Of a DNA stretch of 64,000 nucleotides, positions 1-64,000 are shown piece after piece. Both the position numbers and the translations under genes were made by a program. The notes beneath the pieces were generated by a model. That model worked only from the letters and a program-made list of their open reading frames with translations, did not search any database and had not been told where the DNA came from. The DNA comes from an uncultured delta proteobacterium (GTDB lineage Bacteria; Desulfobacterota; Desulfobacteria; Desulfobacterales; UBA2156), in contig CAVTQK010000015.1 in assembly GCA_963736855.1 (NCBI GenBank), positions 672,001 to 736,000 of the forward strand, in the 5' to 3' direction. Position 1 is the first letter of the stretch. Each line of letters begins with the position of its first letter.

Positions 1-183
1 TTCCGCAATTTTAAGGATACCCATCTGGGCCAGCCTCTTGCAGATCAGGTTGGTGTGTTCCACCGAGAAGGAGAGGAAGTCGCCTATGGCCTCGATGCTC
101 GGGGGGGTGCCCTGGCGATGCTCCAAAACCCGGATTGCAGCCACTGCCAGGTGGGCTTCGGTGTATAAGTCTCTTGTTTTCAC
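1..183 (-). CDS. Hypothetical protein, possible winged-helix; runs off the window edge
   Basis: Manual translation from GTG at 183: MKTRDLYTEAHLAVAAIRVLEHRQGTPPSIEAIGDFLSFSVEHTNLICKRLAQMGILKIAE, open to the edge. Confidence 0.55.
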   Translation of the reverse strand, partial: MKTRDLYTEAHLAVAAIRVLEHRQGTPPSIEAIGDFLSFSVEHTNLICKRLAQMGILKIAE

Positions 184-319
184 CTATTAATCAAAATCCC
201 GATGGCTAATCAGTATCTCACTAAGCTAGCCCGAAGCCTCAGCACAGAGTCTTCGTTGGTTGACAACATTTTTAAAGGAGAGTAGCATTTTGCCGGTTTT
301 TGTCAAGCGGCTTGGTTAG

Positions 320-2505
<2,186 letters not shown>

Positions 2506-2562
2506 ACTCTAACCCGCGGGGATTTCGACGTCCCTATTTTCCCGCACATGGAAAGTATTTAA

Positions 2563-4218
<1,656 letters not shown>

Positions 4219-4354
4219 CGGTTTCCCCTGTTCCTCTGTCCGGCTCGTTTCGAACCGACAACCCCAGGGTTCGGATAGAGTGGAGTTTTTAACGCAGGTT
4301 CCTGCCCCCAAACGACGGGCTTCTAAAACCCGATCGCTTTTTTAGCCCGGCAGG

Positions 4355-5074
4355 TTAACCGCGATCTAACTCTTCCGAGAGGAGGATCGCTTCAGCCACC
4401 TGACGGATCGGTTTTCGGGAGTCCATGCTTCGTTTTTGGAGCCAGCGGTGAGCCTCTTCACCCGTCTTGTTTCTCCGCTTCATCAGGACTTCCTTGGCCC
4501 GCTCCACCATCTTTCGGGTCTCGAGTTCTTCCTGGATGACCCGGGTTTTGACCAACAGTTCCGTGTTCATGATGGCCACGGCGGCCTGATTGGCGACGGT
4601 GGTAATCAGATAGATTTCGGTCTCCGAGAAACGGTGAGGGGCGGCCGTGAAGCAGTTTAAAACTCCGACAACCTTCCCATCCTTGACCTGCAGGGGAACG
4701 CTGAGCATGGAAACGAGTCCCAGCTTTTTGGCCATCTCTTTTTCTTTGAACAACGGCTCATCCAGAACGTTTTCCACGATCAGGGGTCGGTTGTGGGTGG
4801 CCACATACCCTACTACTCCTTCGTCCATACCCAGGGACCGGTCTTTGATGTAATCCGGGTCGATGGCCTGAGTCGTTTTAAGCCGAATTTTTTTAGGCGC
4901 AACACTTTCGTCGATGAGCCATAATGAACAGATTTCGACACCGGTGACCTTGGCCGTCACCATCACGATGAGCTTGAGGATGTCCTCCAGGTAAAGTTCT
5001 GAAGTGATGGCCCGGCTGATATCCATCAGGCCTTTCAGATAGTTATCATAGGGTTCCGGTATAGTCTTGTCCAT
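4355..5074 (-). CDS. GAF + ANTAR domain RNA-binding regulator
   Basis: GAF (EGVVGYVA, SMLSVPL, VGVLN) followed by ANTAR (LETRKMVERAKEVLM...EEAHRWLQKRSMDSRKPIRQVAEAI). Confidence 0.92.
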   Translation of the reverse strand: MDKTIPEPYDNYLKGLMDISRAITSELYLEDILKLIVMVTAKVTGVEICSLWLIDESVAPKKIRLKTTQAIDPDYIKDRSLGMDEGVVGYVATHNRPLIVENVLDEPLFKEKEMAKKLGLVSMLSVPLQVKDGKVVGVLNCFTAAPHRFSETEIYLITTVANQAAVAIMNTELLVKTRVIQEELETRKMVERAKEVLMKRRNKTGEEAHRWLQKRSMDSRKPIRQVAEAILLSEELDRG

Positions 5075-5248
5075 GATCACATCTATGCCCCTGTAGCAAA
5101 TCCTGCTGTTGCAAAAGCCGAGGATGCCCCAGATCCAAGGTGTCCAACTTTTTTTCTATTCCTTGTCATGTTTTTATGCAACTGCAGGGTAAAATAATAC
5201 GGATAGTATCATTAGTTTCAAAGGCGGTCAAGTTCTCCATGTAGCGCT

Positions 5249-6256
5249 TCAACCGTTTGAGCCGATCTTAAAAAGGGCTTTGAGGACCTGTTGAGGAGTC
5301 ACACGATCTAAGCACAATGGCCTTGGACAGGATTCGGACCGAGACTCGAAGCAGGGAGAGCAATCCGAAATACCTTGCACCACAGCCACCGAGGGGCCAA
5401 GGGGTCTCCATCGGGCTGGGTCGGTGGGTCCGAAAATAGCCAGGGTGGCAAGCCCCAAAAACGCAGCCAGATGGCTGACCCCTGAATCATTGCCGATGAA
5501 AGCCCAAGCCGTTTTCAGTAACTTGGCCAACTCTGTGACTTCCCCAGTCTGAAAGATGCGAAAAGCCGGGGCAGCGTCTTTCAAGATCGGTTCTAAGGAG
5601 AATTCAGCCGGGCCGAAAAGAAACGCGGGATCCCATCCTTTTGCCCGAAGCTGGACGGCTGTTTCAATAAAACGGCTCAGGGGCCACCTTTTTTTCAGGC
5701 TTCCGGCTCCGGGGTGGATCCAGATCTTTTTTGTTTCGGTTTTGAGATCAAGGATTCTGGCGGGATCTTTTCTCGGCATATATTCGAAGGATTTGATGAG
5801 ACCGGTTTTTTCGCAAGAGAGAAGGAGATGGCTTGAGACGTGAGTGCGGGATGTCGGCTCGGGTTGCGGGGGAATGCGATGGATCGGTTTTTTGAAAAAC
5901 CGGGAGATGTCCGAAACCCATGTATCGGACCGGATTATGGCAAGCATTACGTCGCAGACGTTCAGCGCATCCTTTGCCTTTTCATTGGGTGCATCCTTGT
6001 AAAGGGATGCAAAATGCGCGGATTCTAAAGCATGAGCCTTTTGCACCAGGCCAAGTGACTGTGCCAGAATCCCCAGGTGTCCCTGACACAACAGGTGAAT
6101 TTCAAGGCCGGCACCTTTCAGGGCTTTGAACAAAGGAAAGGTTACGACGAGGTCGCCGAGTGCCCCATGATGGATCACAAAAACTTTTTGGTGCCTTGAG
6201 GAAATCCCAACTTCTTTTTCAGGTGCTGCCGGGCCCGAAAACCGATAGGCATGCAT
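5249..6256 (-). CDS. Glycosyltransferase family 9 (LPS heptosyltransferase-like)
   Basis: HHGALGD, IHPGAGSLKKRWP, FIGNDSGVSHLAA, FGPTDPARWRP; start set to the ATG after the HD gene stop. Confidence 0.92.
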   Translation of the reverse strand: MHAYRFSGPAAPEKEVGISSRHQKVFVIHHGALGDLVVTFPLFKALKGAGLEIHLLCQGHLGILAQSLGLVQKAHALESAHFASLYKDAPNEKAKDALNVCDVMLAIIRSDTWVSDISRFFKKPIHRIPPQPEPTSRTHVSSHLLLSCEKTGLIKSFEYMPRKDPARILDLKTETKKIWIHPGAGSLKKRWPLSRFIETAVQLRAKGWDPAFLFGPAEFSLEPILKDAAPAFRIFQTGEVTELAKLLKTAWAFIGNDSGVSHLAAFLGLATLAIFGPTDPARWRPLGPSVAVVQGISDCSPCFESRSESCPRPLCLDRVTPQQVLKALFKIGSNG

Positions 6257-6260
6257 AATG

Positions 6261-6824
6261 TCAGAGATCCGATACCCCCAGAAGCTTATGGAGCCACCAA
6301 CGGTCATGTTCGGTTTCCAGGAGCGTTTCGGCGATTTGTTTTCCCAAAGCGCTTTGAACACGGTCTTTGACAAGGGGGATCCATTTTTTTGCATTTTGAT
6401 GCCCCATGTCCGCCAGGGCCTTGAGGTCGATCAGAAAGGCGAGCTGATCCGCATCTCGGGCAAGTACCGCTTCCTCTGTTCGGCCCTCGGCGAATTCCTG
6501 GAGCAGTGCAACAAGCGTTTTACCGAAGGGAAGCCCCTTAACGGTATCAGATAATGCAGTTTCGTCATCGGCTGTCACGTACTTTTTCTGCATATGGTTG
6601 AGATCACCGGTTCTTGTCTCTAAAAGATCATGTATAAGACACATATTGACAAGACGGGAAGCATCGATGCCCGGTCGCATTTGAGATAGGACAAATGCGA
6701 TGAGTGTGGTGATGAAGACATGCTCGGCAACGGATTCTTTTCCAGAACCGAGGAACTGATATCCTGACCGTGGAATTTTTTTCAGCATTGTCGCTTCAAA
6801 CAGGAAATCGCTGATAGCATCCAT
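6261..6824 (-). CDS. HD-domain phosphohydrolase (YfbR/HDDC2-like nucleotidase)
   Basis: LKKIPRSG, ESVAEH, CLIHDLLE.RTGD, ARDADQL. Confidence 0.88.
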   Translation of the reverse strand: MDAISDFLFEATMLKKIPRSGYQFLGSGKESVAEHVFITTLIAFVLSQMRPGIDASRLVNMCLIHDLLETRTGDLNHMQKKYVTADDETALSDTVKGLPFGKTLVALLQEFAEGRTEEAVLARDADQLAFLIDLKALADMGHQNAKKWIPLVKDRVQSALGKQIAETLLETEHDRWWLHKLLGVSDL

Positions 6825-6863
6825 ACTGAAATCCTCGTATTTACTGTGATCTTCACTCATTTT

Positions 6864-6936
6864 TGATGAAATCGTAAAAATTCAAAATTAGGATGGCAAA
6901 GTAAAAAGCTTCAATGGACTTTTTACGAAGCCATCA
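6864..6936. repeat. Internally deleted miniature inverted-repeat element with 4-bp flanking duplication TTTT
   Basis: TGATGAAATCGTAAAAA...CTTTTTACGAAGCCATCA; ends match the copies at 16028 and 26629 in reverse orientation. Confidence 0.85.
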
Positions 6937-7029
6937 TTTTCAACAATATGATATATAAATTCTGATTGGAAGCAAGTATAAATCCTTGACAGGTCTATGG
7001 AGTTCATATAGTTAGAAACTTCCAATATC

Positions 7030-7045
7030 ATACAACATATAGTGT
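7030..7045. promoter_or_regulatory. NrdR-box-like palindrome in the HD gene / tolQ divergent region
   Basis: ATACAACATATAGTGT fits acaCwAtATaTwGtgt at 14 of 16 positions; TTGACA at 6986. Confidence 0.4.
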
Positions 7046-7136
7046 ATTCAGGATTTGCAGGCACTCGTTTTCGCAGGTGAACGAACGGTTATAATTTCAG
7101 GGAACGCCCTGTTTGAGACGGATTCAAGGAGATCGC

Positions 7137-7859
7137 ATGCTGACTCATGATATCGATATCTTTCACATGGTGCTTAATGCCAGCTTCATGGTTCAGTTGG
7201 TATTGCTGTTGCTTTTAACATTTTCCGTGATTTCCTGGACCATCATCATCCTCAAGTTTCGATACATCCGGAGGGCTTTCAAGGAGTCAGCCGTTTTTAT
7301 CGACTATTTCTGGAAGAGCCGGGATTTTTCCGAAGCTTTATCCAAGGCCAAAACGCTGGAGGGAAGTCCCGTGGCCCGGTTATTCCGTAGCGGGTATACG
7401 GAGCTGAAAAAGACCGTTCAGTCAGGAACCTCCCAGGGATCCAGCCAAGATAGTTCGCCCTTGGGAGCCCGGATCATAGGCATCGATAATGTGAAGCGCG
7501 CACTTAGGCGGGGAATTACCACCGAAACCACGCGGATGACTCAGATGGTCCCCTTTTTAGCCACCACCGGGAACACGACCCCCTTCATCGGACTCTTCGG
7601 CACAGTTTGGGGCATCATGGGATCTTTCCATGGGATCGGATTGAGGGGTTCGGCTAGCCTTGCCGTGGTGGCGCCGGGGATTTCCGAAGCCCTTGTGGCG
7701 ACGGCCGCGGGACTGGCTGTGGCCATCCCTGCGGTTATCGCATTCAATTATTTCATTTACCAGATCCGTATCCTTGAGTCCGAGTTGGACAGCTTTTCGG
7801 CGGATTTTCTAAATATCGTGGAGCGCGACCTCATGCGCACGAAGGAGAGGGGTCAATGA
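7137..7859 (+). CDS. tolQ: Tol-Pal inner membrane protein TolQ
   Basis: FLATTGNTTPFIGLFGTVWGIM, VVAPGISEALVATAAGL; operon context. Confidence 0.97.
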   Translation: MLTHDIDIFHMVLNASFMVQLVLLLLLTFSVISWTIIILKFRYIRRAFKESAVFIDYFWKSRDFSEALSKAKTLEGSPVARLFRSGYTELKKTVQSGTSQGSSQDSSPLGARIIGIDNVKRALRRGITTETTRMTQMVPFLATTGNTTPFIGLFGTVWGIMGSFHGIGLRGSASLAVVAPGISEALVATAAGLAVAIPAVIAFNYFIYQIRILESELDSFSADFLNIVERDLMRTKERGQ

Positions 7860-8299
7860 CGGCAGGTGGCAAGGAAAATGGGCTTTTGTCCGAAATCAAC
7901 GTTACCCCTTTTGTGGACGTCATGCTGGTTTTATTGATCATCTTCATGGTTACGGCTCCCATGATGATTCACGGGGCCAACGTTTCCCTTCCTGAGGCGA
8001 CTCTGGATCCCATATCCTCCGAAAAGGATCACTTGCTGATCACCCTCGATACCCAACAGCGGATATTCATCAACGATTTTGAAGTAAAACTAGATTTTCT
8101 GGGAGAAAAGCTGTCCAAGATTCTCGAAAACCGTACGGACCGGGAGGTCTATCTCAGAGCGGACAAGGCGATTCCTTATGGGATGGTGATTCAAGTCATG
8201 TCGGAGATCAAAGGAGCCGGGGTTGAAAAGTTGGGGATGGTGACGGAACCGGTCAAGAAGGACGAAAAGCGTCAACCGACCAAGGTTAAGAGAAAATGA
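7856..8299 (+). CDS. tolR: TolR
   Basis: SEINVTPFVDVMLVLLIIFMVTAPM, LRADKAIPYG. Confidence 0.97.
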   Translation: MTAGGKENGLLSEINVTPFVDVMLVLLIIFMVTAPMMIHGANVSLPEATLDPISSEKDHLLITLDTQQRIFINDFEVKLDFLGEKLSKILENRTDREVYLRADKAIPYGMVIQVMSEIKGAGVEKLGMVTEPVKKDEKRQPTKVKRK

Positions 8300-9156
8300 A
8301 GCATGAGGAAAGCCAAAAATCGATTTCCTTTTTAAGGGGAAATCGGTCGGAGCACCGCCAATTTCTGCGGATATCCGCTATTTCAGCGGCGTGCCATGTG
8401 GCGCTCTTCATCGGGCTGATTTTTTTTCCGGACATCACTCCGGCCAGGCGATGGTCCTCCTCTGTGGTCAATGTAAGTTTGGTGGCTTTGCCCGGACCGG
8501 GGAAAGGCGCGATGCCGAGACCCCGCACGGAAGCGTCACAGACTCCGGAGACAAAAAAGACCCCAAAGCCGACCCCAGAGCAACAAGCGGTTCCGGAAGT
8601 CGGACCCAAACCGGATATGGTTTCTATTGCAGAAACGTGCGAAATCAAACCTAAAACATCCTTAAAGAAAAAGACCTTTAAAACTGAAAAAGCCATACAA
8701 AGCGCTATAAAAAATATCGAAGCAAAGGCCGAAAAAAACGCGCCCGAAAATACGCCCGACCCCTTGGCCAAAGCCTTGGCGAACCTGGAGCAGAAAGTCG
8801 AAGAGGGACCGCCGGGAGTCGGGACGGGTGTAGGTGAAGGGGGCGGGGGAAAGGCGACCTTGGATCAGATGGATATCTACAAGGTCGAAATTGCTTATGT
8901 CATCCAGAAGAATTGGGCATTTTCGGAACCAATGGTCGGCGGACGAAAGGATTTGGAAGCAAGACTTGTTATTAAAATTTTACCTGAGGGTCGGATTGCA
9001 GACATGTTTTTCGAAACCAAATCCGGAAACGCATACTTTGACGAATCGGTATATAAAGCGGTGAAGAAGTCGGATCCGCTTCCGCCGCTGCCAAAAGGGT
9101 ATCGTCGCTCCTCTTACATGGTGGGTCTGCGTTTCACACCGTCAGGCCTGAATTAG
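8296..9156 (+). CDS. tolA: TolA / TonB C-terminal domain protein
   Basis: N-terminal TM with His, Pro/Lys-rich linker, KSGNAYFDESVYKAV..SDPLPPLP; lies between tolR and tolB. Confidence 0.85.
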   Translation: MKHEESQKSISFLRGNRSEHRQFLRISAISAACHVALFIGLIFFPDITPARRWSSSVVNVSLVALPGPGKGAMPRPRTEASQTPETKKTPKPTPEQQAVPEVGPKPDMVSIAETCEIKPKTSLKKKTFKTEKAIQSAIKNIEAKAEKNAPENTPDPLAKALANLEQKVEEGPPGVGTGVGEGGGGKATLDQMDIYKVEIAYVIQKNWAFSEPMVGGRKDLEARLVIKILPEGRIADMFFETKSGNAYFDESVYKAVKKSDPLPPLPKGYRRSSYMVGLRFTPSGLN

Positions 9157-9184
9157 CTATCGGGAATCTATCGAAAGGGACACA

Positions 9185-10519
9185 ATGAAAATAGCGGGTC
9201 TGGGACGGGGTGCTGTTTGGCTTCTGCTTTTTATTTGGGTGAATTTGACATGTTTTATGAGCGCTCTTTACGCTGTAGAATACATTGACATCAACAATCC
9301 ATTTTTAAGGAAGATCCCCATCGCCGTTCCGTTTTTCCAGACCAAAGCCGGCTCTTCAGAGGATCTCCAGATCATAAAAAGTAGCAGCGATTTTCTTGCT
9401 CAATCGTTGGATTTTACAGGATTTTTCAAGATTCTGGACCGGGGTGCATTTTTGGAAGATCCTCAGCGCATGGGGATCGAAATCCCCAACATCCTATTCA
9501 ACAACTGGACTACCATCGGAGCGGAGTTGCTGGTCACGGGCGGGTTCGAGCTTTCCGGCGAAGCCATCGCAGTGGAATTCCGCCTCTTCGACACCTTTAA
9601 GGGACGCTTGTTGGTGGGGAAACGATATCAGGGTTTGCGAGCGGATCTCAAGAACATTATCCGTAAATTCTGCGATGAAATCGTTTATAGTTTGACTGGA
9701 AAACACGGTATTTTCAGCAGCCGCATCGCCTTTGTATCCAACGGCAGCGGGAACAAGGAAATCTATGTCTGCGATTTTGACGGCAGCAATCCACGGCAGC
9801 TGACCCAAACCAAAGCCATCACGCTCTCACCGGCATGGTCTTTTGACGGAGACTGGATCGCCTACACGTCATATGTGAACGGAAAGCCCGATCTCTTCAT
9901 CCGCAATCTGAAAGACGGCCGAAGCCACAAGGTGGCCCATCAGGGTATCAACATCACGCCGGCATGGCGGCCTTTCAGATCGGAGTTATCGGCCACGCTC
10001 TCTTTCACGGGAGACCAGGAAATTTATTTGTTGACGGAGACCGGAAAAACAATTAAAAGGTTGACCCACAACGAAGGGATCGATGTGTCGCCTTCATGGT
10101 CGCCGGACGGAAAGAAAATCGCATTTGTCTCCAAACGGTCCGGGACTCCGCAGGTATATGTCATGGACGTGGATTCGAATGAAGTACAAAGGCTGACTTA
10201 CTATGGTCGCCACAACACCCAGCCGGCCTGGTCACCCGCCGGTGACCGGATTGCGTATACCGCCATGGATAAAAATGCGACAAATATTTTTGTGGTGGGT
10301 ATTGACGGGAAGGAGCCTGTCCAGCTGACTCACAATTCAGGCGACAACGAATCGCCGTCATGGTCGCCGGATGGAAATCTGATCGCCTTCAGCTCAACCC
10401 GGGAAGGCCCGGCGCGTATTTATGTCATGACAGCGTTCGGTACCGATCAACGGCGAATCCTGGCAATTTCGGGCGCACAGACGAATCCCGCATGGTCCCC
10501 CAGGAACAAAGACAATTGA
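9185..10519 (+). CDS. tolB: TolB beta-propeller protein
   Basis: KIPIAVP N-domain and repeated PxWSPDG (PD40) blades. Confidence 0.97.
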
Positions 10520-10562
10520 TGGGTTTTATAAGATGTTGTTAAACATAAAAAAGGAGGAGAAA

Positions 10563-11129
10563 ATGTCAAGGAGAATGTGGATTTTTGCAGCCATGTTCAT
10601 GGTACTTCCGGGGTTGTTGTTCACCGTTTCCTGTGCCAAAAAGAAAGTGGCCTCTGAAACAGGCCTGCAAGGTGAGGCCGGCAAATCGGCTGCTGACAAG
10701 GCTCGTGAGGAAGAGTTGGCTCGGCAAAAAGCCCTGGAAGAGGCGCGTTTGAAAGAAGAAGCCGCAAAACAGGGGAAGGTCGCCCAGGAACGGGCCCGCT
10801 TTGAGAATGAGGATATTTATTTCGAGTTCGATAGCGCCACACTCCTTCCGATGGCTCAGGAGGTCCTTAAGAAAAAGGCGCAGTATCTCAAAGACAACGC
10901 GAAAATGACGGTGGCCGTCGAAGGACACTGCGACGAGCGGGGGACCAACGAATACAACCTTGCCCTCGGAGACCGTCGGGCCAAATCGGCTACGCAATTC
11001 ATTATCAATCTGGGGATTCCGGCTTCGCGGATAACCGCAATCAGCTACGGGGAAGAGCGACCGATGGATTCGGGGCATACGGAAGAGGCTTGGGCTAAAA
11101 ATCGAAGGGCCCATTTCGTGATCCAATAA
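10563..11129 (+). CDS. pal: Peptidoglycan-associated lipoprotein
   Basis: Lipobox [50 protein letters not shown]. Confidence 0.98.
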
Positions 11130-11225
11130 TACTTTTACCCGAATCGATGATCCGGTCCGAAAAACGCATGTTTTTTCTTCGACTTGAGAAGGCAGGATCA
11201 TCAGGGATCCGTTGATAGGGGAGAT

Positions 11226-11270
11226 CGGTGCAGGGTCGGCAGCGGTTTTGCCGCTGCCGACCCTGCACCG
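11226..11270. other. Perfect 20-bp stem / 5-nt loop palindrome between pal and cpoB
   Basis: CGGTGCAGGGTCGGCAGCGG-TTTTG-CCGCTGCCGACCCTGCACCG with no U-tract. Confidence 0.85.
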
Positions 11271-11328
11271 CATCACATGATCCGTGTGCTGCCATAGAGG
11301 CTCATTACCCAAGAGTCGAAATTTGCCG

Positions 11329-12183
11329 ATGACTGTGAAAACGACTGCCTTTTTTATTATCGTTTCCCTTTTCCTCACAGGGTGTGCCGCGCGCGAAGAT
11401 ATTCTCACCCTTGACGACAGCATGACCTCCATTCATCAGCGGATGGCGATGCTGGAGCGGGAAAACGTCGATATGAAGAATCGACTGGCCTCCCTGCTTA
11501 AAACTGAAGAGGGGAAGACGGAAAGCTTCCAGGGCAAGACCGCGGAAATCAAGGCATCCCACGATCGGCTTTCCGAAGAATTGCAGTCCCTTCGCGGGAA
11601 GATGGAGGAAACGCAGTTTCTTCTCAAACCTGCCGAGGGAGAGCAAAAGGAGAGAGAAGCACGGATGATCGCCCTGGAAAAGGGGCTTCAGGAACAGCGG
11701 GATCGTATCAAGCGTCTTGAGGGTTATCTTAACCTGGAATCCCCGGAGGCCAAGATTTCCGGTACTCCGCAGCCCCCCGTAACACCGAAAGCCGAGCCTT
11801 CCAAAATGCTGTCGGAAAATGAAACTTACGCCGAGGCCAAGCAGGCCTTTGACCGCGGGGAGTTTGAAAAGGCTAGAACACGATTCCAGGAATTGCTCAA
11901 GAACTATCCGGCTTCCATAAATGCCGACAACGCTCAGTTTTGGATCGGGGAGAGTTACTACCGCGAAAAGTGGTACGAAAAAGCGATCCTGGAATACCAG
12001 AAGGTTGTTGAAAAATATCCGACCGGAAACAAGGTCCAGGCATCTCTTCTCAAACAGGGGCTTTCATTTCAGAATCTGGGCGACACGGCAAATGCCCGTC
12101 TGATCCTCAAGGAACTCGTCAGAAAATATCCTACCGCAAACGAAGCCAAGATTGCCCAGCAGAAGCTGAAGGAAATTCCCTAA
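11329..12183 (+). CDS. cpoB: Tol-Pal protein CpoB/YbgF (coiled coil + TPR), lipoprotein form
   Basis: Lipobox LTGC, coiled coil, ADNAQFWIGESYY TPR; follows pal. Confidence 0.93.
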   Translation: MTVKTTAFFIIVSLFLTGCAAREDILTLDDSMTSIHQRMAMLERENVDMKNRLASLLKTEEGKTESFQGKTAEIKASHDRLSEELQSLRGKMEETQFLLKPAEGEQKEREARMIALEKGLQEQRDRIKRLEGYLNLESPEAKISGTPQPPVTPKAEPSKMLSENETYAEAKQAFDRGEFEKARTRFQELLKNYPASINADNAQFWIGESYYREKWYEKAILEYQKVVEKYPTGNKVQASLLKQGLSFQNLGDTANARLILKELVRKYPTANEAKIAQQKLKEIP

Positions 12184-12215
12184 ACCTTGTGGCTGGAAAC
12201 AATGGCGGGTTTCGG

Positions 12216-12728
12216 ATGAACACAGTCGTGGGGGTGGATCCGGGATTGGCAAACACTGGTATCGCCACTGTCCGGGGATCCGAAAAGCGGATCGATACCT
12301 TTTCCTACGCCCATATTCAAACATCAAGCCATATTCCACTGCCGGAACGCCTGCACCGGATTTTTTCCGAAGTCTACCGGATTCTGGATCGGGAAAGGCC
12401 GGATCTGTTGGTGGTGGAAGACGTCTTTTCTCTTGACATCTACCCCAAGTCGGGAATCACCCTCGGGAAGGTGTCCGGCGCTGTGCTTCTTGCCGGATGC
12501 CAGCTTAAGGTTCCTGTGATGGAGATTCCGGTGCGCGAGGCGAAGAAGACACTCACCGGAAACGGCAAGGCCACCAAGATACAGCTCGAAAAGGCGGTCC
12601 GATATTTCTTGAACGCCACCGAACCCATTCGGCCCTATCACGCTTCCGATGCCATGGCCTTGGCGATCATCGGTCTGCTTCGTTGTCGAAAGACAAAAGG
12701 GAGTGTTCGGCTTGATCGGTTATCTTAG
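12216..12728 (+). CDS. ruvC: Holliday junction resolvase
   Basis: VGVDPGLANTG, VVEDVF, TGNGKATK, HASDAMALA. Confidence 0.96.
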   Translation: MNTVVGVDPGLANTGIATVRGSEKRIDTFSYAHIQTSSHIPLPERLHRIFSEVYRILDRERPDLLVVEDVFSLDIYPKSGITLGKVSGAVLLAGCQLKVPVMEIPVREAKKTLTGNGKATKIQLEKAVRYFLNATEPIRPYHASDAMALAIIGLLRCRKTKGSVRLDRLS

Positions 12729-13329
12729 GGGCACACTGTTAAAAAAAGAAGAGGATCGGATCCTGCTTCTGGTCGGCCAGGTGGGATATGAGGTCCTGTT
12801 GCCGGCTGTTGTCATGGATACATTGGCTGCAAAAAGGCATGGAGACGAGGTTGCCCTTTACATTTTTTTTCAGCAGACCGAAAGGCAACCCAAGCCTGTG
12901 CTGATCGGATTCAACCTTGAAGCGGAAAGGGAATTTTTTCAACATTTCATTTCCGTGGAAGACATCGGTCCCTTGAAAGCAGTGAAGGCTTTGAACATTC
13001 CCATCCGGGACATCGCCCGGGCCATTGAAACCGGAGACGTGACAAAGCTGACGCAGTTGAAAGGGATCGGCAAGCGCACAGCCCAAAAGATCGTGGCCAC
13101 TCTGAGCGGCAAAATGGAAAAATTTGTCCTCATCTGCAAAGCCGAATCCGAAACGCCCCTTGCGAATCCGGATTTTGTCAAGCAGGTTCTGGAAGTTTTA
13201 ACAGATCAGCTAGGGCACAAGCCTGCCGAGGCCAAGCGTATGGTGGCGGATGCTCTTGCAAGAAACCCAGGCGCGACAACGCCTGAATCCCTCTTTGAAG
13301 AGGTCTACCGTGGAGAGATTGCAAGGTGA
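12712..13329 (+). CDS. ruvA: Holliday junction DNA-binding subunit
   Basis: TTG start MIGYLRG, VGYEV, HhH motifs IGPLKA and [11 protein letters not shown]. Confidence 0.95.
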
Positions 13330-14369
13330 AAAAGAAAGCTGAAGAGGCTTTGGCCGAACCGCAAGGCATCGCTTCTCCATCTTGTCTTTCTCAAGATGCC
13401 CAACCGGAACTCATATCGCTTCGTCCCCAACGCCTTCTTGAATATGTTGGGCAGGAAGAGATCGTCGAGGCTTTGAAGATCGCCATCCAGGCCGCTCAAG
13501 AGCGAGGGGAGCCGGTCGACCACGTCCTGCTCCACGGGCCTCCGGGGCTGGGTAAAACAACCCTGGCCCACATCATTGCCAATGAGACATCCGGGGATTT
13601 GACCATCAGTTCGGGTCCCGCGCTCGAAAAAGGAGGCGACCTGATCGGTATCCTGACTCACCTGGAGGAAGGCGATGTGTTTTTCATCGATGAGATCCAT
13701 CGGATTCCAAAAACCGTTGAGGAGTTTCTTTATCCGGCTATGGAGGAATTCGCCGTAGATTTCGTCTTTGACAAGGGGATTCACGCCAGGAGCCACCGGT
13801 ACCGGTTGAGCCCATTCACGCTGGTGGGAGCAACCACTCGAGTCGGCCTCCTGTCCTCGCCGTTGAGGGACCGTTTCGGAATCTTCAGGAGCCTTGATTT
13901 CTACATCCCTAAGGATCTTGTCCGGATCATCGAGCGCTCGGCCAAAATCCTGCAAGTCTCCATTGACGAAAAAGGAGCTGCAGAACTGGCCACGCGATCC
14001 CGGGGGACTCCAAGAATCGCCAATCGATTGTTGAAGCGGGTCCGGGACTACGCCCAGGTACGGGCCGACGGCGTCATCACCCAGGAAACGGTTGGGGCGG
14101 CCCTGGAGCTGGAAGGGGTCGACACCATGGGGCTGACCGGTCTCGACCGAAGGTATCTGAAAACCATCATCGAATTTTATAAGGGAGGACCGGTGGGTAT
14201 CGAAGCCATAGCAGCCACACTGCAAGAAGAAGCCGATACCCTTGTGGACGTGGTGGAACCGTTTTTGCTGAAGATCGGAATGATTATTCGAACACCCTCC
14301 GGAAGAAAGGCCTCGGAAACGGCTTATAAACACCTCGGATTTCGCATTCAAAGCTCATTTTTCTCTTGA
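13326..14369 (+). CDS. ruvB: Holliday junction helicase
   Basis: [40 protein letters not shown]. Confidence 0.99.
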
Positions 14370-14389
14370 ACGGTTTTGGGATTCCGGCC

Positions 14390-15282
14390 ATGCCGCCTCC
14401 TGTCATCACCCTGACCACTGATTTCGGACTTGCAGATGAGTTTGTAGGTGTCATGAAAGGGGTGATCCTCTCCCTTTGTCCGAGCGCTCAAATTGTGGAT
14501 ATCTCCCATCAGATTGAGCCTCAGGATGTCTTCCAGGCTGCTTTGACCCTAGAAGCCGCATACCCATATTTCCCAAAAGGATCCATTCATGTGGTGGTGG
14601 TGGATCCGGATGTGGGCAGTCATCGAAGGATCCTCGCCGCCGCGGCCGGTGGGTATCTTTTTTGGGTCCTGACAACGGGGTATTATGGCCGGTTTTGAGA
14701 AAGATGGATGTCAAGACACTGGTCTCGGTAAACGAAAGCGCCTTTTTCCTGACCCCTGTCAGTACTACTTTTCATGGGAGGGATATCTTTGCACCCGTAG
14801 CCGCTCACTTGGCCAAGGGAGTTCCCATTTTTTCATTGGGATCGCCTCTTCAACCCGAGGAGATACGGCACCTGGAAGCTTCCTTGCCCGTACTTGAGAA
14901 TCATTATTCCCTAAAAGGACAAGTCATCGGGGTGGATCGTTTCGGGAACCTGATCACCAATATCCGCCGGGAAGACCTGGAAGGAATCACCGCCGGACAC
15001 TCATGGCAGGATCTGCTCGTAACAATCAAAAAATGCCGGATCAACGGTCTTTCTAAAAGCTATCTGAGCGCGAAGCAGGATGCTTTGCTGGCTCTTTTCG
15101 GCAGTAGAGATCGGTTGGAGATTGCCCTTTGCTGCGGGAACGCTGCACAATATCTGAACGCCAAGAAGAAGGATCCGGTCAGGGTTTTATTTCCAAAAAG
15201 TTCGGTTACGCACTCATCCAACAAAAATCCACGAGAACAGGAAAGTGGTCGGAGGGGTAGCCGTCTTCGAAAGGTCCGGTAA
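14390..15282 (+). CDS. SAM hydroxide adenosyltransferase (DUF62, chlorinase/fluorinase family), split by an apparent 1-nt deletion near 14660
   Basis: ITLTTDFG and VVVVDP in the first frame; GPDNG, STTFHGRDIFAP and DRFGNLITN in the second; break lies in a T run. Confidence 0.92.
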
Positions 15283-15994
15283 TCACCTGGGAGTTTAGGG
15301 GCGCGATGTTTCCTCTGTAAAGGATCCAGTCGATGTGACCGATTTCCGTTTTTCCGGAAAATCCATGGAAAGTCGGAGGGTAGGGGGGACTGAAAGCGTT
15401 TTTAAAAATAGGGGTGTTTTCGTCGTCCGAAGCTTCGGGTTTGGTTAATATCGCATGACAGGGGGAATTCGGGGTGGTGTTAAAATCTCCCATCATGACA
15501 ATCGGGGAATCAACGGACTTGCCCTTTAATCGATTTTGAATAATATGCGCGCTTCGGTTCTGCACCGTGGAGTCGAAATCGAGATGGGTGGAGATGCACA
15601 CCAGGGAGCGTTTTTTTTGGCTGAAAGCGCCGAAGGTACATTGCCTGGGCCACCGGCTCTCCGGAAACCGGCTGGGGATATCCGGCGTATCGCTTAAGAA
15701 AAAGTGGTCGAACCATCGACAGGTCCACGAATCCGGGTAGAAAAGAACAGTGTTTTGCCAAAAAGGCGGCGCGGGGGTTCGCTTGCCGATATATCGGTGC
15801 TCCGGAAGGATTCGGCTCAAGAAGTCGATCTGAAACGCATTGGCTTCCTGGAATCCGATGAAATCAGGACGATACCTATTAAAAAGAGGAAGAAGGCGTT
15901 GCTTTCGGATTTCCCAGCGGTTTTCGCCATCGTCGGCCAGGCCGAATCGGAGGTTGAGGGACATGACGGAAAAATCGACGGCCGGGTTTTTCAT
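15206..15994 (-). CDS. Endonuclease/exonuclease/phosphatase family protein
   Basis: VMSLNLR, IGFQE, STHLD, MGDFN, IDWILY, PSDHFPV. Confidence 0.93.
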   Translation of the reverse strand: MKNPAVDFSVMSLNLRFGLADDGENRWEIRKQRLLPLFNRYRPDFIGFQEANAFQIDFLSRILPEHRYIGKRTPAPPFWQNTVLFYPDSWTCRWFDHFFLSDTPDIPSRFPESRWPRQCTFGAFSQKKRSLVCISTHLDFDSTVQNRSAHIIQNRLKGKSVDSPIVMMGDFNTTPNSPCHAILTKPEASDDENTPIFKNAFSPPYPPTFHGFSGKTEIGHIDWILYRGNIAPLNSQVITGPFEDGYPSDHFPVLVDFCWMSA

Positions 15995-16027
15995 GGGAGA
16001 TGTTTCCTTTCGACCATCAGTTATGCT

Positions 16028-16182
16028 TGATGGCTTCGTAAAAAGTCCATCTGCTGCGTTGCACTGCATCCTTCGTCATTGCGGCGTACCTATAAGTACG
16101 CCTCATTCCTCAGGATTTGCGCGCCTTGCATTTGAAGCTTTTTACTTTGCCATCCTAATCTTGAGTTTTTACAATTTCATCA
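16028..16182. repeat. Full-length 155-bp miniature inverted-repeat element with structured interior
   Basis: TGATGGCTTCGTAAAAAG...TTTTTACAATTTCATCA; near-identical to 26629-26783; flanks TGCT/TGCC. Confidence 0.9.
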
Positions 16183-16416
16183 TGCCTTACTGATTACATT
16201 ATCACAGACGCACCGGTCTTCAAACCGGTTTTTCGTCGGACAGGAACGCAGAAGCCCCTTGCCCTATAGATGCAAGCTGTCGATTTTACAGAAGACCTAT
16301 CATAAGTTCGGTTTACTGTTGAGACTCGGCGGTTTTTGGTGTAAAGCCCCTTGGCCGACTTAAAAGCAGGGAAAGAAGGGTTCAGGTTTTTAAGCGTCAA
16401 TAAGCGGAAGGTATAT

Positions 16417-17052
16417 ATGGAATCCGGATCGCAAATTGAAGTCAAACGACGCACACTAACGGATTGGGCAAAGCATGCCTCTAAGGGAATCCTGGAACCT
16501 TTAGCGTGGTTGCTGTTACGTCTTGGCCTGGAACCCAATTTCCTGTCTTTTATCGGGTTCCTCCTCGCTGTTGCGGCAGGGAGCCTAGCGGCTGTCGGTC
16601 TGTTTCCCCAAAGCGGCTGCATTTTTTTACTTTCCGGAATCGTAGATGCCTTGGATGGAACCCTGGCTCGAATCGGAAGACTTGAATCCCGCTTCGGGGC
16701 ATTTTTTGATTCCTTTTTGGACCGCTACTCGGAATCCGCGTTATTTTTTGGAATCGCATACTGGTCCACCTTCAAAGCCAGGCACGACCTGGTTCTTCTG
16801 GCGATCCTTTCATTGGTCGGTTCTTATATGGTCAGCTATGCCCGAGCTCGGGCGGAAGGGGTGGGGATCTCCTGCAGGATCGGTCTGTTTTCGCGCATGG
16901 AGCGGTTTATCATCCTGGTTCTGGCCCTTTTGTCCGGGCAGCTTTTTCTTGGGCTTATTTCTCTGGCGATTATGGCGAATGTCACCGCCTTCCAAAGGCT
17001 AGTCCATGTGGCCGGACAATCGCGAAGAAAACAAGATCTTCTAAAGTGGTAA
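16417..17052 (+). CDS. CDP-alcohol phosphatidyltransferase family protein
   Basis: PN.LS, DALDGTLAR...SRFGAFFDSFLDR, VSYARARAEG. Confidence 0.95.
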   Translation: MESGSQIEVKRRTLTDWAKHASKGILEPLAWLLLRLGLEPNFLSFIGFLLAVAAGSLAAVGLFPQSGCIFLLSGIVDALDGTLARIGRLESRFGAFFDSFLDRYSESALFFGIAYWSTFKARHDLVLLAILSLVGSYMVSYARARAEGVGISCRIGLFSRMERFIILVLALLSGQLFLGLISLAIMANVTAFQRLVHVAGQSRRKQDLLKW

Positions 17053-17079
17053 TCCGTATGCCGACAGGTCATTTTTTTA

Positions 17080-17108
17080 TTGACAGATTCATGCTGTTAA
17101 AATATTCT
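17080..17108 (+). promoter_or_regulatory. Sigma70-type promoter of rplM-rpsI
   Basis: TTGACA-17 nt-TATTCT. Confidence 0.6.
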
Positions 17109-17169
17109 TTCAGGATTATAGCTCTAAAAGAAATGTCATTTTTTTATTTTTAATGAAGGAGCATTCAGG

Positions 17170-17610
17170 GTGAAAGGCTACACAATAAGCGCAAAAAAAA
17201 TTGAGAATCCGGAAAAATGGTACGTCGTAGACGCCAGCGGTATGGTTCTTGGAAGGTTGGCATCTGTGGTTGCATCCCGTCTCCGGGGAAAACATAATCC
17301 GCTTTTTACACCCCATGTCGATATGGGTGACTACATGATCGTGATCAACGCTGAAAAGATCGTACTGACCGGTAAAAAGCTTACCGACAAGCGATATTAC
17401 CGGCATAGCGGGTATATCGGGGGACTTAAGACCGCCACCGCGAAAAATATATCGGAGAAACGACCTGAAAATCTTATCCGATTCGCCGTGAAAGGGATGC
17501 TGCCCAAGAATCGATTGGGAAGACAGCTGTTTAAGAAGCTGAAAGTTTATACCGGCGGGGAACATCCCCATGCGGCCCAGCAACCGGAAGCACTTGCTAT
17601 TAAGAGCTAA
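17170..17610 (+). CDS. rplM: 50S ribosomal protein L13
   Basis: [36 protein letters not shown]. Confidence 0.99.
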
Positions 17611-17719
17611 ACGAAACACAGTCGGTCGGTGATAAACTCGGTTTTCGGAAGTCGGCGAAACGCCTGACGGATACCGACCCAAAATGATCCAAACGTCAAT
17701 AAACAATCAAGGAAGGCAT

Positions 17720-18115
17720 ATGGAACAAGAGAAGGTATTTTACGCCACCGGAAAACGAAAGACTGCTATCGCCAGAACTTGGATGCGTCCGGGTAACGGT
17801 CAAATCCTGATTAACGGGATGAATCTGGACGATTACTTTCCGGCCGGATCGGCTAAGATTACGCTAACCAAACCATTGATTTTGACCAATACCCGCGGAT
17901 CCTTTGATATTCAGATCCGCGTTAAAGGCGGGGGCATTTCTGGCCAGGCAGAGGCCATTCGTCATGGAATCACACGGGCTCTTATCCAGGCGGAACCGGA
18001 GTTACGGTCGCCGCTGAAAAAAGCCGGTTTTGTGCGCAGGGACCCACGAATCAAAGAGCGGAAGAAATACGGCCAGAGGGGTGCCAGGGCTCGTTTCCAG
18101 TTCTCGAAACGATAA
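17720..18115 (+). CDS. rpsI: 30S ribosomal protein S9
   Basis: ATGKRKTAIAR, GGGISGQA, RDPRIKERKKYG, QFSKR. Confidence 0.99.
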   Translation: MEQEKVFYATGKRKTAIARTWMRPGNGQILINGMNLDDYFPAGSAKITLTKPLILTNTRGSFDIQIRVKGGGISGQAEAIRHGITRALIQAEPELRSPLKKAGFVRRDPRIKERKKYGQRGARARFQFSKR

Positions 18116-18133
18116 TATTTTCCATTGATCTGC

Positions 18134-18166
18134 AAAAGGGGACCCGGACCTTCCGGGTCCCCTTTT
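18134..18166. terminator. Bidirectional intrinsic terminator between convergent rpsI and the crotonase gene
   Basis: AAAAGGGGACCCGGA-CCT-TCCGGGTCCCCTTTT. Confidence 0.92.
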
Positions 18167-18942
18167 TATTTATCCTTCCAGATCGGCGGGCGTTTTTCCA
18201 AAAAGGCACGCATTCCTTCCTGGGCGTCTTCGGCCAGGCAGTTCATCGCGATGGTCTCCTTGGCGTCATCGTAAGCTGTGGCTTCAGGCATGTCCATCTG
18301 CCGATAGAAGGCCTTTTTTCCGAATGAAAGTGTAAATCGACTGAATTGGGCGATTTCCATGGCAAAAGCACGGGTTTCTGTTTCAAGGGCTTCGGGAGCG
18401 GTTACGCGATTCACCAGCCCGAACGTTTTTGCTTCCTCGGCAGAAATAAAACGGCCGGTCAAAAGCATATCCAGGGTCCGGCGCCTTCCGATTACTCGCG
18501 CCAGCGGAACCATCGGGGTCGAGCAGAAGAGGCCGATTTTAACACCCGGGGTGGCGAAACGGGCACCGGATTCCGCCACTGACAGATCGCATGCAGCTAC
18601 CAGTTGACATCCGGCCGCTGTGGCGATGCCGTGAACCTGTGCGATGATCGGTTGCGGAAGGCGCTGAAGGCCCTCCATCAGTAGGGTACATTCCTGGAAT
18701 ATGGCTCGAAAATGGTGGAGATCATAGTCTGTTCCCACCAATTCCTTGAGGTCATGCCCGGCGCAGAAAGCCGGCCCGTTTCCCTTTACGACAGCGACTC
18801 GAATCGCTTCGTCGGTTTCGATCCGCTCCAGTGTCTTTCTGAAAGCCTTCATAAGCTCCATGGAAAGGGCGTTTCTTTTCCCCGGGCGGTTCAGAGTGAT
18901 CCATGCCACGGGACCTTCTTTTTTCAGCAACACGGCATCCAT
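18166..18942 (-). CDS. Enoyl-CoA hydratase/isomerase family protein
   Basis: ITLNRPGKRNALS, FCAGHDL, ATAAGCQLVAACD, EGMRAFLEKRPP. Confidence 0.96.
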   Translation of the reverse strand: MDAVLLKKEGPVAWITLNRPGKRNALSMELMKAFRKTLERIETDEAIRVAVVKGNGPAFCAGHDLKELVGTDYDLHHFRAIFQECTLLMEGLQRLPQPIIAQVHGIATAAGCQLVAACDLSVAESGARFATPGVKIGLFCSTPMVPLARVIGRRRTLDMLLTGRFISAEEAKTFGLVNRVTAPEALETETRAFAMEIAQFSRFTLSFGKKAFYRQMDMPEATAYDDAKETIAMNCLAEDAQEGMRAFLEKRPPIWKDK

Positions 18943-18959
18943 CGGCTATCCTCCAAGTT

Positions 18960-19176
18960 TAATGAAATCGTAAAAACTCAAAATTGATGAAATCGTAAAA
19001 AGCCCGATTTTTCTCGCGCCGCAAGTCTTTTCGGAAGATCCAAAGGGTTTCGTTAAATCTCAAGAACTCGGCACAAGTGCCTCAAACAGCTTGAGATTTT
19101 TAACGCTCAACCCTTTGCCTCTCTTTTTCCGAAAAGACTTGAATGGCGCTCACAAAACCTTTTTACGAAGTCATTA
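18960..19176. repeat. Miniature inverted-repeat element, second interior type, 4-bp duplication AGTT
   Basis: Two tandem T(A/G)ATGAAATCGTAAAAA motifs at left, inverted TTTTTACGAAGTCATTA at right; interior matches 53235-53345. Confidence 0.85.
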
Positions 19177-19206
19177 AGTTTAATCGAATATTTCAAGACA
19201 CCAGAA

Positions 19207-20406
19207 TCATAAGACAATGACATCTTCTTTAAACCGGGTGAGCGGCTCAAGACCATTTTTTGCAACCACGTAAGTGTTTTCGATTCCGACAACCCCTTGG
19301 CCCGGAATGACCAACTTCGGTTCCAAAGCCAGGGTCATCCCCGCTTGGAGGGGCCGGGTTTGCCCCTTTGCCAAGAAAGGGTATTCATCCAGCTCCAGTC
19401 CCACCCCGTGCCCGACAAAATGGATCCGGCGATCGTCGGCTCCCATGAATCGGTCTGCAATACCGTATCGGCGGGCAAAGGTGATGGCGTGCTCCCAGAT
19501 TTCACCGGCCGAAACGGACGGTTTTGCAATCTGCTCGATTTCGGAGGAAAGCTCCAGCATCATCCTGTGGCTGTCGTGTAACGCAACGGGTAACCGGCCC
19601 AGAGAAAAGATCCTGGCGTGGTCTGCCAAATATCCATTATAGGCGAAGACATAATCCACTAGGACAGGCTCGTGGCGCTGGATTTTCCGAAAACCGGACC
19701 CCTGAGCCACAGCCTGACTGAGGCCCTCTCCTCCGGTGGGTGAAGAGAGATAGCTGGGTATAGCTGCTGCAGGACCCGACAGAAGATGCCCGTAAAAAAT
19801 CTCGCTCCCCCACAGGCGCATGCGGATGATTCCCTGGTGCCCCAGTCTCCGTGCATAAGCTTCTACCATTCCAGCCAGCTCCACTTCTGTCATCCCTTCC
19901 CGAAGGAAATTGACGACGCTTGCCGAAACCTCGTCGGCTAGCTCTGCGGATCGGCGGATCATGCCGATTTCGTATTCGGATTTAACCGAACGGATACTTC
20001 GGATGGCGGAAGACACATCCGTCAGGACTGTTTTTTCAAAGGTGCGCTGATGGTTCAAGTACAGGTTGGCCGGGATCACATCGAGTTCCAGACCGAGAAC
20101 CTTCGGGGTTGAAAAGCCGAACGCCTTCAGGATCTCGGGAATCTCTTTCGGATTGTTTAACGGCACGATCGTGCCGATGTTGGACTCTGATGCGGCTCGG
20201 CTCAGGTTTTTATGAATCATCAGCACCGGGTCTCCTTGGGCAGGAACAAAGAGGTGTCCATTTTGTACGGTACCGGAAAAATAGTAGAGGTCCGTCTTTT
20301 GAACGATCAGCACGCCGTCTATCTCGGATTCCCGTAGATATGATTGAAGGTGATCGATACGTTGATGAATTTCAGTTGCAGGTGGCTTTGCTAAAGATGA
20401 ATGCAA
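19207..20406 (-). CDS. Xaa-Pro peptidase (M24 family)
   Basis: Creatinase-like N-domain; metal ligands in VDY, LADH, GHGVGLELDE, LEP, GIEN. Confidence 0.95.
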   Translation of the reverse strand: MHSSLAKPPATEIHQRIDHLQSYLRESEIDGVLIVQKTDLYYFSGTVQNGHLFVPAQGDPVLMIHKNLSRAASESNIGTIVPLNNPKEIPEILKAFGFSTPKVLGLELDVIPANLYLNHQRTFEKTVLTDVSSAIRSIRSVKSEYEIGMIRRSAELADEVSASVVNFLREGMTEVELAGMVEAYARRLGHQGIIRMRLWGSEIFYGHLLSGPAAAIPSYLSSPTGGEGLSQAVAQGSGFRKIQRHEPVLVDYVFAYNGYLADHARIFSLGRLPVALHDSHRMMLELSSEIEQIAKPSVSAGEIWEHAITFARRYGIADRFMGADDRRIHFVGHGVGLELDEYPFLAKGQTRPLQAGMTLALEPKLVIPGQGVVGIENTYVVAKNGLEPLTRFKEDVIVL

Positions 20407-20567
20407 AGAGTATCCTTCCGGTTGATATCAGAGTGGTCGCAAGTAATTTTTCACCTTTATAGATCAAGCCTATTGCGCAGAGTCAAGGAAATTGGGATCG
20501 TTGAAAGCGGTTCCTTGAAAAGAGTTCGGTTCTGATATAAATAGAACCGGATAGGAGCCTTTTTCAT

Positions 20568-21614
20568 ATGGAGCGGATGGAGTATTTCATCAGGCGGATT
20601 TTGTTGGTTGTTCCCACATTTATCGGGATTACCGTCTTGTGTTTCGGCCTCATCCAGTTTGTCCCCGGAGGTCCCGTGGAGCAGGCAATCATGCAGATGA
20701 AAGGGATCGGCTCTGGGGAAGGGGCCGGTAGGGCGTCCGGGTTTCAGGTCTCCATCTCCGAAGAACAGCGGAAGGCCCTGGAGGTGCATTTCGGCTTTGA
20801 CCGGCCGTTTTACAAGCGCTACTGGAAATGGCTGGTTAAGGATCGGCTTGGAATGAGGATGGAATCCTATAAGTTTCCCAACAAGACCGCCTGGCAGCTG
20901 ATCTTCGAACGGTTTCAGGTTTCTCTGATTTTCGGCATCACCGGTTTCGTCCTTTCCTATCTGGTCTGCATCCCTTTGGGAATCTATAAGGCCCTCAAGC
21001 ACCAGAAGAGTTTTGATTTCCTATCTAGTGTGGCGGTGTTTGTGGGATATGCCATCCCTCCCTTTGCCTTTGGAATGGTCCTGAAGATGTTTTTTTGCGG
21101 AACGGTGGAAGCCTTTTGGGACTTCTTCCCGGTGACGGGATTCTACTCGGACGGCTTCGAGAGCCTATCGGTGTGGGGGAAAACGATGGATATTGCATGG
21201 CACATGGCCCTCCCCGTCCTTTGCTATGTCGTCGGAAATTTTGCGATCCTGACACTCTTGATGAAGAATTCCCTTCTGGAACAGATCGGCAAAGATTACA
21301 TTCGGACCGTCCTGGCAAAGGGAGGGGGCTTCTCCAGGGCGGTTTGGGGGCACGCCTTCCGCAACTCCCTGATCCCCATCGCCACCGGTTTCGGCTCCAT
21401 TTTGACCGTCATGTTTGCCGGATCGGTAATTATAGAGCAGGTCTTTGAAATTCCAGGGATGGGGCGTTTGAGCCTGGAGGCCATCGTGGGCCGGGACTAC
21501 CCGGTTTTCATGGGGATCCTTTCCCTGACCTCTATTTTAGGGCTTGTCGGAAATATTCTGTCGGATTTTACTTATGTGCTTATCGACCCGAGAATTCATT
21601 TCCAGGGAAACTGA
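20568..21614 (+). CDS. Peptide ABC transporter permease (YejB/OppB-like)
   Basis: IQFVPGGPVEQ, DYIRTVLAKG, HAFRNSL, RDYPV. Confidence 0.95.
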   Translation: MERMEYFIRRILLVVPTFIGITVLCFGLIQFVPGGPVEQAIMQMKGIGSGEGAGRASGFQVSISEEQRKALEVHFGFDRPFYKRYWKWLVKDRLGMRMESYKFPNKTAWQLIFERFQVSLIFGITGFVLSYLVCIPLGIYKALKHQKSFDFLSSVAVFVGYAIPPFAFGMVLKMFFCGTVEAFWDFFPVTGFYSDGFESLSVWGKTMDIAWHMALPVLCYVVGNFAILTLLMKNSLLEQIGKDYIRTVLAKGGGFSRAVWGHAFRNSLIPIATGFGSILTVMFAGSVIIEQVFEIPGMGRLSLEAIVGRDYPVFMGILSLTSILGLVGNILSDFTYVLIDPRIHFQGN

Positions 21615-21677
21615 TAGGCCTTGAAGTCCATGATTCACAATACCTAATACCTGATCGCTCTAACCTGAGTTCGAATC

Positions 21678-23282
21678 ATGCCCATCCTTCTTAAAAACCC
21701 CATTACCCGGAAAAGACTGGCCCGCTTCAAAGAGGTCAGACATGCGTGGGCCTCCATGTGGATCCTCATTGGGCTTTACCTGATCAGTCTTTGCGCGGAG
21801 TTGATCTCCAACGGCAATCCCCTGTATATTCGCTTCAAAGGGCACTCCTATTTTCCGGCATTTTTCTTTTATTCGGAAGAGACTTTCATTGAAGGGGGAA
21901 GAAAAACCCGTCCGGACTATAAGGCCATCAGCGCCATGGAGATGTTCATGAAAGATCCTGCCAACAGGATGGTTTTTTCTCCAATTTCTTTTGGACCCTT
22001 TGAAAGCATTGATCCGGCATCGATACCGGTATCCGAAGATGTCGTGGTCCTGCTGACCCCCATTCAGGCCGTTGGATCGGTCAACGTCGATAAAGCCTTT
22101 TCCATCGTCAGTTCCCTGTCGTTTGCTCCCTTTACAGGAGAAGGGGAGGGCCGCCTCTTAGGAAAAGATTTAAGGCTGATCTTTCATCTTTCCCCTGACA
22201 TCGTCGCGGCGATAAAGGCACGGTTTACCAATGCGTCCGCCCCTCCCTTTGCCGAGGAAGTCGAAGGCAAAAACGACTCAAGGGTGCGGGTGTATCTTTC
22301 CACCTTCACTCCTCGTGATGTTCCTCCGGAAAGCGTCCGGCTGACCTTCAGAGAAACGGAGGTTCCGGACGCGATGGAGAAGATGCAGACCGTTTTCAGC
22401 CGCCAGGACGACGCAATAAAAGCCGGTGAAAAGCGGTTTCCGATGATACAATCCCTTTCGCCCGAAGACCGTCGCATGATTTTCGAGCAAGTTGAAAACC
22501 GGTTTCGGGGTCCTGTGGAGCCGTTCTTTTTGACCCATCAAAATCGCCGTTTCCAGGTGGAGTTATTAAAAGAAGAGGTGCGCTTTCCCTATCCGCCGAC
22601 TAAGGGACATTGGATGGGAATCGATGCCGCCGGAAGGGATGTCCTGGCAAGGATCCTTTATGGATTAAGGACTTCGCTGACGTTCGGCCTGTTGCTGGTG
22701 GCCGGATCCATGGCCCTGGGAATTTTTGCCGGCGCGATCCAGGGTTACTACGGGGGCCTGCTCGACATCACCGCCCAGAGGTTTATCGAAATATGGAGCG
22801 CTCTGCCGTTTTTATACATCATGATCCTAATGGGGTCCGTGTACGGCAGGAGTTTCTCCTTGCTGCTTTTTTGTTACGGACTATTCAACTGGATCGGGAT
22901 TTCCTATTACGCCCGGGGGGAGTTTTTAAGGCTCAGGCGACAGGCCTTTGTGGAGGCGGCCCGGTGTATGGGGATATCCACGCCTAAAATTCTGTTTCGG
23001 CATATCCTTCCCAATGCCCTGGTACCTGTCATTACCTTTTTCCCCTTTTCATTGGTGGGAGCCATTGGCTCCCTCGCTGCCCTGGATTATCTCGGTTTTG
23101 GACTTCCCCCCCCCACACCGAGTTGGGGGGAACTTCTGTTTCAGGCCCAGCAATATCGATGGGCGTGGTGGCTGATTCTGTATCCCTCCGGGGCCTTGTT
23201 TATAGTAATGCTGCTGGGCGTATTCATCGGGGAAGGGGTCCGAAACGCCTATGACCCGAAGCGGTATGCCCGGATGGAGTAA
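21678..23282 (+). CDS. Peptide ABC transporter permease (YejE/OppC-like) with enlarged periplasmic region
   Basis: HWMGIDAAGRDVLARILYG, FVEAAR, HILPNA, PSWGELL. Confidence 0.93.
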   Translation: MPILLKNPITRKRLARFKEVRHAWASMWILIGLYLISLCAELISNGNPLYIRFKGHSYFPAFFFYSEETFIEGGRKTRPDYKAISAMEMFMKDPANRMVFSPISFGPFESIDPASIPVSEDVVVLLTPIQAVGSVNVDKAFSIVSSLSFAPFTGEGEGRLLGKDLRLIFHLSPDIVAAIKARFTNASAPPFAEEVEGKNDSRVRVYLSTFTPRDVPPESVRLTFRETEVPDAMEKMQTVFSRQDDAIKAGEKRFPMIQSLSPEDRRMIFEQVENRFRGPVEPFFLTHQNRRFQVELLKEEVRFPYPPTKGHWMGIDAAGRDVLARILYGLRTSLTFGLLLVAGSMALGIFAGAIQGYYGGLLDITAQRFIEIWSALPFLYIMILMGSVYGRSFSLLLFCYGLFNWIGISYYARGEFLRLRRQAFVEAARCMGISTPKILFRHILPNALVPVITFFPFSLVGAIGSLAALDYLGFGLPPPTPSWGELLFQAQQYRWAWWLILYPSGALFIVMLLGVFIGEGVRNAYDPKRYARME

Positions 23283-23284
23283 TT

Positions 23285-24253
23285 ATGAAACCTCTGCTGC
23301 AGGTCAAAGGGCTCTCCGTATCGTTTACCACAGACGAGGCTGCCTTTAGAGTAGTAGATGATGTTACTTTTCATGTTTCGGCCGGTGAGATCGTGGGTCT
23401 GGTGGGGGAGTCCGGGTGCGGCAAATCGGTGACGGCGCTAAGCGTTCTCAGGCTCATCCCGTCCCCTCCGGGAAAAATCGAATCCGGACAGATTCTATTT
23501 AAGGGAGAAGACCTCCTCAAGGTCGGCGTTGCCCGGATGCAAAATTTAAGGGGAAAAGAAATCAGTATGATTTTTCAGGAGCCCATGTCGGCCCTTTCGC
23601 CCTTGCATCGGATCGGATACCAGCTGGTCGAGGCGGTCTCGCTGCACCGGGCGCTTTCGAAAAAAGAGGCCTGGAATCTGGCAGAAAGCTGCTTGAAAAA
23701 AGTGAGCCTCCCGGATGCCGGTCAGAAAATGTTTGCCTATCCCTACCAGCTTTCCGGAGGGATGCAACAACGGGTGATGATCGCCATGGCCCTGCTTCTA
23801 GAGCCGGATCTCGTCATTGCCGACGAACCCACTACGGCACTGGACGTTACGGTTCAGGCACAGATATTCGAACTTTTACAGGAAATGCGGAAGGAACACA
23901 CCGCCGTGCTCCTCATTACCCATGATATGGGGGTCATCTGGGAAATGTGTGATCGGGTCATCGTCATGTACGCTGCCCGGGTGGTGGAAGAAGCTCGCAG
24001 AGATACCCTTTTTCAAAGTCCGGCCCATCCTTACACCCAGGGCCTCTTGGCATCCAGCCCGAAACCGGTGCGTAATAAAACCCGGCTTAAGGCTATCCCC
24101 GGACAGGTGCCTTCACCGGTACATTACCTTTCCGGTTGTCGTTTCCGGGACCGATGTGCCCATGCCCATGGACGTTGTGAAAGGGAAATACCGGAATGGG
24201 CGGACTTGGGAGACGGGCACCGGGCCGCCTGTTTCCTGCTTACAAGAGGATAA
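23285..24253 (+). CDS. Peptide ABC transporter ATPase (OppD-like)
   Basis: [25 protein letters not shown], Cys-rich C-terminal domain. Confidence 0.97.
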
Positions 24254-24256
24254 CCT

Positions 24257-25222
24257 GTGTCGGACCTGCATACCTCCATACTGGCGGTTCGGGATCTTAA
24301 AATGTATTTCCCGGTCAGGCGCGGCGTGATGTCTAGGACCGTGGGATATGTTTACGCAGTTGACGGGGTCACCTTTTCCATGGATAAAAAGGAGATCCTG
24401 GGTCTTGTGGGCGAATCCGGGTGCGGCAAGACGACTCTGGCCCGAACGATATTAATGTTGGAAAGACCGGTATCCGGGCAAGTCCTGTTTGACGGAAAAG
24501 ATCTTTTTAAATTGCGCCGGCAGGAGCTTGCAGGGCTTCGAAAGCGGCTGCAGATCATTTTCCAGGATCCGACAGCTTCCCTGAATCCCCGGATGAATAT
24601 ATTGGATATCCTGACCGAGGGGCTTTTGCAGCACGGCATGGTGGAAGGGAACCGGGAGGCCCATGCGAGAAAACTCTTGGCGGAAGTGGGATTGGATGGG
24701 GATGTGATCTACCGTTATCCCCACGAATTTTCAGGGGGCCAGCGCCAAAGAATCAGCATAGCCCGGGCGATTTCCTTAAGGCCTGATTTCATCGTTTGCG
24801 ATGAACCGGTCAGTTCCCTGGATGTCTCCGTTCAGGCTCAGATCATCAATCTTCTCTTGGACCTTCGGGAACGCCACGATCTCTCCTATCTCTTCATTTC
24901 GCACGATTTGAGCGTAGTGGGGTATGTTGCGGACCGGATCGCTGTGATGTATCTGGGTCGGATGGTGGAGATGGGACCCGCCGGGGACGTGGTTGAAGAT
25001 CCCCTGCATCCCTATTCCCAGGCCCTTCTTTCGGCGGCACCGGCTCCGGGAGTTTATCGAAAAAAGAGGATTATTCTTTCAGGAGAAACGCCGTCGCCTG
25101 TCGCCCCCCCTCCTGGGTGTGTCTTTCACCCCAGGTGCCCGAAAACCATGCCTGTTTGCCGGAAAGAAGTTCCCCTGGAAACCGTTTCAGGAAATCGCCG
25201 GGTTTGGTGCCATCTTTATTAA
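24257..25222 (+). CDS. Peptide ABC transporter ATPase (OppF-like)
   Basis: GESGCGKT, FSGGQRQR, CDEPVSSLD, GCVFHPRC. Confidence 0.97.
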   Translation: MSDLHTSILAVRDLKMYFPVRRGVMSRTVGYVYAVDGVTFSMDKKEILGLVGESGCGKTTLARTILMLERPVSGQVLFDGKDLFKLRRQELAGLRKRLQIIFQDPTASLNPRMNILDILTEGLLQHGMVEGNREAHARKLLAEVGLDGDVIYRYPHEFSGGQRQRISIARAISLRPDFIVCDEPVSSLDVSVQAQIINLLLDLRERHDLSYLFISHDLSVVGYVADRIAVMYLGRMVEMGPAGDVVEDPLHPYSQALLSAAPAPGVYRKKRIILSGETPSPVAPPPGCVFHPRCPKTMPVCRKEVPLETVSGNRRVWCHLY

Positions 25223-25240
25223 AAGCCGGCAACATATTCT

Positions 25241-26494
25241 TTATTGTTTTTTAACGGGTGACGGTGATTGCGCCTCCGGTCTGGTCTGTGCTTTCGCCTT
25301 CAAGTTCGAGACGATTTTTCGGGCGGCGTCCATTCGCCCTTTGACTATTTCGATCTGGTTTTTATCCAGTTCCATTGAGCCGGCCCGCTCAAGGTGGGCT
25401 ATCGCATTTTCCGCTCCCTCAAGGGTCCCCTTCCCAAGGGCCACGTCCGCCCTGTAAACCAGCAGCATGTAATCGATATGGTTCAAGCGCTTCTTCACCG
25501 ATACCTGTTGGGCCTCGTTGGTCGCATAGGAAGATGCGGTTTTCAGATATTGCTGGATTTCTTCCAAATCCGGAATGCCGCTGACGTCAAAAAGGGCATC
25601 CGCCTTATTGAGATAATAATCGAAAGTCAGGGAGAAGGCCTCCTCTTGGGAATAGCGGCTTTTCAGAGGCTCCGGAGCCTGCATGCCTGGAAGGACCATG
25701 AAGCGCTTCTCACCGATGGGGGCGAAACTCCCTTTCCATATTTCAATCCCGCCTTTCGCGGGCTTTACGGCATAACTTTTGGAATTGGAAGCGCTGACGG
25801 CGATGAGGACCAATATCAAGAGCCCAAATCCGGCAATGACGAATTTCATTGTTCGATCGACCGGATCCGCTCCTTTAAGGGGTGTCGGAGGTTGATAATG
25901 GATAACCTCCTCCTCAGGCTTTTTCTTTGGTTTGTCCACAGCAGGCGGTGCCTGGGTCGTTTCAGTCATCATGGTTTTCTTTTTGCCTTTCTCTTCAGCA
26001 GGTATAGTGTCTGGTTTGGATTCGGCCTTCTTTACAGGCGGGGATGGTTTTTCGGATACAGGGGCAGGAGTCGTTGATTCGCTTTTTTCAGGAGGCGGCT
26101 TTTGAGCCGGCTTTTCCGGGGGAGGCCGTGAAGGCAATTCTTTAAAATCGAATTTTTTAAATAGCAACGTTCTCAGTTCTTTGGTTTCCTCCTCGCTTTT
26201 TCCGGTAAAAAAAGGCGGGGCGGTAAAATCCGGGGCTTTTATTTCAGCCGGCGGGGTATACAATTGATCGGGTTGCCACGAGTCGAATTTTTTAAAGATC
26301 AATGATTCCTGGGAAGGCGCCTTTTCTTTTTTTTCTTTACCGGATGCCGCGTTGAGTTTTGCAGCCTCTTTGACGGGCGGTGTCTTCAAAGTGGAGGCGC
26401 TTTTAGGCGTGCCTTTAGGTTTTAGACTCTCGTTTTTTTTCTTACCGGCGGTCTTTTTCTTGGTGGTGGATTTGACCAGGCTGTTTTTACCCAT
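25241..26494 (-). CDS. Hypothetical single-pass membrane protein with a long Lys/Pro-rich N-terminal region
   Basis: 417-aa ORF, two LxFKKFD motifs, one TM (FVIAGFGLLILVLIAV), helical C-domain. Confidence 0.75.
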   Translation of the reverse strand: MGKNSLVKSTTKKKTAGKKKNESLKPKGTPKSASTLKTPPVKEAAKLNAASGKEKKEKAPSQESLIFKKFDSWQPDQLYTPPAEIKAPDFTAPPFFTGKSEEETKELRTLLFKKFDFKELPSRPPPEKPAQKPPPEKSESTTPAPVSEKPSPPVKKAESKPDTIPAEEKGKKKTMMTETTQAPPAVDKPKKKPEEEVIHYQPPTPLKGADPVDRTMKFVIAGFGLLILVLIAVSASNSKSYAVKPAKGGIEIWKGSFAPIGEKRFMVLPGMQAPEPLKSRYSQEEAFSLTFDYYLNKADALFDVSGIPDLEEIQQYLKTASSYATNEAQQVSVKKRLNHIDYMLLVYRADVALGKGTLEGAENAIAHLERAGSMELDKNQIEIVKGRMDAARKIVSNLKAKAQTRPEAQSPSPVKKQ

Positions 26495-26628
26495 AACAAA
26501 CCCCTTTATTTATTGGATGTTGAGAAATGGAACCTCTGACTTAAGCAAAATCACCTATCAAAATGCACTCATTTTGTAAAGAATTTTTTGGTTATGGGGC
26601 ATAATGCCTATATCCGTTGAAACAAGCA

Positions 26629-26783
26629 TGATGGCTTCGTAAAAAGTCCATCTGCTGCGTTGCACTGCATCCTTCGTCATTGAGGAGTACCCATATGTAC
26701 GACTCATTCCTCAGGATTTGTGCGCCTTGCATCTGAAGCTTTTTACTTTACCATCCTAATTTTGAGTTTTTACGATTTCATCA
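26629..26783. repeat. Full-length miniature inverted-repeat element
   Basis: Near-identical to 16028-16182; flanks AGCA/GGCA. Confidence 0.9.
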
Positions 26784-26834
26784 GGCATGAGGAAGGAAAT
26801 CTCTTTAAAAAAAGGATTCCTCGGCACGGAAGCC

Positions 26835-27647
26835 TCAGCGGCCGGTGTCCGTTTTCTTAGGGGTGAAGGTTACCGGGAGACGCAGGGAAAAGGTGGCTCC
26901 TTGTCCTTTATCGCTTTTCAGCCGGATGTCTCCGTCAAGGGATCGGGCCATGATAAGGGCACCGGCAAGGCCCAGCCCATGCCCTTTTCTGGAGAGCTTC
27001 ATCGACGCATCGGTGACCTGGACATACTGTCTGAAGACCAGTTTGTGATGTTTCGGATCGATGCCCGGGCCGTCGTCGGTTACTTCAATCAGGAGATAAT
27101 CGCCGGTCTCCTCCACATGGATATCGATCCGGTTTTTGCGATGATAAAGAGCATTTTTTAGCAGGTTTCCCAGGATCTGGCGAAATCGGGTTTCGTCCTG
27201 GCACATATGGATTCGACCGATGTGGGGGGATAAGTCTAAATAAATGCCGTCTTGTTCCAGGGTGTGCTGCAGTTCGGTAGGGTTGTTGATCCGGGTCGAT
27301 AGGTCGACATCGGGCGCCAGGCGGGTTTCAAGGGCATCGAGTATAACCTGGAGGATCACATGCGCCGGGTCGAATTGAACGCAACAACAGACCCCGGCTT
27401 CCGACCGGCCGACTTCCAAGAGACCGTTGAGCATCTCGCGCGCCTTAACGGCGTTTCTTAATGCGCGTTTCAGCGTCTTTTCCTGCTGCGCTGAAAGAGG
27501 TCCGAATTTGTCCTGTTTGTCCAGGAGGGTGCGCACGCCGGTTTCGACGATGGCAATGGGATCCTTCATTTCGTGGATGAGAAACTGGATTTCGATCTCC
27601 CGGAAAAAGCGCTCAGGGGTATCAATTTCCGTTGGGTTTGTCTGCAT
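26835..27647 (-). CDS. Histidine kinase without a sensor domain
   Basis: H-box LIHEMKDP at about residue 25, N-box NLLKNA, DDGPGI, GHGLGL, GQGATF. Confidence 0.9.
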   Translation of the reverse strand: MQTNPTEIDTPERFFREIEIQFLIHEMKDPIAIVETGVRTLLDKQDKFGPLSAQQEKTLKRALRNAVKAREMLNGLLEVGRSEAGVCCCVQFDPAHVILQVILDALETRLAPDVDLSTRINNPTELQHTLEQDGIYLDLSPHIGRIHMCQDETRFRQILGNLLKNALYHRKNRIDIHVEETGDYLLIEVTDDGPGIDPKHHKLVFRQYVQVTDASMKLSRKGHGLGLAGALIMARSLDGDIRLKSDKGQGATFSLRLPVTFTPKKTDTGR

Positions 27648-27662
27648 TTCGATATTTCCTTT

Positions 27663-29665
27663 TTATTTCAACGCTGTTTTGGATTTCTGTTTCCTTGCCG
27701 GTGCCGGCGCAAATTGGATGGTGATGGTCGTCCCTCCGGACTCGATGCAGTCGCGCTCACTTTTACAGTGCCGACAGTCGGCGGTATCGCCTGGACAGAC
27801 GTCGGCGTCCAAGGGGATAAATCGGCAGCGATGGGATTCGACGCCAATGGCAAATTGGTAGCGCTCCGAGAAAATTTTAATGCGCAGAAGGTCGAATCCT
27901 TTTCCTCCCGCATTGAAGTCATAAGGCGTTTTTGTTGCATAACTGGCGGTGTCATAGGTGACGAAATGGTTTTGAAACACCATACGCTGTTTTTCCGCGG
28001 TCATGCCGATTCCGCAATCCGCAACCACAAATACCGGTCCTTCCTTTCGATCAGCTACGCGGATTTCTATTCGGCTCCCGTCCGGCGTGTTTTGAACTGC
28101 GTTACGAATGATACCGTCGACGGTTTTTTGCAGGACTTCCGGCGGGATCCAGATGGGAGGCATTTTTTCGTAATGTTCGACGATATGGCACTTTCGATGG
28201 CTAAAGAGAGGACGCGTCGCCTTGAGGCGCGCTTTTACAAACGTATCCAGTCGGATTCTTTCGGCTTTAGCCTCTTTAGGTCCGAACAGCGTATTGATCC
28301 GTTTTCTCAATCGCCCGACGAGCGTATCCACATCATCGCCTCTATCCGGATCTGCAGAAGCGGGATGCATTTCTTGTGTCTCGGTTTCCACAAGAGCCTC
28401 CAACTCATCCGCACAAGCGTCTAAAAGGGTCGACAGCATCATATGAGCCGTGTATCCTTTTTCTTCAACGATATCATCCAGCTCATATTGCATCTCAAGA
28501 AGACGGTCTAAATTTCTCTGGGCACGATCCAGGATTCGCCTCCAGCGCATATCCACGGCAGCGGCCTCGACCTTTTTTCTAGAAGACCCAAAGAGGCGCT
28601 TAAGATCGATACCGGTGTCTTGAGTTCATGAGAAAGGTGATGAATGATGTTATCCTTGGCGCTGTTGAGGCTTTTGACCTCTTTATAGGAGCGTTCTAGC
28701 TCCTCGTTGATCCTTGCATTTTCGATGGGGAAGGCCACGGTCCCGGCAATGGTGGAAAGAAGGGCCACATCATCCTGTGTGAAGATCCCGTCCCTTTTAT
28801 TAACGGCGCACAGTACACCGATCATTCGGTCCTGGATCCAGATGGGCACATCCAGCATGTTTCGGGTTTTGTAGCCGGAGAGTTTGTCTACGATGCTGTA
28901 AAAGTCGGGGTTGCTGTAAGGGTCGGGAGCAATAACGTGCTCTCCTGTTCGATACACTAGACCGGCGACTCCTTTGTTCAGAGGAAACCGGATTTCCTGA
29001 ATCCGTCGGATGGTTTCCATACTCTCATAATCGGCCACACGGAAAAAAAACTCATTTTTCGCCTTGTCGACCAAAATGACGGATGCGCCGTCGACGCCGA
29101 TGAGTTTGCGGACCTCTTGAACGACCACTGCAAGCCTTTCATCGAGAGATCGGAATTGGACCAGGGCCGTCGCCATGTGAAAAAGGGCTTGGCTGGTTTG
29201 GGCGGCCCGTTTTTCCGCGGTGATGTCCCGGGCGATTCCGCGAAAACCCACCTTGTTTCCTTTATCATCGAGAATGAGCTTGGCAGAGATTTCAAGAATG
29301 CGTGTTCGACCGTCTTTGCGGATGATCTCCCAGATGATGTTGGTAATCCCTTTGCCGGTGCGGAATACACGGTTGGTACTTTCAAAGGCCCTTTGAGCGT
29401 TTTCTGCATTCATGAATCTGCGGAAGTTCTGGCCCTGTATCTCCTTTTTTCTATATCCGAAAATACGGCATAGCGCATTGTTGAAAAACGTGAAGTAGCC
29501 CTTCAGATCGGTTTCATAGAAGGCATCCGCCACATCTTCGATAAAGACGCGGTATCGATCTTGATAGGTTCTCGAGTTTACAGGATTTCGACAGAAACCG
29601 TCTGCTGCATCCATAGATTTTTTAGGACGCGATCCGTGATCAGATTCTCTTTGAGTGTTGGCCAT
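27663..29665 (-). CDS. PAS-GAF histidine kinase, split by an apparent 1-nt deletion in an A run near 28572
   Basis: PAS (FNNALCRIFGY, RGIARDIT), GAF (KGVAG, IGVLCAVNK), SHELKTP; HATPase (RNAVQNT, DCGIGM, GKGFDL) in the next frame. Confidence 0.9.
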
Positions 29666-29728
29666 CTTTCGGCTGCTTCATTGGGTTTCAGCTAAAACCA
29701 TAAAGAATATTGATACCCAATTCGGAGA

Positions 29729-31030
29729 TCAACCCTTAGGCCGCTCATCGATCACGCGCAGGGCTTTTCCTTCACTTCGGGTAATGGTTTTAGGTGCTAA
29801 AATATCCACCTTCACTCCGATTCCCATCATCCCCTTGATGTGAGCGGCAATTTTTTTCTCCACTTCGGATCGCTTTTCGGTCCCTATGTCATAGACTTCA
29901 GGCTTGGCTTCAACCCGAACGGTTAGGTTGTCGAGGTATCCTTTCTTACGGATTACTAAAACATACTGGGGCAGCACTTCTTCTACATCCAGAAGGAGGG
30001 CTTCGATTTGGGACGGGAAGACATTGACGCCGCTGATGATGAGCATGTCGTCGGAGCGCCCGGTGATTTTATCCATCTTAATAAATGTTCTGCCGCAGGC
30101 GCATTTTTCCCGACGCAGACGACTGATGTCTTTGGTGCGGTATCGGATCATGGGCATGGCCCTGCGTTGGAGGGCGGTGAAGATGAGTTCCCCGCTTTCG
30201 CCCATGGGAACGGGCTCCAATGTCACCGGGTCAACGATTTCAGCCAGGTAATGGTCTTCGTTGATATGGAGACCGTCCTGTGCCTCGCAATCGAAAGCCA
30301 AGCCGGGTCCGCCGAGCTCTGTGAGACCATAAGCCTCCATAGCCTTGATTCCCATCCGGACCTCGATTTCGTCTCTCATGGCAATAGTCCAGGGTTCTGC
30401 TCCGAACACCCCTACTCGCATGGGGAGTTTTCGGATATCTACTTTCATTTCTTCTGCGCGTTCCGCGATAGTCAGAGCATAAGACGGGGTACAAAAGAGA
30501 GCGGTTGATCCGAAATCTTTCATGAGGGTGATTTGTCTTTCGGTCATGCCCGAGCTGGTGGGGACTACCGTGCAACCGAGCCGGCAGGCGCCCTGATGAA
30601 ATCCCAATCCGCCTGTGAAAAGGCCATGCCCGTAAGCGTTCTGGGCGATATCGGTCGGCCGCACGCCGGCAGCCCAGAGGTTTCGGGCCATGCATTCCGT
30701 CCATTGATCCAGGTCTTCGGCGGTGTAAGGTCCGGTGATCGGTTTCCCGGTGGTGCCGGAGGAGGCGTGGACACGAACGACCTTATCCATAGGGACTGCA
30801 CACAGACCGAAAGGATAATGGTCGCGCAGATCGTTTTTAACCGTCATCGGAAGCTTGCTGATATCTTCGAGGTGCTTGATATCGACCGGTTTGATGCTGC
30901 ATTCATCAAATTTATTCCGATAGAAGGGAATTTTTACGTAAACCCATTCCAGAGTTTCTTTCAGTTTTTTCAACTGAAATTCCTGAAGCTTATCGACGGG
31001 CATGGTTTCAAATTGATCATCCCAGGGCAT
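29729..31030 (-). CDS. paaK: Phenylacetate-CoA ligase family protein
   Basis: HASSGTTGKP, YGHGLFTGGLG, FGAEPW, YGLTE, RYRTKD, GRSDDMLII. Confidence 0.93.
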   Translation of the reverse strand: MPWDDQFETMPVDKLQEFQLKKLKETLEWVYVKIPFYRNKFDECSIKPVDIKHLEDISKLPMTVKNDLRDHYPFGLCAVPMDKVVRVHASSGTTGKPITGPYTAEDLDQWTECMARNLWAAGVRPTDIAQNAYGHGLFTGGLGFHQGACRLGCTVVPTSSGMTERQITLMKDFGSTALFCTPSYALTIAERAEEMKVDIRKLPMRVGVFGAEPWTIAMRDEIEVRMGIKAMEAYGLTELGGPGLAFDCEAQDGLHINEDHYLAEIVDPVTLEPVPMGESGELIFTALQRRAMPMIRYRTKDISRLRREKCACGRTFIKMDKITGRSDDMLIISGVNVFPSQIEALLLDVEEVLPQYVLVIRKKGYLDNLTVRVEAKPEVYDIGTEKRSEVEKKIAAHIKGMMGIGVKVDILAPKTITRSEGKALRVIDERPKG

Positions 31031-31068
31031 TTCCTTCCTCCTTGACTAATTTTAAGTGGATGCGTTTC

Positions 31069-31662
31069 TTATGATCGTGCCGCGGCTGAAAAGCCCAGCT
31101 CGAAGGCTTTAAGATTAATATCCGAAAAGGCCTTTTTGGTTTTGCTTCTGATGATGGTTTTCACATGATCCGCCGTCAATGGAACGGTGCCGGTTTGGAT
31201 CAATGCTCCTAAAAGGACCATGTTGACGGCCATAATACTTCCCACCTCTTTGGCGATGTTGGTAGCGTTGAAAGCGATGAGTTTTCCGGTCTTTTTCCGG
31301 ATCAGATCCTGTAGCTGCTTCAGATTCGGATACACCCCTTTTCCGATGTTGACCGTAAAAGGCATGATAGGAGAAAGGTTTGTGATGACCAGTGTTTTTG
31401 CGTTGCATTTGTTCAGGGCGCGAAGCGTTTCCGAGGGCTCAAAGCCCATCAGGACATCGGCCTCCCCGTCTGAGATAATGGTACTATCGGCCTCCCCGAA
31501 TACGACGGCGGATTCCACCACGCCTCCCCGTTGGGCCATGCCGTGGATTTCGCTCATACGGATCGGGATGTTCGCTAAGAGCGCCGCTTCCCCCAGTACT
31601 TTGGAAGCAAGCAGATTCCCCTGTCCCCCGACCGCTACGATGATGACTCGCGTTGTGTCCAT
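31069..31662 (-). CDS. iorB: Indolepyruvate:ferredoxin oxidoreductase beta subunit
   Basis: VGGQGNLLAS, SEIHGMAQRGGVV, NMVLLGA, NLKAFELG. Confidence 0.96.
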   Translation of the reverse strand: MDTTRVIIVAVGGQGNLLASKVLGEAALLANIPIRMSEIHGMAQRGGVVESAVVFGEADSTIISDGEADVLMGFEPSETLRALNKCNAKTLVITNLSPIMPFTVNIGKGVYPNLKQLQDLIRKKTGKLIAFNATNIAKEVGSIMAVNMVLLGALIQTGTVPLTADHVKTIIRSKTKKAFSDINLKAFELGFSAAARS

Positions 31663-31730
31663 TTGCTCAAATCCTATCTTTTATGATGTGTTTAAAGGCC
31701 GGATCATTCCAAAATGGAATCCGGGAGCGA

Positions 31731-33593
31731 TCACGCAGAGTTCTTTTTGGCCTTTAAAGGCATAATGGCATTTTCCGGGCAGATCTGGGCGCAGACCGCG
31801 CATCCTGTGCACAAGTTGAGATCGATATTGACCATTCCCTCCCAGATGAAAAAGGCCGGGCAGGCGATACTCAGGCAATCCCGGTGATTTTTGCATTTTT
31901 CAGTGACCCTGAACGGCTTTCCTTTGGCCAGGCCCAAACTCTTGGCATAAAGGACACACATTTCCTCGGAGATAACCACGGAAACCCCTTTAAATCGGAC
32001 GGCTTCCCGAATGGCTTCGATGCTTTTCTTGACTTTATAAGGTTTGATCTTGGTGACAAAGGGAACACCAAGACCTTTGACGACGTTTTCGATATTGAGG
32101 CGACCGTAACCGCTGAGGTTGAGCAGGGACATGTCTACACCGGGATGGGGTTGATGTCCTGTCATGGCGGTGATCCCGTTGTCCAGGATCACGAGGGTCA
32201 GGTTGTGATTGTTGAAAATAGCGTTGATGAGCCCTGGAATTCCGGAATGAAAGAAGGTGGAATCCCCAATGAAGGAAATGACTTTCCGGTCCGTTGCCTT
32301 GGAAAAACCTCCTGCCGTTCCCGTGGATGATCCCATACACAGGAGAAAATCCGCCATAGAAAGGGGGGGAAGGACACCCAAGGTATAGCAGCCGATATCT
32401 GTCGGATAAACGGTCTCCATTCCCTCCACCGCCTTTTTGACGGCGTAATAGGTGGCTCGATGGGAGCATCCGGCGCACAGCGTCGGAGGCCGGTCCGGGA
32501 CTTCAGGGGCATCACTGACGTCTACGGAGACCGGCTTTTTGTAAGGAATTCCAAAATATTTTGCGATGCGTTCGCGAACCATCCCCGGGTCGAACTCGTA
32601 AAGCGGCGAAAAAAAACCTTCTCCTTTTCCCCGGATCTCCACGCAATTTCCATCTTCCTGGGCAAAAGCCTTTACGGCTTCTTCCATGTAAGGCTCGCCT
32701 TCTTCCACCACGAGAACCTTTTGACACCCTTTGAGAAACTGTTTTATCAAAGATCCCGGCATGGGATGGGAAAAGCCGATACGCAGGATTCTCGCTTTTC
32801 GGCCGATGTCGAGATCTTTGACGGCATCTTTCACGTAGGCATGGCTGATGCCGTTGCAGATAATGCCCCAGGCACCGTCCCCTTCAAGGATGTTCAGGGG
32901 AGAGGTTTCGGAAATCGTCCGGGCTTTTTCGATGTTTTTAAGGAGTTTGACATGCAGCTTCCGGGAGACTGCCGGCACGGTTACCAGATTGAGGGGATCT
33001 TTTTTAAATTCTCCCTTGACGACCCGGGGGCGCATGGGACCCAGGGTGACGACTGCGGTGGAGTGATTGATGCGGGTCGTGGTCCGAAAGATGACCGGTT
33101 CCTGGAGCTGTTCGGAGACCTCAAAGGCATAAGGAACCAGTTCCTTGGCTTCCTGGACGGATGACGGTTCGATTACCGGGAGTCCGGAAAGCTTACCGTA
33201 ATACCGATTGTCTTGCTCGTTTTGACTGGAGAACATAAAGGGATCATCCGCGGTGAGCACGACCATCCCGCCTTTGACACCCACATAAGCCAGCGTCATG
33301 AGGGGATCTGCGGCCACATTCAGACCCACATGCTTCATGACCGCCATGCTGCGAAGGCCGCAGTTTGCAGCAGCAGCCGCCACCTCGAGGGCGACTTTTT
33401 CATTGGTGCTATACTCGAAATAAAGATCGCTTTCCTGGGACATTTGGAAAAAGCTCAATGAAACCTCCGAAGAGGGCGTCCCGGGGTAAGTGCTGGTGAA
33501 AGCGACTCCCGCTTCAATGGCCCCGCGGGCGATGGCCTCATTACCGAGGAGGAGCATTTTTTCGCCGGCTCTATCCGTCAATAGCTTATGCAT
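31731..33593 (-). CDS. iorA: Indolepyruvate:ferredoxin oxidoreductase alpha subunit
   Basis: LGNEAIARG, YPGTPSSE, KHVGLNVAAD, LCAGCSH, GDSTFFHSG, C-terminal ferredoxin. Confidence 0.98.
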   Translation of the reverse strand: MHKLLTDRAGEKMLLLGNEAIARGAIEAGVAFTSTYPGTPSSEVSLSFFQMSQESDLYFEYSTNEKVALEVAAAAANCGLRSMAVMKHVGLNVAADPLMTLAYVGVKGGMVVLTADDPFMFSSQNEQDNRYYGKLSGLPVIEPSSVQEAKELVPYAFEVSEQLQEPVIFRTTTRINHSTAVVTLGPMRPRVVKGEFKKDPLNLVTVPAVSRKLHVKLLKNIEKARTISETSPLNILEGDGAWGIICNGISHAYVKDAVKDLDIGRKARILRIGFSHPMPGSLIKQFLKGCQKVLVVEEGEPYMEEAVKAFAQEDGNCVEIRGKGEGFFSPLYEFDPGMVRERIAKYFGIPYKKPVSVDVSDAPEVPDRPPTLCAGCSHRATYYAVKKAVEGMETVYPTDIGCYTLGVLPPLSMADFLLCMGSSTGTAGGFSKATDRKVISFIGDSTFFHSGIPGLINAIFNNHNLTLVILDNGITAMTGHQPHPGVDMSLLNLSGYGRLNIENVVKGLGVPFVTKIKPYKVKKSIEAIREAVRFKGVSVVISEEMCVLYAKSLGLAKGKPFRVTEKCKNHRDCLSIACPAFFIWEGMVNIDLNLCTGCAVCAQICPENAIMPLKAKKNSA

Positions 33594-33677
33594 GGTCCCT
33601 TCCTCATTCTGGTTGAAGTTGCATGAAGGTTTTTTAAACGATCTCTAAACCGGATTCAATATATTAGACTAGCAAAA

Positions 33678-33710
33678 AGCTACATTACAGCTACAATACA
33701 GTACAGTCAA
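33678..33710 (-). promoter_or_regulatory. iorA promoter overlapped by 11-bp direct repeats
   Basis: Minus strand TTGACT-17-TAATGT; plus strand AGCTACATTAC AGCTACAATAC AGTACA. Confidence 0.5.
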
Positions 33711-33736
33711 GAAAATTGTTGAGGAAAGGAGGGCGC

Positions 33737-33853
33737 ATGATCGTTCGAAACATCAATGATCCGGAGGTTCTTGAAACCACTTATCCGGCCTACGGCGGTG
33801 CCGTTGCTCAAATGATTCTGGATTACCGGATTTTGAAGGAGATCGGATTTTTA
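33737..33853 (+). pseudogene. N-terminal remnant of a small, probably cupin-type gene
   Basis: AGGAGG RBS then MIVRNINDPEVLETTYPAYGGAVAQMILDYRILKEIGFL, which runs into the 3' end of the convergent gene; family recalled from memory. Confidence 0.4.
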
Positions 33854-33872
33854 AAGGAAAAAGACCCATGCG

Positions 33873-35348
33873 CTACGCATCTTTTTCCTTTTCTGCGGTC
33901 AGGGCGGCCAAGAATGGACCCGGCGGGTCGATGATGGGAACATCGGGTCGCAGGGAGGCTAACTCATTGAGAGATTCCCGGATCTCCTTGGAGCCTCGTT
34001 CAAATACTACCCGAACGGTTTCCAGGTCCTGTTTTACTTCTCCGGTGGAGAAGCGACCCGAAGTCTTTTCCAAATACGTTAGGACAAGTTCACGAATGGC
34101 CTGCCAGGTATCCCGGCGGCTTTGATTGTCCTTTGTCGTCAATGTGTCGATGTTAGTAAGTGCCCTGCGATGAAAGCGTTTGCGCAGGAGCTTCGTCATG
34201 ACAGCCAGCCACAGGATTATCAGTGCTACGGCAATGCCGGTGCCGATCAGGACGAGAAGGGAAAAGTCTCCCACCGCGCTGCTGGTGGCAAGCAGAGAGG
34301 TGCCGGCTGCAGCGCCGACCAGGCTGATGAACACTCCGATCAGTGTGTGCCTGAGAGTGGCCTTTCGGAATTGTCTTCGATAACTGAAGAGCGCTTCCAG
34401 AAAATGGCTCAATCTCTCGCTGTGGGTTTCCACGAATGTAGCCAGGTTGTCCAGGCGATATCGGGGGGCCTCCAGGACGGCTTTTTTCAGGTCCTCCCGC
34501 TGGTTTTCGAGATATTTCAAGAATCCAAGATCATGACTCTGAAGGTTTTGCGACGCCATCAGGGCTCGTGGAGAATAGGTCAGATGGATCATCGGAATGT
34601 CTTTTCGGCCCGTGATCTGGGAAAGGTTCCAACACAAGGTGCCGTAAACCCGAAGCAGGTCGTTTAAGGAGCCGCATTCATCGATACGGTTGAGAACGAA
34701 GAGGATCCTGTCCTCAAAAGTGCGGGAGGGGAGGGTATCCCGCAGGCTGGTATGGGTTTCCCGAACGGTGCCGGCTTTGTGGGGATCGAACAGGACCAGG
34801 ATCAAATCGGCCATTTGGGCCAGGTCGCCGATAACCTCCTGATAGTTGTATCCACGGTCCCGCTCCGTGATGCTGTCCAGCATACCGGGGGTGTCGATGA
34901 GGGCCAGCGTATTGAGGAAAGGGGATGCGACTCGTTTAAGACGAAAGTGCGCTGAAAATCGCTGCCCGTGTTTTTTCAGCGATTCAAAGGGAAATTCGGG
35001 ATCGTTGAGCAGATACTTGCCGTCTCGTTCTTCCGTGACACGAATGGGTCCGTCGTCGGGCTGCTTTTCATCCATTGTGATGACAGTGAAAGAGTCATCC
35101 GTAGGCGCTTGCCCGGTAGCCTGGATATCGGCTCCCAGGAATTCATTGATCAAAGCGGATTTGCCGGAGGAGTAATTACCTATTACCAGGACCAGAGGGC
35201 GCCATTTGATGCTCGTCTCCAGGGGTGCTTCACTATAAGAATAACGCAGAGCCACCGGTGTCAGGAGATCCCGAACCATCTCCTGGAGCTCGGAACGCAG
35301 GGCATTGATATAATTTTCACGATAAATCTGCATGGGCAAAGGTGGCAA
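33873..35348 (-). CDS. Dynamin-superfamily P-loop protein, EHD/sarcalumenin-like, with two C-terminal TM helices
   Basis: G1 GNYSSGKS, G2 APTDDSFT, G3 DTPG, G4 NRID; RGYNY, LFDPHK, LLRVYGTLCWNL. Confidence 0.88.
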   Translation of the reverse strand: MPPLPMQIYRENYINALRSELQEMVRDLLTPVALRYSYSEAPLETSIKWRPLVLVIGNYSSGKSALINEFLGADIQATGQAPTDDSFTVITMDEKQPDDGPIRVTEERDGKYLLNDPEFPFESLKKHGQRFSAHFRLKRVASPFLNTLALIDTPGMLDSITERDRGYNYQEVIGDLAQMADLILVLFDPHKAGTVRETHTSLRDTLPSRTFEDRILFVLNRIDECGSLNDLLRVYGTLCWNLSQITGRKDIPMIHLTYSPRALMASQNLQSHDLGFLKYLENQREDLKKAVLEAPRYRLDNLATFVETHSERLSHFLEALFSYRRQFRKATLRHTLIGVFISLVGAAAGTSLLATSSAVGDFSLLVLIGTGIAVALIILWLAVMTKLLRKRFHRRALTNIDTLTTKDNQSRRDTWQAIRELVLTYLEKTSGRFSTGEVKQDLETVRVVFERGSKEIRESLNELASLRPDVPIIDPPGPFLAALTAEKEKDA

Positions 35349-35723
35349 TTCTTTAAGCCGAATAGCTATCAGAACCCGACGGTTGCGTCAATACCCCTTA
35401 GAAACCGGAAGAATACCGGTTCATCCGACTAAAGCGTACTTTGCCTGATGGAGTGTGAATATTTTGATTCTGAAGGATTCCTATTTGGGTCGTGGCGTGA
35501 TCATGGAGTCTGCGTCTGAAATCAGGGCCGGAAACCGATGCCTGACATGGAAGGGGTTACTAACGATATTCTATTTTAAAAGAGGGTCAAATTATCTGAT
35601 CGACATATTCAATTTGCCGTCCAACCTGTTTTTTACTGCTTGATTTTACGGGTCGGAAAGATCCCGCCACCAGGCGGGATGATCGAGCAAACAAACTGCC
35701 CGTAAAATTTGCAATGTTTTTAT

Positions 35724-35800
35724 TGGTCGGGAAGACTGGATTTGAACCAGCGACCCCAGCGTCCCGAACGCTGTGCTCTACCAGACTGAGCCACTTCCCG
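35724..35800 (-). tRNA. tRNA-Pro(CGG)
   Basis: CGGGAAG acceptor stem, anticodon arm CAGCG-TTCGGGA-CGCTG, GGTTCAAATCC T arm, encoded CCA. Confidence 0.98.
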
Positions 35801-35801
35801 A

Positions 35802-36854
35802 CTATGTTTGCTGCTTATGCGTATCAATACTTTGGGAAAATGTATTTTCCCCGGTCAGATTCAGCCCCGGCATTCGGGATACCAGGGCGCGGGCGGTGTC
35901 GATATCGGTATGGCCATAGACCCTGAGCGTGGTGTCTTCTCTTGAGTGCCCAGCCATTTTCGACACGGTTTTCAAATCACCCTCTCTGATTAAATTCGTG
36001 ATGGCGGCGTGCCGGAGATCGTAAAGTCTCAATCTCCGGGTTATCCCCGCACGTTTCTTGGCCCGATTCCAGGCGGTTTTCAATGAGCCGATCCCCTTTC
36101 CCCGCCATTTGATGATCGGTCCGGATTCGGGCTTCCCGTCAGCTTCATGCCACATTCTGAGATGAGATTCAAGCTCTTTGTGTAAAGGCGGCATCCGATT
36201 TCTCGGACCTCCTTTTGAGGCGCCGTGGATGGTGATCGTCTGTCTGTTAAAGTCGATCCTATCCCATGTTAATCGGTTGAGTTCGGACAAGCCCGGTTTG
36301 GCCTCGGTATAATACGCCAGGAGAAGGGCGCGGCGGAATTGGGGGCTGACGCTGTTCCAGATCCGCTTGACCTCGTCAGGGGTTGGAGGCTGAATAATGG
36401 CGTCGTCCCGCTGGGGTTTGCGGTATCCGGCAACCGGATTCTTCAGGGGGTATTTACGGCTGACGGCCCAATTGAGGCTGGTTTGGATATCGGCCAGTTC
36501 CCTGCAGACGGTCACTTGTTTGACGGATTCCAGGCGTTTCGAAACGAAAAAATCCAGGGTGGAAGGATCCAAAGCGGCGGCGGGGATGTGTCCGATCAAC
36601 GGATTGATGACCGATTTGAATTTGTAATCCCAGGTTATGGATGTCATCTCTGCCACCGATCCGTATTTGGCGGTGACAAATAGATTAACAAGTTCGCTGA
36701 ACGTGGCCCCTGTTCGGTTGCGGGAGCCGGCTGATTTCAACGACGCATCGAAGGTCATGGCGTCGGTTTCGGTGGCGAAGTAGCGGCGTTTCCGTTTGCC
36801 TTTGATGTAATAGGCGGCAAACCATTTTCCGTGGCGGGTTTGATGGACGGACAT
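35802..36854 (-). CDS. Phage-type tyrosine integrase, possibly catalytically degenerate
   Basis: YDLRH, MAGH and VYGH present; box I reads YTEAKPG where TGxR is expected. Confidence 0.92.
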   Translation of the reverse strand: MSVHQTRHGKWFAAYYIKGKRKRRYFATETDAMTFDASLKSAGSRNRTGATFSELVNLFVTAKYGSVAEMTSITWDYKFKSVINPLIGHIPAAALDPSTLDFFVSKRLESVKQVTVCRELADIQTSLNWAVSRKYPLKNPVAGYRKPQRDDAIIQPPTPDEVKRIWNSVSPQFRRALLLAYYTEAKPGLSELNRLTWDRIDFNRQTITIHGASKGGPRNRMPPLHKELESHLRMWHEADGKPESGPIIKWRGKGIGSLKTAWNRAKKRAGITRRLRLYDLRHAAITNLIREGDLKTVSKMAGHSREDTTLRVYGHTDIDTARALVSRMPGLNLTGENTFSQSIDTHKQQT

Positions 36855-36863
36855 CAGTATTTA

Positions 36864-37331
36864 TTATCTTTTTCGCGTGGGAGGTTTTCCCCTATCGAAT
36901 TTTGCTTTGAGTTTTGATATCGAGTCAACGATTCCAGGCCGCAATAATCGCCGAAAAACGGGTTCTATATTATTATCTTCGGATGCAAATAAGCAGCTAA
37001 TTATTTCTTCTGTCAATTTGGCATCAAGGGTTCCCTCGAAGGTAATATCCGGATCATTGCTGATATCGTTTGCCGGAATCGGATATCTTTCCCAAAGTTG
37101 GACCCAAGTATCGAGAGGAAAGAATGCTTTATTGGAAGGAATGAAAAAGAGACTGAGTTCTTTGATACAGCCCGGCACCCGGGGCTTATTTTTCTGTTTT
37201 GAAGTGGTTTTAACAAAAAGGTAGGGTTCGTTGTTGCCGGGGGTGTTTAAAAGGATCAAATATTTATTGCCTATGACCCCGTTTTTAAAGACGAGATGTC
37301 TATGTTGAAAAATATCTCCACGCGAATGCAA
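36864..37331 (-). CDS. Hypothetical protein, candidate PemK/MazF-like toxin of a Panacea TA pair
   Basis: Starts directly after the antitoxin stop; RGDIF...KYLILLN...VKTTS pattern. Confidence 0.55.
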   Translation of the reverse strand: MHSRGDIFQHRHLVFKNGVIGNKYLILLNTPGNNEPYLFVKTTSKQKNKPRVPGCIKELSLFFIPSNKAFFPLDTWVQLWERYPIPANDISNDPDITFEGTLDAKLTEEIISCLFASEDNNIEPVFRRLLRPGIVDSISKLKAKFDRGKPPTRKR

Positions 37332-37892
37332 TCATTTAACTCCAAAAAGTTTATACATTTCCTCTCGCTCTTCAACGCGTTCCCTGATTTCTTCAGGAGA
37401 TAACCTAACAACATCACTATCAATTGCCAGCATGTAATCGATTTTTTGGTACTCTCCTTTTTCCCTTAGAGTTTTGTCCCAAGGTTCATTTTTTAGGTGT
37501 GTGGATTCAATCATTGCATCTGCTTTGGTGTCATAAAAGACGAAGGCGATTTCCTCTAAAAGCTGCATCTCTTTTTTAGTAAAATAGAGATCAGAAAATT
37601 TTTTTCGTGGCTGGATTTTTTGAAAGGTCTCTTCTGAAGACAAATCGTGAATGGATTCAATCAAATCCGGCTTCATTTTTCCGGAAATCTCCTCGTAGAG
37701 ATCTTTTGGTACCGGCCCCATTTTCCACGCGAAATACTCGAGGCCGGTAACAGATTTGCCGTTCTCCTTGAAGTGTCTGAAATCTAAGAAGTACAACAGC
37801 TTAAGAAGTTTTGTTTTGCCGCAATACAGGGTATTTTTGGCAAAGTAAATGATGGCGTTTATTAATTTTTCTCTATGATAGGTAATAATCAT
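37332..37892 (-). CDS. Panacea-domain antitoxin (DUF4065/SocA-like)
   Basis: TKLLKLLYFLDF, YFAWKMGPVP, STHLKNEPW. Confidence 0.9.
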   Translation of the reverse strand: MIITYHREKLINAIIYFAKNTLYCGKTKLLKLLYFLDFRHFKENGKSVTGLEYFAWKMGPVPKDLYEEISGKMKPDLIESIHDLSSEETFQKIQPRKKFSDLYFTKKEMQLLEEIAFVFYDTKADAMIESTHLKNEPWDKTLREKGEYQKIDYMLAIDSDVVRLSPEEIRERVEEREEMYKLFGVK

Positions 37893-37986
37893 ATTAATAT
37901 CTTAGTACGCAAGTGTCAGAAAGTCAAACTCGGCATTGAACGGTCCAGCGCCCGTCTTTGCGGAGATAAACGGCCATGGTCGGCAA

Positions 37987-38565
37987 TCAGTTGGAAATGC
38001 ATTTAAAATATGTTCCGACAATTTTCCAGGTGCCGCCGGCATAAGTGCTTCCGACCCAGTCGGAGCCTTCGAAAATCCTGGAGGCGCTTCCACCGACATT
38101 TTCAACCGAAGTTATAATATTCGTAAAACCGCCCTTGTCGCCGGATAGGGAAATGAAGACCTGAAGCAATTTACAGGCTCCTCCGCCGGATACCCTTCCG
38201 GACACCTTGATCCGGTCTTCGCCTTCTTTGGTTACGCTGATGGAGGAGACCTGATAATCGGCCGCTGCTTTGGCTTTTTCGGCTTCGATCCTCCGAGTCT
38301 GCCGATTCGTTTCTATTTCCTTCATGGAATCCTTATATCGTTCGGTGGCTTTTTCGAGTTTGTCTTTGACGGTTTCGGGCTTTTGCGGAGTATGTGCGGC
38401 TTCGCCCTGTTCCTGGATGTTTTCGGCCTCGGGCGGCGGGGCAGTGTTGGTGACGTGCTTTACTCCGTCCTTATCGGTCCAAATATAGATTTGAGCGAGA
38501 GAGACGGATGGAAATGCAATTGAAATGAGGGATGCTATGAAAAATGCTATAAGTTTGGTTTTCAT
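37987..38565 (-). CDS. Exported DUF4124-domain protein
   Basis: Signal peptide, then QIYIWTDKDGVKHVTNTAPP, a coiled coil and a beta-rich C-domain. Confidence 0.85.
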   Translation of the reverse strand: MKTKLIAFFIASLISIAFPSVSLAQIYIWTDKDGVKHVTNTAPPPEAENIQEQGEAAHTPQKPETVKDKLEKATERYKDSMKEIETNRQTRRIEAEKAKAAADYQVSSISVTKEGEDRIKVSGRVSGGGACKLLQVFISLSGDKGGFTNIITSVENVGGSASRIFEGSDWVGSTYAGGTWKIVGTYFKCISN

Positions 38566-38583
38566 GGCGATGCCTCCGTTTGG

Positions 38584-39135
38584 TCATCTATAATTTGTAA
38601 GCCCTTCCCTTGTGGTCCATAATTTTATCCCTTCATAAACGAATTGGGTTTCTCCCCCAAACATACCAGGATGTTCTAGGACGGTCACGGTTATCCCGCT
38701 TTTGATATTAAAGCATTTATTGGATTTAAAGTAGCTGTCGAAACTACCTCGATCTTTTGCTGCTATGAAATGAATCAAATCGTCGAGCCATTCTTTTGTC
38801 CGGCATGCGACACAGTTTTCGCTTGTCGTGGCGATTCCTGTCCCGGAAGGATCGATTCTTTTTTTGGGAGGTTCATAAGAACGAATTGCTTTTTTCGGTT
38901 CCGTAATGGGAAACGTTTCATGTTTTTCTCGAAGGATGTTTTTGACGGTGCTTTTCGGAATGCACTTTTCCTTGCCGTCATGCCAAAAGCATATGTTGTC
39001 CCCGTCTTTCCAGTGGTATTTCGTTTCATAGCTCGTCCCGTCTTCAAGGATGATCGCATACTGGGCAAGGACATGTGGCGCATATCCGATGAGGAAAAAA
39101 ACCGTGGCAATAAAGATTCTACTTTTTATTTTCAT
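38584..39135 (-). CDS. Hypothetical exported protein
   Basis: Signal peptide, two small domains joined by a Pro/Lys linker; ATGA region with GGA RBS. Confidence 0.7.
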   Translation of the reverse strand: MKIKSRIFIATVFFLIGYAPHVLAQYAIILEDGTSYETKYHWKDGDNICFWHDGKEKCIPKSTVKNILREKHETFPITEPKKAIRSYEPPKKRIDPSGTGIATTSENCVACRTKEWLDDLIHFIAAKDRGSFDSYFKSNKCFNIKSGITVTVLEHPGMFGGETQFVYEGIKLWTTREGLTNYR

Positions 39136-39571
39136 GACCTATCCTTTCCACGGACCCACCAAGATCCTTGCCCTCCAGGGTTGATGATTTGCGCGGATGA
39201 TGGCATGGCGTCTCGCCGTTTTCCCTTCGATCGAAAGGAGATTTCCGGCGATTAGGATAGCGCCGACAATAAGGATCTTTCCGATATTTCCATACATGAT
39301 CTCTTTGATGGGTTCCAGGTTGAGTATGGCGCCTACATTTTCAGCCAGTTTATGTAGAGATCCAGGGTATCTCAGGCCGATAAGAAATTTATGTTAGGGA
39401 GATTTTATACAAGAAAGAGTATAAATCAATGGTAAAATTCGTCAGAATGGAAGAAAAGGGGTGAGAATTGAAGCTTTTCCAGGCTTCCATACATTTTACC
39501 TGTGAAATTAAATTCAAAGGAATTACAGAAACTTAAAGGCGAGTGGTACTAAAATCCCGACCGATGTTGAA

Positions 39572-39600
39572 ATCCTATGACCAGGCCGCTTTTTTGTCAA
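39572..39600 (-). promoter_or_regulatory. Sigma70 promoter reading into the island; probable original tRNA-Pro promoter
   Basis: Minus strand TTGACA-17 nt-TAGGAT, 12 nt upstream of CGGGA (the first five tRNA bases). Confidence 0.7.
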
Positions 39601-39629
39601 ATGGAAAGTGTACGCTTCTATGTATGGGC

Positions 39630-41389
<1,760 letters not shown>

Positions 41390-41497
41390 GGATTTTTGCT
41401 CTAAAGCAAATGTGCTCCGTATGCAACCGAAATGAAGTTCCCGTTGACATATCGTCACATTTTTTCTAAAAAAGAGTTGTTTGCTGCATGAGTGCGT

Positions 41498-41573
41498 GCG
41501 CCCGTAGCTCAGTGGATAGAGCGCCGGACTACGAATCCGTAGGCCGCCCGTTCGAATCGGGCCGGGCGCACCA
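41498..41573 (+). tRNA. tRNA-Arg(ACG)
   Basis: GCGCCCG acceptor stem, anticodon loop CTACGAA, GTTCGAATC, CCA end; TTGACA upstream at about 41444. Confidence 0.97.
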
Positions 41574-41723
41574 AATTATAACTGATGTAGGTTGAAAAAT
41601 ATGGACACCAAAGTTTACGAGGTGAGGATCAAGAGGCAGCGCGGTGGACCCCATTGTTTGAACAGCCTGATGGGAGGGATAAGCTCTGAACCGGTTGCTC
41701 AGCATTGAGAACTTGGTGGGGAT

Positions 41724-42009
41724 CGATGATGCCGAGCTAAGAGTGGCTGCCAAGAGCGCGAACTGTTTTCTTCGGGCCGTAGCAGCTTGAAGACAGACCG
41801 TCCGACCCGAGACCAACCCAGGCGAAGAAGGTCAGCAGCGAGATCTGGTGAAACACGCGCGGGTCGCTCGGGTCCTTTGGACGCCCAATGACCATGTGCC
41901 TGGCCTTGCCCAAGACGCCGATGACCCGTGGGCTGACACCCTCTTCGATCATCGGCGTCAGGTCACCCTCCCTCCAACCGCTCATCATACTACCTCCGCT
42001 TCTGCGCAC
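41724..42009 (-). pseudogene. N-terminal fragment of an APC-family permease
   Basis: IGRPKDP..PRVFHQISLLTFFAWVGLGSDGLSSSCYGP, then a frameshift and truncation. Confidence 0.7.
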
Positions 42010-42170
42010 CTACTAACAGCTGGCGTGGTCGAGTGATTGAGAGCGCGCTGAGGCAGTGGCGGCGATCGAGATCCGCAATTCGAAATCGGAAATCCGAAAT
42101 GGACCACTTGACCCACGGGCGCCGCCTATCGCCCACCCGCAACATGTACGCGAAATCTACGCCGACGCGC

Positions 42171-43409
42171 CTACAAGCCCGGGACGCGAAGGATTCCCTG
42201 CAGATCTCTGGCTCTGAGGAAGAGCGTACAGGCGTTTGGCGCCTGGTCGCCGCAGAACCGGATCGTCATGCCGTGCGCCAGGGCACCGGATCTTCCAACC
42301 GTGGTGAGCACGACTGCCGAGTCAACGGATGCGTTCATCGTGCAGTCGTTGCTCCTGCAGTGGGACCCCTCGTTCCACGGCTGAGGGATGATGCTGCCGC
42401 CGATCGTGGGGCCCTGGGTCCGCCCATGCACTCTCGAGCCGGATGGGACCAGGCCAAAGGGGTGACCGATCTCGTGGAGCAATACTCGCCTGACATCGAA
42501 GAGCCAGTCGCTGTTGTGCAGATACTGGCTCGACGGCATGCTATTGCAGGCCACAGTAGCTATCGTGTGGCCCGCGACTCCGCGCGCGGAGGTGCCTGCT
42601 GATGCACCCTGCGGCGCCGGCAATCGGTCCACCGCAACGATCCAGAGCTCGCGCTCCGGGAGATCGGATTCGTAGATGCCCTGAGTCAAGGGCCGATCGT
42701 GCGCATAGTTGAAAATCCTCTCTACATCCGACAGGGCCGCGGGGTTCTGGTGCGGTCTCGGAATCGCTGTAACCGGGGTTCCTCAGGGTTGCTCATGTTC
42801 CAGCAGGATGCCGTAATTGTCACGGTAGAAGTCGATCGCGTACTGCAGCACGTTTCTCTCGTCTGCGGTGAGCCTGGTCCCAGGGTCGTTCGTGCTCGGG
42901 AATTGCGTCAGGCTCCATCTCCCGCCGGTTTTGCTCATCTCCACATACCGGAAGATGATTCGTTTTCTGACTGTTATTCGAGCCTCAGGGGCCGGTGACC
43001 CGGCCTGCAGGAAGGTAACGACATACCTGTCGAGGCCGCACCCCGATGTCTTGAAACTCACCGTCGTTCCAGCTCCACTCTGTTGCGTATTCGGAGCGAT
43101 GTAGACTGGACTCCCACTGACAAGGACCGACGTCATATACGTTTCGCCCAGCACATCGTGCGGGACGTTTCTCTGGTCTGCGGCAATTCGCCAGTTTGCG
43201 CCGGGAAGTACGGTGGCGGTGGAGCCAGGGGCAACGGCTCCCTGCTGCATCACTGCGCCTTGCAGGGAAACCGTGATGTCGCGGGCGTTGTCAATGCTGG
43301 ATGAATCGTTCGAGTCCGGCGGTTCATTGATGTAAACATAGTATTCGTTGTTCTCTGGGCTAATGGTACGCCGATGCCCCTGCGCACCCTGCTCGACCGT
43401 TACAGGCAT
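42171..43409 (-). pseudogene. Probable single gene ending in a zinc-metalloprotease-like domain, interrupted by TGA at 42783-42785 and a frameshift near 42720
   Basis: LLHEIGHPFGL...HCRSNDCTM...FC motif in the distal ORF; coding-like sequence continues across the gap. Confidence 0.55.
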
Positions 43410-43424
43410 TAGCTCCCTCCGAAT

Positions 43425-44198
43425 TCAGCTCTGATGGAGATCACGAAGCCGACCTTGCGTCGCTTCATCGGCCTCTCCCGTGACCGTCAAGCCGTTCTTT
43501 TCCTGAAATGCCCTCAGAGCCGCTTCGAGCGCCGGCGTTGGCTCTTCCGTGAGATCTCCGCACCCGAATCCCAAGTTCGCCAGACGTTGCTTGACGCCGC
43601 TCAGCTCCGATATCGGATTTAGGTGCCCGATTCGGAACTCGAAGACCAGCTCGTTGGGAGTCCCACCGTCAACTACCAGCCTGCCCGCACGCGCATTGGG
43701 CCTGATGCTGCACTCGACGACGCCATCGTCACCCAGATTGCCGCTGGTAAGAACGCCGTCGATCTCTAACGTGTAGGGGGCGTTGGCGCGAGGCGTGCTC
43801 CTCGCCGCCGTCTGAGCCGTCGTGCCTTCTCGACCGGACGTGCCCTGCACCCCCCCAGACGAGGACCGCGCGGCCTGACCGTCCTCTGCCTGCCCATCCT
43901 GCGGCGCCTCACCCTCATACTTCATCACGCGGATGCGGAGCGTCTCCGGCACGCCCTTACGCCTGAACGAATGCCGCTCCTCCGTGGCCCCAGACTCATC
44001 TCTCTCCCTGCGTTCCGGCACGAAGAGCATATCACTGGGATGGAGAACATTGCGATCTGCCCGTCTTCCCTTCAGATCAGCATTGCTGGGATGATCCCAA
44101 ATGGTCTCCGGGAGCAGGCCGTGTCGAAATGCGATGCTGGAAGTGGAATCGCCCTGCCGAACCGTGTACAAACCCATTCCCCCAAAACCCTCCCTCAC
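43425..44198 (-). CDS. LysM-like + C-terminal peptidoglycan-binding domain protein
   Basis: YTVRQGDSTSSIA...IWDHPSNADL; GVKQRLANLGF...ALRAFQEKNGLTVTGEAD. Confidence 0.88.
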   Translation of the reverse strand: MREGFGGMGLYTVRQGDSTSSIAFRHGLLPETIWDHPSNADLKGRRADRNVLHPSDMLFVPERRERDESGATEERHSFRRKGVPETLRIRVMKYEGEAPQDGQAEDGQAARSSSGGVQGTSGREGTTAQTAARSTPRANAPYTLEIDGVLTSGNLGDDGVVECSIRPNARAGRLVVDGGTPNELVFEFRIGHLNPISELSGVKQRLANLGFGCGDLTEEPTPALEAALRAFQEKNGLTVTGEADEATQGRLRDLHQS

Positions 44199-44635
44199 CG
44201 CAGATACCTAGCCCGCGCGAACCGCGTTTCTCTGCATGTCCCGTCGATCATATCGGCCCAGCGAAGCGGCTGTCAACGGTGTGCGCGGTTCCGTAATCCG
44301 GCGGAGGCATCTTTGCATCCGTGAACGATTGATAAGAAATCGCTTTCTAAGCATATCTAAATCTTAGCAGAAAAAACGGGTATGTCAAGGTGTTGTCTTG
44401 CTTGCCATCCCCCAGTTTTGATGAGCAAGAGGGATGAAAGGGGAGAAACAGGAGCAAAGCGGCAGACTTCTGCTACGAGGCGGACAGCAGGGATGGACAG
44501 ATGATGCGGAAAGTAGTTGCTACTGAGGGCATGGCGATAGAGTTTTTTCGGACAAAGACATATAGATGCCCTTCTGAGCTTATGTTGCTGGCAAGGGATT
44601 ATACCGCACTGATCAGCGAGAGCGCGGAGGTAGTA

Positions 44636-44914
44636 AAGACCATTGATGCCTACGCCCGCGCTGTGCGCTGGATCAGTGAACATTTTGATTGCTGCCCCGA
44701 TCAGTTGACTCTGGAACAGCGGGAAGTCTATTTTTCCGACCTAGTGAAGTCCCATTACTGGAGTACCATCAAAATTGACCGTAATGGTTTGCAGTTTTTC
44801 TGGAAACATGTCCTCAAACAAGACTGGCAGTGGGTCAATATCATCAAAGCCCCCAAAGTGCGTTCACTGCCCGATATTCTCACCATCGCCAAAGTTGAAC
44901 AATTGATCGGTGCA
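44636..44914 (+). pseudogene. Integrase N-terminal (SAM-like) fragment of the type paired with IS91-like transposases
   Basis: KTIDAYARAVR...PDQLT...WSTIKIDRNGLQFFWKHVL...LPDILT; no catalytic domain. Confidence 0.7.
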
Positions 44915-45128
44915 GGTCTCAAACGCCGTGGAAGCGTTGATTTTCCTGGCTTCAGCACGCTTTTGAGAAAATCCTTTACAGACACGGTTTTTCCGGATAC
45001 GATATCTTTGCGTTTTTACCATCTGGGTACCTCCTGTCGTGGATGTTTAGGTTCGGCAAAACCCTTTCCATAACAGTGTTCCCAGATGGTTTTTTATTTT
45101 TCAAGATCTCTTTAGTGAAAGATTCAGG
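44900..45128 (-). mobile_element. Left end and first codons of an IS transposase, tentatively IS1380 family
   Basis: GGAGG RBS, ATG at 45022: MVKTQRYRIRKNRVCKGFSQKRAEARKINASTAFETCTDQL; candidate end CCTGAATCTTTCAC at 45128; family recalled from memory. Confidence 0.45.
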
Positions 45129-45234
45129 TAATAAACGGAAGGTCCTTGCTTTTTTAACAAATTAGGGCTATTTTGACTATGACAATCAAAGCAATCCGCT
45201 TGTCAGTTTCCTAATCTGAAAGGAGGGTTTCATT

Positions 45235-45471
45235 ATGGCTCCTTCGGTCAATGAAAAATATATCGTCGATGAGAAAGGCAACCCGACTGCGGTTATCCTT
45301 CCAATAAAAGACTACAAAAAGATGCTTTCCGTCCTGGAAGAAATCGAGGATCACCGAGAAAGCAAAATTCTCTCTCAATCGGCTGAATTCAAGAAATTGG
45401 TAAAGAGAGGACTGGAGGATATCAAAGCGGGTAGAACGAAGCCATGGAAGGAAGTCTGGGATGACCTATGA
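45235..45471 (+). CDS. Putative type II antitoxin
   Basis: YIVDEKGNPTAVILPIKDYKKM...GLEDIKAGRT; overlaps a RelE-like start. Confidence 0.75.
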   Translation: MAPSVNEKYIVDEKGNPTAVILPIKDYKKMLSVLEEIEDHRESKILSQSAEFKKLVKRGLEDIKAGRTKPWKEVWDDL

Positions 45472-45550
45472 TGTTTATTTAGCAGACACCTTTCAGAAAT
45501 CAATCAAGGCTCTGAAAAAGAAGTATCCTCATGTTAAGGATGATCTTCTT
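45461..45550 (+). pseudogene. Truncated RelE/HigB-like toxin
   Basis: MTYDVYLADTFQKSIKALKKKYPHVKDDL, then interrupted by a hairpin repeat. Confidence 0.7.
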
Positions 45551-45635
45551 ATTGCACCGCATCTGCTACGTTGCCGAAAGCTCGACGTACGAATTGTACG
45601 CCTTCGCTTCCGGACGCCTTGCATCTGCGGCAAAT
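45551..45635. repeat. Hairpin core related to the interior of the miniature elements, without their terminal motif
   Basis: CATCTGCTACGTTGC...GACGTAC-GAATT-GTACGCC...CGCCTTGCATCTG. Confidence 0.75.
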
Positions 45636-45703
45636 TCGAAAATCACTCAATTTAGGTTGAAGTACTATTGAAGTAATTTCATTGCAGAAAAGGGGTATTA
45701 TAG

Positions 45704-45760
45704 AGGATGAAAAGGGATTGAACGGTAGAGCCAGAATTCCGCTCAACTCCGCATTATGCC
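45704..45760 (+). other. Degenerate attC-like site
   Basis: GGATTGAACGG...CCGCTCAACTCC dyad ending CATTATGCC (degenerate GTTRRRY core). Confidence 0.4.
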
Positions 45761-45772
45761 CTAAGATAAGGC

Positions 45773-45801
45773 TTGACAAAACGTACGCAATAACGTACCT
45801 T
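45773..45801 (+). promoter_or_regulatory. yefM-yoeB promoter/operator
   Basis: TTGACA-17-TACCTT containing two GTAC-core palindromes 12 bp apart. Confidence 0.75.
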
Positions 45802-45825
45802 GAACAACAAAAAACGAGGTGCACC

Positions 45826-46068
45826 ATGCCGACATTATCAGCAACCGAGGCAAGAACGAAACTTTATAATCTTATCGATCAAACATCGTCAACCCACGAG
45901 CCAATACTTATAACGGGCAAACGTGGAAACGCCGTATTAATTTCCGAGGATGACTGGCGTTCCATTCAAGAAACCATATACCTTTTAAATATTCCCGGTA
46001 TGCGCAACTCCATCCGCGAAGGCTTGGCAACACCATTGGAGGAATGTGGAGAGGAGCTTGATTGGTGA
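45826..46068 (+). CDS. yefM: Phd/YefM antitoxin
   Basis: LSATEARTKLYNLID...PILITGKRGNAVLISEDDWRSIQETIYLL. Confidence 0.93.
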   Translation: MPTLSATEARTKLYNLIDQTSSTHEPILITGKRGNAVLISEDDWRSIQETIYLLNIPGMRNSIREGLATPLEECGEELDW

Positions 46069-46328
46069 ATTGGCGACTTGTTTATACCAAGCAAGCCCAG
46101 AAAGATGCTAAAAAATTAACCGCTTCCGGACTCAGAGCGAAAGCTGAAGAAATAATTCAAATCCTGCGCAAAAATCCTTACCAAGCCCAACCTCCCTTTG
46201 AGAAACTTGTCGGTGATCTAACGGGGGCTTATTCAAGGCGCATAAATATTCAGCATCGGCTTATTTATCAGGTTTTAAATGATAAAAAGGTTGTCAAAAT
46301 TATCCGCATGTGGACTCACTATGAATAA
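46065..46328 (+). CDS. yoeB: Txe/YoeB toxin
   Basis: FEKLVGDLTGAYSRRINIQHRLIY...MWTHYE; GTGA overlap with yefM. Confidence 0.95.
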   Translation: MNWRLVYTKQAQKDAKKLTASGLRAKAEEIIQILRKNPYQAQPPFEKLVGDLTGAYSRRINIQHRLIYQVLNDKKVVKIIRMWTHYE

Positions 46329-46334
46329 CGGAGG

Positions 46335-46401
46335 AAGAACGAAAAAGACTTCGCAGCGGACGATCGGGTACACGACCCGCCGCTTAGCCGGGTCGTTTTT
46401 T
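46335..46401 (+). other. Degenerate attC-like site
   Basis: GCAGCGGACG...CCGCCGCTTAGCCGGGTCGTT bulged dyad just after the yoeB stop. Confidence 0.5.
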
Positions 46402-46624
46402 GCTCCCCTGAAAGAGGAGGCGCAGGTTCCCATATCTTGTGCCGAATATGACGGTAAACCACAGCTAACGCACTCATTTATTCAACCCTAAAAAACTTTC
46501 CATCAAAATGTTGCCCCCGACAAAAGGTCGGAGTAAAGTTTTCCGTCTGTTTTTGGTGAAGCGCGACGCCTTAACGGCTGCCGTATTTGAAACATGGACT
46601 ATTAGAAGAAAAAGGAGGGTGACA

Positions 46625-47656
46625 ATGAAAAAGGGTATCCTGGTATTCATGGCGACAACGATGGTGATTTTTTGTTGTCTGACCGGAGCGGCATTCTCCG
46701 CCGACTACAAACCCGAATACAAGCTTTCGACAGTAGTGGGAAAACCCTTTCCCTGGGGGATTGCGGGCGAGCGATGGGCTGAACTCGTGAAGGAGAAAAC
46801 CGCCGGCCGCATTCTGATCAAGACATACCCCGGGACCAGCTTAGTGGGCGGCGATCAGACCAAGGAATTCACCGCCATCCGTCAGGGAGCCATCGACATG
46901 GCCATCGGTTCCACCATCAACTGGTCCCCGCAGGTGAAGGAACTCAATCTGTTCTCCATGCCGTTTCTGATGCCCGACTATAAGGCCATCGATGCGTTGA
47001 CTCAGGGAGATGTGGGAAAAGATCTTTTCAAGATTCTCAGTGAAAAAGATGTCGTTCCTCTGGCCTGGGGCGAAAACGGATTCCGCGAACTCACCAACTC
47101 GAAGCGGGCCATTCGCACCCCGGCGGACCTGAAGGGGCTGAAAATCCGCGTGGTCGGATCTCCGCTTTTTCTGGATACTTTCACGGCGCTGGGCGCAAAT
47201 CCTACCCAGATGAGCTGGGCGGATGCAGTCCCCGCCCTTTCAAGCGGCGCAGTGGATGGCCAGGAAAACCCTCTGACCATCTTTACCGTGGCCAAACTGG
47301 ACACCGCTGCAAATCAGAAGAATCTTACTCTTTGGGGATACGTGGCGGACCCGCTGATCTTTGTCGTGAGCAAGTCCGTTTGGGGAACATGGACGCCCGA
47401 GGATCAGAAGGCTGTCCGCGAAGCCGCCGAACAGGCGGGCCGTGAAAACATCGACGCAGCGCGAAAAGGATTGATTCCGCCCGACGACTCCATGATCAAG
47501 GAAGTGGGAGCCAAGGGCGTCAACGTCGTGAAATTATCCGATGCCGAGAAGGAGGCGTTCAGAAAGGCAACCCGCAGCGTTTACGATAAATGGGCCATAC
47601 AGATCGGCGCAGATCTCGTGAAGAAAGCCGAGGAAGCCATCGCCAAACGAAAATAA
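46625..47656 (+). CDS. dctP: TRAP transporter substrate-binding protein
   Basis: Signal peptide, WGENGFRELTN, LKGLKIRV, VDGQENP. Confidence 0.96.
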   Translation: MKKGILVFMATTMVIFCCLTGAAFSADYKPEYKLSTVVGKPFPWGIAGERWAELVKEKTAGRILIKTYPGTSLVGGDQTKEFTAIRQGAIDMAIGSTINWSPQVKELNLFSMPFLMPDYKAIDALTQGDVGKDLFKILSEKDVVPLAWGENGFRELTNSKRAIRTPADLKGLKIRVVGSPLFLDTFTALGANPTQMSWADAVPALSSGAVDGQENPLTIFTVAKLDTAANQKNLTLWGYVADPLIFVVSKSVWGTWTPEDQKAVREAAEQAGRENIDAARKGLIPPDDSMIKEVGAKGVNVVKLSDAEKEAFRKATRSVYDKWAIQIGADLVKKAEEAIAKRK

Positions 47657-47696
47657 ATCAGTAATTCCTTTGCATTTAAAGGCACTGGAGTTGATG

Positions 47697-47740
47697 GCGC
47701 GCATCGCGGCGCCTTCTTCAAAATCGCGGTGCGCGCTTTT
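47697..47740 (+). terminator. Hairpin with T-tract after dctP (partial terminator or stabiliser)
   Basis: GCGCGCATCGCG...CGCGGTGCGCGC-TTTT. Confidence 0.55.
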
Positions 47741-47773
47741 CTTTAAATTGGAGCTTGGACAAGGAAACGCGGC

Positions 47774-48280
47774 ATGCAAGACGAACTGGACTCCTGCCCC
47801 CAACCGGCGAAACCGAATACACGGGTGCCGTTGAAGATCGAGGAGACCCTGGCCGGAATCGCCATCGGGCTTTTGGCCCTCATCACCTTTGCCAATGTGG
47901 TCGTGCGCTACGCCACCAATTTTTCCTTCGCCTTCACGGAAGAGTTCTCCATCTTTTTAATGCTGTTTATGGCCTTTATCGGTGCATCGAGCGTGATGGC
48001 GAAAAATGGGCACCTGAACATCACCTACTTCGTGGACAAATTCCGACAGCAAAACCGTCGGTGGATCCTGCTTTTCGCTGCCGGAATGGCGGGCGTTGCG
48101 TTCGCTATTCTTTCGCTGCTGGGCGGATGGATGGCCTATGATGAATATCGCTTCGAGGTGACCTCCCCCGGACTCGGGATCCCGACCTGGATCTATACGG
48201 TCTGGATGCCCATTTTATGTTTGGGCATCCTGGGTCGTACGGTCGGCCTGATGATGCGCATTTGGAGGGACAAAGCCTGA
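47774..48280 (+). CDS. dctQ: TRAP small permease
   Basis: NVVVRY, FTEE, GHLNI, four TM helices. Confidence 0.95.
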   Translation: MQDELDSCPQPAKPNTRVPLKIEETLAGIAIGLLALITFANVVVRYATNFSFAFTEEFSIFLMLFMAFIGASSVMAKNGHLNITYFVDKFRQQNRRWILLFAAGMAGVAFAILSLLGGWMAYDEYRFEVTSPGLGIPTWIYTVWMPILCLGILGRTVGLMMRIWRDKA

Positions 48281-49569
48281 TGTCGGCTGCCATCATACTG
48301 TTCGGCGGATTTTTCCTCCTCATGCTCGCAGGTGTTCCCATCGCCGCATCCCTGGGGCTTGCCGGCACCCTGGTCATCGCCATGAAAAGCCTGGGAGTCA
48401 TGGCCATTCCCACAAATGTCTATGCAGGTATCGCCAAGTATCCGCTTTTGGCGATTCCCATGTTTGTTCTGGCCGGCGCCATCTTCGATCGATCCGGTGT
48501 AGCTTCCCGGCTCCTGCGCTTTACGACCGCCATTGTCGGCCATGGACGCGGTGCCCTGGCCGCAATCACGATCCTGGTCGCCATGATCATCGGGGGCATC
48601 TCCGGATCAGGTCCGGCGTGTACCGCCGCGGTGGGGGGTGTGATGCTGGGGGCCATGATCCGGGCCGGATATCCACGCGGTTTTGCTGCAAGCGTGACGG
48701 CGGCAGCGGGATCCACAGACATCCTGATTCCGCCTTCCGTAGCCTTCATTATCTATAGTGTGCTCGTTCCCTCAGCCACGGTTCCCGCTCTTTTCGTTGC
48801 CGGCATCGGCCCGGGGATTCTCGCCTGTATCACGCTGATCATTCCCGCGGTGCTTCTCAGCCGCTACTATGGTTTCGGGGCGACCCAGGGGAAAGTGGCC
48901 CGACCGGCGTTCTGGCAGTCGTTCAAGGAGGCGTTTTGGGCGCTGATGGCGCCTGTGCTCATTTTGGGCGGCATGCGTACGGGATGGTTCACCCCCACAG
49001 AAGCCGCGGTGATGGCGGTTTTCTACGGCCTGATTGTCGGTTTTTTCATCTACCGAAGCCTCACCCTCCGGGATATTGGTGAACTCCTGGTGCAATCCGC
49101 AGAGACTTCCGCGGTCATTCTGATCGTCGTGGGTCTTGCAAGCGTTTTTGCGTGGGCATCGAGCACGATCGGAATCGTTGACCCCATCGCCAAAAGTTTG
49201 GTGGCGCTCGGCGGGGGAGAAACCGGGGTCATCGTGCTTATGATGGTATTCCTGGTGATCGTGGGCATGTTCCTGGACGGGATCTCCATATTCCTGATCT
49301 TTACCCCGCTCTTCGTTCCGGTGGCGGAGACTTTCCATTGGGATCTGGTCTGGTTCGGAGTGCTCATCACCTATAACGTCGCCCTCGGGCAATTCACCCC
49401 GCCCATGGCGGTCAATCTCATGGTGAGCTGCCGGATCAGCGGGGCCTCCATGGAGTCCACGGTGCGTTGGGATATCTGGCTGCTTTTGTCCATGTTTACC
49501 GGCCTGCTCTTGATCATCGCCTTTCCATCCGTGGCGATATGGTTGCCCAAAGTTCTCGGTTTCATGTGA
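48280..49569 (+). CDS. dctM: TRAP large permease
   Basis: LLAIPMFVLAG, GGISGSG, LIPPS, FTPTEAA, GQFTPP. Confidence 0.96.
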   Translation: MSAAIILFGGFFLLMLAGVPIAASLGLAGTLVIAMKSLGVMAIPTNVYAGIAKYPLLAIPMFVLAGAIFDRSGVASRLLRFTTAIVGHGRGALAAITILVAMIIGGISGSGPACTAAVGGVMLGAMIRAGYPRGFAASVTAAAGSTDILIPPSVAFIIYSVLVPSATVPALFVAGIGPGILACITLIIPAVLLSRYYGFGATQGKVARPAFWQSFKEAFWALMAPVLILGGMRTGWFTPTEAAVMAVFYGLIVGFFIYRSLTLRDIGELLVQSAETSAVILIVVGLASVFAWASSTIGIVDPIAKSLVALGGGETGVIVLMMVFLVIVGMFLDGISIFLIFTPLFVPVAETFHWDLVWFGVLITYNVALGQFTPPMAVNLMVSCRISGASMESTVRWDIWLLLSMFTGLLLIIAFPSVAIWLPKVLGFM

Positions 49570-49587
49570 AGTATCAAGGAGAATTTC

Positions 49588-50553
49588 ATGTTTTCAGACA
49601 AGCAGACATTCTTGAAGATTTATCGCACCATGGTCACCATCCGCCAATTCGAGACGATGGCCGGTGAACATTTTGCAGCCGGGCAGATCCCCGGCTTCAT
49701 CCATCTTTCCATCGGCCAGGAAGCCTCCAGCGTCGGGGTCTGCTCCTGCCTGCGCAAGGATGACTATGTGGTCACGACCCATCGGGGGCATGGCCACATG
49801 ATCGCCAAGGGCGCCGATCTGAAGCGAATGACCGCCGAGCTGTTCGGCAAAAAGACCGGCTACTGCAAGGGCAAGGGAGGCTCCATGCACATCGCCGACT
49901 TTTCCATCGGCATTCTGGGGGCCAATGGGGTGGTGGCCGGCGGATTGCCCATCATCACCGGTGCGGGGCTGTCCATCAAACTGCGCAAAACCGACCAGGT
50001 GGCGGTGGCCTTTTTCGGAGATGGTGCGGCCAACCGAGGTCCGGTTCACGAGGCCATGAATATGGCCGCCATTTGGAAACTGCCCGTCCTCTTTGTGTGC
50101 GAGAACAACCAGTACGCTTCGACCACGCCGATGCATTATGCCTGTTCAGCAGGAGACCTTTGCACCCGCGCCGCAGCCTATGACATGCCCGGGGAGAAAA
50201 TCGACGGAAATGATGTCCTGGCGGTCCGCGAGGCCACCGCCTCAGCCGTTGCCCGGGCCCGGGCAGGGGAGGGGCCGACGTTTTTGGAAAACGTGACCTA
50301 TCGACTCAAAGGACACTACGAGGGGGATCCTCAGAAATACCGGACAGTGGAGGAGATTGAAATCCGGCGGCAGAAAGATCCCATCGAACACTTCGGCCGG
50401 ATGTTGGCCCAAAAAAAATATCTTACCGAAAAACACGCGGCCCAGATCCGGGAAGAGGTTCAGGCCGAGCTGGAGGAAGCCCTGGCTTTTGCCGAGAGCA
50501 GCCCCTTCCCTGAACCCGAGGATGCAATGGCCGACTTGTACAGTAATTCGTAA
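49588..50553 (+). CDS. Acetoin/pyruvate-type dehydrogenase E1 alpha (TPP)
   Basis: GFIHLSIGQEA, THRGHGH, GKGGSMH, FGDGA, ENNQYA, TYRLKGHYEGD. Confidence 0.95.
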   Translation: MFSDKQTFLKIYRTMVTIRQFETMAGEHFAAGQIPGFIHLSIGQEASSVGVCSCLRKDDYVVTTHRGHGHMIAKGADLKRMTAELFGKKTGYCKGKGGSMHIADFSIGILGANGVVAGGLPIITGAGLSIKLRKTDQVAVAFFGDGAANRGPVHEAMNMAAIWKLPVLFVCENNQYASTTPMHYACSAGDLCTRAAAYDMPGEKIDGNDVLAVREATASAVARARAGEGPTFLENVTYRLKGHYEGDPQKYRTVEEIEIRRQKDPIEHFGRMLAQKKYLTEKHAAQIREEVQAELEEALAFAESSPFPEPEDAMADLYSNS

Positions 50554-50563
50554 AGGGGGAAGC

Positions 50564-51544
50564 ATGTCGGAAAGAATTCTAACCTGTTCCGCCGCGTTGG
50601 CCGAGGCGCTGCACGAGGAGATGCGACGGGACGAGAGTATTTTCATTCTGGGCGAGGATGTGATCGCTAATGGCGGCATTTTTGGCCAGTTCAAAGGCAT
50701 CCCTGAAGCATTTCCGGGCCGGATCATCGATTCCCCCATCTCCGAAACCGGCATCGCCGGATGCGGGGTTGGCGCCGCTATGACCGGCATGCGGCCCTTC
50801 ATCGATTTTCATTTCTCCGACTTTCTCACCTGCGGCATGGACGAATTGTGCAACCAGGCCGCCAAGATCCGCTACATGTCCGGCGGACAGGTCAAACTGC
50901 CGATGGTTATCTGGTGCCCGGACGGCGCCGGCCTGCGTGCCGCGGCCCAGCATTCCCAGTCCCTGGAGGCATGGTTCGTGCACACCCCCGGGCTCAAGGT
51001 GGTGGTTCCCAGCGAACCGGCCGATGTCAAAGGGTTGATTAAGGCCGCCATCCGGGACGACAATCCGGTGATGTTTTTCCAGCACAAGAAGCTTTTTGCC
51101 AAAGAGGGGCCGGTTCCCGAGGAGGACTATATTATTGAACTCGGGAGGGCGGCTGTTAAAAAAGAGGGCAGGGACGTGAGTCTGCTTTGCTACGGTGCGG
51201 CTTACTATCTCTGCCTTGAAGCGGCATCAGCGCTGCGCGAGGACGCCATCGATGTGGAAATCGTCGATCTGAGAACCCTCAAACCGCTGGATATGGATAC
51301 GGTGGCGCAATCAATCCGGAAAACTCACCGTGCGGTCATTGTCCACGAGGCCTGTCTGACGGGAGGCTTCGGCGCCGAACTGGCGGCTCGGATCCAGGAT
51401 GAATTGTTCGATGAGCTGGATGCACCGGTCAAGCGTGTCGGCACCAAAGACGTGCCCATTCCATTTTCTCCTTCAATGGAGGATTTTGTGCTGCCCAGTG
51501 TGGCCGACGTTCTCGAGGCGGCCCATGCGGTAACCTATCGGTAG
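50564..51544 (+). CDS. Acetoin/pyruvate-type dehydrogenase E1 beta
   Basis: LGEDV, DSPISE, AAQHSQS, PGLKVV, DLRTLKPLD. Confidence 0.95.
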   Translation: MSERILTCSAALAEALHEEMRRDESIFILGEDVIANGGIFGQFKGIPEAFPGRIIDSPISETGIAGCGVGAAMTGMRPFIDFHFSDFLTCGMDELCNQAAKIRYMSGGQVKLPMVIWCPDGAGLRAAAQHSQSLEAWFVHTPGLKVVVPSEPADVKGLIKAAIRDDNPVMFFQHKKLFAKEGPVPEEDYIIELGRAAVKKEGRDVSLLCYGAAYYLCLEAASALREDAIDVEIVDLRTLKPLDMDTVAQSIRKTHRAVIVHEACLTGGFGAELAARIQDELFDELDAPVKRVGTKDVPIPFSPSMEDFVLPSVADVLEAAHAVTYR

Positions 51545-51556
51545 ACAGGGGTGCGC

Positions 51557-52801
51557 ATGGTCGTAGAAATCAGAATTCCCAAACTCGGACTCACCATGAC
51601 GGATGCGGTGCTGGTCAAGTGGCTCGTCGGCGCCGGGGAACGCGTGGTCAAGGAGCAGCCTGTTTGTGTTATTGAAACCGACAAGGTGACCCTGGAGTTG
51701 GAAGCCTCGGGAAAAGGCCTGGTTCATCCCATCGTCGAACCCGGTCGGCGTGTGGCTGTGGGAGAAGTGATCGGCTATATTGCAGCCGATGAAACGAAAC
51801 TGGAAGCGCTCCGGGCGCAGCACGCCGCGTCGCCGACCGGCCCCAAGGAAACGCCTGCTCCAAAAAAGGTGAAAAAACTCCGGGCTCCTGCCGCGATTCC
51901 GCGAAAATCGGCAGGCCATGGGCGAATCCTCGCTTCACCGGCAGCCAGGAAATTGAGCACGACGCTCGGCGTCGAATTGAAGGGCATTCCCGGCAGCGGT
52001 CCCGGCGGGCGGATCATTTTATCGGATGTGCAACGATTCGCCGATACCATCCGTAGCACGCCATTTACCGGCGGGTATGATATCGGGACCGGAGCGCCGG
52101 AAACCGAACTCCTTACTGTGGCCGAAACGATCACCATCCGCGGGATTCGTAAAATCATCTCACGGAACATGACGCTGAGCCTCAGCCGCCAGGCCCAGTT
52201 GACCTTGCACACCGAAGCGTCGGCTGCGGCGTTGCGCGATACGCGAACTCTGTTCAACGCCCGCCTGGAAGAGGGACAATCCCCTGTCTCGTATAATGCG
52301 ATCATCGTCAAGGCAGCCGCCCAGGCCCTGCGCCGATATCCCATGATCAATGCCATAGTGGACGGACGGGACATCAGGATTTGGAAGCAGATCCACATCG
52401 GGGTGGCCATGGATTTCGGAAAGGGCCTGATCGTGCCCAAGATCCGCTATGCCGACACCAAGTCGATCCAAACCATCTCAGGGGAGCTGGAGAATCTGGC
52501 CGCCAGGGCGGAAAAACAGCACCTGGTTCCGGACGAGCTTTGGGGAGGCACATTTACCATCACCAATCTGGGAAATTGGGATATCGACCATTTTACGCCG
52601 GTCAACAACTTTCCGGAAAGTGCAATTCTCGGCGTGGGCCGAATTGTGGAAAAGCCATGGGTTCGAGATGGTAAAGTCGTGGCCGAACCGCGCATTTCAT
52701 TGAGCCTGACCTTCGACCACCGGATCATCAACGGCGCACTGGCGGCCGAATTTCTAAAATCCATCAAGGACAGACTTGAAGACACGCGGTTGATTCTCTA
52801 G
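51557..52801 (+). CDS. Dihydrolipoamide acyltransferase E2
   Basis: Lipoyl domain IETDKV, subunit-binding domain ASPAARK...GSGPGGRI, GGTFTITNLG, DHRIING. Confidence 0.96.
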   Translation: MVVEIRIPKLGLTMTDAVLVKWLVGAGERVVKEQPVCVIETDKVTLELEASGKGLVHPIVEPGRRVAVGEVIGYIAADETKLEALRAQHAASPTGPKETPAPKKVKKLRAPAAIPRKSAGHGRILASPAARKLSTTLGVELKGIPGSGPGGRIILSDVQRFADTIRSTPFTGGYDIGTGAPETELLTVAETITIRGIRKIISRNMTLSLSRQAQLTLHTEASAAALRDTRTLFNARLEEGQSPVSYNAIIVKAAAQALRRYPMINAIVDGRDIRIWKQIHIGVAMDFGKGLIVPKIRYADTKSIQTISGELENLAARAEKQHLVPDELWGGTFTITNLGNWDIDHFTPVNNFPESAILGVGRIVEKPWVRDGKVVAEPRISLSLTFDHRIINGALAAEFLKSIKDRLEDTRLIL

Positions 52802-52887
52802 CAAAGGGGACATGCGATGTTACCGGAATAGTAGCCTTGATCGGATGGGGATTGCAAAGCATCCATAGAAAGTGGGGAGCGATAGAC

Positions 52888-53220
52888 ATGACTGAGCAGC
52901 GACATATTGAAATTTCGGAATTGTTCAAACAGCTGCAGGACGATTTGCCCGAAGAGTTAGAGGCTTTTAAGGGGCTGAGCCGGGTTTTGGAACGCGACGG
53001 CGCCATTGACCGGAAAACCAAGGATCTGATCCTGATTGCCCTGGCGTGTTCCACACGGTGCGAAAAATGCATCGCCGTGCACATCCGCAATGCCGTCATG
53101 AATGGGGCAAACAAAAAGGAGATTCTGGAGGCGGCCATGCTGAATGTTCTTTACAACGGCGGCACTAGCATCATGGATATGCATGTCGTTTACCAGGAGC
53201 TGTTCAATCATTTTGATTGA
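52888..53220 (+). CDS. CMD/AhpD-like protein with CxxC
   Basis: GAIDRKTKDLILIALA..RCEKCIAVH..AV.NGA..KEILEA. Confidence 0.9.
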   Translation: MTEQRHIEISELFKQLQDDLPEELEAFKGLSRVLERDGAIDRKTKDLILIALACSTRCEKCIAVHIRNAVMNGANKKEILEAAMLNVLYNGGTSIMDMHVVYQELFNHFD

Positions 53221-53504
53221 TGGCACAGAGCTTGCCTCGGCGCAAGCGCCTCAAACAGCTTGAAATTATTAACGCTCAGCCGTTCGCATCTCTTTTTCCG
53301 AAAATGCTCAAATCTCGCTTGCAAAAGCTTTTTACGAAGCCATCAAATTTGATGAACTCGTAAAAAGTCGAAAATCAGATGGCAAAGTAAAAAGTTCAAG
53401 TTCAAGGCGTCGCGAATCCCGTGTGATGAGGCGTACTTATCGTACGTCGAAATTGCAACGGGATGAAGCGCAACGCAGAAATTGGACTTTTTACGAAGCC
53501 ATTA
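53218..53504. repeat. Tandem pair of miniature elements: partial type-2 copy (to 53345) and divergent type-1 copy (53350-53504) flanked by AATT
   Basis: Same terminal motif; interiors match 18960-19176 and 16028-16182 respectively. Confidence 0.85.
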
Positions 53505-53518
53505 AATTTTGCTTCGTA

Positions 53519-54170
53519 TCAATACGGCGAATAGACCTTAAGGTTATCAAAATGGACTTCCACAGGATTTTCTTCATAGGAGATCGCGATCAGAGCGATG
53601 TCCCCGTCAAGTAAACGATAATCCTTTACGCCGCCCATAAAAATGCCGTTGATCCAAAAATTTAAAGAAACGCCATTGGCGACCACTCTGCAAGACGTTG
53701 GTGTCATTTCCCTGACGGATGACGGGAGAATAGGTCCAGAAGATCAGGGCTTCGATTTTCCGATCCGCAATCTTTAAAATGCTCCAGTACCCATCTCCAC
53801 TAATCAGAAATGCATACGCACTGAAAGGTTTTTCCCACTCCGTATATCGGCAAAGCACGCCGTAAGCATTATTGTTGTTTGCCGGTGACTCCACCTGGGT
53901 CGTCGTCACCTCCAGATCGAGGTCACCCAGAGTAATTTTCGGATTGCCGAATATCATGGCCGGCCACGGCTTGTTGGTTCGAACGGCATATTTCCCGTCG
54001 ATGTACTCCAATTTGCCGATTTCTTCGTCTTCACCTCTCGGCCACCCCGACTCCGGATCTGAAAAGTCATCCTCGTAGAGCAGGGTGTTGCAACGGACAA
54101 ATTGGGGTGTTGCCAAAAAGCATAAACAAAACACCATGATCCATGCTGAAAAACGGCCCATCTTCTTCAT
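53519..54170 (-). CDS. Exported beta-sandwich protein (DUF1080-like), frameshifted near 53693
   Basis: Signal peptide, LYEDDFSD..SGW, YAFLISGDGYW, continuing to VHFDNLKVY in another frame. Confidence 0.65.
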
Positions 54171-54387
54171 ATCATCCTTCTTTGGAAATAGAAAAATTCT
54201 TATATCAAATAAATACCTTTTTGGTATGATAAAATTTTTTATTGACAGAGATTATTATTCCTCTCTAAAAAAGGTCCTTGAGCGTATTCATACAAGTATC
54301 GACTCTTTGGAGTGATGTCTTATTAAGATCCATCAGTATTCAATTAACCCATTTAAATTCATTTTGCCATAAAAAAGTAACCGATGC

Positions 54388-56156
54388 ATGACAAAAATCC
54401 TGGTAGTAGATGACGATCCGGTCATCGTCATGTTTTTGACTGAGTACTTGACCTCCATGGGCTATGAAGTCATTGGAACAGCATCTGATGCCCAAGAAGC
54501 CATTGAAAAAACCGCGTCCTTGAAACCCGACCTTATCCTCATGGATATCGTTTTAAGCCACAATACCGACGGCATCACAGCAGCCCAACAAATTCTAAAA
54601 CAGAATGATATTCCTATCATTTTCATATCCGGGCACAAAAGCGATGCTTATCTCCAAAAAGTCAAAGCTTGTGGCGCGTCCGGGTTCATCATCAAGCCTA
54701 TTGAACCCTGGCAGCTCAAGGCCTCCATCGAGATTGCCCTTCATAATAACATCTTTGATCAGGAAGTCAAAGAAATCAAATCGCAACTCCAGGAGCAGGT
54801 CAAAGAACAAACAGCTACACTGAAAAAAATCAATCGTGATCTTCAGCAGTCGTTGCTCGAATATAAGCAGATAGAATCGGAGTTGAGAGCCGGTGAAGAG
54901 AAATACCGGAAGCTCCTGGATTGCATGAACGAAGGGTTCGTTCTCACTGATATCGAAGGGACGATTTCCTACGTCAACAAAAAGTTTCTGGACTTGTTAG
55001 GCTATGAGGAAGGAGAAGTTGTCAGCCATTTCCTAACCGAATTTACCGATGATGAGGGTAAAAAAATCATTCCGAAGCAGAGAGCCTTGCGCGAAAAGAG
55101 AATATTTGATCCCTATGAAGTCATGTTCATACGGAAGGACGGAAGGCCTGTTTATACCCTCATATCCCCGCAAGTGTTTACCGATGAGAAGGGGCGCATA
55201 AAAGGGCGGTTTGGAACGGTTACTGACATCTCGTCCTTGAAACACATTCAGGCAGCCTATCGCCGGGATGAAGCCCACCTTCGCTCTCTGATGGATACCG
55301 CCTCACATTTTGCTATTTTTCGACTGATCGCCGAGCCGACCCAGACCCTGGGATTTCGGGTCGTCTTCGCAAGCCCGTCTATTTCCGAGATCATGGGCAT
55401 TGCCGAACCGATGGATTTCTCCACATGGTTTATCAATATTCATCCCGAGGAAAAATCCGGATGGTTTGAGATGATCAGAGAGTCCCTCGTCGCCCGGGAT
55501 TTCAACCAAACTCTGCGACTATATTTTCCTCAAAATAAAGTGCCGCGATGGGTTCAGATGTTTTCTCAGAGCGTGGTAGATCCGAAATCAATACCACCTA
55601 TGTCAACGGCATATTCATCGATGTCAGCAGGCTGAAAATCGCGGAAAAGGAATTATCGATAAAGACCGCACACCTCGAAGAGCTCAACACCGCCATGAAA
55701 GTCCTTCTTCAACGCAGGGACGAAGACAAGAAAGCCATGGAGGATCGAATTCTCCAAAACGTCAAAATCGGAATCCTGCCACACATCGAAAGACTCCAAC
55801 GCTCCTCCATGCAAGCTCAACTTCAGGATCATGTGGAAGCCATCAAGACTCAAGTGATGAATGTGGTTTCACCATTTATTCATGAACTCTCATCCCAATA
55901 CCTGGATCTCACGCCGACGGAAATTCAGATCTCCCAGCATATCAAGGAAGGAAAATCTTCCAAGGAGATTGCCGAACTGATGAGCATCGCCAAGTGCACC
56001 GTGGATACCCACAGAAACAACATCCGGAAAAAACTCAACATCCAAAATAGGAAGGAAAACCTCAGATCCCGCCTGATGGCACTCAAAGACCGCCGCGACT
56101 TTGAGGGTATTTTGCCGCGCCGCCATTTTTCTCCCCGGGATTTTCCGCTCAATTGA
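54388..56156 (+). CDS. Receiver-PAS-PAS-LuxR transcriptional regulator, frameshifted near 55590
   Basis: ILVVDDD, LILMDI and IIKP receiver motifs; PAS domains; LTPTEIQI..GKSSKEIA..TVDTHRNNIRKKL. Confidence 0.88.
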
Positions 56157-57419
56157 TACGTTTTGGCAAACCGGCAAAAACTACGGAATTGTCGATTGAA
56201 TATACCTATGTGACTGGACCGGGCATGACACCACCGATTTGCGTCCGACCCGTCACGGGCTGCCTCCCGGCGATACTACGGAGATGGGTCATTGCCGTCG
56301 GGATTGATGAGAGCAGCGGAGCCCGAAGTTGGGCCGGAGGGGTTTATTTGGTTTGCGTGTTTTGGTGGGCGTTTCCGGATGCACCGGTGAGGTATTCGGA
56401 CAAGGTCTTTGCGGACTGTTTGTAAATGTCCGGTCGGATAAAATAGCCGGCCGCCAGGATCAGAAAGATCGCTCCGCGAACACCCGCAACTATTTTATTG
56501 TGCAGGTTCTTTTTATCGGTTTTGGCGGTTTGATGTCCGCCAGATGTCGGGGTCCGCTGCTCTTTATGCGGCTTCGGGTCCGCTTTTAAATCCGAGCGGT
56601 TTTGAGATTGTCCCGGAACGGCCAGGCCCGGCCGCGCATTCTTCGATGATGTTGGTATTGATTACTTGCACCCCCCGCACAAAGCCGGTCAGAAGCGCAT
56701 GATCGCACAGCACGTTGATGCGTCGGGGGTATCCCCCGCATACCCTGAAAAGCGCTTCCAACGCCCCTTGGGAAAAAATTTTACGGTTCTTCACACCGGC
56801 GACTCCGATTCGGTATTCCACATATTCCCGGATTTCCGGCCATGAAAGCGGTTTCAGATTGTAGGTGATGGTGATCCGCTGTAAAAGAAACCTTGTTTTT
56901 CGGATCCAGCAGAATGTCGTTAAATTCATTTTGACCGACGAAGAATATATTGAGAATTTTGGTTCCATCCTGCTCGAAGTTGGATAATACGCGAATTTCT
57001 TCAAGCAGTTTGAAGCTCATCCGCTGGGCTTCGTCGATGATGAGCAAGACCTTGCGCCCTTTGGAATGGGCATGCCTTAAAAAATTTTCGAAATAGATCA
57101 GAAACTGGCCTTTGGTGGCGAATGTTTTGTGGATCCGGAAAGAATTGATGATATAGTTGAAAAAATCCATCCGATCCAGCCCGGGATCCGGAATGCTGGC
57201 AGTCAGGACATCTTTTCCCAGGCTTTTGAGCAGCGCATGGATCAGGGTGGTTTTACCGGTGCCGATGTCTCCGGTTAAAAGCAGAAACCCTTTGTTGTCC
57301 AGCACCCCGTATTTAAGCACCGCCAGGGCTTCCTGATGCTTTTCCCCCAGCCACAGGAATTTCGGATCCGAGGAGATGGAAAACGGCTTGGCAGTCAGTT
57401 GGTAGTGGTCGAGATACAT
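56090..57419 (-). CDS. ExeA-like AAA ATPase with a C-terminal TM extension; several frameshifts, 3' end uncertain
   Basis: MYLDHYQLTAKPF, GDIGTGKTT, IIDEAQ, VGQNE, GGYPRRINVLCD. Confidence 0.85.
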
Positions 57420-57420
57420 G

Positions 57421-57565
57421 GTCAGAAGTCAGAGGGCAGATGCCAGATGTCAGAGGGCAGAAAAAAAGTACGAAGTTCGAAGTGAGAAAAACAGATGTTA
57501 GGTGTCAGGTAGCGGATGTCAGATAAAAGACATTCGATGTGAAACGTTAGAAGTTTGAACTGTGT
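57421..57565. repeat. Degenerate heptamer tandem tract
   Basis: GTCAGAA GTCAGAG GGCAGAT GCCAGAT GTCAGAG GGCAGAA and CGAAGTT units. Confidence 0.8.
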
Positions 57566-57768
57566 GAAATCGGAGATAGATATCTGCATGTTCCGATAGC
57601 GAATCCAAGCCCGAATATATAAACCGTTTTAGAGTGCGTAACGATTTTTTGAAGCTTATCAATAGATATGCAATACGTCAAGCTACGTCGCTTCATCTCG
57701 GCTGGAAAAAGGCTCTGGACGAAAAATTGTATTAGGGAGAGAATCCGAGCGAGGGTAAGTGTCAGCGT

Positions 57769-58565
57769 CTAGGACGTCGATCCTTCCTGCCTGTTTTTCC
57801 GGAAACGGCCCAAAGCGAGCCCGATCACCCCGGTTCCCAGAAGAATCATTGTGGCCGGTTCAGGGGCGGAAGTGCTGCCGCCGTCGTGTGAATAAGGGGT
57901 TTTGACATACTGAAAATTGCCGTTTTGTCTGATATAGTGATCATAAGCGATGAGATTCACATAGTCATAACCGCTGACATCGATATGAAATATCTTGACC
58001 ATCCCTGAGTGGTATCCTCGAATTCTCCGGGGAAATAGTTGTTCACATCGTATGAAGGCGTGAAATCCCCGATGAAGTACTCGTAGAAATCCGTCGGGAA
58101 TATGCCGCCGCCCGGAAGCGGCGACCCGCCCCCGTCCAACGGAATACCGTAATCGAACGCGTATAAGTCAGGATCGGGATTTAATGCCCCTTCGTAAAGA
58201 TCCCGGTAGGCTGAATATGACAGCCCCCCGGACTCGCTCATGACCAGCGGTTCGGTATCCAATGTGCCATAGTTGCAGTTGTGAATTTTCCCAGGAAATG
58301 GTTATGGATCCGTCCTTGCCTTCTCCCGACCCTTCCGGGACGGCGAAAGCGATTCACGTTCCATAACCTGATTCGCCCCGATCACCCACAAATCGTAACT
58401 GGTACCCGGAACGATCCAGGTTTGAGTACTTTCTTCGTAATAGGCATCAGGACTCCACATTTGCAGCATCGGAACGGCCCAAGCACCACTTGATACCACA
58501 GCCACAAATAAAATCGCGCCGAAAAGCGCCATAAAATGATGTTTCATGACATTATTCTTAAACAT
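57769..58565 (-). CDS. PEP-CTERM surface protein (choice-of-anchor N-like), split into three ORFs by indels
   Basis: Signal peptide, VPMLQ...TQTW, PYSHDG, and sorting signal APEPATMILLGTGVIGLALGRFRK. Confidence 0.88.
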
Positions 58566-58624
58566 ATTTACCTCGATAATATGATTTGACTCGGATGCTT
58601 CCCATATCTCAATCTAAAAATTAA

Positions 58625-58754
58625 AGCAAAAATCATGCTCAAATGTTTAGAATCTTAAAAATCGTGTAAAATCAAACGATTGTAATCCAGGCTGGCAAAT
58701 ACCAAATGGAAATTGTGAAGTATATGTAAGAGTGTTTATGTACTTTATTTCACA
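58625..58754 (-). promoter_or_regulatory. Sigma54-type promoter with IHF site and upstream enhancer-like dyad
   Basis: TTGAGCATGATTTTTGCT (one base off the -24/-12 consensus); AATCAAACGATTG at 58670; TGT-N10-ACA at 58739. Confidence 0.55.
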
Positions 58755-58849
58755 CCCGGCCCCTTGAACCCTTTCATTTTTTACTTTTTTCCTGCCCTCC
58801 GCCTTCTGTTCCTGCTTTCCCGTTCTTCATTCTTTCTACCATCTTTTCT

Positions 58850-58918
58850 TAAAACTTCGAACTTTTCAAATTTCCTCATTCCACAACTTCGAACTTGTAA
58901 CTTATAACTTCGAACTTC
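58850..58918. repeat. Degenerate heptamer tract (AACTTCG units)
   Basis: AACTTCG AACTTGT AACTTAT AACTTCG AACTTCT. Confidence 0.8.
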
Positions 58919-58919
58919 T

Positions 58920-59639
58920 TCACGGATGGTACCTCGCCTCCAGACCTTGCAGCAGCATCCGCAGGGTCGTGGGGTAACGCTCCTTCAGAATCAGCTCCAT
59001 CTCCGCTACTTCCCCCATGTAGGGAATCCGGGTGCCGTGGTATTCCACAGGATCTCCGATCTGTTTGAAGTAGATCCCGAAGTTTCTTAACGCATAGTAG
59101 AGCTTCTGCTTGGTGATCATATACATGTGGGTGATGCCGCGTCTTTTGGCTTCGCGGTACATCACCTGGAAAGGCCCAGCACGATGACCGGCCGCTCCCG
59201 GCGGATGATTTTCGGCGGACTCCCGTTATCCGGCAGGATCCCCCCTTCGGAGCGCTTCAGATAGGATTCCACGCCGAAGATTCCGTCTTCCTGCCGCCGC
59301 CGAAAGGTCCGGCTCACCGCCAGTCTGGAAATTTCCGACGTCTGATCCGGGGGAGGAGGCTTATAGCCGTTGAAGTTCAGGTGGGCCGCATGCTCGATGG
59401 GGAAACCTTTTACTGAGTTGAAAATCATCCGGATGGTGCCGATGACCTGGCCGTTTGTGTCGGTGGCTGCAAAATGAATCGAATACGGATCGTACGGATC
59501 TTTTCCATTCCTAAGGATGGTCTTCAGGCTTTTCGAATCCGAACTCATTTACATAGATTTCATACCGAAGGCGATAAAGCTCCTGCAGCAATGCTTCGGA
59601 TTCCACCCGGTCGAATGTAAATCTGCCGTAGGTGATCAT
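58920..59639 (-). CDS. PEP-CTERM/exosortase-associated N-acyltransferase (N-acyl amino acid synthase-like), frameshifted twice
   Basis: AAGGAGG RBS, YRLRYEIYVNEFGFE, DPYDPYSIHF, IGTIRM, SEISRLAVS..FRRR, GDPVEYHGTRIPY. Confidence 0.85.
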
Positions 59640-59765
59640 CGGTCCCCCTCCTTCAACCAAACGCCCTCAGAGCAAACCCCTTGCGCCTGGTTTCCGCTAT
59701 TTTGCTTGCATTTTTCGCCCGTTTATTCTACAAACACAAATAGAAACGCATTATCGGATACTATT

Positions 59766-60584
59766 ATGTTTGCCTCAAAAAGAAAAAAATATCAACATTT
59801 ATTATGCATCGTACTCTTTTTTTTACTCTTCCCCCCCATTGCTGATGCTTCAGATAAACCCAGCCCGGCCGCGGCGGTATCCCTTTCCGGAAAAGATGTC
59901 GCCACGCAGGTCTATTATCGCGAAAACGGGGAAAGCGCTTCGGGCGCCATACAGATGATACTCATCGACGCTGCGGGATCCGAACGGTTACGCGAATTTC
60001 AGTTTTTCCGAAAAGACGCCGGCCCCCTCTCCAAGAACCTCACCCGTTTCACGGAACCCCCGGATATTCGGGGAACCGCTTTCCTTTCCATCGAAAAATC
60101 CGAAGGCGAAACCGAACAATTTCTTTTTTTGCCGTCGCTGCGCCGCACTCGTCGGATCATCGCTTCCCAAAGGGACACCGTTTCGTGAACAGCGACTTTA
60201 CATATGAGGACATGGAGCGGCGCCCGGTGGAAAAATTCGGCCACCAAATCACCGGCGAAACCCAGCGGGACGCCATCACCTGCCAGATCCTGGAAAGCAT
60301 CCCCTGAAAACAAAGCCGACTCGCAGTACGGCCTCATCCAGAGCTTCATCAACAAGACCGATTTCATGCCGATTCAGGTCGATTTTTTCGACATGTCCGG
60401 AAAGCGCGTTAAAATTTATCGCGTCCTTGAAGTTAAAACGATCCAGGGGATTCCCACGGAAACGCAGGTCGCCATGGAAGACCTCGTACAAAAACACAAG
60501 ACTGTTTTGAAAGTCCTGAGCCTTTCTTATAACACCCGCCTCGAAGACGCTTTGTTTACGCAGCACAAAATGGAAAACTGGTAG
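59766..60584 (+). CDS. Outer-membrane lipoprotein-sorting (LolA-like) protein, frameshifted near 60180
   Basis: RFTEPPDIRGTAFL, QFLFLPSLRRTRRI, NSDFTYED, YNTRLEDALFT. Confidence 0.85.
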
Positions 60585-60591
60585 CAAAATC

Positions 60592-61030
60592 ATGAAAACC
60601 GCGGTTCTGTTCGATTCCGCTTCTAGATGCTTTTCCCTTATGCTGCTCTTTCTCAGGAAAATGAAAGCCCCTTTCGTTTCAGCGGGTTCATCCGGGCTCG
60701 CGGAGACACCGACATCGAAGAAAGCGAGGCGGCCGAGCAGATGCGATCGTTTCGAAACATCGCCCGTCTGCAGGGGAAGTGGCGCCCCGCCGGAGACGAT
60801 TCCATGCACCTGCTCGCCTCGGTGGAGTCGAATTTTTTGTGGTTCGGCCCGGATCCGGAGCACGACGAATATGACTTCGATCTTTTCGAAGGATACCTCT
60901 TTTCACTGCCGCGGCCCCTTTGACATGACTCTGGGAAAGCAGATCGTTCGTTGGGGAAAAAACGACGAGATCAGCCCGTCGATTTTCTCAACTCGCAGGA
61001 TCTTCGCGAGTTTTTTATCTATGAATACGC
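60592..61030 (+). pseudogene. 5' part of an outer-membrane protein (DUF1302-like), frameshifted and truncated
   Basis: FRFSGF, LFEGYL, LGKQIVRWGK.DE pattern; collides with the inverted MMPL fragment. Confidence 0.55.
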
Positions 61031-62062
61031 TGCGATCCAGGCAAACTCCCGGATAGGCGGGATCCGGCTCACCGCCAGCGATGCAAACCCCACCGCCGTA
61101 GTCAGCGTCGTTAAAAAACATGGGAGTTCCACCTGTCGGATTACCTCGGCAAGGGCTGCTTCCTTGCTTCCGAAGCGGATGAGCATCCGGCGATCCAGGT
61201 GGGAAAAAATGTGCACCGTATCGCACAAGGCGAGCGCCATTACCAGCGGTATCACCACGATGGTCACGTTGTGAGGGCAACCCCGGTCATCCCCATGAAT
61301 CCCCGGGTCGCCCGCACGCACGCCGAAATATTGATCACCGCAAGCAAGGTGACGAGTCTTCCTGAAGAAAAACCACACCGTCAGCGTAATGAAAAGATAG
61401 GTCACCGGCACAAAGGTCGTCATGTCTTTTTTTAAATATTGGCTTAAGCTTAGATTGGTAACGGTCCAGCCGGCCAGGTGAAACGTTCCGGCCTTTTTTT
61501 CGTATTCGGATAAAATGTTTCGGGTTTTTTCAATGAGGCGCTTACGGTAATCTCCATCCTCGGGCCGGTCGGCCGTTTCCACCACGATGGCCGCCGTCTT
61601 GCCGTCCGGGGAGATCAGGTTTTTCAGATAAAGCGCATTTCCCAGGGCACGGGCTTTAAGTTCGGCAAGGCTTTCTTTGTCTTTCGGGATCTCTTCCAGG
61701 AAACGCCGGACCTCGAAATAGTCCTCGCCTCCCACAATATCTTCCACATTGGCAAGGCTTCTGACTTTTTCCGCTTCTTCAAGTTTTTCCAGGTCCGTGG
61801 TGATATCCCGAAGGAGCCCGAGATTTTCCGCCGTAAAAAGATTGTCCGTTTCAAAGGCGATGACGAAGAACTCGTCGTTTCCGAAGACCCGTTTGAATTC
61901 CTCGTAGAAGGCCGCCGCGGGATCATCTTCTAAGCGGAAGTAATCCACGTTGTCCACGGTGCGCACAAACGGATTGAATTCCGAGAATACAGTCCCGAAC
62001 AGCACGGATAAAACCAGCCACATTCGCGGCCTCCGCGTCACCCCGGAAAGATCCATTTTCAT
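61030..62062 (-). pseudogene. 5' half of an MMPL/RND-type transporter, frameshifted and truncated
   Basis: DNVDYF, FGNDEFFVIAF, LISPDGKTAAI, PCFLTTLTTAVGFASL. Confidence 0.8.
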
Positions 62063-62149
62063 CTTCTGCGGTCTCCTCGTTTCAAACCCCTATATCACAT
62101 CCACAAAAACCCCGAAACGACATTTCGTCCGCGGCGGGACTTATCCTCC

Positions 62150-62458
62150 CTTCTCCGCTCTTTCTGCCATCTGCTATTCGAACTTCGAAATGATCACTTC
62201 GAACTCCTTTTCCTGCCCTCTGTCTGCATTTCCTTACCCTGTTTTCGCTATCCTTTCGCCAAACCATCACCAGACACCAGGATACCAGGATGCCTCCCAA
62301 CCATACCGACGACCCGAATTCCGAATCTCTGGCATCTTATTTCTGCCATCTGCCATCTGTCATATGCTCTTCAACTTCGAAATTATCACTTCAAGCTCGG
62401 GACTTCTAAAATGCCTTTTTCCACAACTTATCACTTCGAACTTCGAACTTCGAACTTT
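62150..62458. repeat. Long degenerate heptamer tract
   Basis: CTGCCAT runs and CACTTCG AACTTCG AACTTCG AACTT. Confidence 0.8.
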
Positions 62459-62990
62459 CTTAAAGAGGCCTTCTCCCGCAATATCGGCCTTTTCACCCGG
62501 CTGAACAGGAAACCCTCCTTCGCTCCAAAGTCGCCATCCCCGGGAATGGGCGGAGTCGGTGGAACCCATCTTCTCACCCTCACCCGCACCGGCATCGGCG
62601 CTTTTCACATCGCGGATTTCGACATCTTCGAACCAGCCAACATCAACCGCCAGGCCGGCGCATCGGTGAACACCTTCGGCCGAAAAAAACTTGACGTCAT
62701 GAAAGAACAGGCCTTAGCCATCAACCCTTACTTGAACATCGCGGAATTCCCCGAAGGCATCCATGAGCAAAACATCGACGCCTTTCTGGACGGCGTCCAG
62801 GTGGTGGTGGATGGCCTCGACTTTTTCTCCTTTGACACCCGGCGCCTGCTCTTCACCAGGGCCCAGGAAAAGGCGCCTACGTGGTCACCGCCGGCCCCAT
62901 GGGCTACAGCGCCGCCCTCCTCGTCTTTTCCCCTAACGAAGGCATGACCTTCGACGACTATTTTGCCGTTACAAAAGACATGCCCCCGAA
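62459..62990 (+). pseudogene. ThiF/MoeB-family adenylyltransferase fragment
   Basis: EAFSRNIG, GMGGVGG, ADFDIFEPANINRQ, VVDGLDFF; no clear start, frameshifts, truncated. Confidence 0.8.
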
Positions 62991-63008
62991 CCCCCGCCCG
63001 GCTTCGAG

Positions 63009-63335
63009 ATGGAGTCGGTGCAGCTCGTCCTGCTGATGCGGGCGCCGAGCTGGAAGAAGCTCCCCGACGCGGAGGCGGCGGCCCTCCAGAAGCAGCACAT
63101 CGGCCACCTCACGGCCATGGGCGAGGCGGGAAAGATGGTCGTGGCCGGCCCGTTCTCCGACCAGGCCGACCCGGCCTACCGGGGCGTCTGCATCTACCGG
63201 GTCGGCTCGGTCGCCGAGGCACGCGCCCTCGCCGAGCAGGATCCTGCGGTGAAGGCGGGCCAGCTGCGGGTCGAGGCCATGACCTGGTGGTACGGCAAGG
63301 GCTACATGACCTTTCCGAAGGCGGTGGCGCCCTAG
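63009..63335 (+). CDS. YciI-like protein, possibly 5'-truncated
   Basis: HIGHL, VAGPF, DPAVKAG; very GC-rich codons. Confidence 0.8.
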   Translation: MESVQLVLLMRAPSWKKLPDAEAAALQKQHIGHLTAMGEAGKMVVAGPFSDQADPAYRGVCIYRVGSVAEARALAEQDPAVKAGQLRVEAMTWWYGKGYMTFPKAVAP

Positions 63336-64000
63336 CGAGGCCTGACCCGCGCCTCCGTGTCGGCGCGGGAGAGCCGGGCCAGGCCTGCCAGTCGAACCGC
63401 CCTCCCCCACCCCACCGCCGCCGCGGCGAGCTGGGCGAGGAGGACGCCGGCCACGACGGCCCAGCGCGGGCCGGCCGGCAGCCGCTCCCGGATGGCCATC
63501 AGCGACGAGCCCCAGCACCGGACCGGCCAGCGCGCCCGCCAGGCCGATGGAGAGCGCGTGGAGCGGCCGGCGCAGGACCAGCCAGGTCCCGGAGAGCCAG
63601 GCCTTGAAGGCGCTGCGCCGGTCGGGGCGCGACGCCATGCGCGCGCGGCCGGCGTCGAGGGTCAGGTGCGCGACGAGGAGGAGCGCGACGGCGGCCACGA
63701 GCGTCCAGCGCTCCCGGGAGGCGGCCGCGGCCTCGGTGACCATCCGCTCGACGGCCCGATCGGTGCCCTTCCGGAGCGCGACGGCCGCGGCGGCGGCGAT
63801 GCCCAGGGGGATCGCCCCGACGATCACCATGCGGAACATCCGGCCGTAGAACCGGCCGGCGCCGGTGAGGAGCGGACGGAAGTGGAGCGGGTGGTCCGAG
63901 CCCGCCTCGGCGAGCATCGCACCGGTGAGGGCCGGCGCGAAGAAGAGGGCGACCACGAGCGAGCTCGCCATCCAGCCGGGGATGGCCTGCCCATGCGGGC
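63330..64000 (-). CDS. Hypothetical multi-pass membrane protein, partial
   Basis: Several Ala/Leu-rich TM segments in a very GC-rich block; 3' boundary uncertain. Confidence 0.55.

What the first reader, a model, noticed from the sequence alone, without database searches (positions are those of the whole stretch)
33873..35348. Bacterial EHD/sarcalumenin-like membrane-remodelling candidate
Seen: PLVLVIGNYSSGKS, GQAPTDDSF, FESLKKHGQRF, IDTPGML, RGYNY, ILVLFDPHK, VLNRID and LLRVYGTLCWNL, followed by a helical region and a two-helix TM hairpin. Known (recalled, not aligned): eukaryotic EHD proteins have colinear motifs PMVLLVGQYSTGKT, GPEPTTDSF, IDTPGIL, RGYDF, LLFDAHK, VLNKAD and LMRVYGALMWSL, and are ATP-driven membrane tubulators. 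Inference: a prokaryotic member of the EHD branch, distinct from BDLP/DynA types, with a TM anchor in place of the EH domain. It is a single gene without the usual paired dynamin.
Basis: partly seen in the sequence, partly recalled or inferred. Interest (0 to 1): 0.75.

Follow-up and report, generated by a model that had tools for sequence, protein, structure and literature searches.

The report
Bacterial membrane-anchored EHD/MfnL-type dynamin
This sulfate-reducer-type bacterium encodes a dynamin-family enzyme, probably held in the inner membrane by a two-helix hairpin, that is a real relative of the eukaryotic membrane-shaping EHD proteins; two papers have already noted such bacterial proteins, but none has been tested experimentally.

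Summary
Confirmed: an intact gene (33873-35333, minus strand, 486 aa) carries every quoted motif. Its best solved relatives are EHD2/EHD4 (E 2e-28 versus 6e-5 for the best bacterial dynamin; structural Z 28 versus 16 for BDLP), and trees join it with EHD against BDLP-type proteins (98/99). Its nearest family, however, is MfnL, typified by trypanosome TbMfnL (33% over 394 aa, similarity running through the membrane hairpin). Bacterial two-TM relatives of EHD/sarcalumenin were reported in 2020 (PMC7016017) and bacterial MfnL in a preprint (10.1101/2023.06.28.546890); this scan also found the family before on other DNA. Correction: the hairpin sits at the helical-domain tip, where EHD has its lipid-inserting loop, not in place of the EH domain, which is simply absent. 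The EHD dimer tryptophan is invariant; G4 reads NRID, so ATP use is open. Present in 85 of 151 order genomes, mostly single copy, with no fixed neighbour or partner dynamin. Likely an NTP-cycling inner-membrane shaping scaffold (inferred). Whether this clade is sister to MfnL or to EHD is unresolved. New, untested member of a known kind.

The parts
33873..35333 (-). Gene for a 486-aa EHD/MfnL-type dynamin-superfamily NTPase (alternative TTG start at 35348)
   Evidence: intact in a related strain
35244..35333 (-). N-terminal helix (residues 1-30), predicted part of the composite helical domain as in EHD
   Evidence: model helix; aligned to EHD4 from residue 22
35157..35180 (-). G1/P-loop GNYSSGKS (52-59); keeps the serine tied to cation-assisted hydrolysis in dynamins
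   Evidence: role of the serine from PMC5084822 passages
35088..35114 (-). G2/switch I GQAPTDDSF (74-82)
34965..35006 (-). Loop equivalent to the EHD KPF loop (110-123; FPF here; P 100%, F 92% in 26 clade representatives)
   Evidence: KPF loop role from PMC9741607 passages
34884..34895 (-). G3 DTPG (147-150)
34680..34691 (-). G4 variant NRID (215-218): Arg for the usual Lys in 26 of 26 clade representatives, followed by Glu, not Met
34614..34658 (-). Helix alpha-6 equivalent (226-240) with Trp235, aligned to the EHD dimer-interface tryptophan W238
   Evidence: interface-1 from PMC9741607 passages
34287..34343 (-). Predicted TM helix 1 (331-349), Gly/Ala/Ser-rich
   Evidence: hydropathy; model
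34200..34256 (-). Predicted TM helix 2 (360-378), followed by a basic stretch
   Evidence: hydropathy; model
33951..34181 (-). Helices returning from the membrane to complete the helical domain (385-461); no EH domain follows
   Evidence: no EH, EHD_N or DUF5600 hit at E<=0.1

Best explanation
A cytoplasm-facing, inner-membrane-anchored dynamin-superfamily NTPase of a bacterial clade (G1 GNYS, G4 NRxD) that belongs with or beside the MfnL family, inside a wider EHD/MfnL branch. Shown here: sequence, predicted fold, family placement, distribution. Inferred mechanism, by analogy to EHD filaments and TbMfnL: the G domain and a composite helical domain face the cytoplasm; the TM hairpin at the helical tip fixes the protein in the inner membrane; it dimerises through helix alpha-6 (Trp235), polymerises through the PF loop and nucleotide-loaded G-G contacts into a scaffold that bends, tubulates or stabilises curved membrane (folds, necks, repair sites); slow, assembly-stimulated NTP hydrolysis resets it. 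It works as a homo-oligomer, without a partner dynamin, as an accessory housekeeping factor. Nucleotide: GTP somewhat likelier than ATP (about 55:45, judgement), since both EHD features tied to ATP choice are missing.
For: EHD2/EHD4 are the top sequence hits (profile E 4e-62 versus 3e-9 for the next) and top fold hits (ranks 1-5; EHD4 Z 28.1, rmsd 5.0, 372 aligned; mitofusin 20.1, IniA 17.8, BDLP 15.8; model pLDDT 91.6). MfnL link: P0279, named T. brucei gambiense, has K141 in G1 as the paper's TbMfnL does; 33% identity over 394 aa, E 6e-45; profile probability 100 full length, 99.3 after the G domain, 93.2 after the hairpin. Trp235 in 26/26 clade, 53/53 MfnL, 12/12 EHD representatives, not among the three commonest residues in 15 BDLP-type rows; YGxLxW in 120 of 120 close relatives. 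Two hydrophobic segments in 108 of 120 close relatives, none in 118 of 120 EHDs. TbMfnL needs its G1 lysine and its TMs to increase membrane branching on overexpression. 85 of 151 order genomes; another BDLP-type gene in only 2 of 99 loci, both on the opposite strand.
Against: No experiment on any bacterial member was found in the searches listed. Sequence similarity to EHD after the G domain is not detectable by profile-profile comparison (probability 0.3), so helical-domain equivalence rests on the structure alignment and MAFFT. Loss of TbMfnL gave no phenotype in the preprint, so its function is itself soft. The gene is missing from 66 of 151 order genomes searched and neighbours give no functional clue. 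The G4 Lys-to-Arg change could alter or weaken nucleotide use. Clade + MfnL has only 80/52 to 91/85 support and AU tests reject none of three arrangements.
Confidence: 0.62

Rival explanations
1. The clade is the direct bacterial sister of EHD and an ATP-specific tubulator.
For: A tree forced to join this clade with EHD is not rejected (p-AU 0.615, lnL 3.4 higher than the free search; p-AU 0.52 under LG+F+G4). Five consensus sites are shared with EHD against MfnL, and FDPHK resembles EHD FDAHK.
Against: Fourteen consensus sites are shared with MfnL against EHD, five by MfnL and EHD against this clade; bit scores favour MfnL; free trees put it with MfnL with moderate support. The EH-domain tail and the Met after G4, named as the ATP determinants, are absent, though that Met is in only 3 of 12 EHD rows.
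Confidence: 0.15
2. A membrane fusion, tethering or repair factor working like mitofusin/BDLP/DynA through trans G-domain contacts, possibly limiting phage or antibiotic damage.
For: A TM hairpin at the helical tip is the layout of atlastin, mitofusin and BDLP; mitofusins are the next fold hits (Z about 20); TbMfnL overexpression raises network connectivity; weak PADLOC LeoA/LeoBC hits, E 2e-8 and 5e-6.
Against: The helical domain is EHD-short; DynA and LeoA models score far below cut-off (14 of 1600; 13 of 325 bits); neighbours are housekeeping genes; no hit in plasmids or, beyond two unrelated dynamin-like proteins, in viral contigs; the adjacent integrase island is separate.
Confidence: 0.17
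3. A static scaffold or weak enzyme that organises membrane proteins without reshaping the bilayer.
For: Non-canonical G4 fixed in the clade; patchy presence; no TbMfnL knockout phenotype.
Against: G1, G2, G3 and the catalytic P-loop serine are conserved across the clade; the G1 lysine is required in TbMfnL.
Confidence: 0.06

Closest known systems
MfnL family: TbMfnL (Tb927.7.2410) and its bacterial homologues (Morel et al., bioRxiv 10.1101/2023.06.28.546890)
   Same: G domain + two adjacent C-proximal TMs + C-terminal helices; similarity along the whole length; shared alpha-6 tryptophan; no EH domain; stand-alone.
   Different: G1 GNYS versus GNHS, G4 NRxD versus NKxD, no targeting presequence; forms its own clade (100/100). 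The preprint's main text names PVC, Proteobacteria and Myxococcales examples, never 'Desulfo' or 'EHD'; its supplement was not available.
Bacterial two-TM homologues of EHD/sarcalumenin (Schaffer et al. 2020, PMC7016017; author name from the scan's notes)
   Same: [quoted passage not shown]
   Different: Three sentences and a stylised tree, no experiments; which bacterial clade they sampled could not be seen (stored supplement is cut; 0 hits for 'Desulfo'). I found at least three bacterial two-TM groups (GNY, GNH, and the L259-L261 type).
Eukaryotic EHD1-4/RME-1 ATPases (2qpt, 4cid, 5mtv, 7sox, 9rbu)
   Same: Closest solved fold and sequence; colinear G1-G4, KPF-like loop, alpha-6 Trp, N-terminal helix joining a short helical domain.
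   Different: No EH domain, no EHD_N or DUF5600 hit; integral hairpin in place of the peripheral lipid-inserting loop; NRID-E in place of NKAD-M; ATP use untested.
BDLP, DynA, LeoA, C. jejuni DLP1/2, IniA, SynDLP
   Same: Bacterial dynamin-superfamily G domain, membrane site at the helical tip.
   Different: Far weaker sequence and fold scores, separate side of the tree, 486 aa versus about 560-860 aa for the BDLP-type ORFs, no tandem partner.

Membership tests
Dynamin superfamily | Extended G domain with G1-G4 and a helical bundle | tested here: met
   PF00350 66.5 bits over cut-off 27; fold hits; G4 is the variant NRID
Dynamin superfamily | Assembly-stimulated NTP hydrolysis and membrane remodelling | not testable with these tools
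   needs biochemistry
MfnL family | G domain followed by two consecutive C-terminal TMs | tested here: met
   hydropathy and model; 108 of 120 close relatives
MfnL family | Similarity to TbMfnL-type proteins along the whole sequence, not only the G domain | tested here: met
   33% over 394 aa; profile probability 99.3 post-G-domain, 93.2 post-hairpin
MfnL family | Branches within or as sister to the MfnL clade | tested here: inconclusive
   sister at 91/85 and 90/87, nested at weak support; alternatives not rejected
MfnL family | Integral inner-membrane protein facing cytoplasm/matrix | not testable with these tools
   basic flanks on both sides of the hairpin fit this; not measured
EHD proteins (strict) | EH domain | tested here: not met
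   no EH hit; control EHD P0478 hits EH, EHD_N, DUF5600; alignment ends before it
EHD proteins (strict) | EHD_N and DUF5600 helical-domain profiles | tested here: not met
   none at E<=0.1; none in 100 representatives at E<=1e-5
EHD proteins (strict) | Peripheral lipid-inserting loop at the helical tip | tested here: not met
   replaced by a hydrophobic hairpin
EHD proteins (strict) | Family-specific alpha-6 dimer tryptophan and KPF-type loop (sequence signature) | tested here: met
   W235 26/26; PF 100%/92%; the K of KPF is not kept
EHD proteins (strict) | ATP rather than GTP as substrate | not testable with these tools
   the two stated determinants are absent
EHD/MfnL branch (wide) | Groups with EHD to the exclusion of BDLP-type bacterial dynamins | tested here: met
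   98/99, 100/100, SH-aLRT 100; outgroup only BDLP-type, on long branches; classical dynamins, mitofusins and atlastins not in the tree
BDLP/DynA/LeoA | Curated family score and tandem partner gene | tested here: not met
   DynA 14.3 of 1600, LeoA 12.9 of 325 bits; neighbour DLP in 2 of 99 loci, opposite strand
Sarcalumenin | Signal peptide, lumenal location, sarcalumenin clade | not tested
   no sarcalumenin sequence was obtained; the N-terminus is a conserved amphipathic helix in the model

The most novel reading that the evidence does not exclude
The two published families are one lineage, and these bacterial proteins already use the EHD-specific assembly mode (alpha-6 dimer plus PF-loop filament) to tubulate or stabilise curved inner membrane. 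Eukaryotic EHD then arose by exchanging an integral TM hairpin for a peripheral lipid-inserting loop at the same helical tip and adding an EH domain, while TbMfnL, published as mitofusin-like, is really a mitochondrial EHD-type protein (its best PDB hits are EHD2/EHD4, E 4e-30). A search for papers holding both 'MfnL' and 'EHD' gave 0.
Probability: 0.35. Interest if true: 0.65.

Novelty: new member of a known kind. Interest (0 to 1): 0.35.

Why it matters
EHD ATPases are treated as eukaryotic; a 2026 review of the field has no hit for 'prokaryot' and one unrelated hit for 'bacteria' (PMC13282721, term search). A compact, single-gene bacterial form, with a cultured carrier (Desulfosarcina widdelii PP31, 63% identity), makes three questions testable: whether the EHD dimer and filament mode predates eukaryotes, when ATP specificity arose, and what the poorly understood TbMfnL does mechanically. 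The existence of the family is not news; the residue-level map (hairpin at the lipid-binding tip, conserved dimer tryptophan, NRxD G4) and the MfnL-EHD link are the small additions.

Tried and rejected
Homodimer prediction (residues 3-465 of the alignment's first row, two copies): no support and no evidence against, score 0.34 against a mark of 0.42; not used as evidence. Expression: no RNA holder listed. Mobile or defence cargo: rejected; no plasmid match, viral scan gave 2 unrelated dynamin-like ORFs of 29 pattern hits, and the neighbouring integrase island has an empty site in a related strain that keeps the gene. Operon with iorAB-paaK downstream: shared only with the closest relative L005 among 80 loci. 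Partner dynamin: 2 of 99 loci (flanks up to 6 kb, many cut by contig ends). Promoter and terminator scan: counts near shuffle level (3 versus 2.0; 5 versus 2.8). The 69-row mixture-model tree did not finish; only its quick version is cited. AU tests did not resolve the order among this clade, MfnL, EHD and the C3 family. A motif scan for classical dynamins in viral contigs found none, so they are missing from the outgroup. ESM Atlas: 27 of 30 hits Dynamin_N clusters, mostly bacterial, one nematode DUF5600 cluster at 0.90; lead only. Paper searches with nothing further on a bacterial EHD.

Full report
Observation. The ORF exists at 33873-35348 on the minus strand; the ATG at 35333 (486 aa) is the likelier start, and residues are numbered from it. 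Pfam gives Dynamin_N (E 3.9e-18) and no EH, EHD_N or DUF5600 match at E up to 0.1, whereas a control EHD hits all three. A contig from a related strain spans the gene with 18 substitutions and no gap.

Relation to EHD. Among solved structures the six best sequence hits are EHD2 and EHD4 (E 1.7e-28 to 2e-25); the next is a C. jejuni dynamin-like protein at 6.4e-5. A 55-sequence profile widens the gap to 4e-62 against 3e-9 and runs to EHD2 residue 318. The AlphaFold model (pLDDT 91.6, pTM 0.86) ranks five EHD structures first in Foldseek; VIA-align gives EHD4 Z 28.1 (rmsd 5.0, 372 aligned, model 11-462 on EHD4 22-406), mitofusin 20.1, IniA 17.8, BDLP 15.8. DynA and LeoA models score 14 of 1600 and 13 of 325 bits. 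Trees of G-domain regions join this protein, MfnL and EHD against BDLP-type proteins at 98/99 (42 rows) and, with two further groups, 100/100 (47 rows). The outgroup is BDLP-type only and lies on long branches.

Nearest family. The search of 50%-identity representatives returned 1455 proteins at E up to 0.001; the best 150 split into a GNYS..NRxD group (with the window) and a GNHS..NKxD group that includes long proteins with presequence-like N-termini. Searching with one of these named them as trypanosomatid, stramenopile and dinoflagellate proteins. P0279 (T. brucei gambiense) has Lys141 in its P-loop, matching the K141 of TbMfnL in bioRxiv 10.1101/2023.06.28.546890 (abstract, sections 5, 12, first part of 11 and passages read; supplements not available). 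[quoted passage not shown] The window protein matches P0279 at 33% over 394 aa. Median G-domain bit scores are 321 to its own clade, 172 to MfnL, 106 to EHD, 36 to BDLP-type rows (119 rows kept of 510 after redundancy filtering). Profile comparison beyond the G domain is strong to MfnL (99.3; 93.2 after the hairpin) and absent to EHD (0.3).

Unresolved branching. The window's clade is solid (100/100; it drops to 67/22 when the related L259-L261 group is added, which joins it at 95/89). Clade plus MfnL gets 80/52, 91/85 and 90/87. Forcing clade plus EHD is not rejected and even scores 3.4 log units better under the mixture model (p-AU 0.615); under LG+F+G4 none of three arrangements is rejected (0.56, 0.52, 0.34). 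Consensus sites favour MfnL 14 to 5 to 5. So: MfnL-type by architecture and overall similarity, position relative to EHD open.

Anatomy. PMC9741607 (passages) describes the EHD-specific dimer through helix alpha-6 and W238, the KPF loop as second interface, and the N323-M324-F325 loop at the helical tip as membrane insertion site. In one search, W235 aligns with W238 of EHD2 (allowing for a 7-residue offset between the 550- and 543-residue chains; my inference). It is kept in 26 of 26 clade, 53 of 53 MfnL and 12 of 12 EHD rows and in 120 of 120 close relatives. The PF of the KPF loop is kept, the K is not. In the joint alignment the hydrophobic hairpin (331-349, 360-378) falls where EHDs have MPxxFGKxxK, and the alignment resumes after it; the structural match likewise continues to EHD4 residue 406. 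The hairpin thus replaces the lipid-binding tip, not the EH domain, which is simply absent. Basic residues flank both sides, fitting a hairpin with both ends in the cytoplasm (inference). G4 reads NRIDEC in 109 and NRVDEC in 3 of 120 close relatives (8 not parsed). PMC5084822 (passages) ties EHD's ATP use to the EH-domain tail and a Met after G4; neither is present, though the Met is in only 3 of 12 EHD rows, so the nucleotide cannot be called.

Distribution and context. 85 of 151 genomes of the order match (own genome included; three are weak hits to a different two-TM family and a few are fragments), and 19 of 401 across the phylum. Neighbours vary: the commonest neighbour cluster is in 21 of 81 loci and looks like mixed signalling proteins; in a second lineage the gene lies just upstream of ruv genes (ruvA in 11 of 18 fetched loci, yebC in 8). 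Another BDLP-type gene lies nearby in 2 of 99 loci, on the opposite strand, with the genome's own tandem pair as positive control. This fits a vertically kept accessory gene, not an island.

Prior art. [quoted passage not shown] The paper came up in my search and in the scan's earlier notes, where five follow-ups on other genomes reached the same family. This lowered my novelty estimate. The MfnL preprint never mentions EHD, although TbMfnL's best PDB hits are EHD2 and EHD4, and no paper in the library holds both terms; subscription papers are not covered.

Mechanism and verdict. Most likely a homo-oligomeric, NTP-cycling scaffold on the cytoplasmic face of the inner membrane that bends or stabilises curved membrane in the EHD manner (0.62; every mechanistic step is inferred). 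Rivals: fusion or repair (0.17), true ATP-using EHD sister (0.15), static scaffold (0.06). It works like EHD/TbMfnL by inference; it is not an EHD in the strict sense; it is a new, untested member of a published kind. Interest 0.35.

Noticed in passing
window 35796-39554: Small island at the 5' end of tRNA-Pro (35724-35800): tyrosine integrase, a 155-aa ORF with no Pfam, NCBIfam or PADLOC hit next to a Panacea/SocA antitoxin gene (possible toxin-antitoxin pair), a DUF4124 protein and one more ORF. A related strain joins 35795 to 39555.
   Followed up: partly
window 39630-40920 (-): An adenylosuccinate-synthetase-like gene (name recalled from the sequence) is split over two frames (215 + 277 aa) but is one 430-aa ORF in L005; real frameshift or assembly error not settled.
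   Followed up: no
window 27663-29665 (-): A PAS/GAF sensor-kinase-like gene is split in two ORFs; contigs of three runs show one extra base behind 28572, so probably an assembly indel.
   Followed up: partly
window 33737-33868 (+): A 44-codon gene stub behind a strong ribosome-binding site runs into the finding's stop codon; single copy in the genome; looks like the start of a cupin-type protein (recalled, not tested).
   Followed up: partly
L259:3203-4783, L260:3348-4901, L261:2881-4518: A further bacterial two-TM family of the same branch, with G4 degenerated to NQID; joins the window's clade at 95/89 on a long branch.
   Followed up: partly
L093-L172 (e.g. L096:868-2691): A third, apparently eukaryotic family of the branch ('C3'), with hydrophobic C-terminal segments and without the alpha-6 tryptophan; only Dynamin_N and MMR_HSR1 in Pfam; found with a recalled motif.
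   Followed up: partly
L089:1495-2739 (-): A giant-virus MAG contig encodes a canonical EHD G domain and helical domain (EHD_N, DUF5600) of about 400 aa without an EH domain.
   Followed up: no
L241-L253: In a lineage of 2-2.6 Mb genomes the gene sits directly upstream of yebC-ruvC-ruvA-ruvB; in five Desulfobacterales loci it precedes recX. Both neighbours concern DNA repair; may be shared ancestry only.
   Followed up: partly
G000:C21:594093-597838 and 467646: The same genome also holds an ordinary tandem pair of dynamin-like genes and a third single one, all barely similar to the finding.
   Followed up: partly
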